In this document: positions 1 through 64,000 of the stretch, one piece after another
Layout of the letters: each line of letters starts with the position of its first letter
How positions within the stretch are numbered: position 1 is the first letter of the stretch
From: an uncultured Chloroflexia bacterium
GTDB taxonomy: Bacteria; Chloroflexota; Limnocylindria; QHBO01
Reading direction: 5' to 3'
Length of the DNA stretch: 64,000 bases
NCBI GenBank assembly: GCA_963825525.1
Contig: CAWGTN010000001.1
Coordinates: 96,001 to 160,000, forward strand
Made by a program: the position numbers and the translations under genes
The notes under the pieces: model-generated
Databases searched by the model: none
Told to the model about the DNA's origin: nothing
What the model saw: only the letters and a program-made list of their open reading frames with translations

Positions 1-710
1 GTGACGCTGGCACCCCGGTCGCGCGCGGCCTCGGCCAGGGCGGCGCCCATCTTGCCGGAGGAGCGGTTGCCGATGAATCGCACGGGGTCCAGCGGCTCAC
101 GCGTGCCGCCGGCACTGACGACCACGTGGAGTCCCTCGAGGTCGCCGGCACGCTCGAAGAGCCGCTCGACGGCCTCCGCCACCGCGCTGGGCTCGGCCAA
201 TCGTCCGATGCCGGTCAGGCCCGATGCCAGCTCGCCGACCTCGGGCTCGACCACGATGTACCCGAACTCGCGCAGAGTTCCCACGTTGCGCTGGGTCGCC
301 GGATGCGTCCACATCCCGGCGTCCATGGCCGGCGCCACGATGACCGGCGCTCGGCTGGCGCAGGCGATCGCGGTGACCGCATCGACCACCAGGCCGGCTG
401 CGAGCTCGCCGAGCAGGTTGGCGGTGGCTGGCGCCAGCACGATGGCATCGGCCGCCTCGGCGAGCTCGATGTGGGCGATCTGCTGGTCCGAGTCGAGCTC
501 GAACACGTCGTCGAGGACGGGCCGGTGCGTCAGGCTGGCAAACGTCAGCGGCCCGACGAAGCGCGTGGCGGCCCGCGTCATGGCAACATCGACCACTGCG
601 CCGCGATCCTGGAGGAGGCGCACCAGGCTGACGGCCTTGTAGGCGGCAATGCTGCCGGATACCCCGACAACGATCCGTCGCCCGGCCAGCTGGCCCGGTC
701 CGTCGCTCAT
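1..710 (-). CDS. coaBC: Bifunctional phosphopantothenoylcysteine decarboxylase/phosphopantothenate-cysteine ligase (3' end outside window)
   Basis: Manual translation from ATG 710: MSDGPGQLAGRRIVVGVSGSIAAYKA...APATANLL...PAMD..MWTHPATQRN...GGTREPLDPVRFIGNRSSGKMG. ATGA overlap with the coaX stop. Confidence 0.95.
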   Translation of the reverse strand, partial: MSDGPGQLAGRRIVVGVSGSIAAYKAVSLVRLLQDRGAVVDVAMTRAATRFVGPLTFASLTHRPVLDDVFELDSDQQIAHIELAEAADAIVLAPATANLLGELAAGLVVDAVTAIACASRAPVIVAPAMDAGMWTHPATQRNVGTLREFGYIVVEPEVGELASGLTGIGRLAEPSAVAEAVERLFERAGDLEGLHVVVSAGGTREPLDPVRFIGNRSSGKMGAALAEAARDRGASV

Positions 711-1534
711 CGCTCGCCACCGCGGGCTGCGGCGCGCGCCCGATCGCGTATCGCCTGCCAGGCGTATCGGATGCCGCGCAGCGTCAGGTCGGGCTCGACC
801 GCGTCGATCCCCGGAACGTCCCCCAGCCAAGGCTCGTAGGTGTGGCCCCCGGTCGCGATGACCGACACCCGGGCGCCGTCCGGCGATCGCTCGACGAGCT
901 CGCCGCGGAGGGCGGTCAAGAGGCCGCTGACCAGGCCGATGTAGCCCAGCACCGCGCCGGACTGCATGGCATGCACGGTGTTCGTGCCGATGGCGGTGGG
1001 AGGGCGACGGAGCTCGATCCGCGGCAGCTTGCTTGCCCGGCCGACGAGCGCCTCGAGGCTCAGGCCCATCCCGGGAGCGATGGCTCCGCCGATGTATGCG
1101 CCGTCGGCATCGATGAGGTCGAAGTTCGTGCTGGTCCCGAGGTCGATGACGATGGCCGGACCGCCGAACTCGACGCGGGCCGCCAGGGCGTTGGCGAGCC
1201 GGTCCGCGCCGGCCTCGGCGGGGCGGTCGATACGAATCTCGAGCGTCCCGGCCAGCGTGCCGGCGTCCACGATCGTGGGCTCGACGCCGATGCGCTGTGT
1301 GACCAGCCGCTCCCAGGTCTCCGTCAGCGGAGGGACGACGCTGGCCAGCGCCACCGCGTCGAGCTCATCGAGGCGATGCGCGTCGAGCGCGAGCATCCCG
1401 GTCAATGCTGCTGCTACCTCGTCGGACGTCGCGTTGGCCCGGGTGATGGCGCGCCATGAGCGTGCCAGGCGGTCGTCCTCGAAGAGGCCGACCGTCACGT
1501 TCGTGTTGCCGATGTCGGCCGCCAGGAGCTTCAC
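707..1534 (-). CDS. coaX: Type III pantothenate kinase
   Basis: LLAADIGNTN, GADRLAN, IDLGTST, GGAIAPG motifs. GTG start lies 7 nt after a TGnTACGAT -10. Confidence 0.95.
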   Translation of the reverse strand: MKLLAADIGNTNVTVGLFEDDRLARSWRAITRANATSDEVAAALTGMLALDAHRLDELDAVALASVVPPLTETWERLVTQRIGVEPTIVDAGTLAGTLEIRIDRPAEAGADRLANALAARVEFGGPAIVIDLGTSTNFDLIDADGAYIGGAIAPGMGLSLEALVGRASKLPRIELRRPPTAIGTNTVHAMQSGAVLGYIGLVSGLLTALRGELVERSPDGARVSVIATGGHTYEPWLGDVPGIDAVEPDLTLRGIRYAWQAIRDRARAAARGGER

Positions 1535-1607
1535 GGGCCGTATCGTAGCAGCCGATTCACGCCGCGCCCCGGTGCTAGACTCGCCGACGATCCGCACGAA
1601 TGTTTCG

Positions 1608-2108
1608 ATGTCCGACGCCCGCGCCAAGCTCTACATCAATACCGGGGTCGTCACCGGCAAGAGCGACATCTACAACATCCTTCGGCCGCTGCTCAAGCAG
1701 ACGGTCAGCTACACGTACCACCGTGGCGCCCGCGTCGAGTCCGCGGGGACCGGCTGGGTCGAGCGCATCGTCGTCGACCACCCCGAGGTCGCGTCGTACT
1801 TCACGCCCCTCGCCATCTGCCTGAACCTCGATTCGTTCGACTACCTGCAGTTCGATACCACCAGCGACCAGCTCCTCGTCTACACCCTGGTCATCGGCAA
1901 CGAGCGGGTCGTGCTCGAGTTCGCCGCGGGCGGCGCGCAGCGACTGCTCGACCTCGGTGAGCCCGATCAGTCACCGGATGGGCGTCCGCTTCCCCGCAAC
2001 GCCGATGAGCTGGCCCGCGACCTTCGCTTCATCCAGATGGAGCTGCTGATGTCGGCCGAAACGGACGCGGACGGCGATCGCGCCGACGAGGACGAGGACG
2101 GAGCGTGA
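1608..2108 (+). CDS. Hypothetical protein (166 aa, acidic tail)
   Basis: MSDARAKLYINTGVVTGKSDIYNILRPLLKQ...; coding-like codon bias; TGCTAGACT -10 upstream; stop overlaps the next start. Confidence 0.75.
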   Translation: MSDARAKLYINTGVVTGKSDIYNILRPLLKQTVSYTYHRGARVESAGTGWVERIVVDHPEVASYFTPLAICLNLDSFDYLQFDTTSDQLLVYTLVIGNERVVLEFAAGGAQRLLDLGEPDQSPDGRPLPRNADELARDLRFIQMELLMSAETDADGDRADEDEDGA

Positions 2109-3430
2109 CCGCTTCCGCGGCGCCGTCACGGCTCCGCGCCGCGACCTCGCACGAGCGCACCGTGCTGCCGAGCGGCCTCCGCGTCGTGAGCCAGGTGATG
2201 CCCGGCGCTCGATCGGTCAGCGTGGTGCTGCTCGTGCCGGTGGGATCACGCCACGAGGACGAAGCGCACGCGGGGCTCAGCCACCTGTTGGAGCATCTCG
2301 TCTTCAAGGGAACGCGCGGGCATCCCGAGGCGGGATCGCTCTCGCAGCGGGTGGAGGGCGTCGGCGGCAGCGCAAACGCCAGCACGGATCGTGAGCTCAC
2401 GGCGTTCAGCGCGAAGGTTCCGGCGGAGCACGCCGACGTCGCCCTCGAGGCGGTCCGGGAGCTCGCGCTGCGCCCCCTCCTCCGACGCCGCGACCTCACG
2501 GCAGAGAAGCCGGTCATCGTGGACGAGATCCGAATGTACGTGGACTCACCGTCCGACCACGTGTTCACCCTCTTCGACGAGATGCTGTACGCCGGCCACC
2601 CGCTCGGCAGAGAGATCGCCGGCACCATCGGCAGCGTGCGACGGGCCACCCACCGCGCGGTCGTCGATCACTGGCGCGCGGCCTACCGGACCGCGGGCAT
2701 GGTCCTCGCCGTGGCGGGCAACCTCGACCACGCGTCGGTCCTCGACGCGGCGAGCGGCTGGACGTCGGAAGGTCCCGAGGGTGAGGATCGAGAGGTGGCG
2801 ACCACGCCACTCACCATGCCGGCCCCGATCCCGGCCCGTGCCGGATCGCTCCGCATCGCATACCGGCAGCTCAGCCAGGCGAACGTGTGCCTGGGCATGC
2901 CGGGCGTCGCTCGGGATGACCCCGATCGCTGGGCACTGGACCTGCTCGGCGCTGTCCTGGGCGACGGCATGGGCAGCCGCCTGTTCATGGACCTGCGCGA
3001 GCGTCGCTCGCTCGTGTATGACGTATCGACCTTCGGCGCGTCGTACTCCGACGCGGGGACCTTCGGTGTGCATGCGGGGTTCGATCCCGCCGATGTCGTC
3101 GCCGTCCTGGGCGCCATCCTCGATCAGCTCGAGCGCATCTGCTCCGAGCCGGTGACGTCGCGCGAGCTGGATCGGGCCCGCGCCTATTCGCGCGGCCGTC
3201 TCGAGCTCCGGATGGAGGACTCCGGTGCCGTCGCCGGCTGGCTCGGGTCGGGCGAGGCACTGCTGCCGCGCATCCTGTCCGTCGAGGAGGTGGTCGAGCG
3301 ACTCGAGGCGGTGACGGCCGCGGATCTGCTGCGCGTCGCTCAGCGCTTCCTGAATCCGGCCGAGGCACGAATGGCCCTGCTGGGCCCCTTCCGCTCTCGC
3401 GCTCGCATCGAGCGCGTCCTGCGTCGATGA
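2105..3430 (+). CDS. M16 (pitrilysin-family) zinc peptidase
   Basis: GSRHE..GLSHLLEHLVFKGT inverted zincin HxxEH motif; SRLF.DLRERRSLVY in the C-domain. Confidence 0.93.
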   Translation: MTASAAPSRLRAATSHERTVLPSGLRVVSQVMPGARSVSVVLLVPVGSRHEDEAHAGLSHLLEHLVFKGTRGHPEAGSLSQRVEGVGGSANASTDRELTAFSAKVPAEHADVALEAVRELALRPLLRRRDLTAEKPVIVDEIRMYVDSPSDHVFTLFDEMLYAGHPLGREIAGTIGSVRRATHRAVVDHWRAAYRTAGMVLAVAGNLDHASVLDAASGWTSEGPEGEDREVATTPLTMPAPIPARAGSLRIAYRQLSQANVCLGMPGVARDDPDRWALDLLGAVLGDGMGSRLFMDLRERRSLVYDVSTFGASYSDAGTFGVHAGFDPADVVAVLGAILDQLERICSEPVTSRELDRARAYSRGRLELRMEDSGAVAGWLGSGEALLPRILSVEEVVERLEAVTAADLLRVAQRFLNPAEARMALLGPFRSRARIERVLRR

Positions 3431-4299
3431 ACCAACGCCGCAAGCGTGGGAAGGCGGCCGGTCCCACGCCCGCGCCTGAGTCAGAGGCTCCGGCCGAGCC
3501 CGTGGCTCCGCCCGAGAATGCATCGGCCGACGACGAGCAGGTGATCGACATCCTGGTCGACGACATGCGCCTTGCCCGGGCGCAGCTCGACGCGGGTCAG
3601 CCCGGCCTAGCGGAAGGGACGGCCCGTCAGCGCATCGCGCGGCGCGAGGCCGATGGCCCGGGTTCGGACGACGAGCTTGACGCGCTCAGGACGCTCCTGG
3701 CCGAAGCGCTCTGGCGCCAGGGGCGCGTTGCGTCGGCGCGCGTGGCCCTCGACGCGGTGAGGGCGGGGAGTCCACAGCGTCGGCTGCCGATCGCGTCCCT
3801 CATCGAGGCCGAGGCACTCGCCGCAGCGGGCGAGCCGGATCGGGCGGCCGGGGCGATGGAGCGGGTGATCTCGGCCGTCGGCGTCGACCGTTCCCACGAG
3901 CTGCGAGCCGGCGTCTCGGGACGCCTGACGTGGCCGCTGCCGGCCGAGCTGCAACCGCCGGTGGTGCAGGTGTCGCGACCGCCGTGGGCGGCGCGCGATA
4001 CCGGTCCCGAGGCGGAGCTGCCGGCGGGGGATGAGCGCACCGATTCTGCGCGTGATCGGCTGGACGAGGCCCGGGTCGCCTATGTCGCCCGCGACCTCGA
4101 TCGGGGTGACGCCGAGATGTCGATCGCCATCCGCCTCGATCCTTCGTTGGCGAGCGACGGTGTTGCCATCATGGAGCCCACCCTGGGCGGGCAGCCCGCC
4201 CCCGAGCGTCTGCTACTGTACGGCGACCTGCTTCGCGCAGCGGGGCGCCGGGTCGAGGCAAGCCAGGCCTATGACCGCGCCGCCGTCCGGCGCGGCTGA
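3427..4299 (+). CDS. Hypothetical alpha-helical (TPR-like) protein
   Basis: ATGA-coupled to the peptidase; helical repeats such as LAEALWRQGR and YGDLLRAAGRRVEASQAYDRA. Confidence 0.6.
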   Translation: MNQRRKRGKAAGPTPAPESEAPAEPVAPPENASADDEQVIDILVDDMRLARAQLDAGQPGLAEGTARQRIARREADGPGSDDELDALRTLLAEALWRQGRVASARVALDAVRAGSPQRRLPIASLIEAEALAAAGEPDRAAGAMERVISAVGVDRSHELRAGVSGRLTWPLPAELQPPVVQVSRPPWAARDTGPEAELPAGDERTDSARDRLDEARVAYVARDLDRGDAEMSIAIRLDPSLASDGVAIMEPTLGGQPAPERLLLYGDLLRAAGRRVEASQAYDRAAVRRG

Positions 4300-4363
4300 C
4301 CCGAACCACACGTCTCCGACACCGCGTGCGGCCGGAGAACCCAGCACAGGAGCGACTCTCGTC

Positions 4364-4831
4364 ATGCAGCGCACTCTCGTCCTCGCCAAGCCCGATGCCG
4401 TGCAGCGGGGTCTCATCGGCGAGATCGTCGGCCGGTTCGAGCGCAAGGGGCTCAAGGTCGTAGGCCTCAGGATGCTGACCGTCTCCCGGCCGCTGGCGGA
4501 GGAGCACTACGCGGTCCACGCCGGGAAGCACTTCTACGACGGGCTCGTCGAATTCATCACGTCCGGGCCGGTGGCGGCCTTCGCGCTCGAGGGTCCCGAT
4601 GCCATCGCCGTGGTCCGCAAGATGGTCGGCAAGACGATGCCGAACGAGGCCGAGCCCGGAACGATCCGCGGCGACCTGGGCGTGAGCGGCCTCCGCAACC
4701 TCATCCATGCGTCCGACGCGCCGGAGACGGCGGAGGCGGAGCTCGCCCTGTGGTTCGGCGCCGATGCCGTGGTCGACTATGTTCGTGAGATCGACGCGTG
4801 GATCGTGGCCGAGGAGCCCGAGCGCGGCTGA
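4364..4831 (+). CDS. ndk: Nucleoside diphosphate kinase
   Basis: MQRTLVLAKPDAVQRGLIGEI...PGTIRGD...NLIHASD. Confidence 0.97.
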   Translation: MQRTLVLAKPDAVQRGLIGEIVGRFERKGLKVVGLRMLTVSRPLAEEHYAVHAGKHFYDGLVEFITSGPVAAFALEGPDAIAVVRKMVGKTMPNEAEPGTIRGDLGVSGLRNLIHASDAPETAEAELALWFGADAVVDYVREIDAWIVAEEPERG

Positions 4832-4834
4832 GGG

Positions 4835-5515
4835 CTACTCGCCGGCAGCGGCCTGCAGGGCCGGGTAGTCGGGCCGCTCGATGAGCCCGATGCGCTCGAG
4901 CGGGAAGTAGCGCAGCCAGGCGCGTCCCAGCACGCTCTCCTCGTCGATGGGACCGAACACGCGCGAGTCCTGGCTGAACGGCCGGTTGTCGCCCATCACG
5001 AAGAACTCGTGCGGCCCGACGATCCAGGTCAGCGGGCAATCCTGCCGCTCGCAGAGCGTGGCGGCCGTGCTCCCGTCGGCGTTGGGGACCACGTAGGGCT
5101 CCTCGATCCGGATCGAGCTTCGGTCGGGCCGGCTCACGAAGACCCGGCCGTTCTCGAGGCTGATCGTGTCGCCCGGCATACCGATGATCCGCTTGATGAA
5201 CGGGACGCCCTGCTGGTCCAGCCCGGAACCGGAAGGCGGATCGAACACCACGACGTCGCCGTACTCGTAGCCGCCGAATCGCGGTGTGAGCTTGTCGATG
5301 AGGATGTACTCGCCGTCCACGATGGTGGGGAACATCGAGCTCTGCTGGACCTCGAACGGCTGGGCCACGAAGTTGTGGATGACGAGGTAGATGAGCAGCG
5401 TGAGGACGAGCGTCTCGACGACCTCGAACGCGCAGCCCAGGGCACGACGCGAACCGGCGCGCTCGCGTTGTGCGGGCGCGCCGTCGGATTCGGATTCGTC
5501 GGGGAGGTAGGTCAT
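4835..5515 (-). CDS. lepB: Signal peptidase I
   Basis: N-terminal TM, SSMFPT (catalytic Ser), FIKRIIGMPGD (Lys), MGDNRPFSQDSRVFG. Confidence 0.95.
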   Translation of the reverse strand: MTYLPDESESDGAPAQRERAGSRRALGCAFEVVETLVLTLLIYLVIHNFVAQPFEVQQSSMFPTIVDGEYILIDKLTPRFGGYEYGDVVVFDPPSGSGLDQQGVPFIKRIIGMPGDTISLENGRVFVSRPDRSSIRIEEPYVVPNADGSTAATLCERQDCPLTWIVGPHEFFVMGDNRPFSQDSRVFGPIDEESVLGRAWLRYFPLERIGLIERPDYPALQAAAGE

Positions 5516-5581
5516 CAGCCCTGGCTGTGGATGGCGGCCGGCACAGGATAGCGCACCGGAAGCGGTAGACTCGGCTGTCAG

Positions 5582-6223
5582 ATGGGTAGCCTGATCCTCG
5601 TCCGTCACGCGACCACGGCGGCCTCCGCCGCCGGAAGGAACCTGGGCCAGGCCAGCAATCCTCCGCTGTCGGACGCGGGCCTCGAGCTCGCCGAAGCACT
5701 GGGTGTGACGCTCGCCGCCGAGCTCGCCGAACTTCCGCATGACGAGATTCGGCTCGTCAGCAGCCCGGCCCTGCGATGTCGCCAGACGATCGGGGCCATC
5801 GCCACGGCGCTGGGCTTGGATGCCGAGTCGGTCGAGCTTGCCCAGGGGTTGCTCGAGATCGACTACGGCGCCTGGGACGGGCTCACGGCGGCGGAATGCG
5901 AGGCTCGCGATCCCGAGCTTCGTGCGGCATGGGAATCCGATCCGTACGCCACCGCCTGCCCGGAGGGCGAGAGCGGGAAGGACGTGAGCATGCGCGCTGC
6001 CGCCGTGCTCGAGCCGCTCGAGGACTGGCTCACGGCCGACCGCGCACGATGCGCCATCGCGGTCGCGCACAACCATGTGAATCGCGTGGCGATGTGCCGC
6101 CTGCTGGGGTGGCCGATGCGGGACTACCGACGCCGGCTGGCGGCCGATCCCGGCGGCTACAGCCTGGTGACGTTCGGAGGTGCCGGTCCGGTCGTGCGCC
6201 GGTACAACGTTCCCGGAGCCTGA
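5582..6223 (+). CDS. Histidine phosphatase (phosphoglycerate mutase-like)
   Basis: LVRHATT, SSPALRCRQT, LLEIDYGAWDG, PEGES, VAHNH. Confidence 0.9.
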   Translation: MGSLILVRHATTAASAAGRNLGQASNPPLSDAGLELAEALGVTLAAELAELPHDEIRLVSSPALRCRQTIGAIATALGLDAESVELAQGLLEIDYGAWDGLTAAECEARDPELRAAWESDPYATACPEGESGKDVSMRAAAVLEPLEDWLTADRARCAIAVAHNHVNRVAMCRLLGWPMRDYRRRLAADPGGYSLVTFGGAGPVVRRYNVPGA

Positions 6224-6231
6224 CGGTCCAC

Positions 6232-6246
6232 TGGCACGGTCCGTGC
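6232..6246 (+). promoter_or_regulatory. Sigma-54 -24/-12 element upstream of rpoN
   Basis: TGGCACGGTCCGTGC against consensus TGGCACGNNNNTTGC; GG and GC are exactly 10 nt apart; intergenic. Confidence 0.7.
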
Positions 6247-6290
6247 GTTGGCGACGAGGCCGGTGATTCGGCCGGTTCTGCGCCGCTGCC

Positions 6291-6296
6291 TATAAT
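6291..6296 (+). promoter_or_regulatory. Sigma-70 -10 box (TATAAT) of rpoN
   Basis: Perfect TATAAT in a GC-rich intergenic region 40 nt before the ATG. Confidence 0.65.
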
Positions 6297-6335
6297 CGCC
6301 GAACCCCATCATCAGTCGCCCGTTCGCGAGGATTC

Positions 6336-7751
6336 ATGTCGATCGAGCTCAGCCAGCAGATCCAGCCGGTCATGCAGGCCAAGGTCACCCCGAAGCAGAT
6401 TGCGGCCAACTACATCCTGCAGATGAGCTCCGTCGAGCTGCAGGAAGCGATCGCACAGGAGCTTGACGAGAACCCGGCGCTCGAGATGGAGGAGCTGCCA
6501 ACATGCGCGATCTGCGGCCGCCCGGTCGCGGGCAGCTACTGCACCGAATGCATGCCACGCAAGGCCGAATCGGAGGGCGACGACGGTCGCGTGAGCCCCG
6601 ATGACCTCCCGGGCGACGGATCCACGCGGCTCCGGGACGAGGCGGACGAGTTCGACCCGATCGCGCGCGCCGAGGCTGATTTCACGCTCGAGGATCACCT
6701 GACCTGGAACCTGCACGCGCAGCTGCCGGGACGCCTCCACCCGGTGGCCGATCACGTCATCGGAGCGCTCGACTCGAACGGATTCCTCACCGAGTCCGAC
6801 GACGAGGTCGCCGGGGCAACCGGGGTGTCCCTGGCGGACGTTGAGCAGGTCCTTGCCGCGATGAAGGGTCTCGAACCGATCGGGATCGGATCGCGATCCA
6901 TCACCGAATCGCTGCTTGCCCAGATCGAGTACCTCCGCGAGCAGGACTCGGTGACGATCCCGCCGCACGCCGAGGCGGTGATCGCGGACCACCTCGCGGA
7001 GCTGGGGGAGCGGCGATTCCGCGAGATCGGGGTGGCGGTCGGTGCGACCCAGCGACAGGTCATGACCGTCTGGGAGTTCGTGAAGTCGAACCTCAACCCC
7101 TATCCGACCGCCGCGTTCACGGCGGCGGTGAGCGGCGACGCCTCCCGACCGATCATCCGTCCCGACGTCCTGATCCGCGAGAGCGAGGGCGAGCTCACCG
7201 TCGAGGTCGTCGAATCCCGGCGTTTCAGCCTCCACGTGGCACCGATCTACTCCAGCCTGTCATCCAAGCTGCGCAGCGCAGAAACGACGGAGGACGAGAA
7301 GGAGCACGTTCGACAGTACGTGGGTCGCGCCAAGTTCTTCATCGACAACATCAACCGTCGCCGCGCCACGATCCAGCGCATCGCCGAGTGCCTGGTGGAG
7401 CGGCAGCGCGACTACCTCGTGCACGGCGTGCAGCATCTGGTGCCGCTCACCCGCGCCGAGGTGGGGGAGGTCATCGGCATGCACGAGTCGACGGTCAGCC
7501 GGGCGACGGCCGAGAAGTACGTGATGCTGCCGCGTGGCGAGGTGGTGCCGTTCAGTCACTTCTTCACGGCCTCGCTCGGCGTCAAGGACCAGATCAAGCG
7601 GATGATCGAGGCGGAGGACACCCGGCACCCCTATTCCGACCAGGAGATCGCGGATGCGCTGGCCGAAGAAGGGGTTGCCCTGGCGCGCCGGACGGTCGCG
7701 AAGTACCGCGACGAGCTCCAGATCCTTCCCGCCCGGCTCCGCCATCGCTGA
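6336..7751 (+). CDS. rpoN: RNA polymerase sigma-54 factor
   Basis: Region I ...ELDENPALE, HESTVSRA HTH, RpoN box ARRTVAKYR. Confidence 0.96.
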   Translation: MSIELSQQIQPVMQAKVTPKQIAANYILQMSSVELQEAIAQELDENPALEMEELPTCAICGRPVAGSYCTECMPRKAESEGDDGRVSPDDLPGDGSTRLRDEADEFDPIARAEADFTLEDHLTWNLHAQLPGRLHPVADHVIGALDSNGFLTESDDEVAGATGVSLADVEQVLAAMKGLEPIGIGSRSITESLLAQIEYLREQDSVTIPPHAEAVIADHLAELGERRFREIGVAVGATQRQVMTVWEFVKSNLNPYPTAAFTAAVSGDASRPIIRPDVLIRESEGELTVEVVESRRFSLHVAPIYSSLSSKLRSAETTEDEKEHVRQYVGRAKFFIDNINRRRATIQRIAECLVERQRDYLVHGVQHLVPLTRAEVGEVIGMHESTVSRATAEKYVMLPRGEVVPFSHFFTASLGVKDQIKRMIEAEDTRHPYSDQEIADALAEEGVALARRTVAKYRDELQILPARLRHR

Positions 7752-7773
7752 GCGGGCACGGGGTCACCGCGCG

Positions 7774-9804
7774 ATGCGCGCCACCGTCGTGCGCAGCCTG
7801 GCCGTCGTCGGCGTCGGAGCCGTCCTGCTGGCGGGCGTCCTGTACGTCGCGAGCACGGTGGACGGGCGAGCCCCCTCGGTGGTGTCGATAGCTCTCACGC
7901 AGCCGGTCCCCGACGAGTCCCTGGTGGGCCTGCCAACCACGAGCCTCGAGATCACCTTCACCGAGCCGGTGGAGACCGACAGCGCAATCGCTGCCCTGGC
8001 GTTCGAGCCGCCGATCGAAGGCAGCGTGAGCGTGGCCGGGAGTGCGGTGCTCTTCACGCCCAGCGAGCCTCTCGAGCTCGCCGCGACCTACACGCTGACC
8101 GTTGCCGCCGGGGTGCGCGATGCGGCCGGCAACCGCCTGACCGAGGTGCCGCCGCCGTTCACGTTCGAGACGACCGGGCCGCCACAGGTGGTCGAGACCG
8201 ATCCGCCGGACGGCGCGACCGGGGTGCTCCTCGATGCGCCGGTATCGATCCGCTTCTCGGGGCTGATGGATACCGCATCGGTGGAGGCGGCGTTGCGCCT
8301 GCGGCCGATCTTCGACCATACCCTCCGATGGAGCGGCCGGCTGCTCGAGATCGTCCCGACCGAGGCGCTGCGACCGGACACCGACTATCGCGTGGACATC
8401 GGTGCGGAGGCGCTCGACACGTCGGGCGTCGCGTTGGGCGAGCCGGTCCGGATGGCGTTCCACACCCTCACGGCTGGTCTCGACGTCACACGCGTCGTGC
8501 CGCGCGATGGGACCGACGGCGTGGCCGCCATATCGTCGATCGCGGTGATCTTTGACGATCCGGTCGATCCAGCCTCCGTCTCGGGCGACGCCATGTCGAT
8601 CCGTCCGGATGTCTCGGGCTCGCTCGAGATCGTCGACGTTCGGGGCGAGACACCCGCCTCAGGCGAGGAGGGCGTGGTGCTCCGCTTCGTTCCCGCGGGC
8701 CCGCTGCCGCCGAACACGACGTTCGATGTTCGACTCGAGCCCACCGTCGCCGGCATCGACGGCGGCGGGCTGGCGGAGCCGCTCACGTGGTCGTTCACGA
8801 CCGGTGCGCCGGGCACGGCACTGACGAACCAGGTGGCATTCCTTTCCGACCGTGCGGGGATCGCCAACCTGTGGGTCATGAACCCGGACGGATCAGGCGC
8901 ACACCAGGTGAGCGCGGAGCTGAGTCCGGTCCTTGATTACGCGATTGCGCCCGATGGGAGCTCATTCGTGGTGGGCGATGGTCATCGCCTCGTCATGCAG
9001 GACGCCGACGGCTCTGACCGGCGCGTCATCACCGACGACGGGTACCTCGAGTTCGACCCGACCTACGCGCCGAACGGCCAGCACCTGGCCTTCGCCCGGG
9101 TCGACGCCACCGACGGGGGCGGGCTCGGAATCTGGCAGCGCTCGATTCCCGGCGACGATGTCTCGGCGATCGACCTGCCGTCACAGGGTGAGCCGGACTC
9201 GGGCGACGTCCCGCACCGTGCACCCCGCTACTCGCCGGACGGCACCGCCCTCGCCTTCGTGGACGCCACGGGGTGGGTCGCCATCGTCGGGTTGGACGAC
9301 GGTACATTCGATCGGGCGAGGTTCGCTGCGGACGTGGTGCCGTCCTGGCTGCCCGACTCGAGCGCGGTGGTGCTCACGGGCCGGCCATCGAGTGTCGGGA
9401 CCGAGCCCGAGCCGGTCGTGGCGCCGGTCGAACCCATGGCCGCGGGGGAGGGAACCACGGTCGCCGTGCTGCGCCGCGACGCTTCCCGGACGGATCCCAG
9501 CGGGCTCGATCCGGGCGCGGTGCTGCTGGCGCTGGGGTCCGACGGCCGCATCGCCTACCGTGACGCCGATGGCGGCCTGTGGGTCAGCGACAGCGTGGAC
9601 GAACCCGGCCGGCGCGTCCCGCGCGTCGACGAGCCGGGGATCAGCGGCGTGGCCTTCTCACCGAATGCCGACGAGATGGTGGTCATCATCCCCGGCGCGG
9701 ATCGGGAGCCGACGATCGAGGGCACGGTCGTGAGGGTCGGCATGGATAACGGGCGACGGCAGGTGCTCGCCAACGACGGATGGCGGGCGCGCTGGCTACC
9801 CTGA
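7774..9804 (+). CDS. Exported protein with three Ig-like (Big_5-type) domains and a TolB-like beta-propeller
   Basis: N-terminal hydrophobic helix; repeated 'P.DG...V...I.I.F....D..SV' units; AFLSDRAG..NLWVMNPDG and P.YSPDG..LAF repeats. Confidence 0.8.
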   Translation: MRATVVRSLAVVGVGAVLLAGVLYVASTVDGRAPSVVSIALTQPVPDESLVGLPTTSLEITFTEPVETDSAIAALAFEPPIEGSVSVAGSAVLFTPSEPLELAATYTLTVAAGVRDAAGNRLTEVPPPFTFETTGPPQVVETDPPDGATGVLLDAPVSIRFSGLMDTASVEAALRLRPIFDHTLRWSGRLLEIVPTEALRPDTDYRVDIGAEALDTSGVALGEPVRMAFHTLTAGLDVTRVVPRDGTDGVAAISSIAVIFDDPVDPASVSGDAMSIRPDVSGSLEIVDVRGETPASGEEGVVLRFVPAGPLPPNTTFDVRLEPTVAGIDGGGLAEPLTWSFTTGAPGTALTNQVAFLSDRAGIANLWVMNPDGSGAHQVSAELSPVLDYAIAPDGSSFVVGDGHRLVMQDADGSDRRVITDDGYLEFDPTYAPNGQHLAFARVDATDGGGLGIWQRSIPGDDVSAIDLPSQGEPDSGDVPHRAPRYSPDGTALAFVDATGWVAIVGLDDGTFDRARFAADVVPSWLPDSSAVVLTGRPSSVGTEPEPVVAPVEPMAAGEGTTVAVLRRDASRTDPSGLDPGAVLLALGSDGRIAYRDADGGLWVSDSVDEPGRRVPRVDEPGISGVAFSPNADEMVVIIPGADREPTIEGTVVRVGMDNGRRQVLANDGWRARWLP

Positions 9805-9952
9805 CCACCGATGCCAGGCGCGTGCTAGAATCCGCGCGCCGTCGCTGGCGGGGTACGTGACCGTGTCCTCCCGCCGGCGCTTCGTGTGCATCTAGGAATA
9901 GGTCTGAGCGAGCCCGATTGAGCGTGGCCGCCGGCCACCGCTCGGAGGATCC

Positions 9953-12175
9953 ATGGAGCTCCAGCCCATCCTGTGGGTGATCCCGCTTGCCGGAATCGCC
10001 GCCATCGCGTTCGCCCTCTATCTCGCCTGGGACGTCCTTCGAGCGGACACCGGCACGGAGGCGATGCAGGAGATCGCCGGCACGATCTACGAAGGGGCCG
10101 TGGCCTTCATCAGGCGCCAGTACCAGACCATCGCCCTCCTGGCACTCGGTGGCGCGCTGATCATCGGCGTGGTGATCGGCGTCGTCGAGGGCCGTGAGGT
10201 CGCCGACACCGACATCTTCGGATTCGACCTCGGATGGCGCACCGCGCTCGCGTTTCTCGTGGGCGCGGCGTGCTCGATGGCGTCGGGCATCATCGGCATG
10301 TTCATCAGCGTGAAGGCAAACCTGCGGACGGCCGCGGCGGCGCAGCACAGCCTGGTGCGTGCCGTCCAGGTTGCGATGCGCGGGGGAGCGGTATCGGGCT
10401 TCCTGGTGGTCGCCCTGAGCCTTCTCGGCGTGTACGGAATCTTCGCTGCCTTCGGTGGGTTCACCAATCCTGAGGAGGCACCGTTCCTCATCGTCGGCTT
10501 CGGGTTCGGCGCCAGCTTCGTGGCCCTGTTCGCTCAGCTGGGCGGCGGCATCTACACGAAGGCGGCCGACGTCGGGGCGGACCTGGTCGGGAAGGTCGAG
10601 GCCGGCATCCCGGAGGACGACCCGCGCAACGCGGCCGTGGTGGCGGACCTCGTGGGTGACAACGTCGGCGACTGCGCCGGACGTGGTGCGGACCTGTTTG
10701 AATCGACGGCGGCCGAGAACATCGGCGCCATGATCCTGGGCGTTGCGGTATGGCGCATCGCCACCGAGCTCGGCTGGCCGAATCCCGAGGCGTGGATCTT
10801 CTTCCCGCTCGTCGTGCGTGGCTTTGGCCTGCTGGCGACCATCGTGGCCATGTTCTTCGTGCGTGGCAGCGAGACCGAGAACCCGATGAACATCCTGAAC
10901 CGCGGGTACTGGGTCACGACCATCCTCTCCATCGGCGGCCTGGCGCTCACGACCTACGTGATGATGAACACGGGGATCGATCTGCCCGTCAACGGCATCC
11001 CCGCGTGGGTCTGGTTCTTCGGCGCCGGCCTCGTCGGGCTCGCCACCAGCGTGGCCTTCGTCTACATCACCCAGTACTACACGGCGGGCACCTATCGCCC
11101 GGTGCGCGAGATCGCCGAGGCGAGCCGGACCGGACCCGCCACCAACATCATCAGCGGAACCGCCGTGGGCTTCGAGACGACGCTCATGACGGCCGTCACC
11201 ATCGCCGTCGCCCTGTTCGCCAGCTTCACCCTCGGCAGCCAGGCGGGCCTCATCACCGCGGCCGGCGACAACGTCGGCGGCATCTTCGGGACCGCCGTCG
11301 CCACCATGGGCATGCTCATGACGACCGCCTACATCCTGGCCATGGACACGTTCGGTCCCATCACCGACAACGCGGGCGGGATCGCCGAGTTCAGCAAGGC
11401 CGATGCGAGCGCTCGCGAGATCACCGACCGCCTCGACGCCGTGGGCAACACGACGAAGGCACTCACCAAGGGCTACGCCATCGCCTCGGCGTCCCTGGCG
11501 GCCTTCCTGCTGTTCAGCGCCTACATCGACAAGGTCAACCTCATCCTCCAGCGACAGATCGACAGCGGGCTGCGCGAGGCGGGCACGCTGCTCGAATCGG
11601 TCGACCTGGCGAACGTCAACGTGTTCATCGCCGGGCTCATCGGGGCCATGCTCGTGTACTTCTTCTCGAGCCTGGCCATTCGGGCCGTCGGCACCGCCGC
11701 ACAGGCGATCATCGTCGAGGTCCGTCGTCAGTTCCGCGAGATGCCCGGCATCATGGATTACACCCAGCGACCCGACTACGCCCGGGTGGTGGACATCACG
11801 ACGCGCGCCGCCCTGCGCGAGATGATCCTGCCAGGCACCGTGGCCGTCGCCACCCCGATCATCGTTGGACTGCTGCTCGGGCACGAGGCGGTGGCCGGCA
11901 TGCTCATGGTGGGCACGATCAGCGGCGTCATGCTCGCCACCGTCCTGAACAACGGCGGCGGCGCGTGGGACAACGCCAAGAAGTACATCGAGTCGGGCGA
12001 GCTCAAGGATGCGGACGGCAACGTGCTCGGCAAGGGATCGGACGCCCACGCCGCTGCGGTCGTCGGTGACACCGTGGGAGACCCGTTCAAGGACACCGCC
12101 GGACCATCCCTCCACGTCCTGGTGAAGCTGCTCGCCACCATCACCCTGGTGCTTGCGCCGCTCTTCATCCGGTAG
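9953..12175 (+). CDS. hppA: Membrane pyrophosphatase, K+-independent H+-pumping type
   Basis: GGGIYTKAADVGADLVGKVEAGIPEDDPRN, DNVGD, GDTVGDPFKDTAGP. GNTTKA has Lys at the position diagnostic for K+ independence. Confidence 0.96.
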   Translation: MELQPILWVIPLAGIAAIAFALYLAWDVLRADTGTEAMQEIAGTIYEGAVAFIRRQYQTIALLALGGALIIGVVIGVVEGREVADTDIFGFDLGWRTALAFLVGAACSMASGIIGMFISVKANLRTAAAAQHSLVRAVQVAMRGGAVSGFLVVALSLLGVYGIFAAFGGFTNPEEAPFLIVGFGFGASFVALFAQLGGGIYTKAADVGADLVGKVEAGIPEDDPRNAAVVADLVGDNVGDCAGRGADLFESTAAENIGAMILGVAVWRIATELGWPNPEAWIFFPLVVRGFGLLATIVAMFFVRGSETENPMNILNRGYWVTTILSIGGLALTTYVMMNTGIDLPVNGIPAWVWFFGAGLVGLATSVAFVYITQYYTAGTYRPVREIAEASRTGPATNIISGTAVGFETTLMTAVTIAVALFASFTLGSQAGLITAAGDNVGGIFGTAVATMGMLMTTAYILAMDTFGPITDNAGGIAEFSKADASAREITDRLDAVGNTTKALTKGYAIASASLAAFLLFSAYIDKVNLILQRQIDSGLREAGTLLESVDLANVNVFIAGLIGAMLVYFFSSLAIRAVGTAAQAIIVEVRRQFREMPGIMDYTQRPDYARVVDITTRAALREMILPGTVAVATPIIVGLLLGHEAVAGMLMVGTISGVMLATVLNNGGGAWDNAKKYIESGELKDADGNVLGKGSDAHAAAVVGDTVGDPFKDTAGPSLHVLVKLLATITLVLAPLFIR

Positions 12176-12202
12176 GAGGTTCCCGCGTCGCCGCGGGTCA
12201 TC

Positions 12203-13048
12203 ATGGACGTCGTCATCCAGGCCGCGCTCATCGGGCTGCTCCAGGGTCTGACCGAGTTCATCCCGATCAGCTCGTCGGCACACCTCGAGCTGGCACCGTG
12301 GATCGCCGGCTGGCAGACCGAAGGGCTCATCGGGAGCCTGGCCTTCGACGTGTTCCTGCACCTCGGCACGCTCGTGGCGCTGCTCGTCTACTTCGCCCGT
12401 GACTGGGTGCGCTACGCGCGTGCGTGGGTCGCCAGCGTTCGCGAGCGGCGCATCGGCGGTGATCCTGACCGGCGTATTGCCTGGCTCCTCATCGTGGCCA
12501 CGATTCCGGCCGCGCTCATCGGCTTCGCGCTCGAGGGCTTCATTGAGGACACGTTCCACGGGAACACCGATGGCGCGCGACTCGCCATCGCCGGCTTTCT
12601 CGTCCTCGGGGCGATCGGACTCTGGCTTGCCGACCGCCTGGGGCGCGAAACGCGCGGCCTGTCTGACGTCACACTGCCGGGTGCCCTGACCATCGGCCTC
12701 AGCCAGGCCCTCGCCCTGTTTCCGGGCATCAGCCGTAGCGGGGCCACCATCACCGCGGGGCGGGCGCTTGGCCTGAACCGGGAGGCCGCGGCACGCTTCA
12801 GCTTCCTGCTCGCGACGCCGATCACCTTCGGCGCCGGGCTCTACGGCTCGCGCCGCCTCCTGACCGAGACCCACACCGGAACCGAGTGGCTGGCGATCGC
12901 GGTCGGGTTCGCGGTGGCCGTGCTGTCGGGCCTGATGGCCATCGGATTCCTGCTCGCCTGGCTCCGCCGGCGCTCACTCGCCGCCTTCAGCGTGTACCGC
13001 ATCCTGTTCGCCGCGGTCATCGTGGTGCTGGTGGTCATCGGCCGCTGA
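12203..13048 (+). CDS. uppP: Undecaprenyl-diphosphate phosphatase
   Basis: QGLTEFIPISSSAH and PGISRSGATI motifs. Confidence 0.96.
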   Translation: MDVVIQAALIGLLQGLTEFIPISSSAHLELAPWIAGWQTEGLIGSLAFDVFLHLGTLVALLVYFARDWVRYARAWVASVRERRIGGDPDRRIAWLLIVATIPAALIGFALEGFIEDTFHGNTDGARLAIAGFLVLGAIGLWLADRLGRETRGLSDVTLPGALTIGLSQALALFPGISRSGATITAGRALGLNREAAARFSFLLATPITFGAGLYGSRRLLTETHTGTEWLAIAVGFAVAVLSGLMAIGFLLAWLRRRSLAAFSVYRILFAAVIVVLVVIGR

Positions 13049-13067
13049 TCCGCGCCCGCTCCTCGCT

Positions 13068-13096
13068 TTGACTTCGCACGCTCGCAGACCTACAAT
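13068..13096 (+). promoter_or_regulatory. Sigma-70 promoter of greA-lysS-serS
   Basis: TTGACT-17 nt-TACAAT. Confidence 0.75.
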
Positions 13097-13144
13097 CTGC
13101 CCGCTGCGGACGACCCGCGGCGCCTGGCCCATCGGGTACGGCCA

Positions 13145-13195
13145 GCTTCAGGAGACGCCGCCAACGCATCGGCGGGGCCTGGAGCGTTTTTTGTT
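13145..13195 (+). terminator. Leader terminator/attenuator upstream of greA
   Basis: GCTTCAGG...CCTGGAGC stem followed by GTTTTTTGTT, lying between the promoter and the greA RBS. Confidence 0.6.
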
Positions 13196-13222
13196 ATCGG
13201 ACGAGGACGAGGGGGCATCAAT

Positions 13223-13684
13223 ATGAACACCAAGCCCGTCTACCTCACAGCGGAGGGTCTCGAGAAGCTCAAGGTCGAGCTCCATGAGCTGATCACGGTT
13301 GATCGACCCCGCATCGCCGCCCGAATTCACGAGGCCAAGCTCGACGGCGATCTGTCGGAGAACGCCGAGTACGAGGACGCCAAGCAGGAACAATCGTTCC
13401 TCGAAGGCCGCATCGCCACGCTCGAGCTGCAGCTGCGCAACGCCGCGGTCATCGAGAAGGCGAATGGCGACAGCGTCGGCATCGGCTCGAAGGTCGTCAT
13501 CAAGGGCACCGACGGCGAGGAGACGTTCACGATCGTCGGCTCGGCGGAGGCCGCGCCGCGTGACGGACGCATCAGCAACGAGTCGCCGGTCGGCGCCGCG
13601 CTGATGGGCCGCAAGAAGGGCGACACGGTGACCGTCCACGCACCGGCCGGCGCCATCGAGTACACGCTCGTTCGCATCGGCTGA
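13223..13684 (+). CDS. greA: Transcription elongation factor GreA
   Basis: GDLSENAEYEDAK, ISNESPVGAALMG. Confidence 0.97.
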   Translation: MNTKPVYLTAEGLEKLKVELHELITVDRPRIAARIHEAKLDGDLSENAEYEDAKQEQSFLEGRIATLELQLRNAAVIEKANGDSVGIGSKVVIKGTDGEETFTIVGSAEAAPRDGRISNESPVGAALMGRKKGDTVTVHAPAGAIEYTLVRIG

Positions 13685-13689
13685 GCAGC

Positions 13690-15288
13690 GTGTTCTGGGC
13701 TGACGAGCTCGCCGCGGCGGCTTCCGGCCCGCAGGTCGTCAACGACTCGAAGACGCCGTCGGGCACCGTTCACGTAGGAAGCCTGCGTGGTCCGGTGGTG
13801 GTCGACACCATCGCCCGCGCGCTTCGTCGGGCGGACGTCCCGGTGGAGCTCCGCTACGGCGTCGACGATCTCGACCCGATGGATGCACAGGCGCTCCTGA
13901 CGCCCGACGCCATCGAGCGCTCCATGGGCGTGCCGCTCTCCCATGTGCCCGATCCGGCCGGTGACTGTCATGACTCGTACGCTCGGCACTTCGCCGGTGT
14001 CTTCGTGGACACCTTCGACGGCCTCGGCATTCGGCCCGACACCTATTACTGGATGAGCGAGGTCTACGGTTCGGGCGCCATGGACCCCTTCATCCGTCGG
14101 GCCCTCGACGGCGCCGCCACCATCCGCGACATCTATCGGCGCGTCGCGAACGTCAACCATTCCGATGACTGGCATCCGCTCTTCGTCATCTGCGAGTCGT
14201 GTGGGCGAATCGGCACGACCATCGTCACGGGGTGGGACGGCGACATCGTCACCTACGAGTGCCGCCCGGACCTCGTGACCTGGGCCGCCGGCTGCGGGCA
14301 TTCGGGCACGGTGTCACCGTTCGGCGGCCGCGCCAAGCTGCCGTACAACGTTGACTGGGCCGCCAAGTGGGAGCTGTTCGGCGTCACCATCGAACCCGCC
14401 GGCAAGGACCTCTCCACGGCCGGAGGATCGCGCGACCGCTCCGATGCCGTCGCCCGCGAGGTCTTCGGCAACGAGCCTCCGCTGAACGTGCCCTACGAGT
14501 TCCTCAACATCGGCGGCAAAAAGATGTCCACCTCGAAGGGACTTGGCGCCTCGGCCACCCAGATCGCGGATGTCGTGCCACCCGAACAGCTTCGGCTGTT
14601 GTTCCTGCGCCCGCGACCGAACACGGCAATCGAGTTCGACCCGCACGGGACCGATGCCATTCCGCGGCTGTTCGACGAGTCCGATCGCCTTGCGGCCGCC
14701 ACCGATGGCCGCGAGGTGCGGGGTGAGCTTCCGGCGAATCACGAGCAGGTCTACCGCTACAGCCTGGTCGAGCCCGATGCCGACCTGGCCGCGGAGTCCG
14801 CCGCCTTCCGCCCGGCCTTCAGCCACCTGGCGCTCCTCGAGCAGATCCCCGGCGTCGACGTCGTCGAGCGCGTGACCGCGGAGAAGGCTGCGCCGCTGAC
14901 CCATCGCGAAGCCGAGATTCTCGAGGAGCGGCGGGCCGCCGCGAGAGCGTGGCTCACCGCCTACGCTCCCGACTCCGTCCGGATCGCGGTCCGCGATACC
15001 CTGCCGCAGGAAGCGAGCGGCTTGACCGATGCGCAGCGCACGTATCTCGGCCGCCTGGCTGACGCCTCAGCCACCGCGCCACCGGCCTCGGGCGAGTCGT
15101 GGCAGGCACTGATCTTCAGCACGGCCAAGGACGCCGGGCTGTCCGCCGGCGACGCGTTCCGTGCGGTCTACCTCGCGTTCCTCGGCCGAACCAACGGCCC
15201 TCGCGCCGGTTGGCTCGTGGCATCGCTCGATGCCGGCTTCGTCACGCGTCGCCTGGGCGAGGCATCCGCACCGGGGGCCGTGTCATGA
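13690..15288 (+). CDS. lysS: Lysine--tRNA ligase, class I
   Basis: FWADE...KTPSGTVHVGSLRG (HIGH-type), KMSTSKG, C-terminal GPRAG; two Cys pairs. Confidence 0.95.
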   Translation: MFWADELAAAASGPQVVNDSKTPSGTVHVGSLRGPVVVDTIARALRRADVPVELRYGVDDLDPMDAQALLTPDAIERSMGVPLSHVPDPAGDCHDSYARHFAGVFVDTFDGLGIRPDTYYWMSEVYGSGAMDPFIRRALDGAATIRDIYRRVANVNHSDDWHPLFVICESCGRIGTTIVTGWDGDIVTYECRPDLVTWAAGCGHSGTVSPFGGRAKLPYNVDWAAKWELFGVTIEPAGKDLSTAGGSRDRSDAVAREVFGNEPPLNVPYEFLNIGGKKMSTSKGLGASATQIADVVPPEQLRLLFLRPRPNTAIEFDPHGTDAIPRLFDESDRLAAATDGREVRGELPANHEQVYRYSLVEPDADLAAESAAFRPAFSHLALLEQIPGVDVVERVTAEKAAPLTHREAEILEERRAAARAWLTAYAPDSVRIAVRDTLPQEASGLTDAQRTYLGRLADASATAPPASGESWQALIFSTAKDAGLSAGDAFRAVYLAFLGRTNGPRAGWLVASLDAGFVTRRLGEASAPGAVS

Positions 15289-16583
15289 GTGTTGGCGTTC
15301 AGCGGCTGCGTGACGAACCCGACCTCCTGCGTCGCGGCACGGCGGACAAGGGGGAAGACCCCGCGCTCGTTGATCGCGCCCGGGACCTGGACGAGCGACG
15401 TCGCTCGCTGCTGGCCGAGGCCGATGCCCTCAAGGCGGAGCGCAACGAGTCGAGCCGGCGGATCGGGCAGGCCATTCGCGACGGCGCCGACCCGGGTGGC
15501 GCAGCGGTCGCGGAGCTGAAGGCGGCGTCGACCGCCGCCGGGGGACGCATCGTCGCCCTCGATGCCGAGCTTTCGGACGTGGAGGCGGCGCTCGACGACG
15601 CCATGCTGCGCATCCCCAACCCGGCCGACTCCGACGTCCCGGTGGGCGGTGAGGAGGCCAACGTCACGGTCCGCACGTGGGGCGAACCCCTGGCGGGGGA
15701 GGGACGAAGGCCGCACTGGGAGATTGCGGATGAGCTCGGCCTCATCGATCTCGTGCGCGGGGCCAAGGTCGCCGGATCTGGGTTTCCGGTGTACGTGGGT
15801 GCCGGATCGGCGCTGCAGCGTGCGCTCATCAGCTGGTTCCTGGACGTGCACACCACCGAGAACGGGATGATCGAGGTCTGGCCGCCGGCCGTCGTGAATG
15901 CCGAGAGCGCTCGCGGCACGGGCCAGATTCCGGACAAGGAGGACCAGATGTACGTCGTCACGCGCGACGACCTCTACCTGGTCCCGACCGCCGAGGTGCC
16001 GGTCACCAACCTCCACCGGGACGAGATCATCGAGCCGGCGGCGCTCCCCATTCGCTATGCCGCCTATTCGCCGTGCTTCCGCCGTGAGGCCGGTGCGGCC
16101 GGTCGGGACACGCGTGGCATCCTGAGGGTCCACCAGTTCGACAAGGTCGAGATGGTGAGCTTCGTGCGGCCCGAGGACTCCGAGGCCGAGCTGGAGTGGC
16201 TCACGGAGCGCGCGGAGATCCTCCTCCAGCGCCTGGGCCTCGCCTACCGGGTGCTCCTCATGAGCACGCGTGAAATGGGGTTCGTCCAGGCTCGCAAGTA
16301 CGATCTCGAGGTCTGGGCGCCAGGCGTCCAGCGCTGGCTCGAGGTGAGCAGCGTCAGCAACTTCCGTGACTACCAGGCGCGGCGCATGGCCATCCGGCAT
16401 CGGGCCGATGCCGGTGGCAAGCCGGAGCTCCTCCACACCCTCAACGGATCCGCCCTCGCGCTGCCGCGGACCATGGCGGCGATCATCGAGACCCACCAGC
16501 AGTCCGACGGATCGATCCTGGTCCCGGAGCCGCTCCGCGCGTATCTCGGCGGACGCGAGCGCCTGGGCCCCGCCGGCGCCTGA
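15285..16583 (+). CDS. serS: Serine--tRNA ligase
   Basis: YLVPTAEVP, FRREAGAAGRDTRGILRVHQFDKVE, EVSSVSN, HTLNGSALA. Confidence 0.97.
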   Translation: MSVGVQRLRDEPDLLRRGTADKGEDPALVDRARDLDERRRSLLAEADALKAERNESSRRIGQAIRDGADPGGAAVAELKAASTAAGGRIVALDAELSDVEAALDDAMLRIPNPADSDVPVGGEEANVTVRTWGEPLAGEGRRPHWEIADELGLIDLVRGAKVAGSGFPVYVGAGSALQRALISWFLDVHTTENGMIEVWPPAVVNAESARGTGQIPDKEDQMYVVTRDDLYLVPTAEVPVTNLHRDEIIEPAALPIRYAAYSPCFRREAGAAGRDTRGILRVHQFDKVEMVSFVRPEDSEAELEWLTERAEILLQRLGLAYRVLLMSTREMGFVQARKYDLEVWAPGVQRWLEVSSVSNFRDYQARRMAIRHRADAGGKPELLHTLNGSALALPRTMAAIIETHQQSDGSILVPEPLRAYLGGRERLGPAGA

Positions 16584-16739
16584 CTCGGAGACCGAACCCG
16601 ACCGCCAGCCGGTCCGTGGCCACAGTCTCCGTTGGCGCTTCTTGCTGCGTCGTCATGGTGTCCTCGGGCCGTGCACGATGGGGAAACGCGCGGCGGGTCG
16701 TGACCGTGAGATCACCGGTGGCGATACGATAGGTGACCC

Positions 16740-16827
16740 GGAGGGGTGGCAGAGTGGACGAATGCAGCGGTCTTGAAAACCGCCGTGGCGCAAGTCACCG
16801 TGGGTTCGAATCCCACCCCCTCCGCCA
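16740..16827 (+). tRNA. tRNA-Ser(TGA)
   Basis: Cloverleaf; GCGGT-CT-TGA-AA-ACCGC; long variable arm; GCCA end. Confidence 0.96.
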
Positions 16828-16893
16828 ACTAGTCCGAGCGTGAGGGTCGCGTCCCGCCTTTGTGGTCACGCCCATCCAGTACGTCGGCTGCGC

Positions 16894-17820
16894 TCAACTG
16901 GCGGGTTCGCCGAGCGTCAGGGCGACCTTCCCGGCGACGTCCCGATTCCGCAGCCGATCCATCGCCTCGGTGATCTCCTCCCAGGGCAGCTCGGCACCGA
17001 CCTGAGGATCGAGCTTGCGTTCGGCCACGAGCGAGGCGAGGTACCCAAGGTCGCGACCGAACGGGTCGCCACCGAAGAACAACTCGAAACCTTGGAGACG
17101 GACGAGGGCATCGTTGTAGACATCACGGACGTTGAACGTGGTCGGTTCGTCGGAGCTGTTGCCGAACATGACCAGCGTGCCTTGAGCGTCGACCATGGTC
17201 ACGAGTCGGCCGAGCGTCTCGCCCCCCACCGATTCGAGGATGAGGTCGAACCGACCCTGGAGCTTCTCGATGTCGGAGACGACGTCATCGGCACCCAGCT
17301 GGCGCAGCCCCTCCGCCCGCGCCGATCGGCTGGTGGTCAACGCCGTCACCTCGGCCCCACCGAGACGAGCCAGCTGTATGGCAAAGCGGCCGACGCCGCC
17401 CGAGGCCCCCGTCACCAGGACTCGGCGACCGAGGATCGTTGGTCCCATTCGGAGCATGCGCAGGGCAGCCAAACCGGCCGTTGGTAGCGTCGCCCCTTGG
17501 GCGAAGGAGACTCCATCAGGCAGCTCGGCGATCCATCCTTCGTGAACCGCCACCTGCTCGGCCCAGCTACCGCCCCGCCGGATGCCGAGCACCCGCGCGC
17601 CGGCTCTGAGGCCGTGCTCGACGTCGGATCGCAGGATGCCGGCGAAGTCCCATCCGGGACGCCAGCCGTCGGTAGCCGTTTCGAGCATCCGCATCTCGCC
17701 GCGATTGACCGAGAATGCACGCACGTCCACGAGAACTTCACCGGGCGCCGGCACCGGCTCGGGAACGTCCTGCAAGGCGATCCTGCCGGGAGCAGAGCTG
17801 TCAGCCACCAGTGCGCGCAT
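16894..17820 (-). CDS. MDR-family NADPH:quinone oxidoreductase/alcohol dehydrogenase
   Basis: SVNRGE, PGWDFAG, VLVTGASGGVG, GKVAL. Confidence 0.9.
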   Translation of the reverse strand: MRALVADSSAPGRIALQDVPEPVPAPGEVLVDVRAFSVNRGEMRMLETATDGWRPGWDFAGILRSDVEHGLRAGARVLGIRRGGSWAEQVAVHEGWIAELPDGVSFAQGATLPTAGLAALRMLRMGPTILGRRVLVTGASGGVGRFAIQLARLGGAEVTALTTSRSARAEGLRQLGADDVVSDIEKLQGRFDLILESVGGETLGRLVTMVDAQGTLVMFGNSSDEPTTFNVRDVYNDALVRLQGFELFFGGDPFGRDLGYLASLVAERKLDPQVGAELPWEEITEAMDRLRNRDVAGKVALTLGEPAS

Positions 17821-17923
17821 GGGTCAAGGCCTCCGGTCGAGTGTTCCGTCGTCCATACGATCGTACGCCCGCTCATGGAGAGCGCCGCGCCTCACTCGGC
17901 GAAGCACCCGGACACCGGGTGAC

Positions 17924-17946
17924 GTTCGAGTCCCATCCCCTTCGCC
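17924..17946 (+). repeat. Degenerate copy of the tRNA-Ser(TGA) 3' end (att-like)
   Basis: GTTCGAGTCCCATCCCCTTCGCC matches 16804-16826 at 20 of 23 nt. Confidence 0.65.
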
Positions 17947-18157
17947 TCCCGCTCGGTGATGGGTCCTGCGTACTGCCAGGGTCCCATGCGGCGCGGTGCC
18001 CGGCGGCGTCCCTACACATCTCCGGGGAGGTAATGCCGATGTGCCGGGGAGTACCGTCCGGGACTATTGGGCCATCGTCCGTGGGGACGTCCTGTCGATA
18101 AGGTGACTCAACGCCGGCACCTGCCTGCGAACGAGCCACCTGAGGAGTCTCCCTCCC

Positions 18158-20035
18158 GTGACCATGAATCGAGCCCTCGATCGGGCACGCCGCCGCCCCG
18201 TGGTGTTCCTGCTCGTCTATGGCGCGTTCCTGGTGCTCATCGCCATCACGGCCTCGGCCCAGGCATTCATGACCTCGACTCACCTGGGCAACTCCGTGCT
18301 CGCGTCGGTGGGTGCCGCCGACCGCGCGGTCGTGGGCACGTTCGTCGAGGCGTTCCTGGAGGAGCGCGATCTGACCCCCACCGAAGCGCCCGCGGAACGC
18401 TACGAGCTCCTCGAGACGAAGCTGCGCGCGGTGTTGAACACGAGCAACTTCGAGGAGTCTTATCTCCTCAGCGTTGAGGTCGTCGATCCGAACCGTCGCG
18501 TGCTGTTCAGCTCGACCGTCGGCCGTCGCGGGACCGAGATTCCGCCCGAGTCGTTGCTCGACAAGGTGCTGGAGGGTACGCCCGACGCGGAGCTGGGCCT
18601 GGCCGCCGACAACGACTGGACCGCGGCCGAGCCGGGTCACGACGTCATCCGCGAATATCTGCCGCTCCGCTCCGTCGACGCCGATGGCAACGAATCGACC
18701 CTCGGGGCCGTACTCGTGGCGAGGGACGCGGCACCGATCATCGAGCGATTGGACCAGGCTCGTCTCGATGTCGTCCTGACCACCATCTCCGCCTCGGTGG
18801 TTGCCGCCATCCTCATGTTCTTCATCTTCCGTGGTGCGCAATCGCGCATCAGCCGCCAGACCGACGCGCTGGTCGAGGCGGCACGCCGTGACCCCGTCAC
18901 CGGGCTGCTCAATCACGGAACCCTGGTCGAAGCGTTGTCGGAGGTCCTGGTCGCCGCCAAGGCCGGAGACGGCTTGGTGGCCATCGGCCTGCTCGACCTC
19001 GACAACTTCACGCTCGTCAACGAGGTCCACGGTCACCCGGCCGGTGACGAGGTGCTCCGACGCCTGGGCACCAACCTCGAAGAGGCCATCAGCGAACCGT
19101 GGTTCGCCGGCCGATTCGGCCCCGACGAGTTCCTGGTGGTCGCTCCTGGCGCATCGGCCAGCCGACTGGAAGGCACGCTCGTCACCCTCCGTCGTGCGAT
19201 GGCGGATGACAGCGTCCAGTTCGGCGAGTCCGAGAAGCTTCCGGTGACGTTCAGCGCCGGTATCGCTGCCTTCCCGGAGCAGGCGGTCAATGCCACCGAA
19301 TTGGTGTCCTCGGCAACGCTGACCCTCGGCGAGGCTCGCTCGTCGGGAGGCGACGCCATCCGGGTCGCCGACCGCACCGCCGATGAGCGCGCCGATGCCC
19401 GTGGTTTCGACGTGCTGCACGGCCTCGTCATTGCCGTCGACAACAAGGATCGTTACACGAAGCGCCATTCCGAGGACGTTGCTCGCTACGCCACCTTCAT
19501 TGCGCGGCGGCTCGGCCTGGACGAGGAGTTCCAGAGCACCATCCGTCTGGCGGGCCTGCTGCACGACGTCGGCAAGATCGGTATCCCTGACGGCGTGCTC
19601 CGCAAGCCGGGACAGCTCACCGATTCGGAAGCCGACATCGTCAAGCAGCACGTGGCGCTTGGTGACGCCATCGTCCGCGACCTGCCGAACATCGAGATCG
19701 TGCGCGCAGGGATCCGTCACCATCATGAGCGCTGGGACGGCAATGGCTACCTGCATGGCCTTGCGTCGGATGACATTCCGCAGATCGCCCGCATCCTGTC
19801 GGTCGCCGACGTCTTCAGCGCCATGACCACGACGCGGCCGTACCGCAAGGCCCTCCCCCTGACCGAAGCCCTCAAGCGCCTGGGTGATGCGGCGGGGTCT
19901 CAGCTCGACGAGTCGCTGGTCAAGACCTTCATCGAGGGGATCGAGACGGCTCCGGACGCGCCGCTGCCGGGGCAGGATGTCCCGGCCGGGCAGCTCTGGA
20001 TCCCACCGGTCCGCACGGCACCCCAACCGGCATGA
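18158..20035 (+). CDS. Membrane sensor with degenerate GGDEF and HD-GYP domains
   Basis: Two TM helices flank an extracytoplasmic domain; DPVTGLLN..DLDNF..GRFGPDEF; LHDVGKIG..HHHERWDGNGYL..ADVFSAMT. Confidence 0.9.
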   Translation: MTMNRALDRARRRPVVFLLVYGAFLVLIAITASAQAFMTSTHLGNSVLASVGAADRAVVGTFVEAFLEERDLTPTEAPAERYELLETKLRAVLNTSNFEESYLLSVEVVDPNRRVLFSSTVGRRGTEIPPESLLDKVLEGTPDAELGLAADNDWTAAEPGHDVIREYLPLRSVDADGNESTLGAVLVARDAAPIIERLDQARLDVVLTTISASVVAAILMFFIFRGAQSRISRQTDALVEAARRDPVTGLLNHGTLVEALSEVLVAAKAGDGLVAIGLLDLDNFTLVNEVHGHPAGDEVLRRLGTNLEEAISEPWFAGRFGPDEFLVVAPGASASRLEGTLVTLRRAMADDSVQFGESEKLPVTFSAGIAAFPEQAVNATELVSSATLTLGEARSSGGDAIRVADRTADERADARGFDVLHGLVIAVDNKDRYTKRHSEDVARYATFIARRLGLDEEFQSTIRLAGLLHDVGKIGIPDGVLRKPGQLTDSEADIVKQHVALGDAIVRDLPNIEIVRAGIRHHHERWDGNGYLHGLASDDIPQIARILSVADVFSAMTTTRPYRKALPLTEALKRLGDAAGSQLDESLVKTFIEGIETAPDAPLPGQDVPAGQLWIPPVRTAPQPA

Positions 20036-22527
20036 GCAGCGGCGTCCGCTCGATTCGGACGGCCCGCCCGGCACCAGCGGCTGCACAGGAGACCCTGCCG
20101 CTCGATCTTCCGCGCGTGGTGTCGGTGTTCGCGGTGCTCGCCCTCGCCTTCGCGCTGTTGGTCCCTCCGACGGCATTCGCAGGCACTCGCAGCTGGTCCC
20201 TGTCGCGCACCCCCGCGTCGGTCTCGGCCGGCCCGGCTTCGGTGCAGCTCACCGCCACGAACACCGGGGATGACGGCGGGGGAGAGGCCGTGGGATGCGT
20301 GGTCATCGCCGTTCCAAGCAGTGCCTTCACGGTCACGAGCGCCAGCGTCGACCTCGTCAGCGACGGCGACTCATGGAATGCATCCTTCGCCATCGGCCCA
20401 ACGTGGACGCTGGTGTACCTCAAGTCGAACTCGGGCGGTGGGAACCGCCTGCATGCGGATCCGTCGGAGTATGTGGTGGCTTCGGTGGGCTTCACCGACA
20501 CCGGGCTGAACGGCACCTTCAGCTGGATCGGCAACGCCTACAACAAGGAAGACTGCACGGACGATTTCAACCAGCCCAAGAGCGTGTCGGTGACGATCAG
20601 CGGCGCGGCGCCGAACACGGCACCGGTCGGGGTAGCGGACGCGTACAGCATCGGCAAGAACCAGGTCCTCAGCGACTCGGCGCCGGGCATCCTCGGCAAC
20701 GACACCGATGTCGACGGTGACCCGCTGACGGCCACGCCCACCGGAGTTCAGCCCACGGCGAATGGCTCGGTCACCGTCCTGGCCGACGGTTCGTTCACGT
20801 ACACCCCGAACCCGGGATTCGCGGGTGCGGACAGCTTCGTCTACCAGGCGTTCGACGGCACCCTGGCGTCGGCTGACACGACGGTGAACATCGACGTCGT
20901 CGACGCAGCGCCGATCGGCGTCGCGGATCCCGCGTACCTTGCCACCAAGGGCACCCCACTCACCGTCGATGCACTCACCGGCGTGCTGGCGAACGACACT
21001 GACCCGGACGGTGATCCCCTCACCGCGACGCCGACCGGGGTTCGCGCGACCACGGCACTCGGCTCGGTGAACGTCGCCTCGGACGGATCGTTCGTGTACA
21101 CGCCGGCAGCCGGATTTGCCGGTGTCGACACGTTCACCTACCAGGCGTTCGACGGGAGCTCGGCCTCGCTCGATACGCTCGTCACGATCACGGTCGCCAA
21201 CACGGCTCCCGTGGCCGTCCCCGACGGCCCGTATTCGGCCGTAGAGGACACATCGCTCAGCATTGCCGCTGGCACCGGCGTCCTGGCCAACGACACTGAC
21301 CTCAACGGTGACCCGCTGACTGCTGTCCTCGTCAGCAATGCGTCGAAAGGCGCCGTGACGCTCAATGCCAATGGTTCGTTCACGTACGTGCCCAACCCCA
21401 ACGCCTTCGGCGCCGATTCGTTCACGTACCAGGCGTCCGATGGGTCGGCCACCTCGGCGGTCACCACTGCCTCCATCAACGTCTCCGCCGTCAACGATCC
21501 GCCAACGGCCGTGGCCGATGCCTACGCGACCGCGGAGGACACCCTGCTGTCCGTGGCCGCCCCGGGTGTCCTGGTCAACGACAGCGACGTGGACGGTGAC
21601 CCGATGACAGCCTTCCTGGTGGCAGGCCCGACGAAGGGAGTGCTCAACCTGGCGGCCAATGGCTCGTTCACGTATCAGCCGGCTGCCGATGCGAATGGCC
21701 TCGTCACGTTCCGCTACCGCGCAAGCGATGGCACCCTGAGCTCGGGTGAGGTGACCGTCTCGATCAATGTGACGCCGATCAACGATCCACCCGTCGCGGC
21801 GCCCGACAGCCGGACATCGCCGAATTCGACCCCTGTCGACATCGACGTGCTCGTCAATGACACCGACCCCGACGGGGATGATCTGATCGTCAGCTCCGTC
21901 TCCCAGCCGTCGGAAGGATCGGTCTCGATCGTCGGCGGCAAAGTTCGATACACGCCGCCGGGGGACTTCGTGGGGGTGACCAGCTTCAGCTACACAGTCA
22001 GCGATGGGGGGCTCGGTGACACGGCGGTGGTCACGGTGACTGTTGCCGCCCCCGTGGCTGTTCCGCCGACGCCGTCGCCGACGCCGTCGTCGAGCCCCGA
22101 ACCAACCGAGCCACCCGCAACCCCATCGCCCGCTGCGCAGCCGACGCCTCCATCCGAGCCCGTCGCTCCGCCCTCTCCGTCCGTCTCGCCGGCGCCATCG
22201 CGATCGCCATCGCCACGGCCTACGCCCAGCGCCACGCCGGAACCGCTGCCCGAAGTCCTCGCGCCGCACGATGTTGCGCAGGTGACGGCGGCCATGCCCG
22301 CAGGCGGTGGGGGAGGGTTCGACGGGTTCTCGGGTCTATTCAACGGATTCTCCGGCGGATTCGCGTTGGCCGTTCCTGCGGCCGTCCTCGGTCTACCCGG
22401 TGTCCTGTTCATGGCCGCTGTCGGGAGCCAGGTGGCGGGTGCCGCTGCCTGGATTCCAGCCGTGCGCCGTCAATTGTCGGGCTCCGGCGCGCGGCGTCGA
22501 AGACGACAACCGGCTCACGCCGACTGA
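20032..22527 (+). CDS. Surface protein with about five tandem cadherin/Ig-like (Big_9-type) repeats, a Pro/Ser/Thr linker and a C-terminal membrane anchor
   Basis: Repeated 'AP.AV.D.Y...GVLAND.D.DGDPL..GSFTY.P...F.G.D.F.Y.A.DG'; signal peptide; TM followed by RRRRR. Confidence 0.88.
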   Translation: MSSGVRSIRTARPAPAAAQETLPLDLPRVVSVFAVLALAFALLVPPTAFAGTRSWSLSRTPASVSAGPASVQLTATNTGDDGGGEAVGCVVIAVPSSAFTVTSASVDLVSDGDSWNASFAIGPTWTLVYLKSNSGGGNRLHADPSEYVVASVGFTDTGLNGTFSWIGNAYNKEDCTDDFNQPKSVSVTISGAAPNTAPVGVADAYSIGKNQVLSDSAPGILGNDTDVDGDPLTATPTGVQPTANGSVTVLADGSFTYTPNPGFAGADSFVYQAFDGTLASADTTVNIDVVDAAPIGVADPAYLATKGTPLTVDALTGVLANDTDPDGDPLTATPTGVRATTALGSVNVASDGSFVYTPAAGFAGVDTFTYQAFDGSSASLDTLVTITVANTAPVAVPDGPYSAVEDTSLSIAAGTGVLANDTDLNGDPLTAVLVSNASKGAVTLNANGSFTYVPNPNAFGADSFTYQASDGSATSAVTTASINVSAVNDPPTAVADAYATAEDTLLSVAAPGVLVNDSDVDGDPMTAFLVAGPTKGVLNLAANGSFTYQPAADANGLVTFRYRASDGTLSSGEVTVSINVTPINDPPVAAPDSRTSPNSTPVDIDVLVNDTDPDGDDLIVSSVSQPSEGSVSIVGGKVRYTPPGDFVGVTSFSYTVSDGGLGDTAVVTVTVAAPVAVPPTPSPTPSSSPEPTEPPATPSPAAQPTPPSEPVAPPSPSVSPAPSRSPSPRPTPSATPEPLPEVLAPHDVAQVTAAMPAGGGGGFDGFSGLFNGFSGGFALAVPAAVLGLPGVLFMAAVGSQVAGAAAWIPAVRRQLSGSGARRRRRQPAHAD

Positions 22528-22566
22528 GTGGCCCTTCGGGGGATTCTCAAGAAAGAGGAGAAGCAC

Positions 22567-23079
22567 ATGGGATTCTGGGGAACGCGTCGTGGCGCATCAC
22601 CGAATTCAACCGTGGGGTCGTCGGCGGTCGAGCTCATCCCCGATGTCGCGCCGATCCAGGTGTTCCTGGCCGATCGGATCGTCACCGGCCACATCGCGAC
22701 CGAGGGCGAACGGATCACGGACCTGCTCGCGGAGCGACGCGGACTGCGTGTCCAGCTGGAGGACGGGACCTGGGAGCAGATCGAGGTCGATGACATTTGC
22801 CTGGTCGCACCGCCGCCGCACGCCAGCAAGCGTCGGATTCATCGATCGAAGCATCGCGTACAGCTGCTTGTCCCGCCCTACAAGGTGATGGGTGTCGTCC
22901 ACCTTCCACCCGGGACCCAGCTCGACCCGTTCGTGCTGAGGACCGGTAGGCTGGTACTCCCCGTGACGGGGGCATGGCTCCTCGGTGATGGCGATCCGTC
23001 GGTCGATCAGCAGCTCGATGTCGCCATTCTCGCGGTCCATGCCATCGAGACCGCAAAGGAGCTGCTCTACTCGCTCTGA
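22567..23079 (+). CDS. Hypothetical protein (two similar beta-rich halves, DUF6812-like)
   Basis: GAGGAG RBS; VFLADRIVTGHI and LLVPPYKVMGVVHLPPG segments. Confidence 0.6.
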   Translation: MGFWGTRRGASPNSTVGSSAVELIPDVAPIQVFLADRIVTGHIATEGERITDLLAERRGLRVQLEDGTWEQIEVDDICLVAPPPHASKRRIHRSKHRVQLLVPPYKVMGVVHLPPGTQLDPFVLRTGRLVLPVTGAWLLGDGDPSVDQQLDVAILAVHAIETAKELLYSL

Positions 23080-23654
23080 TCCAGTCCCGGGACTTCGTGG
23101 TGCAAGCGGCAGCGGGCCTCATACGTCTCGTCTCCCATGCCGCCGATCACGATGAGCGGCGAGTCCGCGCTCGCCGGCTCACCGTCGATCAGGCGCTGGG
23201 TCCGCGTCGCAGGCTCGCCGCACACCATGCAGATCGCCGTCAGCTTGGTGACCTGGTCGGCGAGCGCCAAGAGTCGCGGCATCGTCCCGAACGGGACGCC
23301 TCGGAAGTCTCGGTCCAGGCCGGTCACCACGACCTGCTTGCCTCGGCGGGCGAGCTGCTCGACGGCCTCCGGGAGTCGGTCGTCAAAGAACTGCGCCTCC
23401 TCGATCGCCACGATGTCGGCATCGCCGACGGCACCCTCGATCTCGCTCGAGTCGTCCACGGTGATGGCGTGGTGCTGGGCGCCCGAGCGCGACACGACGG
23501 TCACGCGATCGGTTCGCGTGTCGAGCCGCGGCTTCACGAGCAGCACCTCACGGCCGGCGATCGAGAATCTGCGAAGCAGGCGCAGCATCTCGTCGGTCTT
23601 GCCGCAGAACATGCAGCCCGCGATGACGTGGACCCAGCCGTGCGTGTAGAACAT
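23067..23654 (-). CDS. tdk: Thymidine kinase
   Basis: GCMFCGKTDE, IEEAQFFD, GLDRDFRG.PF, AICMVCG, YEARCR. Confidence 0.96.
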   Translation of the reverse strand: MFYTHGWVHVIAGCMFCGKTDEMLRLLRRFSIAGREVLLVKPRLDTRTDRVTVVSRSGAQHHAITVDDSSEIEGAVGDADIVAIEEAQFFDDRLPEAVEQLARRGKQVVVTGLDRDFRGVPFGTMPRLLALADQVTKLTAICMVCGEPATRTQRLIDGEPASADSPLIVIGGMGDETYEARCRLHHEVPGLDQSE

Positions 23655-23716
23655 CGGACGTCGAGTCTACGCAGGACCGCGTGAGCTGGTCGGCTGCCGG
23701 CGCGGACCGGTGAGGG

Positions 23717-24475
23717 TCAGCCCTCGAGCGGCGCGACGATGACCGGCGCCCCCGACGGCTGCTCGACCCGCTCGGTCTCGACGGTGATCGCAAACGTGGT
23801 CGCCGTACCGAGCCCCTGGTCAAGGGCAACCAGCGCAACCCCATCGGTGTCGGTCAACATGCCGGCCGCCACAGCGTTCCCCGCGCCGTCGATCAGCCAC
23901 AGCTCGTAGAGCTGACCCGCCGCGAGCTCGGCGAGGTCGTCGGTGACGAAGTACGCGGTCTCGCCGGCCTGGAGCACCCAGCCCCGTCCGGCCTCGCCCT
24001 GGGCCGCGTAGACGGCGTCGGCCGAGGCGAAGGCGCGCAGGGCGGTATCGCGCTCGGCGAGCTGCGCGTTCAGCGTCACGCCCCATGCGCCGAGACCGAC
24101 CGCGGCAACGAGGCCCACCGCGGCGATCGCGCCCGGCAGCGGACCCCACTGCCACCAGGGGCGGTGCGGCTGCGGCGTGCGCTCGACGTACGTGGCGCGC
24201 GGGGCCGGCGTCGACATCGGTCGATGATCCTGCGGCGTGACGGCGACGGTCGCCATCAATCGCTCCCGCAACCCCTCCGACGGTGCCAGCGGTTCGAGCG
24301 ACTCCGGCATCAGCGATGCCGCGTCCATGAGCGAATGGGCATCCACGTGTGGTTCGGCGCACGAGTCGAGATGGTCGGCGACGGCTCGCTCCTCATCGGT
24401 GCCGAGCGCGCCCAATCCGAAGGCGGCGGCCAGCTCGTCGGCAGTGGCGCAGTCCATGGACGGTCGGCCGGTCAT
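23717..24475 (-). CDS. rskA: Anti-sigma factor, RskA family
   Basis: N-terminal HLDSC, TM helix, YELWLI, FAITVE...P. Confidence 0.85.
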   Translation of the reverse strand: MTGRPSMDCATADELAAAFGLGALGTDEERAVADHLDSCAEPHVDAHSLMDAASLMPESLEPLAPSEGLRERLMATVAVTPQDHRPMSTPAPRATYVERTPQPHRPWWQWGPLPGAIAAVGLVAAVGLGAWGVTLNAQLAERDTALRAFASADAVYAAQGEAGRGWVLQAGETAYFVTDDLAELAAGQLYELWLIDGAGNAVAAGMLTDTDGVALVALDQGLGTATTFAITVETERVEQPSGAPVIVAPLEG

Positions 24476-25080
24476 CGGCCGATCTCCTCGCCCATGGGTG
24501 TTTCGCTCAGCGGGAGCGGAGCCGCCGAGCTCCCCGCCAGCGCATCCCGCATCTTGGCGAGCGCCAGCCGCAACCGCCCATTGGCAGTTCCGGCCGCCAC
24601 GCCGGTCAGCTCGGCGACCTCCCGATACGTGTAGCCCTCGAAGTAGGCGAGCTCGAGGGCCCGTCGCTGCTCGTCGGGAAGCGACGCCATGGCGGCCCGC
24701 ACCTCGAGGCCCGACGTTCGCGTCAGCGCCGCGTCCTGGGTCGGATTGGGGCCGGTGCGCAGCAGCGAGCGCTCATCGGCGAGGTCCACGTCGATGCTCG
24801 CGCGGCGAGCCCGCACCTTGTCGATCGCGCGGTTGCGCACCACCGTCATGAGCCACGCGCGCAGAGATCCTCGCTCCGCGTCGAAGCGGTCGATCTTGCG
24901 CCAGACTGCAACGAAAGCGTCGTGCACCACATCCTCTGCTTCATCCCGGCTGCCGACGACACGCATCGCCGTGGCGGTTGCCGTACCCGCATAGCGGTCA
25001 TACAGCTCGCCAAGGGCGTTCATGTCGCCGGCCCGGACTCGTTCGGCCAACTGGGCGTCCACGCTACGTTCGTCGTTCAC
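24472..25080 (-). CDS. ECF sigma factor (SigK-like)
   Basis: ALGELYDRY, AEDVVHD, RNRAIDKVR, LELAYFEGYTYREVAE; coupled to rskA. Confidence 0.9.
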   Translation of the reverse strand: MNDERSVDAQLAERVRAGDMNALGELYDRYAGTATATAMRVVGSRDEAEDVVHDAFVAVWRKIDRFDAERGSLRAWLMTVVRNRAIDKVRARRASIDVDLADERSLLRTGPNPTQDAALTRTSGLEVRAAMASLPDEQRRALELAYFEGYTYREVAELTGVAAGTANGRLRLALAKMRDALAGSSAAPLPLSETPMGEEIGR

Positions 25081-25129
25081 GTGCCGCCTGTCTCTGAAAC
25101 GGTCGGGAGCCCCCCGCACATCATCGGCC

Positions 25130-26014
25130 TCAGTCGCCCACCACGGCGAGCGAGTCCTCGGGCACGCCCAGCTCTGCGGCAAGTGCGGTGCGCAGGCGTT
25201 CGGGTGACGGTGCCGTACCGGTCAGCAGCCGCACGGCCTCGGCACTGGCCCGCAGGAATGCCGCCTGGCCGCTGGCCACGGTTCCGCCCTGCGCCGACGC
25301 CTGCTCCATGAGTGGCGTCGAGGCTCGGTTGAGGACGAGGTCGAGCACGAACCGGTCAGGTGGCAGGAGATCGACCGGAATCGGCGACTCTCCCTCCTCG
25401 ACGCCGATGCCGCTCGCGTTCACCAGCAGCTCCGCACGAGCGAGCTCGGCCTCGATGATCGCGTCATGCCACGGCCGCGCGCGCAGCTCCATGTGCCGCG
25501 CGCTGCGGGTGAAGTGGGTGACCAGGGCCTCGGCCCGATGCAGGTGCCGATTCAGGACGGCGATGTGCTGGAAGCCGGAGCCGATGAGCACCGCCACGAC
25601 CGCACGGGCGCCGGCACCGGCGCCGAGCACGACCGCGTTGCGCGGCCACTTGCCCTTGACCCGCGGCAGGATCGAGGTGAGTCCCTCCCGGATGCCATCG
25701 GCGTCGGTGTTGTGTCCGCGGAGCCGTCCATCGACCCTGACGAAGACGTTGACCGCTCCGCTGATGCGCGCGTCGTCGGATAGGGCATCGGACAGCGGCG
25801 GGGCCTTCTCCTTGTGCGGCGAGGCGATGATAGCGCCGGCAAACGCGTCATCCGCCCGCAGCTCGGCCAGCGCGTCGGCCAGCTGATGCGAGCGCCGATC
25901 CCATGGCTCGATCTGCAGCTTCGAGCCCACGTCCGCAAGGCCGGCGCGCAGGACGCCCTCCATGGGCGTCTGGACCAGCGGATGGCCAATGATCGGGAGT
26001 CGGGTGGCAGGCAT
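25130..26014 (-). CDS. Shikimate dehydrogenase-like protein (divergent)
   Basis: PHKE, GAVN, GHNTD, LGAGAGAR, LNR, LVNAS. Several shikimate-binding residues are altered. Confidence 0.82.
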   Translation of the reverse strand: MPATRLPIIGHPLVQTPMEGVLRAGLADVGSKLQIEPWDRRSHQLADALAELRADDAFAGAIIASPHKEKAPPLSDALSDDARISGAVNVFVRVDGRLRGHNTDADGIREGLTSILPRVKGKWPRNAVVLGAGAGARAVVAVLIGSGFQHIAVLNRHLHRAEALVTHFTRSARHMELRARPWHDAIIEAELARAELLVNASGIGVEEGESPIPVDLLPPDRFVLDLVLNRASTPLMEQASAQGGTVASGQAAFLRASAEAVRLLTGTAPSPERLRTALAAELGVPEDSLAVVGD

Positions 26015-26108
26015 ATCAGGCACGCAATTGAGCTTGGAGGGGAGGGGTGGATCGACCAGGGACGGGTTCGTCCGTGGCCAGGGCTCCATGCTATCATCGG
26101 CGCCGTTC

Positions 26109-26201
26109 GGAGAGGTCGCATAGTGGCCTAGTGCGGCGGTTTGCTAAACCGTTGAAGGGGGTAAACCTCTTCCGAGGGTTCGAATCCCTCCCTCTCCGCC
26201 A
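26109..26201 (+). tRNA. tRNA-Ser(GCT)
   Basis: GCGGT-TT-GCT-AA-ACCGT; long variable arm; GCCA. Confidence 0.95.
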
Positions 26202-26225
26202 CCGATCCGCGCGTGGTGAACACGG

Positions 26226-26301
26226 GTGCCCGTAGCTCAGTGGATAGAGCGTTAGGTTGCGGACCTAAAGGTCGGAGGTTCGAGTCCTCTCGGGCACGCC
26301 A
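26226..26301 (+). tRNA. tRNA-Arg(GCG)
   Basis: GTGCCCG/CGGGCAC acceptor stem; TGGATAGAGC D-arm with A20; TTAGG-TT-GCG-GA-CCTAA; GCCA. Confidence 0.95.
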
Positions 26302-26304
26302 CAC

Positions 26305-26694
26305 TCACAGCACGCGCGCGAGCAGCGCGTAGCCCTCGTCGCTGCCGGGCCACCGCTGGCGGAACTCCCGCTCACCGAGCCGTCGGCGCACGTGACGCAG
26401 GACAAGCACCGCCACGACGACATCGTCAAGCGGTCCGAGCACCGGGATGAACTCCGGCACCAGGTCGATCGGGCTGATGAGCCACGCCAGCAGACCGATG
26501 AGGGGCAGGCGCACGCCCAGGGGAGCGTCCCGGTCTGCGATCAGCGAACGCACGAGCCGCGCGATGTCCGGGACCAGCCGGACAAGTTCGCCCAGGCCGA
26601 CGTCACGCGGTCGGATCAACCACAGCAGCCCGATGAACGCCACCCAGACAAGCGCCAGGGCAACGATGACGCCGGCGACGCCACGGAGGTCCAT
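26305..26694 (-). CDS. YkvA/DUF1232 membrane protein
   Basis: SPIDLVPEFIPVLGPLDD motif. Confidence 0.88.
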   Translation of the reverse strand: MDLRGVAGVIVALALVWVAFIGLLWLIRPRDVGLGELVRLVPDIARLVRSLIADRDAPLGVRLPLIGLLAWLISPIDLVPEFIPVLGPLDDVVVAVLVLRHVRRRLGEREFRQRWPGSDEGYALLARVL

Positions 26695-26741
26695 GCGACG
26701 AATGTAGGCCGTCGGCGCCTCCATGTGCGAGGATCGGCCAC

Positions 26742-28052
26742 GTGATCAGCGTGGGTGTGGTGGCGCGAACTCCGGGGTGGTCCTTCGATCCGGGCCTGTA
26801 CGAGCTCCTGATCCTGGTCGCGGGGCTCGTCGTCCTGGCGGGCGCCGTCGCCCTGTCGCTTCAGCGCGGGCGGCCGTTCTCCGCCGCCCTGATCTATCTC
26901 GGCGCGGGGGTCGTGGCCGGTCTCGCGCTGCGCGTCATGGGCGTGAACTGGTACGACCCACTCGACGATGCGGTGCTCTTCAGCCGCACGGCGGAGTTGG
27001 CGGTCATCGTCTCCCTGTTCGGCGCCGGCGTGAAGCTGGACCGTCCGCTGACCTGGGAGGCGTGGCGCACGACGCTGATGCTGCTGGCCATCGCCATGCC
27101 GCTGACGATCGCGGGGGTCGCGCTGCTCGGGACGTGGCTGCTGGCCATGTCGCTGCCCAGCGCCATCCTGCTCGGTGCGGTCCTCGCCCCGACCGACCCG
27201 GTCCTCGCGGAGGACGTCCAGGTGGCGGGGCCGATGCAGAGCGAGCCCGAGGACGACGCCCGCTTCGCGATCACCTCGGAGGCGGGGCTCAATGACGGGC
27301 TCGCGTTCCCCTTCGTCATGCTCGCGCTCTTCGGATTTGCCCGCGGGTTCGACTCGTTCGGCTCGTGGTGGCTCGAGTGGCTGACCGCCGACCTGCTGTA
27401 CGCCGTGGTGGCCGGCATCGTCATCGGCGCCGTAGCCGGCAGGCTCATCGCGAGCCTGACGTATCGGGTCATCGACCGCGGCTGGCTGGTGAACCCGTTC
27501 GACGCGTTCGTGGCGATCGGCGCGATCTTCGCGGTCTATGGGCTCACCGAGCTGCTGGGTGGCTACGGATTCCTCGCCGTCTTCGCGTCCGGGGTCGCGT
27601 TCCGGCGTTACGAGCGCGGACACGAGGTGAATCAGCGGCTCCATGATGTGACCCTCGTCATCGAGAAGCTCGCCGAGCTCAGCGTCCTCCTCCTGCTCGG
27701 CAGCGTCCTGCCGATCGACGGGGTGCTCGAGCTGGGGTGGCCGGTGCTCGCCGTGGCGCTCGGGCTGCTGCTGGTCGTCCGGCCCCTGGCGGTTCTCGTG
27801 GCGCTGGTGTCCAGCGGCCTCGCCGGTCGTCAGCGGTTGTTCGTCGCCTGGTTCGGCATCCGAGGCATCGGCTCGATCTACTACCTCGGCTTCGCCTTCG
27901 CCGCGCTGACGCCGGTCGACGCGCGCCCGCTGTTCAGCGTCACCGCCGTCGCCATTCTTGTCTCGGTGCTGGCCCACGGTCTGTCGAGCGGTCCGTTGAC
28001 GCGCATGCTCATCGCCGCCGACCGCCGCGAGGCCGCCTCTGACGAGGGGTAG
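26742..28052 (+). CDS. Cation:proton antiporter (CPA1/NhaP-like); start uncertain
   Basis: LAPTDPVLA, SEAGLNDGLAFP, WFGIRGIGS; multiple TM helices. Confidence 0.92.
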   Translation: MISVGVVARTPGWSFDPGLYELLILVAGLVVLAGAVALSLQRGRPFSAALIYLGAGVVAGLALRVMGVNWYDPLDDAVLFSRTAELAVIVSLFGAGVKLDRPLTWEAWRTTLMLLAIAMPLTIAGVALLGTWLLAMSLPSAILLGAVLAPTDPVLAEDVQVAGPMQSEPEDDARFAITSEAGLNDGLAFPFVMLALFGFARGFDSFGSWWLEWLTADLLYAVVAGIVIGAVAGRLIASLTYRVIDRGWLVNPFDAFVAIGAIFAVYGLTELLGGYGFLAVFASGVAFRRYERGHEVNQRLHDVTLVIEKLAELSVLLLLGSVLPIDGVLELGWPVLAVALGLLLVVRPLAVLVALVSSGLAGRQRLFVAWFGIRGIGSIYYLGFAFAALTPVDARPLFSVTAVAILVSVLAHGLSSGPLTRMLIAADRREAASDEG

Positions 28053-28053
28053 G

Positions 28054-29529
28054 TCAGATCCAGCACCAACCGCCGGGCGGGGCCCCGGAGCTGGTCGAGT
28101 CATCGGGCAGAGTCGGGCGTGATCCGTCCGGTCGATCGCAGTCCGTGAACAGGATCCGGGTCCGCCATGCGTCGGGCTGCTGGGGCAGCGCGGTGAGCAG
28201 AGGCACCCAGAACCCGAAGCTGATGGCGATCACCAGCCCGTAGGCGCCCACCGCGAGCCGCCATCGAGTCCGCTGCCAGCCCCACGCCACAAGGGTGCCG
28301 AGAGCGAGGGCCAGGAACGGCACGGTCGGCAGGAAATACCACAGGAACGTCTGGCTCCGGCCACCAGACAGAACGATCCACGGCAGATAGGTCGACAGGG
28401 CGGCCAGCAGGATGACCGGCTCCGGCCGTCCGACGGCCCAGCGCGCGCGCCACCACGTCACCGCCAGCGCCGCCAGGGCGACGAGGCCCGGCCACCAGGC
28501 GAACGGGTTTCCGAGGGCCAGGATCTCGCGGTACGACCCGTTCTCCTCGCTGAACCAGTAGGCGACCGGGCGCTGAAGCGCCGGCCACGCGAGGGGCGGC
28601 GACTGGTACGGGTGGTCACCACCCAGCGTGGTGTGGAAGTCGAGCATGGCCTGCTGGTGGTCCCATATTCCACGCCACACCGACCCTGCCTGCCAGGGGA
28701 GCGCTACGAGGTCCCCGGGCATTCGACCGATGTAGCTGGCCAGATACACCAGCACCGGGACCACGCCAAGCGTCACGAGCGTCGGAATGGCCTCCCGTCG
28801 GAAGGCGATGCGAACCGCGGAGCGCAGGTCCAGCCCGGGCGTCGCGTGCCTGACCGATGCGATCTCCCACGCCACCACGAGCCCGATGACGGCCGGCGCG
28901 ACGTACGCCCCCGACCACTTCGTTGCGACAGCAGCACCCAGGAACACGCCTGCCGCCAGACGCCACGGACGCCCGACCGTGAGGCTCCACCACCACGGTC
29001 CCCTCTCAGCGGGAGGCGGACGATCCCGGTCCAGGATGGCGAACGCGACGGCGCCGACCACGAACAGCGTGATGAAGGCATCCAGCATCGCAATGCGGGA
29101 CTGGACCAGGTGAAGGAAATCGGTGGCCAGCAGGATCGAGGCGGCGATCGCCCCGACCGTCGCCGCGCGACCCGCGGTCCCGTGCAGCAGCCGCCTCCCG
29201 GCAACGTAGACGAGCCCGACACTCGCCGTGCCGGCAAGCGCGGCCGTGACACGCCACCCGAACGCGTCGTACCCGAAGAGGGCAATGCCCGAACCGATCA
29301 ACCACTTCCCGAGGGGCGGGTGGGCGCGGCTGGTGAGCTCGGCGATGCCGCAGTCGGCCTGGGTCCCGAGCACGTACCAGCAGGCATCCTGCGCGTAGAA
29401 GATCTCGTCGAAGATCAACCCGACCGGCCGCCCCAGGCTGACGAGGCGCAGCACGGCTGCCGCAATGACGACGACCAGCACGGCGATCGTGTCGGTCCGA
29501 GACCATCGAACCTGTGCCTGGTCGCTCAC
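28054..29529 (-). CDS. Protein O-mannosyltransferase (GT39/PMT family)
   Basis: IFDE.FY, HPPLGKWLI, SRIAMLD, KWSG, HPYQS, GNP, F..Y.LP. Confidence 0.9.
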   Translation of the reverse strand: MSDQAQVRWSRTDTIAVLVVVIAAAVLRLVSLGRPVGLIFDEIFYAQDACWYVLGTQADCGIAELTSRAHPPLGKWLIGSGIALFGYDAFGWRVTAALAGTASVGLVYVAGRRLLHGTAGRAATVGAIAASILLATDFLHLVQSRIAMLDAFITLFVVGAVAFAILDRDRPPPAERGPWWWSLTVGRPWRLAAGVFLGAAVATKWSGAYVAPAVIGLVVAWEIASVRHATPGLDLRSAVRIAFRREAIPTLVTLGVVPVLVYLASYIGRMPGDLVALPWQAGSVWRGIWDHQQAMLDFHTTLGGDHPYQSPPLAWPALQRPVAYWFSEENGSYREILALGNPFAWWPGLVALAALAVTWWRARWAVGRPEPVILLAALSTYLPWIVLSGGRSQTFLWYFLPTVPFLALALGTLVAWGWQRTRWRLAVGAYGLVIAISFGFWVPLLTALPQQPDAWRTRILFTDCDRPDGSRPTLPDDSTSSGAPPGGWCWI

Positions 29530-29662
29530 GTGTGCGGTGATGCGATTCCTCCCATCGGGCGTATCCCAATCCGCGCGTGCGGGCGAATTGTGCCGGTATG
29601 CTATCGAATGGCGGACCTCGACCTTGATCGGGGCCGCGCACAAGAGGAGGGTTTACGGAACC

Positions 29663-30037
29663 ATGGGTCTCGCTCGAACCGTAGCTGCAGTCTTCGGGGC
29701 GGTCTACCTGCTGGTGGGCATCCTCGGATTTGTCCTGGTCTCCGGAGGAGAGGGTGAGCTATTCGGCCTCTTCCCGGTCAACGCATTGCACAACATCGTG
29801 CACATCCTGCTCGGCGCCATCCTGCTGTATGGCTCGATGTCGTTCGCTGCCGCGATCCAGACCACGCGCGGCGTCGGAGCCGTGCTCGTCATTCTCGGCA
29901 TCCTTGGATTCATCACGACCGATGGATTCGGCCTCGTGCCGCTGGGTGGCAACGACATCTGGCTGCACCTCGCAACCGGCGCCATCCTGCTGGCCACGGG
30001 CTTCATGGCCACCGACGACGCGGTGTCGACCGTCTGA
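29663..30037 (+). CDS. DUF4383 membrane protein
   Basis: FG.VYLLVGILGF, LFGLFPVN.LHN..H, D.WLHL. Confidence 0.85.
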   Translation: MGLARTVAAVFGAVYLLVGILGFVLVSGGEGELFGLFPVNALHNIVHILLGAILLYGSMSFAAAIQTTRGVGAVLVILGILGFITTDGFGLVPLGGNDIWLHLATGAILLATGFMATDDAVSTV

Positions 30038-30062
30038 CGCCTTCAGGCGCCCAAACGCCCAT

Positions 30063-30094
30063 CGAAGAGCCCGGCCCGACGGTCGGGCTCTTCG
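30063..30094. terminator. Bidirectional hairpin between convergent genes
   Basis: CGAAGAGCCCG...CGGGCTCTTCG inverted repeat. Confidence 0.7.
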
Positions 30095-30097
30095 GCA

Positions 30098-30538
30098 TCA
30101 GTCGTGACGCCGGGACTCCATCGAGGTCCTGGTACGCGCGGCCACCTCGTCACTGCATGACAGCGAGCTCACGGCGACCGGGGACGCGTACCACACCAGG
30201 TGCCGCCAGTGGTCCGACACCTGGCGCAGCCGATCCCTCGAATACTCGTCGGTGGGCTGCAGCCACGCATCGTGGGCGGGCAGGCCATGGCCGGGGACGA
30301 ACTGGAACCCGATCTCGCTCCCGGCGCACGCGGTGACCACGCTGTAGGCACCCTCCCAGGACGAGTGCAGCTGCTTGACGCGCCAGCCCGGAAGGCGCTC
30401 GCTGACCTCCGCCATGACGGTGGCGCGCTCGACGTCCGGGGCGGTCGGGATCGGGACATTGAGTGCCAGCGCAAACGCTGCGGCCAGCGAGAACAGGCCA
30501 GCGCCAAAGCGCCAACGGGGATTGCGTGACAGGGTCAT
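30098..30538 (-). CDS. Hypothetical exported protein
   Basis: N-terminal hydrophobic helix; Trp-rich body with two Cys; fills the gap between the terminator and the tadA promoter. Confidence 0.65.
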   Translation of the reverse strand: MTLSRNPRWRFGAGLFSLAAAFALALNVPIPTAPDVERATVMAEVSERLPGWRVKQLHSSWEGAYSVVTACAGSEIGFQFVPGHGLPAHDAWLQPTDEYSRDRLRQVSDHWRHLVWYASPVAVSSLSCSDEVAARTRTSMESRRHD

Positions 30539-30684
30539 CGGTCTCTCGTGGGTATCGGCCGCCCGAGGCGGTGGTTTGGTGTCGTCGTTGACCACCCGAA
30601 GTGCAGGATTCGTACCGGGCACCTGCTAGACTCCTGACCCTGGCTGCCCACGGAATCCGTGATCACGAGCGCGAGGCGGACCCG

Positions 30685-31125
30685 ATGAACTACGAGCTGT
30701 ACATGGCCGAGGCGATCGCCGAGGCCAAACGTGGCGGAGAAGAGGGGGAGGAGCCGGTCGGTGCTGTCGCCGTCATCGATGACGCGATGATCGCCCGCGA
30801 CCATCAGCGTGTCGCCCTCGGCGAGGACCCGACGGCGCATGCCGTCCTGCTGACCGTTCAGGCGGCCGCGCGCAAGCTCGGCAACCGCCGCCTGTCGGAG
30901 GCCACGATCTTCACGACCCATGAGCCGTGTGCCATGTGTGTCGGCGCCCTCGTCGAGGCTCGCATCCGCGCGCTCGTGTTCGCGGTCCCGGATCCGGACA
31001 GGGGAGCTGCCGGCGGCGCCATCAACCTGGCACGTGAGTCGGCCATGCCGCACCAGATCTCGGTGGTTTCCGGCGTTCGGGAGAGCGAGGCGCGCCGCCT
31101 CGACATCGCGTCGGCATCGGTCTAG
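30685..31125 (+). CDS. tadA: TadA-like deaminase-fold protein lacking the catalytic glutamate
   Basis: GEEPVGAV, DPTAHAV (normally HAE), EPCAMC, GAAG; canonical position before tRNA-Ser/ffs/dnaX. Confidence 0.88.
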   Translation: MNYELYMAEAIAEAKRGGEEGEEPVGAVAVIDDAMIARDHQRVALGEDPTAHAVLLTVQAAARKLGNRRLSEATIFTTHEPCAMCVGALVEARIRALVFAVPDPDRGAAGGAINLARESAMPHQISVVSGVRESEARRLDIASASV

Positions 31126-31172
31126 GGCTTCGTGGTCGCTGGCGGGGGAGTGCGCTAGACTCGCTCCGGCAC

Positions 31173-31259
<87 letters not shown>

Positions 31260-31269
31260 CGCCACCTGC

Positions 31270-31357
31270 GGAGAGGTCGCCTAGAGGCCTATGGCGCGGC
31301 ACTGGAAATGCCGTTCGGGGCAACCCGTCGAGGGTTCGAATCCCTCCCTCTCCGCCA
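31270..31357 (+). tRNA. tRNA-Ser(GGA)
   Basis: CGGCA-CT-GGA-AA-TGCCG; GCCA. Confidence 0.95.
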
Positions 31358-31399
31358 ACTCGATTGACCGAACCATCCCCCTGGCCTACCATCGCCGCC

Positions 31400-31668
31400 G
31401 GTCGTGCTAGGCGGGGAACCAGCGGTGCCCTGTATCCGCAATCCGCTATAGCGGAGCTGAATTCCCGGTCGAGGGCAGCATCGTTCGCCCACCACCACCG
31501 CGTCCGACGTTGAAAGTCGGGTCCCGCGCAGCGTAGGTCCGTGAACCCCGTCAGGTCCGGAAGGAAGCAGCGGTAAGCGATCGCCTTCGGGTGCCGCGGG
31601 ACAACCTGGCTGGAGCCGGACACGTGGGTGAGTGCGAGCTGGTGCTGATCGACACCGGGTGCACGACC
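31400..31668 (+). ncRNA. ffs: Signal recognition particle RNA, large (Alu-containing) form
   Basis: Helix 8 GTCAGGTCCGGAAGGAAGCAGC; Alu GCGGTGCCCTGTA..CCGC; ends pair as GGTCGTGC/GCACGACC. Confidence 0.93.
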
Positions 31669-31736
31669 TATTCATCACCTCGCCGCCCACGGCACGACGG
31701 ACCGACCGGCCGAATCGGTGTACGGTAGGTCTCGTC

Positions 31737-33335
31737 ATGCCGCCAGCCCAGCCCATGCCCCCCGTCTCCGAGCCCGCTTCGGCTGCCCCCCATCGCGCGC
31801 TGTACCGACGCTTCCGGGCGCAGCGCTTCGCCGAGCTCGTTGGCCAGGACCCCATCGTCACGACCCTGCGCCGCGCGGTGGCCGGCGACCGGCTGGCCCA
31901 CGCCTACCTGTTCGTGGGTCCACGCGGGACGGGCAAGACGTCGACGGCCCGCATCCTGGCCAAGGCAATCAACTGCACCGCCCTCGGCGACGACGGTGAG
32001 CCGTGCGATGCCTGCGCCGCCTGCACGTCGATTCGCGATGGCCGTGCCCTCGACGTCATCGAGATCGACGCCGCCAGCCACGGCCTGGTCGAGGACGCGC
32101 GTGACCTCGTCATGCGTGCGCTCACCGCTCCCAGTGAGCTCCGGCGCCGCGTCTACATCATCGACGAGGTCCACATGCTGAGCACCCATGCGTTCAACGC
32201 GCTGCTCAAGGTCATCGAGGAGCCGCCGGACCACGTCGTCTTCATCCTGGCAACCACCGACACCCACAAGGTCCCGGCCACCATCATCAGCCGCACCCAG
32301 CGACACGACTTCCGGCGCATGACCGAGCTGACCATCACCGGGAAGCTGCGACGGATCGTCGACGCCGAGAAGGTCGAGGCCGATGACGACGCACTCGACT
32401 TGATCGCCCGCCTCGCGGACGGTGGCATGCGCGACGCCGAGTCGCTGCTGGACCAGGTCCTGAGCTTCACGACCGGGCGGCTCTCGGCGACCGAGGTCCG
32501 CGAAGCCGTGGGGCTGGCCGACGACGCGGTCATCGCCGCCCTCGTTGACGCCTACGTCGCCGCCGACGTGCCCGCCGCCCTCGATCGGGTGGCCGAGATG
32601 GCTGACGCGGGCCGTGACATGGCGCAGGTCGCGTCCCAGGCGGAGGGGGAGGCTCGCCGTCGCCTGCTGGCGTCGGCATCGGATCCCGGAGCGGCTCGAC
32701 GCCTTGCCACGATTCTTCGAACCCTGGCCGAGGCTGCCGGCGCCGGCGCGCGCGAAGGCCGGGCCCGGCTCCTGCTCGAGCTCCTGAGTGTCGAGTCAGT
32801 CGAGTCCGATGCCCCGGCTGTCGCCGCACCACGGCCGGCGCCGATCGAAGCGAAGCCCGCTGCACGCGCCGAACCGGCCGTGCGGCGCGAGCCGATCGCC
32901 CCGACCCCGGCGGCGGCGGTGCCCGTGCAGCCGGCAACGTCATCGCCGGTCACGGTCGGCGCGGGTGACGTGGGAGAGCTGCGCACCCGATGGGCGGAGG
33001 TGGTGGCACGTGCCACGCCCGTCATCAAGCCCCTGCTCGGTGAGTGCCGCCCGATTGCCCGAGACGGAGCCCGGCTCACCCTCGCGTTTCCGGAGGGCCG
33101 CGACTTCATGCGTTCCCGTATCGCCCAACGCGCTGGCGCGATCGAGGCACTCCTCAACGACATGTTCGGAGGCCCGTTTGCCATCGAATGCGTGGCGAGC
33201 AACCTGGAGCTCGAGCCGCTGACCGTGGAACAGGCCATCGCGCCGGCTGCGGACGATCCGGAGGCCAAGGCGCTGCTTGACGGCGTACTCAAGATCACCG
33301 GGGGAGAGCTCGTCGACGCGCCCGAAGTGCGCTAG
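31737..33335 (+). CDS. dnaX: DNA polymerase III subunit gamma/tau
   Basis: LYRRFR..F.ELVGQ, GPRGTGKT, IIDEVHML, EEPP. Confidence 0.96.
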   Translation: MPPAQPMPPVSEPASAAPHRALYRRFRAQRFAELVGQDPIVTTLRRAVAGDRLAHAYLFVGPRGTGKTSTARILAKAINCTALGDDGEPCDACAACTSIRDGRALDVIEIDAASHGLVEDARDLVMRALTAPSELRRRVYIIDEVHMLSTHAFNALLKVIEEPPDHVVFILATTDTHKVPATIISRTQRHDFRRMTELTITGKLRRIVDAEKVEADDDALDLIARLADGGMRDAESLLDQVLSFTTGRLSATEVREAVGLADDAVIAALVDAYVAADVPAALDRVAEMADAGRDMAQVASQAEGEARRRLLASASDPGAARRLATILRTLAEAAGAGAREGRARLLLELLSVESVESDAPAVAAPRPAPIEAKPAARAEPAVRREPIAPTPAAAVPVQPATSSPVTVGAGDVGELRTRWAEVVARATPVIKPLLGECRPIARDGARLTLAFPEGRDFMRSRIAQRAGAIEALLNDMFGGPFAIECVASNLELEPLTVEQAIAPAADDPEAKALLDGVLKITGGELVDAPEVR

Positions 33336-33378
33336 CGGGATCCCGGACCACCACGACACAGAACGAGGACCAGCCTTC

Positions 33379-33705
33379 GTGAACATCGGCCAGATCGCCA
33401 AGATGGCGCAACAGATGCAGACGCAGATGGCTCAGGCGCAGCAGGAGCTTGCCGAGACGACCCTCGAGGCAACCGCAGGCGGTGGTGCCGTGCGAATCGT
33501 CATCACCGGCGCACAGGAGGTGCGCAGCGTGGAGATCGACCCCTCGGCCATCGACCCGGACGAGGCGGAGATGCTCCAGGACCTGGTGCTATCGGCCATG
33601 AACGAGGCGATCAGCCGCAGCAAGGAGCTCGAGCGCGAGCGGATGGGCTCGATCGCCGGCGGCATGGGAATCCCCGGCATGCCGGGCCTGCCCGGCATGG
33701 GCTGA
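33379..33705 (+). CDS. YbaB/EbfC nucleoid-associated protein
   Basis: AGGGAV, EMLQDLV..A.NEA; lies between dnaX and recR. Confidence 0.93.
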   Translation: MNIGQIAKMAQQMQTQMAQAQQELAETTLEATAGGGAVRIVITGAQEVRSVEIDPSAIDPDEAEMLQDLVLSAMNEAISRSKELERERMGSIAGGMGIPGMPGLPGMG

Positions 33706-33712
33706 GGACCGA

Positions 33713-34324
33713 GTGGCCGGGCTCATTGCGCCGGTCGCGCGCCTGATCGAGGAGTTCAGCAAGCTCCCCGGGATCGGGACGAAGACCGCTCAGCGCCTCA
33801 CGTATCACGTGCTGCGCGCCTCGACCGACGATGCGCGCTCGCTGGCGACCGCCCTCGTCTCCATCAAGGAGGACGTGGACTACTGCAGCGTGTGCTCGAA
33901 CATCACCGAGACGGGCGTCGATCCCTGCCTGATCTGTGCCGATCCGCGCCGCGATGCGGCCCATATCTGCGTCGTCGAGGAGCCACTCGACGTGCTGGCA
34001 ATCGAGCGGACCAGCGAGTTCCGGGGGAGGTACCACGTCCTCCACGGCGCCATCAGCCCGATCGACGGCATCGGCCCGGACCGGATCCGCGCGCGTGAGC
34101 TCCTGGCCAGGGTCGCACAGGGCGGGGTGGAGGAGGTCATCCTCGCAACCAACCCGAATCTCGAGGGCGAGGCGACCGCCATGTATCTGGCGGACCTGCT
34201 CCGCGCACACGTCCCGACCATCACCCGGATCGCGCGTGGCCTGCCGGTGGGTGGCGACCTCGAGTACGCCGATGATGTCACCCTCATTCGATCGCTCCAG
34301 GGCCGGCGCAGCGTCGACGGCTGA
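33713..34324 (+). CDS. recR: Recombination mediator RecR
   Basis: LPGIGTKTAQRL, C4 zinc finger, CVVEEP, ATNPNLEGEATA. Confidence 0.97.
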   Translation: MAGLIAPVARLIEEFSKLPGIGTKTAQRLTYHVLRASTDDARSLATALVSIKEDVDYCSVCSNITETGVDPCLICADPRRDAAHICVVEEPLDVLAIERTSEFRGRYHVLHGAISPIDGIGPDRIRARELLARVAQGGVEEVILATNPNLEGEATAMYLADLLRAHVPTITRIARGLPVGGDLEYADDVTLIRSLQGRRSVDG

Positions 34325-34340
34325 CGGGTGCATGCCTCGC

Positions 34341-34369
34341 TTGACGGCATGCACCGGGTGACCTATAGT
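34341..34369 (+). promoter_or_regulatory. 16S rRNA promoter
   Basis: TTGACG-17-TATAGT; the -35 overlaps the GGTGCATGCC/GGCATGCACC inverted repeat. Confidence 0.8.
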
Positions 34370-34639
34370 CCGTCTTCGCGCCGGCGCAAGCCGGTCGATG
34401 TGCCACGAACGGCGGACCACACCTGGACCGTGCAGCGTGACCATCGCGAGTTCACCTCCGGAGTCAATCCAAAGGAGTACTCGAATCGAACGAAGCCGAG
34501 CCCACACGTGGGCAAGGCAACGTGGCTTACCAGCTGAAGAGTGACAGGAATCCACACGAGTCAGCGGGACAACGTCGAACTCTTAACCGGTGGAAAAGCC
34601 TGACCAGATCGTCTGGCGGCAAGGCCACTGGTTTCGTTT

Positions 34640-36147
<1,508 letters not shown>

Positions 36148-36326
36148 GGGAGATATGTGGAACCGGTTCGCCGGAACCACGATCCCAGGTCGATCGGCCA
36201 GCTCGCCGCAAGGTCCGATGCTCGAGGGAGCATCGGGTAGTGAGCTGAACCGCCCTCGAAACTACCGACCTGATTCCCGCTGATAACGCGGATTCCTGTC
36301 ACTCTTCAGCAGCGCAAGCCGTGCGC

Positions 36327-36356
36327 GAAGCCGCCCCTCACCGGGCGGCTTCTTCG
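36327..36356 (+). terminator. Hairpin terminator after 16S
   Basis: GAAGCCGCCC/GGGCGGCTTC followed by TTCGT. Confidence 0.65.
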
Positions 36357-36381
36357 TGTCCTGGGCTGGACGGGAAGGAGG

Positions 36382-36591
36382 TCAGCCCGGGACGACGTCG
36401 ATCCAGCCCAGCGCGAAGGCGACGAAGAAGCCGACGATCAGGATGACGAAGGCCCAGCCCACCGCCAGCCGCGTGCGCCGTGATGTCGCGCTGCTGCCTC
36501 CGGAGGCCAACGCCCGCATCCGCTCGTCGGCCCGAAAGCCGCCTCTGACAGGATTAGGGTGTGGGTGCTCGGGTCGGTCGTGGTCGAGCAT
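36382..36591 (-). CDS. Small C-terminally anchored membrane protein
   Basis: 69 aa; GGAG RBS; single C-terminal TM ending LGWIDVVPG. Confidence 0.6.
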   Translation of the reverse strand: MLDHDRPEHPHPNPVRGGFRADERMRALASGGSSATSRRTRLAVGWAFVILIVGFFVAFALGWIDVVPG

Positions 36592-36612
36592 GATGGACTA
36601 GCTCCAGAGTGA

Positions 36613-36837
36613 TCAGGCGTTGAAGCCGGGCACCGAGATGACGCCGAGCCATCCCAGCAGCGCGTAGACGATGAGGGCCACAGCAGCGAGGCCAATGATC
36701 CAGCCCGTGGCTCTCCGGGAGCCGGAGCTGATCTCCCGTCCGTAGGGCCGATCGGCGCGCTCCGCACGCTCTGCGCGGCGGGCCTCGGTCTCCGACCAGT
36801 CGTTCGGTGTCATGCCGGTTCCCGGGTTGAACCCCAT
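36613..36837 (-). CDS. Small C-terminally anchored membrane protein (similar to its neighbour)
   Basis: 74 aa; GGAGG RBS; C-terminal TM ending LGWLGVISVPG. Confidence 0.65.
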   Translation of the reverse strand: MGFNPGTGMTPNDWSETEARRAERAERADRPYGREISSGSRRATGWIIGLAAVALIVYALLGWLGVISVPGFNA

Positions 36838-36931
36838 GGCGCGGCCTCCAATGCGTCGACCCACGCTAGCAGGCGTCACAAGCTCCAGTTGCGGACGCAG
36901 CTCGGCGGCTGCTACGATGCCGCCTCCCGAG

Positions 36932-37008
36932 GGGCGTTTAGCTCAGCTGGTTAGAGCACTGCCCTGATAAGGCAGAGGTCTCTGGTTCGAGTCCAGAAAC
37001 GCCCACCA
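36932..37008 (+). tRNA. tRNA-Ile(GAT)
   Basis: CTGCC-CT-GAT-AA-GGCAG; ACCA; TGCTACGAT -10 just upstream. Confidence 0.97.
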
Positions 37009-37036
37009 CCTCACCTCCCTCGACCCATGGAGCGCC

Positions 37037-37837
37037 GTGTCCTCGATGCCGCAGGAGCCCGCGCCAAGCACCGAGGATCGCCCGATGGGGGTCCTGGGCG
37101 AACCGAACGAGGACCGGGAGCTCCACGCGTCGATCGGCGGGGTCGTGTACGCCCGCCACCCCACGCGAACCCACCTGGTCACGGCCGATGACGACGCCGC
37201 CGTGGTCGTCCAGCGCTACGTCGGCGACCTGGGCAGCGATGTCCGGTTGGTGGCGATCAGCGAGCGGATGGTGGCCATCACCCAGGGACGCTCCTATCCG
37301 ATCCGCGACATCACCCCGAGCCCGCTCGCGCGGCTCCTCGAGCGCTTCGTGACGCGTCCCGGCTACGGGATCGGCCTCGGTTCGGCCGAGACCATGGAGC
37401 TCGCGATCCGCGAGGTCGGGGCGCCGCGCATCCTGCTGGCCGCGGGGCTGTCGGCCGTGACCAAGCCGTTCGGGGTGCACGGCATCTTCTACCGCGTCGC
37501 CGGCGCGCAGGCGAAGGCCATCGACGGCCCGACCAGCTACACGATTCCGCCGTACAACGATGCCGCCACGCTCGGTCCGAAGGACCCCGACGGCGCCGCG
37601 CGACAGATCGCTGCCGTACTCGACGCGCCGGTCGCGATCATCGACGCCAACGATGCGGGCTGCGCGGTGCTGGGTGCCAGCCCGGGTGTGGATCGGCGCT
37701 TCGTCGAGCGCCTGTTTGCGGACAACCCCCTGGGCCAGGCGCGCGAGCAGACGCCGATCTGCGTGGTGCGCGAGGTCGCCTGGCCGGCGGGACAGGCGCT
37801 CCCGCCCGAGCCGAAGCGACGGCTGACGCCACCCTGA
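37037..37837 (+). CDS. F420-0:gamma-glutamyl ligase (CofE-like) family protein
   Basis: TRTHLV, ISE.MVAITQGR, AIDGP...PPY....LGP.DPD, IIDAND, DNPLGQ..EQTP. Confidence 0.75.
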   Translation: MSSMPQEPAPSTEDRPMGVLGEPNEDRELHASIGGVVYARHPTRTHLVTADDDAAVVVQRYVGDLGSDVRLVAISERMVAITQGRSYPIRDITPSPLARLLERFVTRPGYGIGLGSAETMELAIREVGAPRILLAAGLSAVTKPFGVHGIFYRVAGAQAKAIDGPTSYTIPPYNDAATLGPKDPDGAARQIAAVLDAPVAIIDANDAGCAVLGASPGVDRRFVERLFADNPLGQAREQTPICVVREVAWPAGQALPPEPKRRLTPP

Positions 37838-37844
37838 CCCCGGC

Positions 37845-38702
37845 GTGAGCGATCGGGAGTTCATTCTCACCCTGTCCTGCCCGGACCGTCGGGGCATCGT
37901 GCTTGCCGTGGCGCGGGCCATCGCCGACGGCGGTGGCAACATCCTGGACAGCCAGCAGTTCGGCGACCCGGACGCCTCCGTGTTCTTCATGCGCGTCCAC
38001 TTCGCCGATGAGGCCGCGGGCGACATCGATGCCTGGCGCGCCACATTTGGCGACCTCTCCGCCGACGGCGCGTGGCGCTGGGAGCTCCACGATGCACGGC
38101 ACCGGCAGCGGATGCTCATCGCGGTGTCGCGCGAGGGGCACTGCGTCAACGACCTGCTCTACCGGTGGCAGAGCGGCGCCATCGCGGCCGAGGTGGTGGG
38201 CGTCGTGTCGACGTCGCGAGACTTCGAGGCCCTGGCCGCCGGGTATGGCGTCAGCCATTTCGTGCTGCCGGACGGAGCGGCCGGCCCCGAGGCCCGCGAC
38301 AACGCGATCCTGGAGCTGGTGGCGGAGCACAACGTGGAGCGTGGTCGTACTCGCTCGATACATGCAGCATCCTCGGAGCGCGAGCATGCGCCGAGCTCGC
38401 CGGTCGCGCCATCAACATCCACCACTCGTTCCTGCCCTCGTTCAAGGGCGCGCGGCCCGTATGCCCAGGCCCACCAGCGAGGCGTAAAGCTCATCGGGGC
38501 GACGGCCCACTACGTCACGGAGGTTCTCGACGAGGGCCCGATCATCGAACAGGAGGTCGCCCGAGTCGACCATGCGCACAGCGTCGCCGAGCTGGCTCGC
38601 GTCGGGCGCGATGTGGAGTGCGTCGCGCTGGCGCGCGCCGTGCGCTGGCACCTCGAGCATCGGGTACTTCTGCACGGCGATCGGACGGTCGTCTTCCGGT
38701 AG
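37845..38702 (+). CDS. purU: Formyltetrahydrofolate deformylase (three +1 shifts at ~38340, 38368 and 38456, net in frame)
   Basis: LSCPDRRGIV, FFMRV, GVKLIGATAHYVT..LDEGPII; VVLARYMQ and INIHHSFLPSFKG appear in alternate frames. Confidence 0.93.
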   Translation: MSDREFILTLSCPDRRGIVLAVARAIADGGGNILDSQQFGDPDASVFFMRVHFADEAAGDIDAWRATFGDLSADGAWRWELHDARHRQRMLIAVSREGHCVNDLLYRWQSGAIAAEVVGVVSTSRDFEALAAGYGVSHFVLPDGAAGPEARDNAILELVAEHNVERGRTRSIHAASSEREHAPSSPVAPSTSTTRSCPRSRARGPYAQAHQRGVKLIGATAHYVTEVLDEGPIIEQEVARVDHAHSVAELARVGRDVECVALARAVRWHLEHRVLLHGDRTVVFR

Positions 38703-38707
38703 TGGCT

Positions 38708-38736
38708 TTGACCCGGTGGCCGACGCCGGATACGAT
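38708..38736 (+). promoter_or_regulatory. Promoter for tRNA-Ala
   Basis: TTGACC-17-TACGAT. Confidence 0.75.
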
Positions 38737-38747
38737 GCGCTGGCCGT

Positions 38748-38823
38748 GGGGATGTAGCTCAGCTGGGAGAGCACCTCCTTTGCAAGGAGGGGGTCAGGGG
38801 TTCGAGTCCCCTCATCTCCACCA
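38748..38823 (+). tRNA. tRNA-Ala(TGC)
   Basis: G3:U70 pair; CCTCC-TT-TGC-AA-GGAGG; ACCA. Confidence 0.97.
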
Positions 38824-38858
38824 CGTTTCATCGGGCTGCCGGGCTACATCGAGGCGTG

Positions 38859-38887
38859 TTGACCGGCTTCCGGCGGGGTGATACAGT
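38859..38887 (+). promoter_or_regulatory. Dedicated 23S-5S promoter
   Basis: TTGACC-17-TACAGT with an extended TG. Confidence 0.75.
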
Positions 38888-39222
38888 AACTCGGCTCTCG
38901 CGGGGAGACCACTGCAGGTCCTCCTCGCGTTCGTTGTGACAAGCCCACATGAAATGGTCTTCTGACCGCTGCGCGCGACCCTCGTGGCGCCCATCGGTCA
39001 GCGGATACATCGCTGACGCCGTGACGGATTCCGTCGCCAGGCGTCGACCGGACGGCCAAGTGTCGACCGGCGGGCCCGTCGAACGAACCGGCATGGCGAG
39101 CGCCCAACGCGGGCGCGCGACCTTATCAATCGAAGATTGGAAGCATCGATTTCGTCGAGGAGATTCCGACGCGACCGCATCGTGGCGACGGCCAGCACCG
39201 TGCTAGCCGCGTGAGCGTTGTA

Positions 39223-42297
<3,075 letters not shown>

Positions 42298-42425
42298 TAG
42301 TTCACGCGACTAGCACGCTGCTGGATCGCGTTCGGAAGGGCGGTGAACACCGCCCGATCCACGATGATTCGTTGCTTCCATTCTTCGACGCACCCGTGCG
42401 GGTGAGGTCGACATTTGAAGATTTG

Positions 42426-42543
<118 letters not shown>

Positions 42544-42555
42544 TAATTCATACGT

Positions 42556-42590
42556 CAGCCCCGTCGGTTCTGCCGGCGGGGCTGTTGGTA
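42556..42590 (+). terminator. rrn terminator hairpin
   Basis: CAGCCCCGTCGG/CCGGCGGGGCTG. Confidence 0.65.
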
Positions 42591-42601
42591 TCCTGCGGAC
42601 C

Positions 42602-43321
42602 GTGGATCGCATCTGCCCGCTGCTCGGGCTCCAGGGAAATCCTCGAACCGCCATCGACGGCGTGGATGCGGCGCATCGGTGCCATGCCGACGAGCCACCG
42701 AGCACGCTCGATCGGCAGATGCAGGCTCGGCTCTGTCTGACCTCGGCGCACGAACGGTGTGAACGCTACCTGGCGCATCTCGCGAGGACCGGTGGGCGGG
42801 CGGTGGTTGTCGAGGGCCTCACCTCCACCCGCCTGGTGATGGCGCCGGACCCGGCATGGCGGGGCATCGCTGGGCGCGCCCGCCGCGCTCCTCGCGGTCC
42901 CCTGGTGGCCATCGGGGTGGCCGGCGCGGCGCTTACGATCGGCGGGGTCGCCGTTGCGAGCGGAATGGTCGGACCGCTGGGCGGACCGGGGGCCTCTCCA
43001 TCGAGCCGCCCGGTGGAGAGCGCGGCCGAGACGCCGATGCCTTCCCGAGAGCCGTCCCCATCACCATCGCCGTCACCAACGGCCACCGACGTTCCGACTC
43101 CCAGCCCGTCGCCATCGGCCCCGCCGACCCCAACGGTGGCTCCCACCCCGGTGCCGACGGTCGCACCCACTGCCGCCGCGCGTCAGTACGTGGTGCAGCA
43201 AGGGGATACGTTGGCAGCGATCGCGGATCGGTTCGGGACGACCGTGTCGGTGCTGCAGGATCTCAACGGGATCGAAGACCCGAATGAGATCGTGATCGGT
43301 CAGGTGCTGCGGCTGCCGTGA
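42602..43321 (+). CDS. Membrane protein: N-terminal Cys-rich domain, TM, Pro/Thr linker, C-terminal LysM
   Basis: CPLLG..HRCH..CL...H.RC; YVVQQGDTLAAIADRFGTTV..L..LNGI..PN.I..GQVL.LP. Confidence 0.88.
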   Translation: MDRICPLLGLQGNPRTAIDGVDAAHRCHADEPPSTLDRQMQARLCLTSAHERCERYLAHLARTGGRAVVVEGLTSTRLVMAPDPAWRGIAGRARRAPRGPLVAIGVAGAALTIGGVAVASGMVGPLGGPGASPSSRPVESAAETPMPSREPSPSPSPSPTATDVPTPSPSPSAPPTPTVAPTPVPTVAPTAAARQYVVQQGDTLAAIADRFGTTVSVLQDLNGIEDPNEIVIGQVLRLP

Positions 43322-43341
43322 TCGGCTCCTGACCGGGTCGC

Positions 43342-44161
43342 CTACATCGGCGGCTGGCAGGTGCGACAGAAGGTGGTGGCCTCGCGACCACCAATCTGGC
43401 GGAGCTCGCGGCCGCAGCGAGGGCATGGCTGGCCACCCTTGAGATGAACCTGCAGGAACTCCCGGTGCTGCGTCTGGATGTCAGGTGGCACGAGGTCGCG
43501 CAGGCGGGTGATGGCATCGGCCAGCACGCGTCGCATCGCGTGATACAGGGCATCCACCTGGTCAGACGTGATGCTGCTCCGCCGCCGGAAGGGCGCCAGT
43601 CCGGCCTCCCAAAGGATCTCGTCGCTGTAGGCATTTCCGATCCCGGCCACGAAGCGACTGTTGCGAAGCAGCGGCTTGAGCTCACCGGGGTGGCGACGAA
43701 TGCGCGCTCGGAACGCCTCGAGGGTCAGCTCGGGATCGTCCGCGTCCGGACCCATCTCTGCCCAGCCCGGAATGTCGTCCAGCCGGTCGGCCGGCACGAG
43801 GTACAGCTTGCCGAGCATCTCTCGATCGACGTAGCGAAGGTCGTTTCCGTCGGTCGAGTCGCAGGCGGAGCCCGGTTCGAGCCCGAACCCTGTCGGCGGT
43901 CGGCACCAGCCAGAATCGCCCGGCGAGCATCGCGTTGGCCGCCAGGATCCGATCGTCGCCATCTGCCAGGCTGAATGGGATCAGGAGGAACTTGCCGCGA
44001 CGACGGGTCTCGCCGATGGCGGCGCCCGCCAGTCGCGCAAGCTCGACGGGCGTGGCACGCACCAGGATCGCGGTGGGAGCCGACGCATCGATTACGCGTC
44101 GACCGGCGACACGGCGGGCGAGCTCCTCGGCAACGACCGTGAGATCGGGCAGCTCAGGCAT
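43342..44161 (-). CDS. mutM: Fpg/Nei DNA glycosylase (+1 shift near 43852)
   Basis: MPELPD, RRGKF, GPD, AGIGNAYSDEIL, C-terminal CPRCG...FCRTCQ. Confidence 0.88.
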
Positions 44162-44386
44162 CGGAAGGGGATGGCATTGACCGTATGGTATGCTCCCCCG
44201 GCCGTGTGGCAGACAACCCCATAGTCGCGCGCGAGCGCGTCAGATCGTCGGCATGCGTAAAGGAGCACCGAGTCGTTTCATTTGAGACACCAGGACGCAC
44301 CTCAATGCATCGGCCGGTGATGGACGCCCTCCGCGGAGGGCGTCATCTGTTGTCACGGACATCATTGACAGGAGCGTATTGATCAC

Positions 44387-46291
44387 TTGACCGAAGAGAT
44401 GAACGAGGCACCGAAGGCGCCCGAAAGCGCCGAGGCAGCCGAGACGACGACCGCGGATGAGGCGGCGACCCAGCCCGAAGAAGCGACCGAGGCCCCAGGG
44501 CCGATCGCCGAAGCCGAGGCCGCACCGCCCGGGGAGCCGGAGGCGCCGGCCGAAGCCGACGCAGCCGCCGAGCCCCCCGTCGTGGAGGCCCCGGCACCTG
44601 AAGTCGAGGCGACGTCCGAGAGCGACGATGCAACACCCGCCGCTGATGCGCCGGCCGCTGAGGCCGAGCCCGTGGCTGAGGCCGAGCCCGTAGCCGAAGT
44701 GTCTGAGTCCGAGCCCGAGCCGCAGCCGAGCCGAGCCGCAGCTGCAGTGGCCGAGCCCGCAGCTGCAGTGGCCGAGCCCGCAGCCGCAGAGGCCGAGCCG
44801 GCCACCGATGATGCGCCGGCACCCGTGCCCCCGACCAACGAGTCGATGTCCATGGCCGAGCTGCTCGACCATCCGGATCACGAGGTCAAGAGCCTCAAGC
44901 ACGGGGACGTCGTCGAGGGCACTGTCGTTCGAATCGACCCCGATGAGATCCTCGTCGACTTCGGTGGCAAGAGCGAGGGCGTGGTCAGCAACCGCGAGCT
45001 CATGAATCGCCGCGGTCCCCGCGACGGTGAGGACAACAAGCAGGAGCTGAACGTCGGTGACGAGGTGCTCGTCTACGTTCTCCAGCCGGAGTCACCGGAG
45101 GGCCATGCCGTCCTCTCGCTGCGCCGTGCCGGGCTCGAGCGCAAGTGGCGCGCGATGCAGGAGCGATTCGACGCGGGCGAGATCGTCGAGGCGCGCGTCA
45201 TCGACCACAACAAGGGTGGCCTGATCGTCGACCTGGGCGTGCGCGGCTTCGTGCCGATCAGCCAGATCGTGGACTTCCCACGCCGTCCGCGCGACGAGCA
45301 GCCGCGCGACGCCGCCCAGGAGATTGCGGAGAAGCTGCAGCCATTCGTCGGCCGCACGCTGCGCCTCAAGATCCTCGAGGTGAACCGCAAGGCCAACCGG
45401 CTCATCCTCTCGGAGAAGGTCGCCCTGTACGAGGAGCGCCGCGAGAAGCGCGACGAGCTCTTCAGCAGCCTGGAGACCGGCCAGAAGGTGACCGGCGTGG
45501 TCCGCAGCATCGCGCCGTTCGGCGTGTTCGTGGACCTCGGCGGGATCGACGGCCTCGTGCACAAGAGCGAGCTCTCCTGGAACAAGGTCAACAACCCCGA
45601 GACCGCTCACCAGATCGGCGAGGAGGTCGAGGCCGAGGTCATCGACATCAACCACGAGCGTGGTCGGATCAGCCTCTCCATTCGGCGCCTCCAGCCCGAC
45701 CCGTGGCAGGAGTCGGTCGCGAAGTACAAGATCGGGGACGTGATCGAGGGAACCGTCACGAAGCTCGTGAACTTCGGTGCCTTCGTGCGGGTCGAGGAAG
45801 GCCTCGAAGGCCTGATCCACATCAGCGAGCTGTCCAACCAGCGGGTTGCCCATCCGGGCGACGTGGTCCAGGAGGGCCAGGAGATCAAGCTGCGGATCAT
45901 CAGCCTCGACTCCGAGCGTCACCGACTTGGCCTCAGCCTCAAGCAGGCCGAGGATCGAGCCGCCCCGGCGCCGAGAGAAGATCGTCCGCGGCGGGACCGC
46001 GCTCCCCGGCGGGACCGCTTCGAATACCGACCCGAGGACGCCACGGCCGAGCCCGAAGGCGGGATCGACAACACGATGGCGGCGGCCTTCGCCAGCTCCG
46101 GGCTGCTCGACCAGTTCCGGGCCGATGAGGAAGCCGCCAACGAGGCGGCCGATGCGCCGGCCGACGAGCCCGCTGAGGTTGCGGCCGAGCCGACCGCTGA
46201 CGCGGCGTCCAACGGCGTGACAGCCGAAGAGGCGCCGGAGCCCGAGCACGAGCCCGAGCCCGAGCCCGAGTCGGAAGAGGCCAAGGCCTAG
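44387..46291 (+). CDS. rpsA: 30S ribosomal protein S1 (four S1 domains) with long acidic extensions
   Basis: [57 protein letters not shown]. Confidence 0.93.
44735..44799 (+). repeat. 21-nt tandem repeat (about 3 copies) encoding AAAVAEP
   Basis: GCAGCTGCAGTGGCCGAGCCC repeated; an 18-nt x2 repeat also lies near 44657-44692. Confidence 0.8.
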
Positions 46292-46326
46292 TCCCATCGC
46301 GGCCGGGAACGCCGGCCGCGTCTCGA

Positions 46327-46368
46327 TCAGGAGAGGAGCGAGGCCCGATCGGCTCGCTCCTCTCGTTT
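46327..46368 (+). terminator. rpsA terminator
   Basis: GAGAGGAGCGAG/CTCGCTCCTCTC followed by GTTT. Confidence 0.75.
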
Positions 46369-46504
46369 GCGCGCGGAACGATGATCGAATCGGCGCCGTC
46401 CAGCGTATCCATAGGTGACGGGCCGATGCGTCGCTCGGCGTGAGCGACGTGCGGTGCCGGTGCCGTACACTCATCCCAAGACCCACGCACGAAAGCGGGC
46501 GACC

Positions 46505-48991
<2,487 letters not shown>

Positions 48992-49064
48992 TCAACCGAT
49001 AAGCTCGCGGTAACGCCCGGGCGCCATCGTCGGCGTATCGAGCACCCGTCGGACCCGGAGCAGC

Positions 49065-50439
49065 GTGCCAGCCGCCAAGACCACCTACCTCTGCCAGCAG
49101 TGCGGCGCGTCCTCGCCGAAATGGGCGGGACAATGCCCTTCTTGTTCGGCGTGGAATACCCTGGTCGAGACCATCGCGGTGCCTCGCTCGACGTCGCGTC
49201 AGCCGTCGGCCGCTCGCGCGGTAGCCGGTTCCTCGGCCGTTTCGCCCATCGCTGACATCACCAGCGCCGAGGCAGCGCGCACGACATCGGGGATGGGAGA
49301 GGTCGATCGCGTCCTCGGCGGTGGCTTCGTGCCGGGTTCGATCGTCCTCATCGGCGGCGATCCCGGCATCGGCAAATCGACGTTGCTCCTCCAGCTCGCG
49401 GCTCGCATCGCCCGGGATGGCGGACGAGCGCTGTACGTGACCGCCGAGGAGTCGAAGTCGCAGGTCCGTGGTCGGGCCGAGCGCATCGGCGGGGTGGTGG
49501 ATGGGCTCGACCTGGCCGCAACGACGGACCTCGAGACGACCCTGGCGGCCATCGAGGCGACGAGCCCCACGCTGGCGGTGGTGGACAGCGTCCAGACGCT
49601 GGCGAGCTCGGAGCTCAGCGGCCCCGCCGGCAGCGTCGGCCAGGTGCGCGAGGTTGCCGCCCGGCTGGCCGAGGTGGCCAAGGCCGGGCAGACGTGCATC
49701 GCGCTGGTCGGGCATGTGACCAAGGAAGGCACGGTCGCCGGTCCGCGGACCCTCGAGCATCTCGTGGACGCGGTCATCTACCTGGAGGGGGAGCGGCTGG
49801 GGTCCACGCGTCTCCTTCGGGCCGCGAAGAACCGATTCGGCTCGACCGATGAGGTCGGCGTGCTGGAGATGCGCGGCGACGGCCTCGCCGAAGTCGACGA
49901 CGCCAGCCGATTCTTCCTGGAGTCCGAGGAAGCGCCGACCGCCGGCTCCGCGGTGACGATCGCGCTCGAGGGCACGCGTCCGCTGGCCGTCGAGATCCAG
50001 GCCCTGTCGGCGGCATCGAGCTATGGATCGCCTCGGCGCGCCACCACGGGGATCGACGCCAACCGCGTGCTCATGCTCATCGCGGTCCTGGCGCGACACG
50101 CAGGTCTCAACCTGAGCGGGCACGACGTCTACGTGAACGTGGCCGGTGGTCTGCGCATCGACGAGCCGGCGGCCGACCTTGCGATCGCCACGGCTCTCGC
50201 GTCGAGCCTGCGCGAACGCCCGGTGCAGCGAGGTGATCGTGCTGGCCGGTGAGGTGGCGCTGTCCGGACGCCTGCGCGCCGCGATGCGGGCGGACCGCCG
50301 CCTCGCCGAGGCTCGACGCCTCGGATTCACGCGCCTGGTGACCGGTCCGACGCGCGGCGAACGCCAGGCGGCACGGACCGATGGCCTTCATGTCGCGGCC
50401 ACCATCCGGGACGCGCTCGAGCAGTCACTCGACACCTGA
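49065..50439 (+). CDS. radA: DNA repair protein RadA/Sms (+1 shift near 50226)
   Basis: CQQCG..W.GQCPSC, GGDPGIGKST, KNRFG; GEVALSG in the second frame. Confidence 0.93.
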
Positions 50440-50585
50440 GCGCGAACCCGGCGTTCGTGGACTGCATCGGACCGGCGTGCTAGGGTAATTCGCCTCGCGC
50501 GGTGTCGCGAGACGGAGGTCGGGCCGATCATTCATCAACGGGCCGCCGCCGCCATTCATTCGCTTCATCTCGGAATCATCACCCC

Positions 50586-51656
50586 ATGACCCGCATCATC
50601 CAGTTCACGGGTGCCATGCTGGGCACCCTCATCGGCTTTGCGCTCGGGCTCGCACTGCTCCAGCGCGCCGGCGACCTGATCGAACCGGCCAACCGGCCCG
50701 CGTTCCTGACGGCGTTCGTGGTCGCCACGCTCCTGTTCGGCTACCTGGCGATCCCGTACATCACGATCTACCCGGTTCGGCGCGCCGTCGATGTGCTCGC
50801 CGATGCGGATGCCGGCGAGTTCGGCCTTGGCGTTGCCGCCATCGTCATCGGCCTGCTGATGGGCGTCCTGGTCGGCGTGCCGCTGGCCCAGGTCGGCGGT
50901 CCGATCGGATCGTTCGCTCCACCCATCGTGGCCATCTTCCTGGCGATCATGATGCTCGGCGCCACGATGCAGAAGCGGGACGTCCTGCTGCCCGCCATCG
51001 CCAACTGGATCCCCGGCGCGCGGAGCCGCGGGCCGTCGAACCGGGTGGTGGTCGACACGAGTGCCGTGATCGACGGGCGCATCGTCGATATCGCCCGCAC
51101 CGGGTTCGTCCTCGGCACGCTCATCATCACCCGCTTCGTGCTGGACGAGCTGCAGCGCATCGCCGACTCGCCGGATGCGATGCGCCGCAATCGCGGACGC
51201 CGCGGTCTCGAGATGCTGTCGGCGCTCCAGAAGGACGCAACCACGTCCGTCGAAGTGAGCGAGGACACGTATCCCGAGGTCGAGGAGGTTGACGCCAAGC
51301 TCATGGCCTACGCGCGAGACCATGGCTCGGCCATCCTGACCAACGACTACAACCTGAATCGGGTTGCCGACCTGCAGGGCATCCGGGTGCTCAACATCAA
51401 CGAGCTCGCCAACGCCGTGAAGACTGTGCTCCACCCCGGCGAGGAGATGACGGTGCGCATCATCCAGGAGGGCAAGGAGGCCGGCCAGGGCGTCGGCTAC
51501 CTCGACGACGGGACGATGATCGTGGTCGAGGGAGGCCAGCGTCACATGGACAGGGAGCTGCCCATCACGGTCACCCGCGTCCTGCAGACGGTCGCCGGCC
51601 GCATGATCTTCGCCCAGCCCAGCACCGACGAGGGCCCGAAGCCTGTGAGCCGATGA
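50586..51656 (+). CDS. PIN/TRAM domain membrane protein (YacL-like)
   Basis: VDTSAVIDGRI, RGRRGL, TNDYNLN, QGVGYLDDGTMIVVE. Confidence 0.93.
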   Translation: MTRIIQFTGAMLGTLIGFALGLALLQRAGDLIEPANRPAFLTAFVVATLLFGYLAIPYITIYPVRRAVDVLADADAGEFGLGVAAIVIGLLMGVLVGVPLAQVGGPIGSFAPPIVAIFLAIMMLGATMQKRDVLLPAIANWIPGARSRGPSNRVVVDTSAVIDGRIVDIARTGFVLGTLIITRFVLDELQRIADSPDAMRRNRGRRGLEMLSALQKDATTSVEVSEDTYPEVEEVDAKLMAYARDHGSAILTNDYNLNRVADLQGIRVLNINELANAVKTVLHPGEEMTVRIIQEGKEAGQGVGYLDDGTMIVVEGGQRHMDRELPITVTRVLQTVAGRMIFAQPSTDEGPKPVSR

Positions 51657-52858
51657 CCACGACGAGCCCCTTCGCCGCCATCCTCGTCGCCGCCGGAAGC
51701 AGCCGCCGGATGGGTGCCGACAAGCTGTGGACCGATTTCTGGGGTCGCCCGACGTGGCGCTGGGGGCTCGACGTCCTCCTGGCCCATCCGGCCCTCCTGC
51801 ATGTTGCGATCGTGGTTCCGGCCGGGTCGGAGCCGCGGTTCCATGACGCACTTCCCGATGACGACCGATGCCTGGTCCTCGCCGGCGGCGACACCCGCGC
51901 GGACTCCGTCATCGCGGGGCTTTGGGCCCTCACCGGCGCGGGGCATGGCGACGAGACCCTCGTGCTGGTCCACGACGCGGCGCGCCCCGCGGTCACGCCC
52001 GAGCTCGTCGATGTCGTGGCGACCGCCCTTGCCGCGGAGGGCGGCGACCGGGCGGTCGTCCCGGTGGTTCCCGTCGTCGATTCGCTGAAGCGCGTCCGGG
52101 GCGGGCGCGTGGTGGCTCCCATCGAGCGCGAGGAGGTGGCCGCGGCACAGACGCCTCAGGCCGCGACGCTCGGCGCCCTGCGGGCGGCAATCGAGGAGGC
52201 CCACGTCTGGGGTCGCCCGATCACCGATGACGCGGGTGCTCTCGCCGCTGCCGGCGTGCCGGTGGTCACCGTCCCCGGCGATCCGAGCAACCGCAAGCTG
52301 ACCGATCCGGCCGACGTTGCCCCGATGCGGGCGATCCTGTCCCAGCGCGTCGCCGCGCTCGATGGAGACATGGCGTCGGAGCCGGGGCGCTCCGGGATCG
52401 GGTTCGACGCGCACAGGTTGGTCGAGGGCCGCCCGATGCAATTGGGCGGGATCGGCTGGGCTGACGAGCCTCGGGGCCCGCTGGGTCACTCGGACGGCGA
52501 CGCCGTACTCCACGCCATCATCGATGCGGTGCTGGGAGCCGCGGCGCTCGGCGACATCGGCTCGCTGTTCCCGGGTGACGTCGTGGCGGAGGGCGCGGAC
52601 TCGGCCGAGCTGTTGAGCCGAACGATCGGGCACCTCGCGGACCATGGCTGGCGGCCTCGCAGCGTGGACGTCTCGGTCGCCACGTCCCGACCGGCGATCG
52701 CTTCGCGACGGGACGAGCTGGTCGAGCGCATTGCATCGTTGCTCGGCGTCGACGCCGCCAGGGTCTCGATCAAGGGCACCACCTCGGATGGGCTGGGATT
52801 CGCGGGACAGGAGGGCGTGGCCGCCTGGGCGGTCGCCTCCGTCGAGCGGAGCACATGA
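51653..52858 (+). CDS. ispDF: Bifunctional IspD/IspF
   Basis: AAG.SRRMG..K, VHDAARP, QTPQ, TDD; GFDAHRL, GHSDGDA.LHAI.DA. Confidence 0.93.
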   Translation: MTTTSPFAAILVAAGSSRRMGADKLWTDFWGRPTWRWGLDVLLAHPALLHVAIVVPAGSEPRFHDALPDDDRCLVLAGGDTRADSVIAGLWALTGAGHGDETLVLVHDAARPAVTPELVDVVATALAAEGGDRAVVPVVPVVDSLKRVRGGRVVAPIEREEVAAAQTPQAATLGALRAAIEEAHVWGRPITDDAGALAAAGVPVVTVPGDPSNRKLTDPADVAPMRAILSQRVAALDGDMASEPGRSGIGFDAHRLVEGRPMQLGGIGWADEPRGPLGHSDGDAVLHAIIDAVLGAAALGDIGSLFPGDVVAEGADSAELLSRTIGHLADHGWRPRSVDVSVATSRPAIASRRDELVERIASLLGVDAARVSIKGTTSDGLGFAGQEGVAAWAVASVERST

Positions 52859-53598
52859 CCGAGTGGATCGGCGGCAGGCGGCCCGTCACCGAGGCGCTGG
52901 CCGCCGGCCGCGATGCGCGTCGCCTGCTGATTGCGGCGAGTGCCCGACCGTCGCCGGAGCTCCGCCAGATCACCGACGCGGCACGAAGGGCGAATCTGCC
53001 GATCGATCGCGTCCCGACCGATCAGCTGACGCGGATCGCCTCGTTCGACGGGCACCAGGGCGTGCTCCTCGAGGTGGGGGAGCGGCGATGGGCGTCGGTC
53101 GACGAGATGCTGGCCCACGCAGACGCGGCGCAGCACGCGCCGCTCGTGCTGGTACTCGAGCATCTCCAGGATCCGACGAACTTCGGAACGCTCCTGCGGT
53201 CCGCCGAGGCCGCCGGCGTGGATGGCGTCATCTTCCCCGAGCGCGGCGCAGCACCGCTCAGCACCGCGGCGGTGAAGGCCAGTGCCGGGGCCAGCGAGCA
53301 CCTCCTGATCGGGCGTCTGCCGACGATCGGCGAGGCGATTCACGAGCTCAAGACCGCCGGCCTGCGCCTGGCGGCGGCGGACCAGGACGCGCCCGCATCG
53401 GCATGGGAGACGGACCTGCGCGGGCACCTGGCCATCGTGGTCGGCAGCGAGGGCAGCGGGCTGTCCGGCGCCACGCGGCGCCGCTGCGACGTGCTCGTCA
53501 GCTTCCCGATGGCCGGACAGGTGGCCAGCCTCAACGCCTCGACCGCCGGCGCGCTCCTGCTGTTCGAGGTCGTGCGGCAGCGATCGGCCGGGGGCTGA
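52855..53598 (+). CDS. rlmB: 23S rRNA Gm2251 methyltransferase
   Basis: HQGV, QDPTNFG..LRSA, GSEG.GL, SLNAS. Confidence 0.93.
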   Translation: MTEWIGGRRPVTEALAAGRDARRLLIAASARPSPELRQITDAARRANLPIDRVPTDQLTRIASFDGHQGVLLEVGERRWASVDEMLAHADAAQHAPLVLVLEHLQDPTNFGTLLRSAEAAGVDGVIFPERGAAPLSTAAVKASAGASEHLLIGRLPTIGEAIHELKTAGLRLAAADQDAPASAWETDLRGHLAIVVGSEGSGLSGATRRRCDVLVSFPMAGQVASLNASTAGALLLFEVVRQRSAGG

Positions 53599-53639
53599 GC
53601 GGGATCGCGCATCGAACTTGCTACACTCGCCCACGGCGC

Positions 53640-53714
53640 GCCGAGGTAGCTCAATGGCAGAGCATCGGTTTTGTAAACCGACGGTTGTGGGTTCGACTCC
53701 CACCCTCGGCTCCA
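53640..53714 (+). tRNA. tRNA-Thr(TGT)
   Basis: TCGGT-TT-TGT-AA-ACCGA; TCCA. Confidence 0.96.
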
Positions 53715-53785
53715 GTTGAGGCGGCCGGGTGCGTCTGATACCATCGGCGACCGTCGGCGACGCACCACGCGCCGGCATCCATCGT

Positions 53786-53870
53786 GGGTAGGTTGAGCAG
53801 GTGGTGAGCTCCGCTGACTGTAGATCAGCCGTCTTCGACTGTGGGGGTTCGATTCCCTCCCTGCCCACCA
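53786..53870 (+). tRNA. tRNA-Tyr(GTA)
   Basis: GCTGA-CT-GTA-GA-TCAGC; variable arm; ACCA. Confidence 0.95.
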
Positions 53871-54016
53871 CTGCTTTCCATCCGAAGAGCCGCCGAACCG
53901 CGACAGATCCTGGGCTTCCGGTATAGATTTACCGAGATTGACCAAGAGTTGTCGAGTATCGGTTCATCCTGCGACACTGCAGAAGCCCGCCGACCGCGGG
54001 TGACGCATCGACGCGC

Positions 54017-54092
54017 GCCCACGTAGCTCAGTCGGCAGAGCACTTCCTTGGTAAGGAAGAGGTCTCCGGTTCGAACCCGGACGTGGGCTCCA
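54017..54092 (+). tRNA. tRNA-Thr(GGT)
   Basis: CTTCC-TT-GGT-AA-GGAAG; TCCA. Confidence 0.96.
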
Positions 54093-54142
54093 CCTTCGTT
54101 CGTGCGTCCAGCCGATCGCAGCGCAGGAGGGGTCTTCCGGCG

Positions 54143-55177
54143 GTGGATCCCAACGTCGTCCTTCCGTTCCTGAGCACCGTGCTGTCGTTCGGCTTTGCCG
54201 TGCTCGTCGGCGACCAGTGGCTGCGACGCCGCCAGCCCTACCAGCTGGTCTGGACGCTGGGGCTCCTGTGGTACGGGATCGGAGCCGGCACCGAGCTGCT
54301 CGGCAGTGCATTCGGCTGGAACGAGGCGCTGTACCGCACCTGGTACCTGTTCGGCGCCTTCGGCGTGGCCGCCTACCTGGGCCTGGGAACGGTATTCCTG
54401 CTCAACCGGACTCGGTTCGGCTACGTCGTGGCGTTCAGCGTCTTTGCGGGCGGCCTGTTCAGCATCCTGTCGGCCGTGGCGCGGGCGCGCGAAGGCGACC
54501 CGGCCGCAACCTCGACCATCGTCGCGGTCGTCGGGCTTGCCACCCTGGCCGCCGTGAGCCTTGCCGTCATCACCCGCGTGCGTCGACCCTGGATGGCGCC
54601 GACCACGGCCGTGTTCCTTGGCCTGGCATCGGTGGTTGTCGCCGTCCTGACCCTGACGGCCCCGATCACGGCGCCGGGCTTCCACATCGACGCCACGGGG
54701 GTGCCGACCGGCGAGGCATTCCCGTCCGACCTGCGCATTCTGACGCCGCCATTCAACATCGCCGGGGCCTTCTCGCTGGTCTTCGGCGCCGTCTACTCCG
54801 CGTACATCTTCATGCCCAAGGTTCGGGTGCTGCGGGTGACCGGCGGGCCGCCGGTGATCGGCGCGCTGGGACGCGCGGCCGCCGTCGTCGTGAACTTCTT
54901 CGCGTCGCTCCCTGCCGCGGGGCGGGCCCTCCGCGCCGGCCAGCTGAACTCGCGGGTGCCGGCCACCATCCTGATCGCCATCGGCGGCTTCATCCCGGGC
55001 TGGACGAGCGGCCTGAACCGTTTCGGCGTGACCTGGGCGTTCTTCCTCGGCGAGCTGCTCGGGGTGATCTTCATCTTCACCGGCTTCCTCGTGAGCATCG
55101 AGGTCTTCAGCGACGTCCGGCTGCCGTTCACCCGGATCGTGCTGCGCAGGAGAGACACCGAGTCGGAGCTGCGTTGA
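54143..55177 (+). CDS. Uncharacterised multi-pass membrane protein
   Basis: AGGAGG RBS; about 9 hydrophobic helices; QW..RR.PYQL.W and YR.WYL.GA..AAYLG.GT motifs. Confidence 0.8.
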   Translation: MDPNVVLPFLSTVLSFGFAVLVGDQWLRRRQPYQLVWTLGLLWYGIGAGTELLGSAFGWNEALYRTWYLFGAFGVAAYLGLGTVFLLNRTRFGYVVAFSVFAGGLFSILSAVARAREGDPAATSTIVAVVGLATLAAVSLAVITRVRRPWMAPTTAVFLGLASVVVAVLTLTAPITAPGFHIDATGVPTGEAFPSDLRILTPPFNIAGAFSLVFGAVYSAYIFMPKVRVLRVTGGPPVIGALGRAAAVVVNFFASLPAAGRALRAGQLNSRVPATILIAIGGFIPGWTSGLNRFGVTWAFFLGELLGVIFIFTGFLVSIEVFSDVRLPFTRIVLRRRDTESELR

Positions 55178-55291
55178 CATCGGCGAGTCCTCAGCCGTAG
55201 AATCTGATGGCTTTCCCCCGGTCCTCGGCCCTAGTTCAGCGTGGCCGCCGTACGGTGTGGTCGGGGGTTGACGACGAGGAATGAGAACCAA

Positions 55292-55456
55292 GTGGCCAAG
55301 GCCGAGAATCGACCCGTGATCGCACTGGCGTGCACCGTCTGCAAGGAGCGCACGTACAGCACACGCAAGAACAAGCGCAACGACCCGGGCCGGATGGAGC
55401 TGAACAAGTTCTGTCCGCGATGCCGCCAGCATCAGCTGCACCGGGAGACGAAGTAG
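55292..55456 (+). CDS. rpmG: 50S ribosomal protein L33 (Zn-ribbon form)
   Basis: [18 protein letters not shown]...KFCPRC..H..HRETK. Confidence 0.95.
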
Positions 55457-55468
55457 GGCCGTGTTCGG

Positions 55469-55544
55469 AGGGGCGTAGCTCAATTGGTAGAGCACTGGTC
55501 TCCAAAACCAGCGGTTGCAGGTTCAAGTCCTGTCGCCCCTGCCA
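55469..55544 (+). tRNA. tRNA-Trp(CCA)
   Basis: CTGGT-CT-CCA-AA-ACCAG; GCCA. Confidence 0.96.
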
Positions 55545-55595
55545 CCCCGAACCCGCCAACGATCCATACGCCGTAGCAGGAAGTACGAGCCAATC

Positions 55596-55778
55596 GTGTT
55601 GACCGGCATCCGCCGCTATCTGGTCGAGAGCTGGGCCGAGCTGAAGAAGGTCGCCTGGCCCACCCGCGAGACCGTCATCCGCCTGACCCTCCTGGTCATC
55701 GCGGTGTCGTTCGCCGTGGGGGTGTACATCTTCGTGCTCGACAGGATCTTCAACACGCTCGTGGACCAGGTGATCTAA
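55596..55778 (+). CDS. secE: Preprotein translocase subunit SecE
   Basis: ELKKVAWPTR followed by a TM; located before nusG. Confidence 0.92.
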   Translation: MLTGIRRYLVESWAELKKVAWPTRETVIRLTLLVIAVSFAVGVYIFVLDRIFNTLVDQVI

Positions 55779-56411
55779 ATGGCTGATGAGACGACGACCG
55801 CCAACGAGGAGCGCAACGAGGCGCGCGAGGCCGCACGCCTCTCTCGCGAGGCGCCCCGACCCGGCGACATGCCCGAGGCGGATCGCACGAAGAAGCAGTG
55901 GTACGTGATCCACACGTATTCCGGCTACGAGAACAAGGTGAAGACGAACCTCGAGCACCGCATCGAGTCGATGGGTGTGGAGGACCAGATCTACCAGGTG
56001 CTGGTCCCCATGGAGGAAGAGATCGAGATCCGCAACGGCCAGCGCCAGACCGTGAACCGCAAGGTGTTCCCGGGCTACGTGCTGGTCGAGATGGCGATGA
56101 GCGACGAGAGCTGGTACGTCGTGCGCAACACGCCGGGCGTCACCTCGTTCGTCGGCTCGGGCAACCGCCCGCTGCCGCTCGACGAGATGGAGGTCAAGAA
56201 GATCCTCAAGCAGATGGGGGTCGAGACGCCGAAGTTCAAGGTCCAGTACAGCAAGGGCCAGAGCGTCCGCGTCAAGGATGGACCGTTCGCCGAGTTCATC
56301 GGCACGGTCGACGAGGTCAACCCCGAGCGCAACAAGGTCAAGGTGCTCGTCAGCATCTTCGGCCGCGAGACGCCGGTCGAGCTCGACTTCCTTCAGATCG
56401 AGAAGCTCTAA
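55779..56411 (+). CDS. nusG: Transcription termination/antitermination factor NusG
   Basis: [34 protein letters not shown]. Confidence 0.98.
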
Positions 56412-56444
56412 GAACCGATGGCGGCGCATCCGCGCCGCCGCAAG

Positions 56445-56490
56445 CAAGAGGGAGGGGCGTGAACCGCCCCGTCAGAACCTCGGAGGAGAC
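56445..56490 (+). promoter_or_regulatory. Putative L1-binding leader of rplK-rplA
   Basis: GAG-GGAG-GGGCG-loop-CGCCCC-..GAAC-CTC hairpin abutting the RBS. Confidence 0.5.
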
Positions 56491-56492
56491 AG

Positions 56493-56915
56493 ATGGCAAA
56501 GAAGATCAGGGCGATGCTCAAGGTGCAGGCGCCCGCCGGTGCCGCGACCGCGGCGCCACCCGTCGGGCCGGCCCTCGGCCAGCACGGCATCAACATCATG
56601 GAGTTCATCAAGGCCTTCAACGAGCGGACCGCCGATCAGCGCGGCTACGTCGTCCCGGCCGAGATCACGGTCTTCGAGGACCGCAGCTTCACGTTCGTCA
56701 CGAAGGCCCCGCTGGCGGCCGCACTCCTGAAGAAGGCGGCCGGCGTCGAATCGGGCAGCTCGGAGCCGAACAAGGAGAAGGTCGGACGCGTGACCCGCGC
56801 CCAGGTGCGCGAGATCGCCGAGATGAAGATGGCCGATCTCAACGCGAACGACGTCGAGCAGGCAATGAAGATCATCGAGGGCACCGCGCGCTCGATGGGC
56901 ATCGAGGTGGCCTGA
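56493..56915 (+). CDS. rplK: 50S ribosomal protein L11
   Basis: [25 protein letters not shown]. Confidence 0.98.
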
Positions 56916-56916
56916 C

Positions 56917-57624
56917 ATGGCGAAGCATTCGAAGAAGTACAACGAAGCGGCCAAGCTCGTCGAGCCTGAGCGTCGCTATGACATCGGCGAGGCGTGCGAG
57001 CTGCTGCCGAAGCTCTCGCTCAGCAAGTTCGACGGCACCGTGGAGATGCACCTGCGCCTTGGCGTCGACCCGCGCCACGCCGATCAGCTGGTCCGCGGCA
57101 CGGTGGTTCTGCCACACGGCACCGGAAAGACCTCGCGCGTCATCGTCTTCGCCCAGGGTGAGAAGGCCCAGGAGGCGCTTCGCGCCGGTGCCGATGACGT
57201 CGGCAGCGATGACCTCGTGAAGAAGATCGACGACGGCTGGTTCGAGTTCGACGTGGCGATCGCCACGCCCGACATGATGGGCACGGTCGGCCGCCTCGGG
57301 AAGAAGCTCGGGCCTCGCGGCCTGATGCCGAACCCGAAGTCGGGGACCGTCACCTTCGACATCGAGCGTGCGGTGAGCGAGATCAAGTCCGGACGCGTCG
57401 AGTTCAAGGTCGACCGCGCCGGCATCGTCCACGTCTCGGTCGGTCGCGCGAGCTTCAGTCCCGAGCACCTGTCGGCGAACGTTGCCGCCATCGTGGACGC
57501 CATCCAGCGTGCGAAGCCATCGGGCGCCAAGGGCACCTACATGCGGACGCTGACGCTGGCGCCGACCATGGGTCCCGGGGTGCACGTGGACATCCCATCG
57601 GCTCTGGCGGCTGCCAGCGCGTAG
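56917..57624 (+). CDS. rplA: 50S ribosomal protein L1
   Basis: [33 protein letters not shown]. Confidence 0.98.
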
Positions 57625-57874
57625 GTGGCCGCGCGGCTGCGTGCTTCGATCAATCGAGGGAATGTCGCGTGAGGCTGCCGTCGGGTGTCGAATCCGCGAT
57701 TGATCGAGGGCGTTGACGCGTGAAGCGCGCGCGCGGGGGCGCCTCGTGCGTGGAGACACTCGATGTATCGGTGAATCGGCGCCGGAAAGCGCTCCCACGT
57801 GAACATCCCGCGATCTATCGAGTAGCCGACCGGCAATGTGACACGCCACGGCGCATCGGCTAGGATGCGCACCT

Positions 57875-58030
57875 CAACCGAAGAGCCACAGACCGCGATG
57901 TGTGCCGGGTGCGATTCCCGGACCAATCGTCGGCGCTGACGACCTCAGACGCCGCGGCACGCGCAGGCACGAAGACGAATTGCTGATCGACGGCGGTTCT
58001 CGTGTCGCGTGCACGGGACCGCCGTTTTGC
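57875..58030 (+). promoter_or_regulatory. Putative L10 leader with attenuator hairpin
   Basis: Structured leader (AGACCGCG...) ending in the GACGGCGGTTCTCGTG/CACGGGACCGCCGTT-TT hairpin just before the rplJ RBS. Confidence 0.55.
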
Positions 58031-58058
58031 CTATCCAGGAGGAGACGAACACAGACCG

Positions 58059-58595
58059 ATGCCGACCGACATCAAGCGCCAGGCCGTCACCGAGCTTGCG
58101 GAGCTGATCCGCTCGAGCTCGGCCATGGCCGTGGCCGATTACCGGGGCCTCAAGGTCTCGGAGATGCAGTCGGTCCGGAGGACGCTCCGCGACAGCGGCG
58201 TCCAGCTGCACATCGCCAAGAACCGCCTGCTGAAGATCGCCGCCGACGAAGCGGATCGCTCGGAGCTCAAGCCGCTCCTCGAGGGTCCGACCGCGCTGGC
58301 TACGATCGACGGCGACGAGGCGGCCATGGCGAAGGCACTGGCCGATGCCTTCCGACCGTATTCGCGCACCGTCACCCTGCGGGGCGGGATGCTCGGCAGC
58401 AAGGCGATCGACGCCTCGCAGCTGACGCGCCTCGCCACGCTGCCGTCGCGCGAGATCCTGCTCGGCAAGATTGCCGGCGGGATGGCATCCCCGATGACCA
58501 GCATGGCCGGCGTGCTCGCCGCCAACATCCGCAACCTCGTGGGTGTCCTGAGCGCGGTGGCCGACAAGAAGCAAGCGAACGAGACTGCGGCCTGA
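58059..58595 (+). CDS. rplJ: 50S ribosomal protein L10
   Basis: DYRGL.V, KNRL..IA, GPTA, LATLPSRE. Confidence 0.96.
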   Translation: MPTDIKRQAVTELAELIRSSSAMAVADYRGLKVSEMQSVRRTLRDSGVQLHIAKNRLLKIAADEADRSELKPLLEGPTALATIDGDEAAMAKALADAFRPYSRTVTLRGGMLGSKAIDASQLTRLATLPSREILLGKIAGGMASPMTSMAGVLAANIRNLVGVLSAVADKKQANETAA

Positions 58596-58631
58596 CGCCG
58601 CCTCGAGCCAAGAGCAGGAGAACCGATACCG

Positions 58632-59027
58632 ATGGCGACCAAGACCCTGGACAAGGACCAGATCCTCGAGGCGATCGACACGATGACCGTCCTCGAGCTG
58701 AGCGAGCTGGTCAAGGCATTTGAAGAGCGCTACGGCGTGACCGCGGCCGCACCCGCAGCAGCCGCAGCCGCACCGGCCGCCGGTGATGGCGCGGGAGCCG
58801 CTGCCGCCGAGGAGCAGACCGAGTTCGAGGCCCTGCTGACCGACGTCGGCGCCAACAAGATCCTTGTGATCAAGGCCGTCCGCGAGCTGACCGGCCTGGG
58901 CCTCAAGGAGGCCAAGGACCTCGTCGACGCAGCCCCCAAGGCCGTCAAGGAAGGCGTGACCAAGGAGGAGGCCGAGGCCGCCAAGGAGAAGCTGGCCGAG
59001 GCCGGCGCGACCGTCGAGGTCAAGTAG
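58632..59027 (+). CDS. rplL: 50S ribosomal protein L7/L12
   Basis: [26 protein letters not shown]. Confidence 0.98.
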
Positions 59028-59052
59028 CCAACTTCTCACCCACGTACGAACG

Positions 59053-59085
59053 AGCCGGCCCCACGATCGGGGCCGGCTGTTTCGT
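59053..59085 (+). terminator. rplL terminator
   Basis: AGCCGGCCCC/GGGGCCGGCT followed by GTTTCG. Confidence 0.7.
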
Positions 59086-59108
59086 GTCCGGGCGAAGAGC
59101 GGACGCGC

Positions 59109-60783
59109 TTAGGGCCGCTGCAGCGCGTCGAGCCGGATCGGGTGGTCGCAGGCACCGGGCCCAAGCGAGAGGACATCCTCCTGCCCGAACAGGCCACGGA
59201 CGCCGTCGATGGTCGTGCATCGGAAGAGCTGCCAGCTCATCGAGCCGCCGCGGTCGTGCGTGGCATCCACGTAGAGCTCGACGTTCTCCGGGCCGATGAC
59301 GCGCCAGATATCGAGCACCCGACCCCCTTCGACGGTGACGGAGAGCGAGACGAATTCGGCGGGCTCGCCGGCGTCGTATGCCGACCACAGGCATTCGCGC
59401 GCGCTGGCGTCGCGACGGTCCCCGTCCTCCAGTCGCATCACGACCTCCTGACCGCATGACGGAAGCGGCGCACGGTTCACCACCTCGGCCGGAGGCGGGC
59501 TGATGTGGATCCTTTGGACGACCTGATCCAGCACGGCGCGATGGAGCTGGTAGTCGCTCGCCGGCTCGTTCTCGGTGGAGGTGACGCGCAGGACGAGATT
59601 CGGGCCGAACTCCGGGATCTCACCGAGCGACACGATGACCTCGTAGCTGCGGACGGCGGTGGTGACGGCGCCTATCTCGCGCGATCCCAGCTCCCACCGC
59701 ACCGCCGGCCATCCGTCGACCACCAGCGTCTCGTAGCCCAGGATGTCGCCGGTGGTCGTCCCGTAGTCGCCGGAGAACTGCTGGATCGTGATCGCGACTC
59801 CGTCCGGAACCTGCAACGGGTCGTCGGGGATATCGAACGATGTCGGGGCGAGGTAGACGCAACCGGGAATGTCGCTCGATCGGCGTGTTGGTCCACCACG
59901 ACTCGGGGAACGCGGTTGCAAACCCCAGCTCGACGTTGAGGCAGCCGTCCACGTTCGGCTCCTCGTACAGCGTCGCTGCCGCGGCCACGGCCTCCGCCGG
60001 CAACGTGAGCGGTTCGCGAACGGCCAGCCGATCGACAACGGCGCGCGCGGCCGTCACGGCATCGGCGTCGCCCCCGGGCGCCTCGATGTGGAGGTATGCC
60101 GGCGCTCCGTCGAGGGTCGCGATGAGCGGCACGACGGCGACCTCGTATGCCTCGTCAGCCCGATTCACCACGTGCCACGTGGCAAGGCGATCGGGTGTCT
60201 CGGTGGCAACGCCGGTCTCACTCGACACGATGTCGCCGCTCGGCACGGACTCGGCGCGGACCAGGAGTGCGACGCGCGGCTCTGGCTCATCGAGTGCGGG
60301 GTCGACCGGTGCGTCGAACAGGCGGCGGCACCCGGTGCTCTCCCGGACACGTTCCGCGAACCACCCGTCCGGGACCATGAATGAGAAGCCCGCGGTACCG
60401 TCGCCACACGTCGAGCCTCCGCCGACCAGCGATGCGGCGAGCGGCGCGACGCTGGGTGCTGGCGACGACGAGGGCGCGACGGTCGCTGTCGGCTCAGCCA
60501 CAGCGCTGCTCGAAGGGGAGGCTGCGCTGGATGGCGGCAAGGGACCCGTGCTGGGATCGGACCCCGATGGAGGTCCAATCTGCGCCAGCCCGATCCCGAC
60601 GCCGACCGCCACCATGATGACGGCGGCCGCCGCGAGCCAAGGTGCAGCGGTACGCCAGCGTGGCTCACGGAGCTCAGGGGCTTCGAGCACCCCGGGCGGC
60701 AGCGCCTCATCGGCGAATGTGGCGGCGGCAGCTCGCAGTCGGGCGTCGAACTGCTCCTCGTCGCGGCGGTCTCGATCGGTCAT
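59109..60783 (-). CDS. Membrane-anchored exported protein, putative anti-sigma factor (+1 shift near 59876)
   Basis: ORF 59620-60783 continues in the frame of 59109-60038; short N-terminal helix, TM, Pro/Ser linker, two 'C....GF....P..W' repeats, Cys-containing C-terminal domain; ATGA-coupled to the ECF gene. Confidence 0.65.
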
Positions 60784-61301
60784 CGCTCGGTTTCCTCGAG
60801 CTGCCTGGCGAGCCGGCGCCGGGCGCGAAACAGGATGGATCGTGCGTTCGCCGGCGAGGTGCCCACCAGCTCTGCGACCTCACCGGTTCGGTATCCGTGG
60901 CCGTAGTGCAGCACGATGACGGTTCGTTCACGTGGCGGAAGCCGTTCGATCAGCTCCCGCAGGCCGGGATCGCGGTCGGCGGCGGGCGGTCGACTGGCGG
61001 CAAGGCGGGGGAGCCTCTCGCTTGCGCGCCGGCGGGATCGGTGCCGGTTGTAGCAGAGATTGACGGCGGCGCGGGCCACCCAGGCCTCGAATCGATTGAC
61101 GTCCCTGAGCTGTGCCACTCGGTTGCGCGTCAGGAGGTAGGCGTCGTGAAGCACGTCCTCGGCGTGATCGGGCCCGACCAGGCCGGTGCAGATGCGCAGC
61201 AGGCGTTCGCGCATCTCGCCGAAGCGCTGGTCAAAGTGCGCCAGGTCCATGGGGGGCGAGATGGGCGAGCCCTCCGTTGCAACTCCAGGCAGGCTGATCA
61301 C
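60780..61301 (-). CDS. ECF sigma factor (start uncertain, 61301 or 61250)
   Basis: AEDVLHD, FEAWV.R...N, LPPRER.VIVLHY..G....EVAE..G.......LFRARR.L. Confidence 0.9.
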   Translation of the reverse strand: MISLPGVATEGSPISPPMDLAHFDQRFGEMRERLLRICTGLVGPDHAEDVLHDAYLLTRNRVAQLRDVNRFEAWVARAAVNLCYNRHRSRRRASERLPRLAASRPPAADRDPGLRELIERLPPRERTVIVLHYGHGYRTGEVAELVGTSPANARSILFRARRRLARQLEETER

Positions 61302-61376
61302 GGTACCGCCATGACACCGCAACGCTCAACCATGTTGCACGCACAGGCTGAGCCACTGCGCCCTGAACCGCTTCAG

Positions 61377-61405
61377 TTGACGAAGCGGTCGGCGGTGCTA
61401 TACTC
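61377..61405 (+). promoter_or_regulatory. rpoB promoter
   Basis: TTGACG then TGCTATACT (extended -10). Confidence 0.7.
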
Positions 61406-61454
61406 CTCGTTCGCGTGTCCGCGCCCCACCATGCCCTCTTCGAGGAGTCCCTGA

Positions 61455-64000
61455 ATGGCTTTGGCCGAGTCGACCGGCCGTTTTGAGCTGGCCCCGACCC
61501 GTGAGAATTTCTCGCACATCCCCGAGGTTCTCCCGCTTCCGAACCTGATCCGAACGCAAACCGAATCATTCGAGTGGTTCGTCTCCACCGGCCTCCGTGA
61601 GCTGTTGGACGAGATCACTCCGATCACAGACTTTACCGGCAAGAATCTTGAGCTGCACTTCCGCGAGTTCTACTTCGAAGAGCCGAAGTTCAACGAGGAA
61701 GACTGCCGCACCCGCGATCTCACCTTTGCGAAGCCGCTGAAGGTGGAGGTTGATCTCGTCATCAAGGAGACCGACGAGGTCAAGCACCAGACCGTGTTCA
61801 TGGGCGACTTCCCGTGGATGACGGAGCAGGGCACCTTCATCATCAATGGTGCCGAGCGCGTCGTCGTGTCGCAGCTCGTTCGATCGCCGGGCGTCTACTA
61901 CACCGCCACCGAGGACCCGGCCACCGGCCGGATGCTTCACGCTGCCAAGGTCATCCCGAACCGCGGGGCCTGGCTCGAGTTCGAGACCAGCAACAAGGAC
62001 CTGCTCAGCGTCAAGGTCGACCGCAAGCGCAAGATCCCGGTCACCACGCTCCTGCGTGCCGTCGGGCTCGAGACGAGCGAGATCGAGAAGATCTTCGGCC
62101 CGGCCGATGACAATCCCGAGCACCCGTACATCGCGCTGACGCTGGAGAAGGATCCGGCCGAGACGCAGGACGAGGCGCTCATCGAGGTCTACAAGAAGCT
62201 GCGCCCCGGCGATCCGCCCACGGTCGACAACGCCCGTGCGCTCGTCACCAGCCTCTTCTTCAACTTCCGTCGCTACGACCTCGGTCGCGTCGGCCGGTAC
62301 AAGCTCAACAAGGCGCTCGGCGACGCCGCGCGCAAGCTGAAGTTCGACCTGCCGTCCGAGGACACCGCGAACCCGCGCGCCAGCCGCGTGATCAGCCGCG
62401 ACGACATCGTGGCCATCATCGGCAAGCTCATCGAGCTGAACAACGGCCGCGGCGACCCGGACGACATCGACCATCTCGGCAACCGGCGCATCCGCGCCAA
62501 CGGCGAGCTCATCCAGAACCAGTTCCGCATCGGCCTGCTCCGCATGGAGCGCGTCGTCAAGGAGCGGATGACGATCACCGACTCCGACCAGGCAACGCCG
62601 AACACCCTCATCAACATCCGCCCCGTGGTGGCGGCCATGAAGGAGTTCTTCGGCGGCAGCCAGCTGAGCCAGTTCATGGATCAGACGAACCCGTTGGCCG
62701 AGCTGACGAACAAGCGGCGCCTGTCCGCGCTGGGCCCGGGTGGCCTGTCGCGCGAGCGGGCCGGCTTCGACGTCCGTGACGTGCATCCGTCCCACTACGG
62801 CCGGATGTGCCCGATCGAGACGCCGGAGGGGCCGAACATCGGCCTCATCGGCTCACTGGCGACCTACGGCAAGATCAACAAGTTCGGCTTCATCGAGACG
62901 CCGTACCGCAAGGTGCGCCGATACGTCGGGAGCAAGGACAAGCAGGCCGATGTCCTGGGCCAGGTGCTGGCCGAGGACCTCTCCCTGACCGACGGCGGCA
63001 AGGTCGTCGCCAAGTCGGGCACCGTCATCGACGACAAGGTCTGGGGCCAGATCAAGGACAGCAAGATCGCCCAGGTCATGATCCGGCCGATCGTCACCGA
63101 CGAGATCATCTATCTCGATGCGTCCGAGGAGGAGAAGTTCCACATCGCGCAGGCCAACGCGGCACTCGATGACGATGGACGCTTCACCGAGAGTCGGGTG
63201 CTCGTCCGCTGGAAGGACAAGTTCCTCGAGGAGTCGGTCGACGTGATCGACTACATGGACGTCAGCCCGAAGCAGATCGTGAGCGTGGCAACCGCCATGA
63301 TCCCGTTCCTCGAGCATGACGACGCCAACCGTGCCCTGATGGGCTCGAACATGATGCGGCAGTCGGTGCCCCTCCTCCAGCCGGAGTCCCCGGTCGTGGG
63401 AACGGGCGTCGAGTACCGCGCCGCGTTCGACTCGCAGGGAGTCGTCGTCGCCAAGCACGGCGGGACGGTCGTCAGCGTGACCGCCGACCACATCGTGCTG
63501 GAGCGCGACGAGGGCGACGAGCGCGACGTCTACCAGCTGAAGAAGTTCCTGCGCAGCAACCAGGGCACCTGCATCAACCAGCGACCGGTCGTCGATGTCG
63601 GCGACCGCGTGGCGGCCGATCAGCTCCTGGCCGACGGCAGCAGCACCGACGGCGGCGAGATGGCGCTCGGACAGAACATCCTGGTGGCCTTCCTCCCGTG
63701 GGAGGGTGGCAACTACGAGGACGCCATCGTGCTGAGCGAGCGCCTCGTCAAGGACGACCTGTTCACCAGCATCCACATCGAGAAGCACGAGATCGAGGCC
63801 CGCGACACGAAGCTGGGTCCCGAGGAGATCACCCGCGACATCCCGAACGTCGGCGAGGAGAGCCTGCGCAACCTCGACGAGGACGGGATCATCTACGAGG
63901 GTGCCGAGGTCAAGCCGGGAGACATCCTGGTCGGCAAGATCACGCCGAAGGGCGAGACCGAGCTGACGGCCGAGGAGCGCCTCCTGCGCGCCATCTTCGG
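61455..64000 (+). CDS. rpoB: RNA polymerase beta subunit (runs off window)
   Basis: Translation gives [76 protein letters not shown]. Confidence 0.98.

Follow-up and report, generated by a model that had tools for sequence, protein, structure and literature searches.

TadA is regarded as a single-purpose and usually essential enzyme with one tRNA substrate, and it is the scaffold of the adenine base editors. The family signature, as given for TadA in the survey of Iyer et al., 2011 (PMC3239186), comprises a Glu before strand 1, an Asn in strand 2, the motif EPCxMC, a basic residue after strand 4, and a Glu and a Phe in the first C-terminal helix. A described protein without the catalytic Glu is the eukaryotic ADAT3, which, in the sections of PMC8216470 that deal with it, has a Val in place of this Glu, retains zinc, has a short C-terminal helix and a negative surface, and has lost the anticodon-loop determinants. 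The same sections report weak deamination of tRNA-Ala by an ADAT2-E73A/ADAT3-deltaC mutant, and thus a Val-type pocket may not be absolutely dead. For bacteria, we found no published description of a TadA without the Glu; the supplementary tables of PMC3711424 and PMC6063277, which were outside this search, may list tadA per genome. Here we describe such a gene in a genome of the Chloroflexota, Candidatus Limnocylindria (91.8% complete, 2.6 Mb, 68.5% GC), from which a stretch of 64,000 nucleotides, hereafter the window, was analysed.

Gene locus and predicted structure

The putative pseudo-deaminase gene derived from tadA is an intact open reading frame at positions 30685-31125 of the + strand (146 aa plus stop). 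Its product carries the motif DPTAHAV, in which codon 54 (GTC, Val; 30844-30846, +) replaces the catalytic Glu of H-A-E. The first zinc ligand, His52 (30838-30840, +), is retained and is invariant in the alignment (100% in both the HAV-clade and the canonical groups), as is C82-A-M-C85 of the PCxxC zinc motif (30928-30939, +), with C82 and C85 present in 100% of 87 HAV-clade and 81 canonical sequences. The protein matched the Pfam families MafB19-deam (1.8e-26) and dCMP_cyt_deam_1 (8e-22). With 116.7 bits against NCBIfam TadA NF008113 it fell below the curated equivalog cut-off of 150 bits, a cut-off that is weak as a sole test, as canonical TadAs of a related family (f2, see below) also score below it at 129-143 bits. 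Orthologues are labelled 'tRNA(adenine34) deaminase' in IMG and 'nucleoside deaminase' in NCBI.

The AF2 model of the protein (pLDDT 96.1) overlaid the solved TadA structures 7cph, 2b3j and 1z3a with a TM score of 0.95-0.97 and an rmsd of about 1 A at 34-43% identity, and showed a TadA-type deaminase fold in which strand 5 is followed by a helix. The C-terminal helix, which an earlier sequence-only reading of the window had considered absent, was modelled at residues 133-144; it is short and lacks the aromatic and basic residues. The last 6 residues were modelled less confidently (block mean pLDDT 71).

Immediately 3' of the gene lie tRNA-Ser(CGA) and tRNA-Ser(GGA) (31173-31357, +), followed by the SRP RNA gene ffs (31402-31666, +; RF01854, 181.5 bits) and by dnaX, ybaB and recR (31632-34324, +), the ancestral block by which the tadA locus is recognised. 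Among 41 loci of at least 10 kb, the order tadA-like gene, tRNA-Ser, ffs, ybaB, recR was found in all 41, and dnaX was matched in 38. No partner could be selected from the gene neighbourhood, since only this downstream block is constant and the upstream genes vary (nearest in 23/41 loci). Upstream, the window encodes tRNA-Arg(GCG) (26226-26301, +; 70.6 bits), which has G34 and takes the place of tRNA-Arg(ACG), the substrate of TadA, next to its constant neighbour tRNA-Ser(GCT) (26109-26201, +); the two are adjacent in 25 of 29 related loci.

A sequence resembling an extended -10 promoter element, TGCTAGACT, is located at 30625-30633 (+). Of 79 orthologous loci, 78 have the motif TGnTAnnnT no more than 120 nt upstream, and 66 of these matches are identical to TGCTAGACT. 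A consensus promoter scanner made no call at the element; the support for it comes from its conservation upstream of orthologues. In this genome it is followed by a leader of about 45 nt with an inverted repeat, CACGGA-A-TCCGTG (30649-30661, +), which occurs in some lineages only. In many orthologues the start codon follows the -10 by 7-12 nt; these lack the repeat and appear to be leaderless, and we therefore rejected the leader hairpin as a general anticodon-arm mimic or autoregulatory site. The intact frame with DPTAHAV and the zinc ligands, the tadA-tRNA-Ser-ffs-dnaX-ebfC-recR context, the gene's own -10 element and the upstream Arg tRNA with anticodon GCG had all been noted in the sequence-only reading and were confirmed here.

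Remodelled residues and charge

Compared with the solved TadAs and with the consensus of the 81 canonical sequences, Asn is changed to Gln41 (30805-30807, +; Asn in 99% of canonical TadAs; also seen in the alignment to 2b3j), Lys to Asp105, Asn to Pro122 and Phe to Ser143. The loss of the tRNA-contact residues at positions 41 (GxN), 105 and 122 (NH), claimed earlier, thus stands. As regards the signature described for TadA by Iyer et al., E22, EPCAMC and E135 are present, and the Asn, Lys and Phe are represented by Q41, D105 and S143. Across the 87 HAV-clade sequences N41, K105, N122 and F143 are lost and R93 drops from 98% to 53% Arg; position 41 is occupied by Asp (69%), Gln (17%) or Arg (8%). 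The zinc ligands and the pocket residues are strictly conserved in the clade, which suggests that its members would still bind zinc.

The clade has also acquired residues that are newly invariant, namely N2-Y3-E4-L5, A29, D32-D33-A34-M35, R38, H40, R42, L115-A116, S129, R132 and L139, and these are distributed along the whole protein. The net charge has shifted to a median of -6 (pI 5.2) versus +1 (pI 7.7) in canonical TadA, and all 87 members are acidic, with net charges from -10 to -2.

Arginine tRNAs and distribution of the gene

ARAGORN predicted 52 tRNAs in the whole genome, among which the Arg tRNAs have the anticodons GCG, TCG, CCG, TCT and CCT; no tRNA-Arg(ACG) or any other A34 tRNA was found among them, although at 91.8% completeness a gene may have escaped the assembly. 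Of the two CDA-fold genes in the genome, the one other than the tadA-like gene matched yeast-type cytosine deaminase end to end (6e-48; PDB 1ysb/1uaq), and this search revealed no second TadA at the same completeness. Likewise, the f1 and f3 genomes searched gave no second tadA-like match better than E = 8e-14. Both predictions of the sequence-only reading, Arg-GCG plus Arg-TCG with no Arg-ACG and the lack of a second HAE-type TadA, were thereby borne out.

We grouped Candidatus Limnocylindria in this analysis into four families (f1-f4), of which f4 has small genomes. Three states occur in the class: HAE with ACG in f2, HAV with GCG in f1 and f3, and GCG without tadA in f4 and one f2 genome. 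The ACG-arm pattern was present in 0/103 f1, 0/91 f3, 0/12 f4 and 27/92 f2 genomes, and the GCG-arm pattern in 83/103, 68/91, 10/12 and 1/92, respectively, so that the expected co-occurrence of Glu loss with GCG holds across families. Among 110 related loci, a count in which some genomes enter twice, 104 had HAV, 1 HAL and 5 HAE. A search of five f4 genomes (91-93% complete), all of which carry tRNA-Arg(GCG), and of the f2 genome G027 (97% complete), which carries it too, detected no tadA-like gene; the gene is dispensable in these backgrounds. The HAE tadA of another f2 genome (G039) sits upstream of the same tRNA-Ser/ffs/dnaX-ybaB-recR block, and in a tree of 130 rows 44 of the 45 HAV rows formed one pure clade. 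By synteny and tree, the gene is an orthologue of tadA by descent.

Selection on the gene and codon 54

The median pairwise dN/dS of the tadA-like gene was 0.22 (2345 pairs). A comparison with recR on 1226 shared pairs gave 0.214 versus 0.162 for recR, and the value for ybaB was 0.30. Reading frames are intact and do not vary in length in orthologues with as little as 46% identity; one orthologue (G014) has a frame break. The orthologues are under purifying selection and, as had been anticipated, are not decaying.

In 78 aligned orthologues codon 54 was GTG (40), GTC (35), GTT (2) or CTG (Leu, 1). Val is thus kept in 77 of 78 through three synonymous codons, which indicates that Val itself is selected, and with this codon usage the change probably arose by a single GAG-to-GTG step. 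The earlier argument that GTC differs from GAG/GAA by two base changes is therefore moot. Contigs from an independent DNA run spanned codon 54 and showed no difference there, and an RNA-library contig of a relative reads GTG. Six public RNA-library runs contained small shares, dominated by parts of tRNA-Ser and SRP RNA; in one study, contigs with about 88-90% identity span roughly residues 1-82 of a relative's protein. These could derive from DNA and are no proof of transcription; the gene is presumed to be expressed.

Proposed origin and alternative explanations

We consider it likely that the gene encodes a catalytically dead, zinc-stabilised pseudo-deaminase, selected as a binding module for a partner other than the anticodon loop of tRNA-Arg. 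The gene descends vertically from tadA in the Limnocylindria clade of f1 and f3. CGN decoding in this clade has moved from tRNA-Arg(ICG) plus CCG to tRNA-Arg(GCG) plus UCG and CCG, so that TadA has lost its only substrate. The proton-shuttle Glu has been replaced by Val, probably by GAG to GTG. The protein has been remodelled rather than discarded: its fold is still that of TadA and the His/Cys/Cys site is retained, the features with which canonical TadA meets the anticodon loop (the conserved Asn, Lys, Asn and Phe and a basic end to the C-terminal helix) have been given up, and the protein is now acidic and has its own set of invariant residues. Orthology, the losses of Glu and substrate, the retained fold and ligands, purifying selection and the new constraints in the clade are shown by these comparisons; that the protein is inactive, binds zinc and is expressed, and what its new role is, are inferred. 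The new residues strengthen the case for a new, non-catalytic role, in which the partner would more likely be a protein or a small ligand than RNA. The sequence-only interpretation, that inosine wobble decoding was abandoned and the deaminase fold kept, is supported, as every prediction that could be checked came out.

The retained fold, pocket-forming zinc site and tadA locus could also be explained if the protein still bound the anticodon loop of tRNA-Arg(GCG) without catalysis, as a chaperone, protector or sensor of tRNA-Arg, the G34 of which resembles the product inosine. By comparison of contig positions this tRNA gene and the tadA-like gene lie about 1-11 kb apart in f1 and f3 genomes, and inactive deaminase domains have been put forward as RNA binders (PMC3239186). 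However, Asn41, Arg93, Lys105, Asn122, Phe143 and the basic C-terminal end are no longer conserved, the long C-terminal helix is called essential for anticodon-loop binding in the ADAT sections of PMC8216470, every clade member is acidic, and the GCG and ACG tRNAs have different nucleotides at positions 32 and 37 of the anticodon loop; we regard this explanation as unlikely. The strict conservation of the zinc ligands and pocket would also suit a protein that is still an enzyme, with another substrate or another residue as proton shuttle, and the weak activity of the ADAT2-E73A/ADAT3-deltaC mutant points the same way. The candidates for a relocated shuttle would be Asp41 and His79, the latter found in 78% of the clade. 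We rejected both, as position 79 is otherwise R, L, V, I, Q, N or C, and position 41 varies as described and is Gln in this genome. Moreover, ADAT2-E73A 'hardly retained any activity' according to the same account (PMC8216470), and the genome has no A34 tRNA among its 52 predicted tRNAs, which makes continued catalysis distinctly unlikely.

The frame break in G014 and the loss of the gene in f4 and G027 would fit a leftover in slow decay. The DNA might also be kept for the signals of tRNA-Ser and ffs: a -10-like element of tRNA-Ser begins 28 nt past the stop codon, so that the sequence upstream of this element reaches into the 3' end of the tadA-like gene. Such a signal would constrain the last few codons only, whereas the newly invariant residues span the protein, and decay is at odds with a dN/dS of 0.21 within the range of the housekeeping neighbours, with the intact, length-constant orthologues and with the retention of Val54 despite turnover of synonymous codons. 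We hold both forms of this explanation to be very unlikely. An error of sequencing or assembly at codon 54 is refuted by HAV in 104 of 110 loci from independent assemblies and by the agreement of the DNA run and of the relative's RNA-library contig on Val.

Wider occurrence and implications

A second, younger HAV lineage was found among Rhodothermales-type TadAs, with HAV in 6 of 120 relatives of P0016; one of these sequences is also replaced at the Asn41, Leu79 and Asn122 positions. A metagenome scan with P0016 yielded no HAV loci, 79 of 80 being HAE by regex and the last (L212) HAE in its sequence. It is conceivable, and we put it forward tentatively, that a Val-type zinc-binding pseudo-deaminase is a recurrent, directional outcome of abandoning inosine-34, reached independently in Limnocylindria, in the Rhodothermales-type lineage and in ADAT3. 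The TadA scaffold would then have a second, editing-independent function not described in bacteria, for example as an adaptor for partner proteins, that becomes visible only after catalysis is lost.

The clade consists of soil and freshwater bacteria that no longer need the enzyme that edits arginine tRNA. It provides a natural experiment, in which the substrate and the catalytic residue are gone and the protein is still selected across hundreds of genomes, so that whatever the TadA scaffold does apart from editing can be seen on its own. The IMG and NCBI deaminase names of these Glu-less proteins are flagged here as annotation errors, and a naturally inert yet stable TadA variant may be of interest to base-editor engineers.

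Comparison with known systems

With bacterial TadA (EC 3.5.4.33; NF008113; 7cph, 2b3j, 1z3a) the protein shares the orthologous locus, the fold, the His/Cys/Cys zinc motif, EPCxMC, the Glu before strand 1 and a similar length. It differs in having Val for the catalytic Glu, in the loss of the Asn, Lys, Asn and Phe positions, in its acidic charge, in a short C-terminal helix without a basic end, in its NF008113 score (116.7 versus 150 bits) and in the lack of the substrate tRNA-Arg(ACG) in the genome.

The Glu-to-Val change and the zinc ligands are common to this protein and to ADAT3/Tad3, the non-catalytic subunit of the ADAT2/ADAT3 tRNA deaminase (PDB 7nz7), and both have, as far as the ADAT3 sections cited above describe it, a shortened C-terminal helix, lost anticodon-loop determinants and negative charge. 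In phmmer ADAT3 was a better match than ADAT2 (3.1e-14 versus 2e-8). ADAT3 also has a C-terminal residue that closes the pocket as a fourth zinc ligand; the corresponding end of the present protein is the part modelled with lower confidence. Unlike ADAT3, the protein has no N-terminal tRNA-binding (ferredoxin-like) domain and starts at the deaminase core, the N-terminal extension being absent in all 87 clade members; the genome has no gene for an active ADAT2-like partner, and the origin is independent, within bacteria. The clade thus offers a bacterial single-domain counterpart to ADAT3 for the study of pseudo-deaminase origins.

Decoding without inosine is shared with the TadA-free CGN decoding of Mollicutes described by Yokobori et al., 2013 (PMC3711424) and with the I34 loss in Spirochaetes and Thermotogae described in PMC6063277 and PMC8007984. 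In those accounts tadA is reported as lost, whereas the clade described here has retained it in a remodelled form on which selection acts. With 2.6 Mb and 68.5% GC, the genome studied here is moreover large and GC-rich rather than reduced, and it has kept tRNA-Arg(CCG). Inosine-free CGN decoding is thus documented in a free-living lineage of this kind instead of in reduced genomes.

Results

The tadA-like gene and its locus

The tadA-like gene at 30685-31125 on the forward strand translated as an intact ORF of 146 residues with Pfam matches to MafB19-deam (1.8e-26) and dCMP_cyt_deam_1 (8e-22), and its best NCBIfam model was TadA (NF008113), with a score of 116.7 bits that falls short of the 150-bit cut-off. 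The protein reads DPTAHAV where TadA has DPTAHAE, with the codon of Val54 (GTC) at 30844-30846 (forward strand), and retains His52 and the Cys82/Cys85 pair. Downstream we found tRNA-Ser(CGA), tRNA-Ser(GGA), the SRP RNA (181.5 bits), DnaX, YbaB and RecR, while tRNA-Arg(GCG) at 26226-26301, 4.4 kb upstream, adjoined tRNA-Ser(GCT). The intact ORF with its altered motif in the usual tadA context, the kept zinc ligands and the upstream tRNA-Arg with G34, all noted in the sequence-only reading, were confirmed. Public records name the HAV proteins 'nucleoside deaminase' (NCBI) or 'tRNA(adenine34) deaminase' (IMG).

In 78 of 79 loci a TGnTAnnnT element lies at most 120 nt before the gene; 66 of the occurrences are the exact TGCTAGACT. 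The start codon lies just 7-12 nt past this element in many orthologues (loci L075-L154), which suggests that their mRNAs are leaderless. The window's genus (region 30625-30687 in the window) has instead a leader of about 45 nt, with a short inverted repeat at 30649-30661 and a GAGG Shine-Dalgarno-like site. Because the similar GCGCTAGACT at 31153-31162 also precedes tRNA-Ser, the TGCTAGACT-like form may be the general -10 of the lineage.

Conservation of the valine and selection on the gene

The motif was read in 110 related loci, of which 30 came from species-representative genomes and 80 from public contigs; part of the genomes are represented twice. It was HAV in 104, HAL in one and HAE in five, at identities to the window protein falling from 94% to 46%. 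Most proteins had 144-160 residues (173 in locus L028), the shorter ones being cut by contig ends. Among the loci read, only the copy in genome G014 (L024; G014:C11:105861-106299) is broken: its frame is interrupted after about residue 43, through misassembly or because the gene is a true pseudogene there. Contigs from an independent soil DNA run spanned codon 54 and showed no difference; together with the 104 loci, this rules out a sequencing or assembly error as the source of the valine. One RNA-library contig of a relative also had GTG at this codon, a weak hint of expression.

Codon 54 was GTG in 40, GTC in 35, GTT in two and CTG in one of 78 aligned genes. Since three different valine codons are used, Val54 has been maintained across synonymous change. 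The argument that GTC stands two base changes from GAG or GAA lost its force, as 40 of the 78 genes have GTG, and a single GAG-to-GTG step is the likely origin. The median pairwise dN/dS (Nei-Gojobori, pairs limited to dS 0.05-1) was 0.22 across 2345 pairs. When the tadA-like gene and the neighbouring recR were compared in 1226 shared genome pairs, the values were 0.214 and 0.162, respectively; ybaB had 0.30. The gene is thus in the purifying range and mostly intact, and this ratio, the steady length and the valine kept through synonymous codons make a decaying gene very unlikely.

Remodelling of the protein

The AlphaFold2 model (pLDDT 96.1, pTM 0.91) has the TadA fold, superposing on the solved TadAs 7cph, 2b3j and 1z3a with TM 0.95-0.97 and an rmsd of about 1 Å over 144-146 columns. 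Residue frequencies were set side by side for 87 unique full-length sequences of the HAV clade and 81 canonical TadAs. Canonical Asn41 (99%) is Asp (69%) or Gln (17%) in the HAV clade, Glu54 (100%) is Val (99%), Arg93 falls from 98% to 53%, Lys105 (78%) is Glu, Arg or Asp, Asn122 (79%) is Pro (69%), and Phe143 (86%) is Ser or Ala. Past the core, HAV-clade proteins run on for a median of 17 residues and canonical ones for 27, and the aromatic pair of this segment persists in just 1% of HAV-clade sequences. The proposed loss of canonical tRNA-contact residues was therefore borne out at positions 41, 105, 122 and 143, whereas the C-terminal helix, held to be absent, is modelled at 133-144, shortened and stripped.

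Conversely, residues that vary in canonical TadAs are nearly invariant in the clade, namely N2-Y3-E4-L5 (99-100%), D32-D33-A34-M35 (91-99%), L115-A116 (100%) and A29, R38, H40, R42, S129, R132 and L139. All 87 HAV-clade proteins are acidic, with a median net charge of -6 and pI of 5.2 versus +1 and 7.7 in canonical TadAs. Old constraints lost and new ones gained are, in these alignments, the signature of altered function rather than relaxed constraint.

Arginine decoding and the search for a second TadA

The window's genome (2.58 Mb, four contigs, 68.5% GC, 91.8% complete) has 52 tRNA genes by ARAGORN, representing all 20 amino acids. Its Arg tRNAs are GCG, TCG, CCG, TCT and CCT, as had been predicted for GCG and TCG, and neither tRNA-Arg(ACG) nor any A-initial anticodon was found among the 52. 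Arg codon use in 679 long ORFs was CGC 42.5%, CGG 26.6%, CGA 13.6%, CGT 10.3%, AGG 5.4% and AGA 1.7%. By standard wobble, CGC and CGU are served by G34, CGA (and CGG) by U34 and CGG by C34, and therefore every CGN codon can be read without inosine. ARAGORN also gave odd predictions in contigs C1-C3 of this genome, a 97-nt tRNA at C2:839385 whose anticodon has four bases (cgag) and over-long (90-100 nt) Ala, Pro and Thr tRNAs, which may be spurious or may contain introns. Within 34640-40000, the rRNA operon (16S end 36144, tRNA-Ile 36932-37008, tRNA-Ala 38748-38823, 23S start 39223) has an unusually long 16S-23S spacer of about 3.1 kb, in which 1.7 kb separates the two tRNAs.

A six-frame search with PF00383 and the TadA model found only two CDA-fold genes in the genome and no HAE-type TadA. 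The other gene, on contig 3 (67824-68117, reverse strand; locus L002 1351-1800), was excluded as a second TadA, since over its whole length it matches yeast-type (Fcy1-like) cytosine deaminase (PDB 1ysb/1uaq, 6e-48), with the motifs HGE and PCDMC. Such enzymes are rare among bacteria; this one adjoins a large ORF of membrane-protein-like sequence. The genus member G010 has an extra deaminase-fold gene with an HPE motif (L019 891-1136; G010:C9:5809-6069), about 350 nt from its tadA-like gene, that is missing at the corresponding place in the window.

Co-occurrence across the class

Among families f1 to f5 of the class, with the window's genome in f1, HAV was found in each of the 18 genus-level orthologues whose locus was fetched and in six f3 genomes, and HAE, among strong matches, in four genomes of f2 and one of f5. 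ARAGORN predicted tRNA-Arg(GCG) in 26 of 29 fetched loci (from f1, f3, f4 and the f2 genome G027), adjoining tRNA-Ser(GCT) in all but the G027 locus (25 of 26). The CCG, TCG and GCG set also occurs in f3 and f4 genomes, and tRNA-Arg(ACG) was found in the f2 genomes G025, G037 and G029. Anticodon-arm patterns were run over 301 class genomes and counted in 300, the window's own being left out. The GCG pattern matched 83/103 genomes in f1, 68/91 in f3, 10/12 in f4, 0/2 in f5 and 1/92 in f2, and the ACG pattern 0/103, 0/91, 0/12, 0/2 and 27/92, respectively; these are undercounts because one D-stem sequence is demanded, and the GCG tRNA of G027 was missed. Reversed-pattern controls gave one match (GCG) and none (ACG). 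The tallies include genomes flagged unpublished (four for GCG, three for ACG), and G006 was also among the genomes used; no conclusion rests on them. The expected co-occurrence of Glu loss with GCG was seen, f1 and f3 combining HAV with GCG and f2 HAE with ACG.

Genomes of f4 measure 1.0-1.4 Mb, and a CDA-fold search of five of them (91-93% complete) found no TadA-like gene, the sole match, in four of the five, being cytidine-deaminase-like by motifs. G027 (97% complete) carries a tandem tRNA-Arg(GCG)-tRNA-Arg(TCG) (G027:C26, loci L055 and L172) and is without tadA, its top TadA-model match being RibD (47 bits). On the same 130-kb contig no tadA lies within 7.3 kb upstream of the tRNA-Ser/ffs/ybaB/recR block, upstream of which its congener G039 has an HAE tadA. 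The shift to GCG thus occurred at least twice in the class, unless the tRNA gene was acquired by transfer. The GCG tRNAs of G027 and the window share 93% identity, which makes such a transfer a possibility. After the shift, tadA can be either lost or retained in the HAV form.

A second HAV lineage

In a 130-row tree, 44 of 45 HAV sequences formed one pure clade, with P0016 placed elsewhere. The relatives of P0016 are Rhodothermales-type TadAs (66% identity for Rhodothermus marinus), and the 120 listed included 110 HAE and six HAV proteins (P0016, P0166, P0168, P0173, P0177 and P0194), the latter a second, independent group, all from short assembled contigs. Four of the six still have Asn41, and in at least three the end of the C-terminal helix is still recognisably basic or aromatic, so that this lineage looks younger than that of Limnocylindria. 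P0016 itself has Asn41, Leu79 and Asn122 also replaced, the last by Pro as in Limnocylindria. No HAV was found among 80 metagenome loci from the P0016 query (a regex read HAE in 79, and the printed sequence of L212 shows HAE too).

Discussion

The tadA-like gene is a selected and almost certainly non-catalytic descendant of tadA and, as judged from sequence, is coupled to inosine-free arginine decoding. The tRNA set, the co-occurrence and the selection support the earlier interpretation that inosine wobble decoding was abandoned and the deaminase fold kept. We favour a predicted zinc-stabilised binding module that would have a partner other than tRNA. The main rivals are a protein that still binds tRNA non-catalytically, to be weighed with the conserved fold on one side and the replaced contact residues and acidity on the other, and residual catalysis, to be weighed with the zinc ligands on one side and the lost glutamate on the other.

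Our full-text literature search found no published account of a bacterial TadA form conserved without the Glu. Passages of PMC3711424 report tadA loss in Mollicutes with an ACG-to-GCG change and gain of UCG; those of PMC6063277 report that Spirochaetes and one further group have lost the inosine modification, in an analysis that left Thermotogae aside, and those of PMC8007984 tRNA-Arg(GCG) in Thermotogae and Spirochaetes. A TadA/Tad2/Tad3 family signature, with Tad3 lacking the Glu, appears in part of PMC3239186. According to passages of PMC8216470, mouse ADAT3 has Val in place of the proton-shuttle Glu and retains a zinc ion with its His/Cys/Cys ligands; its C-terminal helix is shorter than the anticodon-loop-binding one of TadA, the loop-recognition pockets are gone and the surface is negative. 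With phmmer, the window protein matched ADAT3 (3.1e-14) better than ADAT2 (2e-8). Although it is without the N-terminal domain of ADAT3 and no active partner gene is present in the genome, the Limnocylindria protein shares with it the Glu-to-Val change, the zinc ligands, the short C-terminal helix, the lost loop determinants and the acidity.
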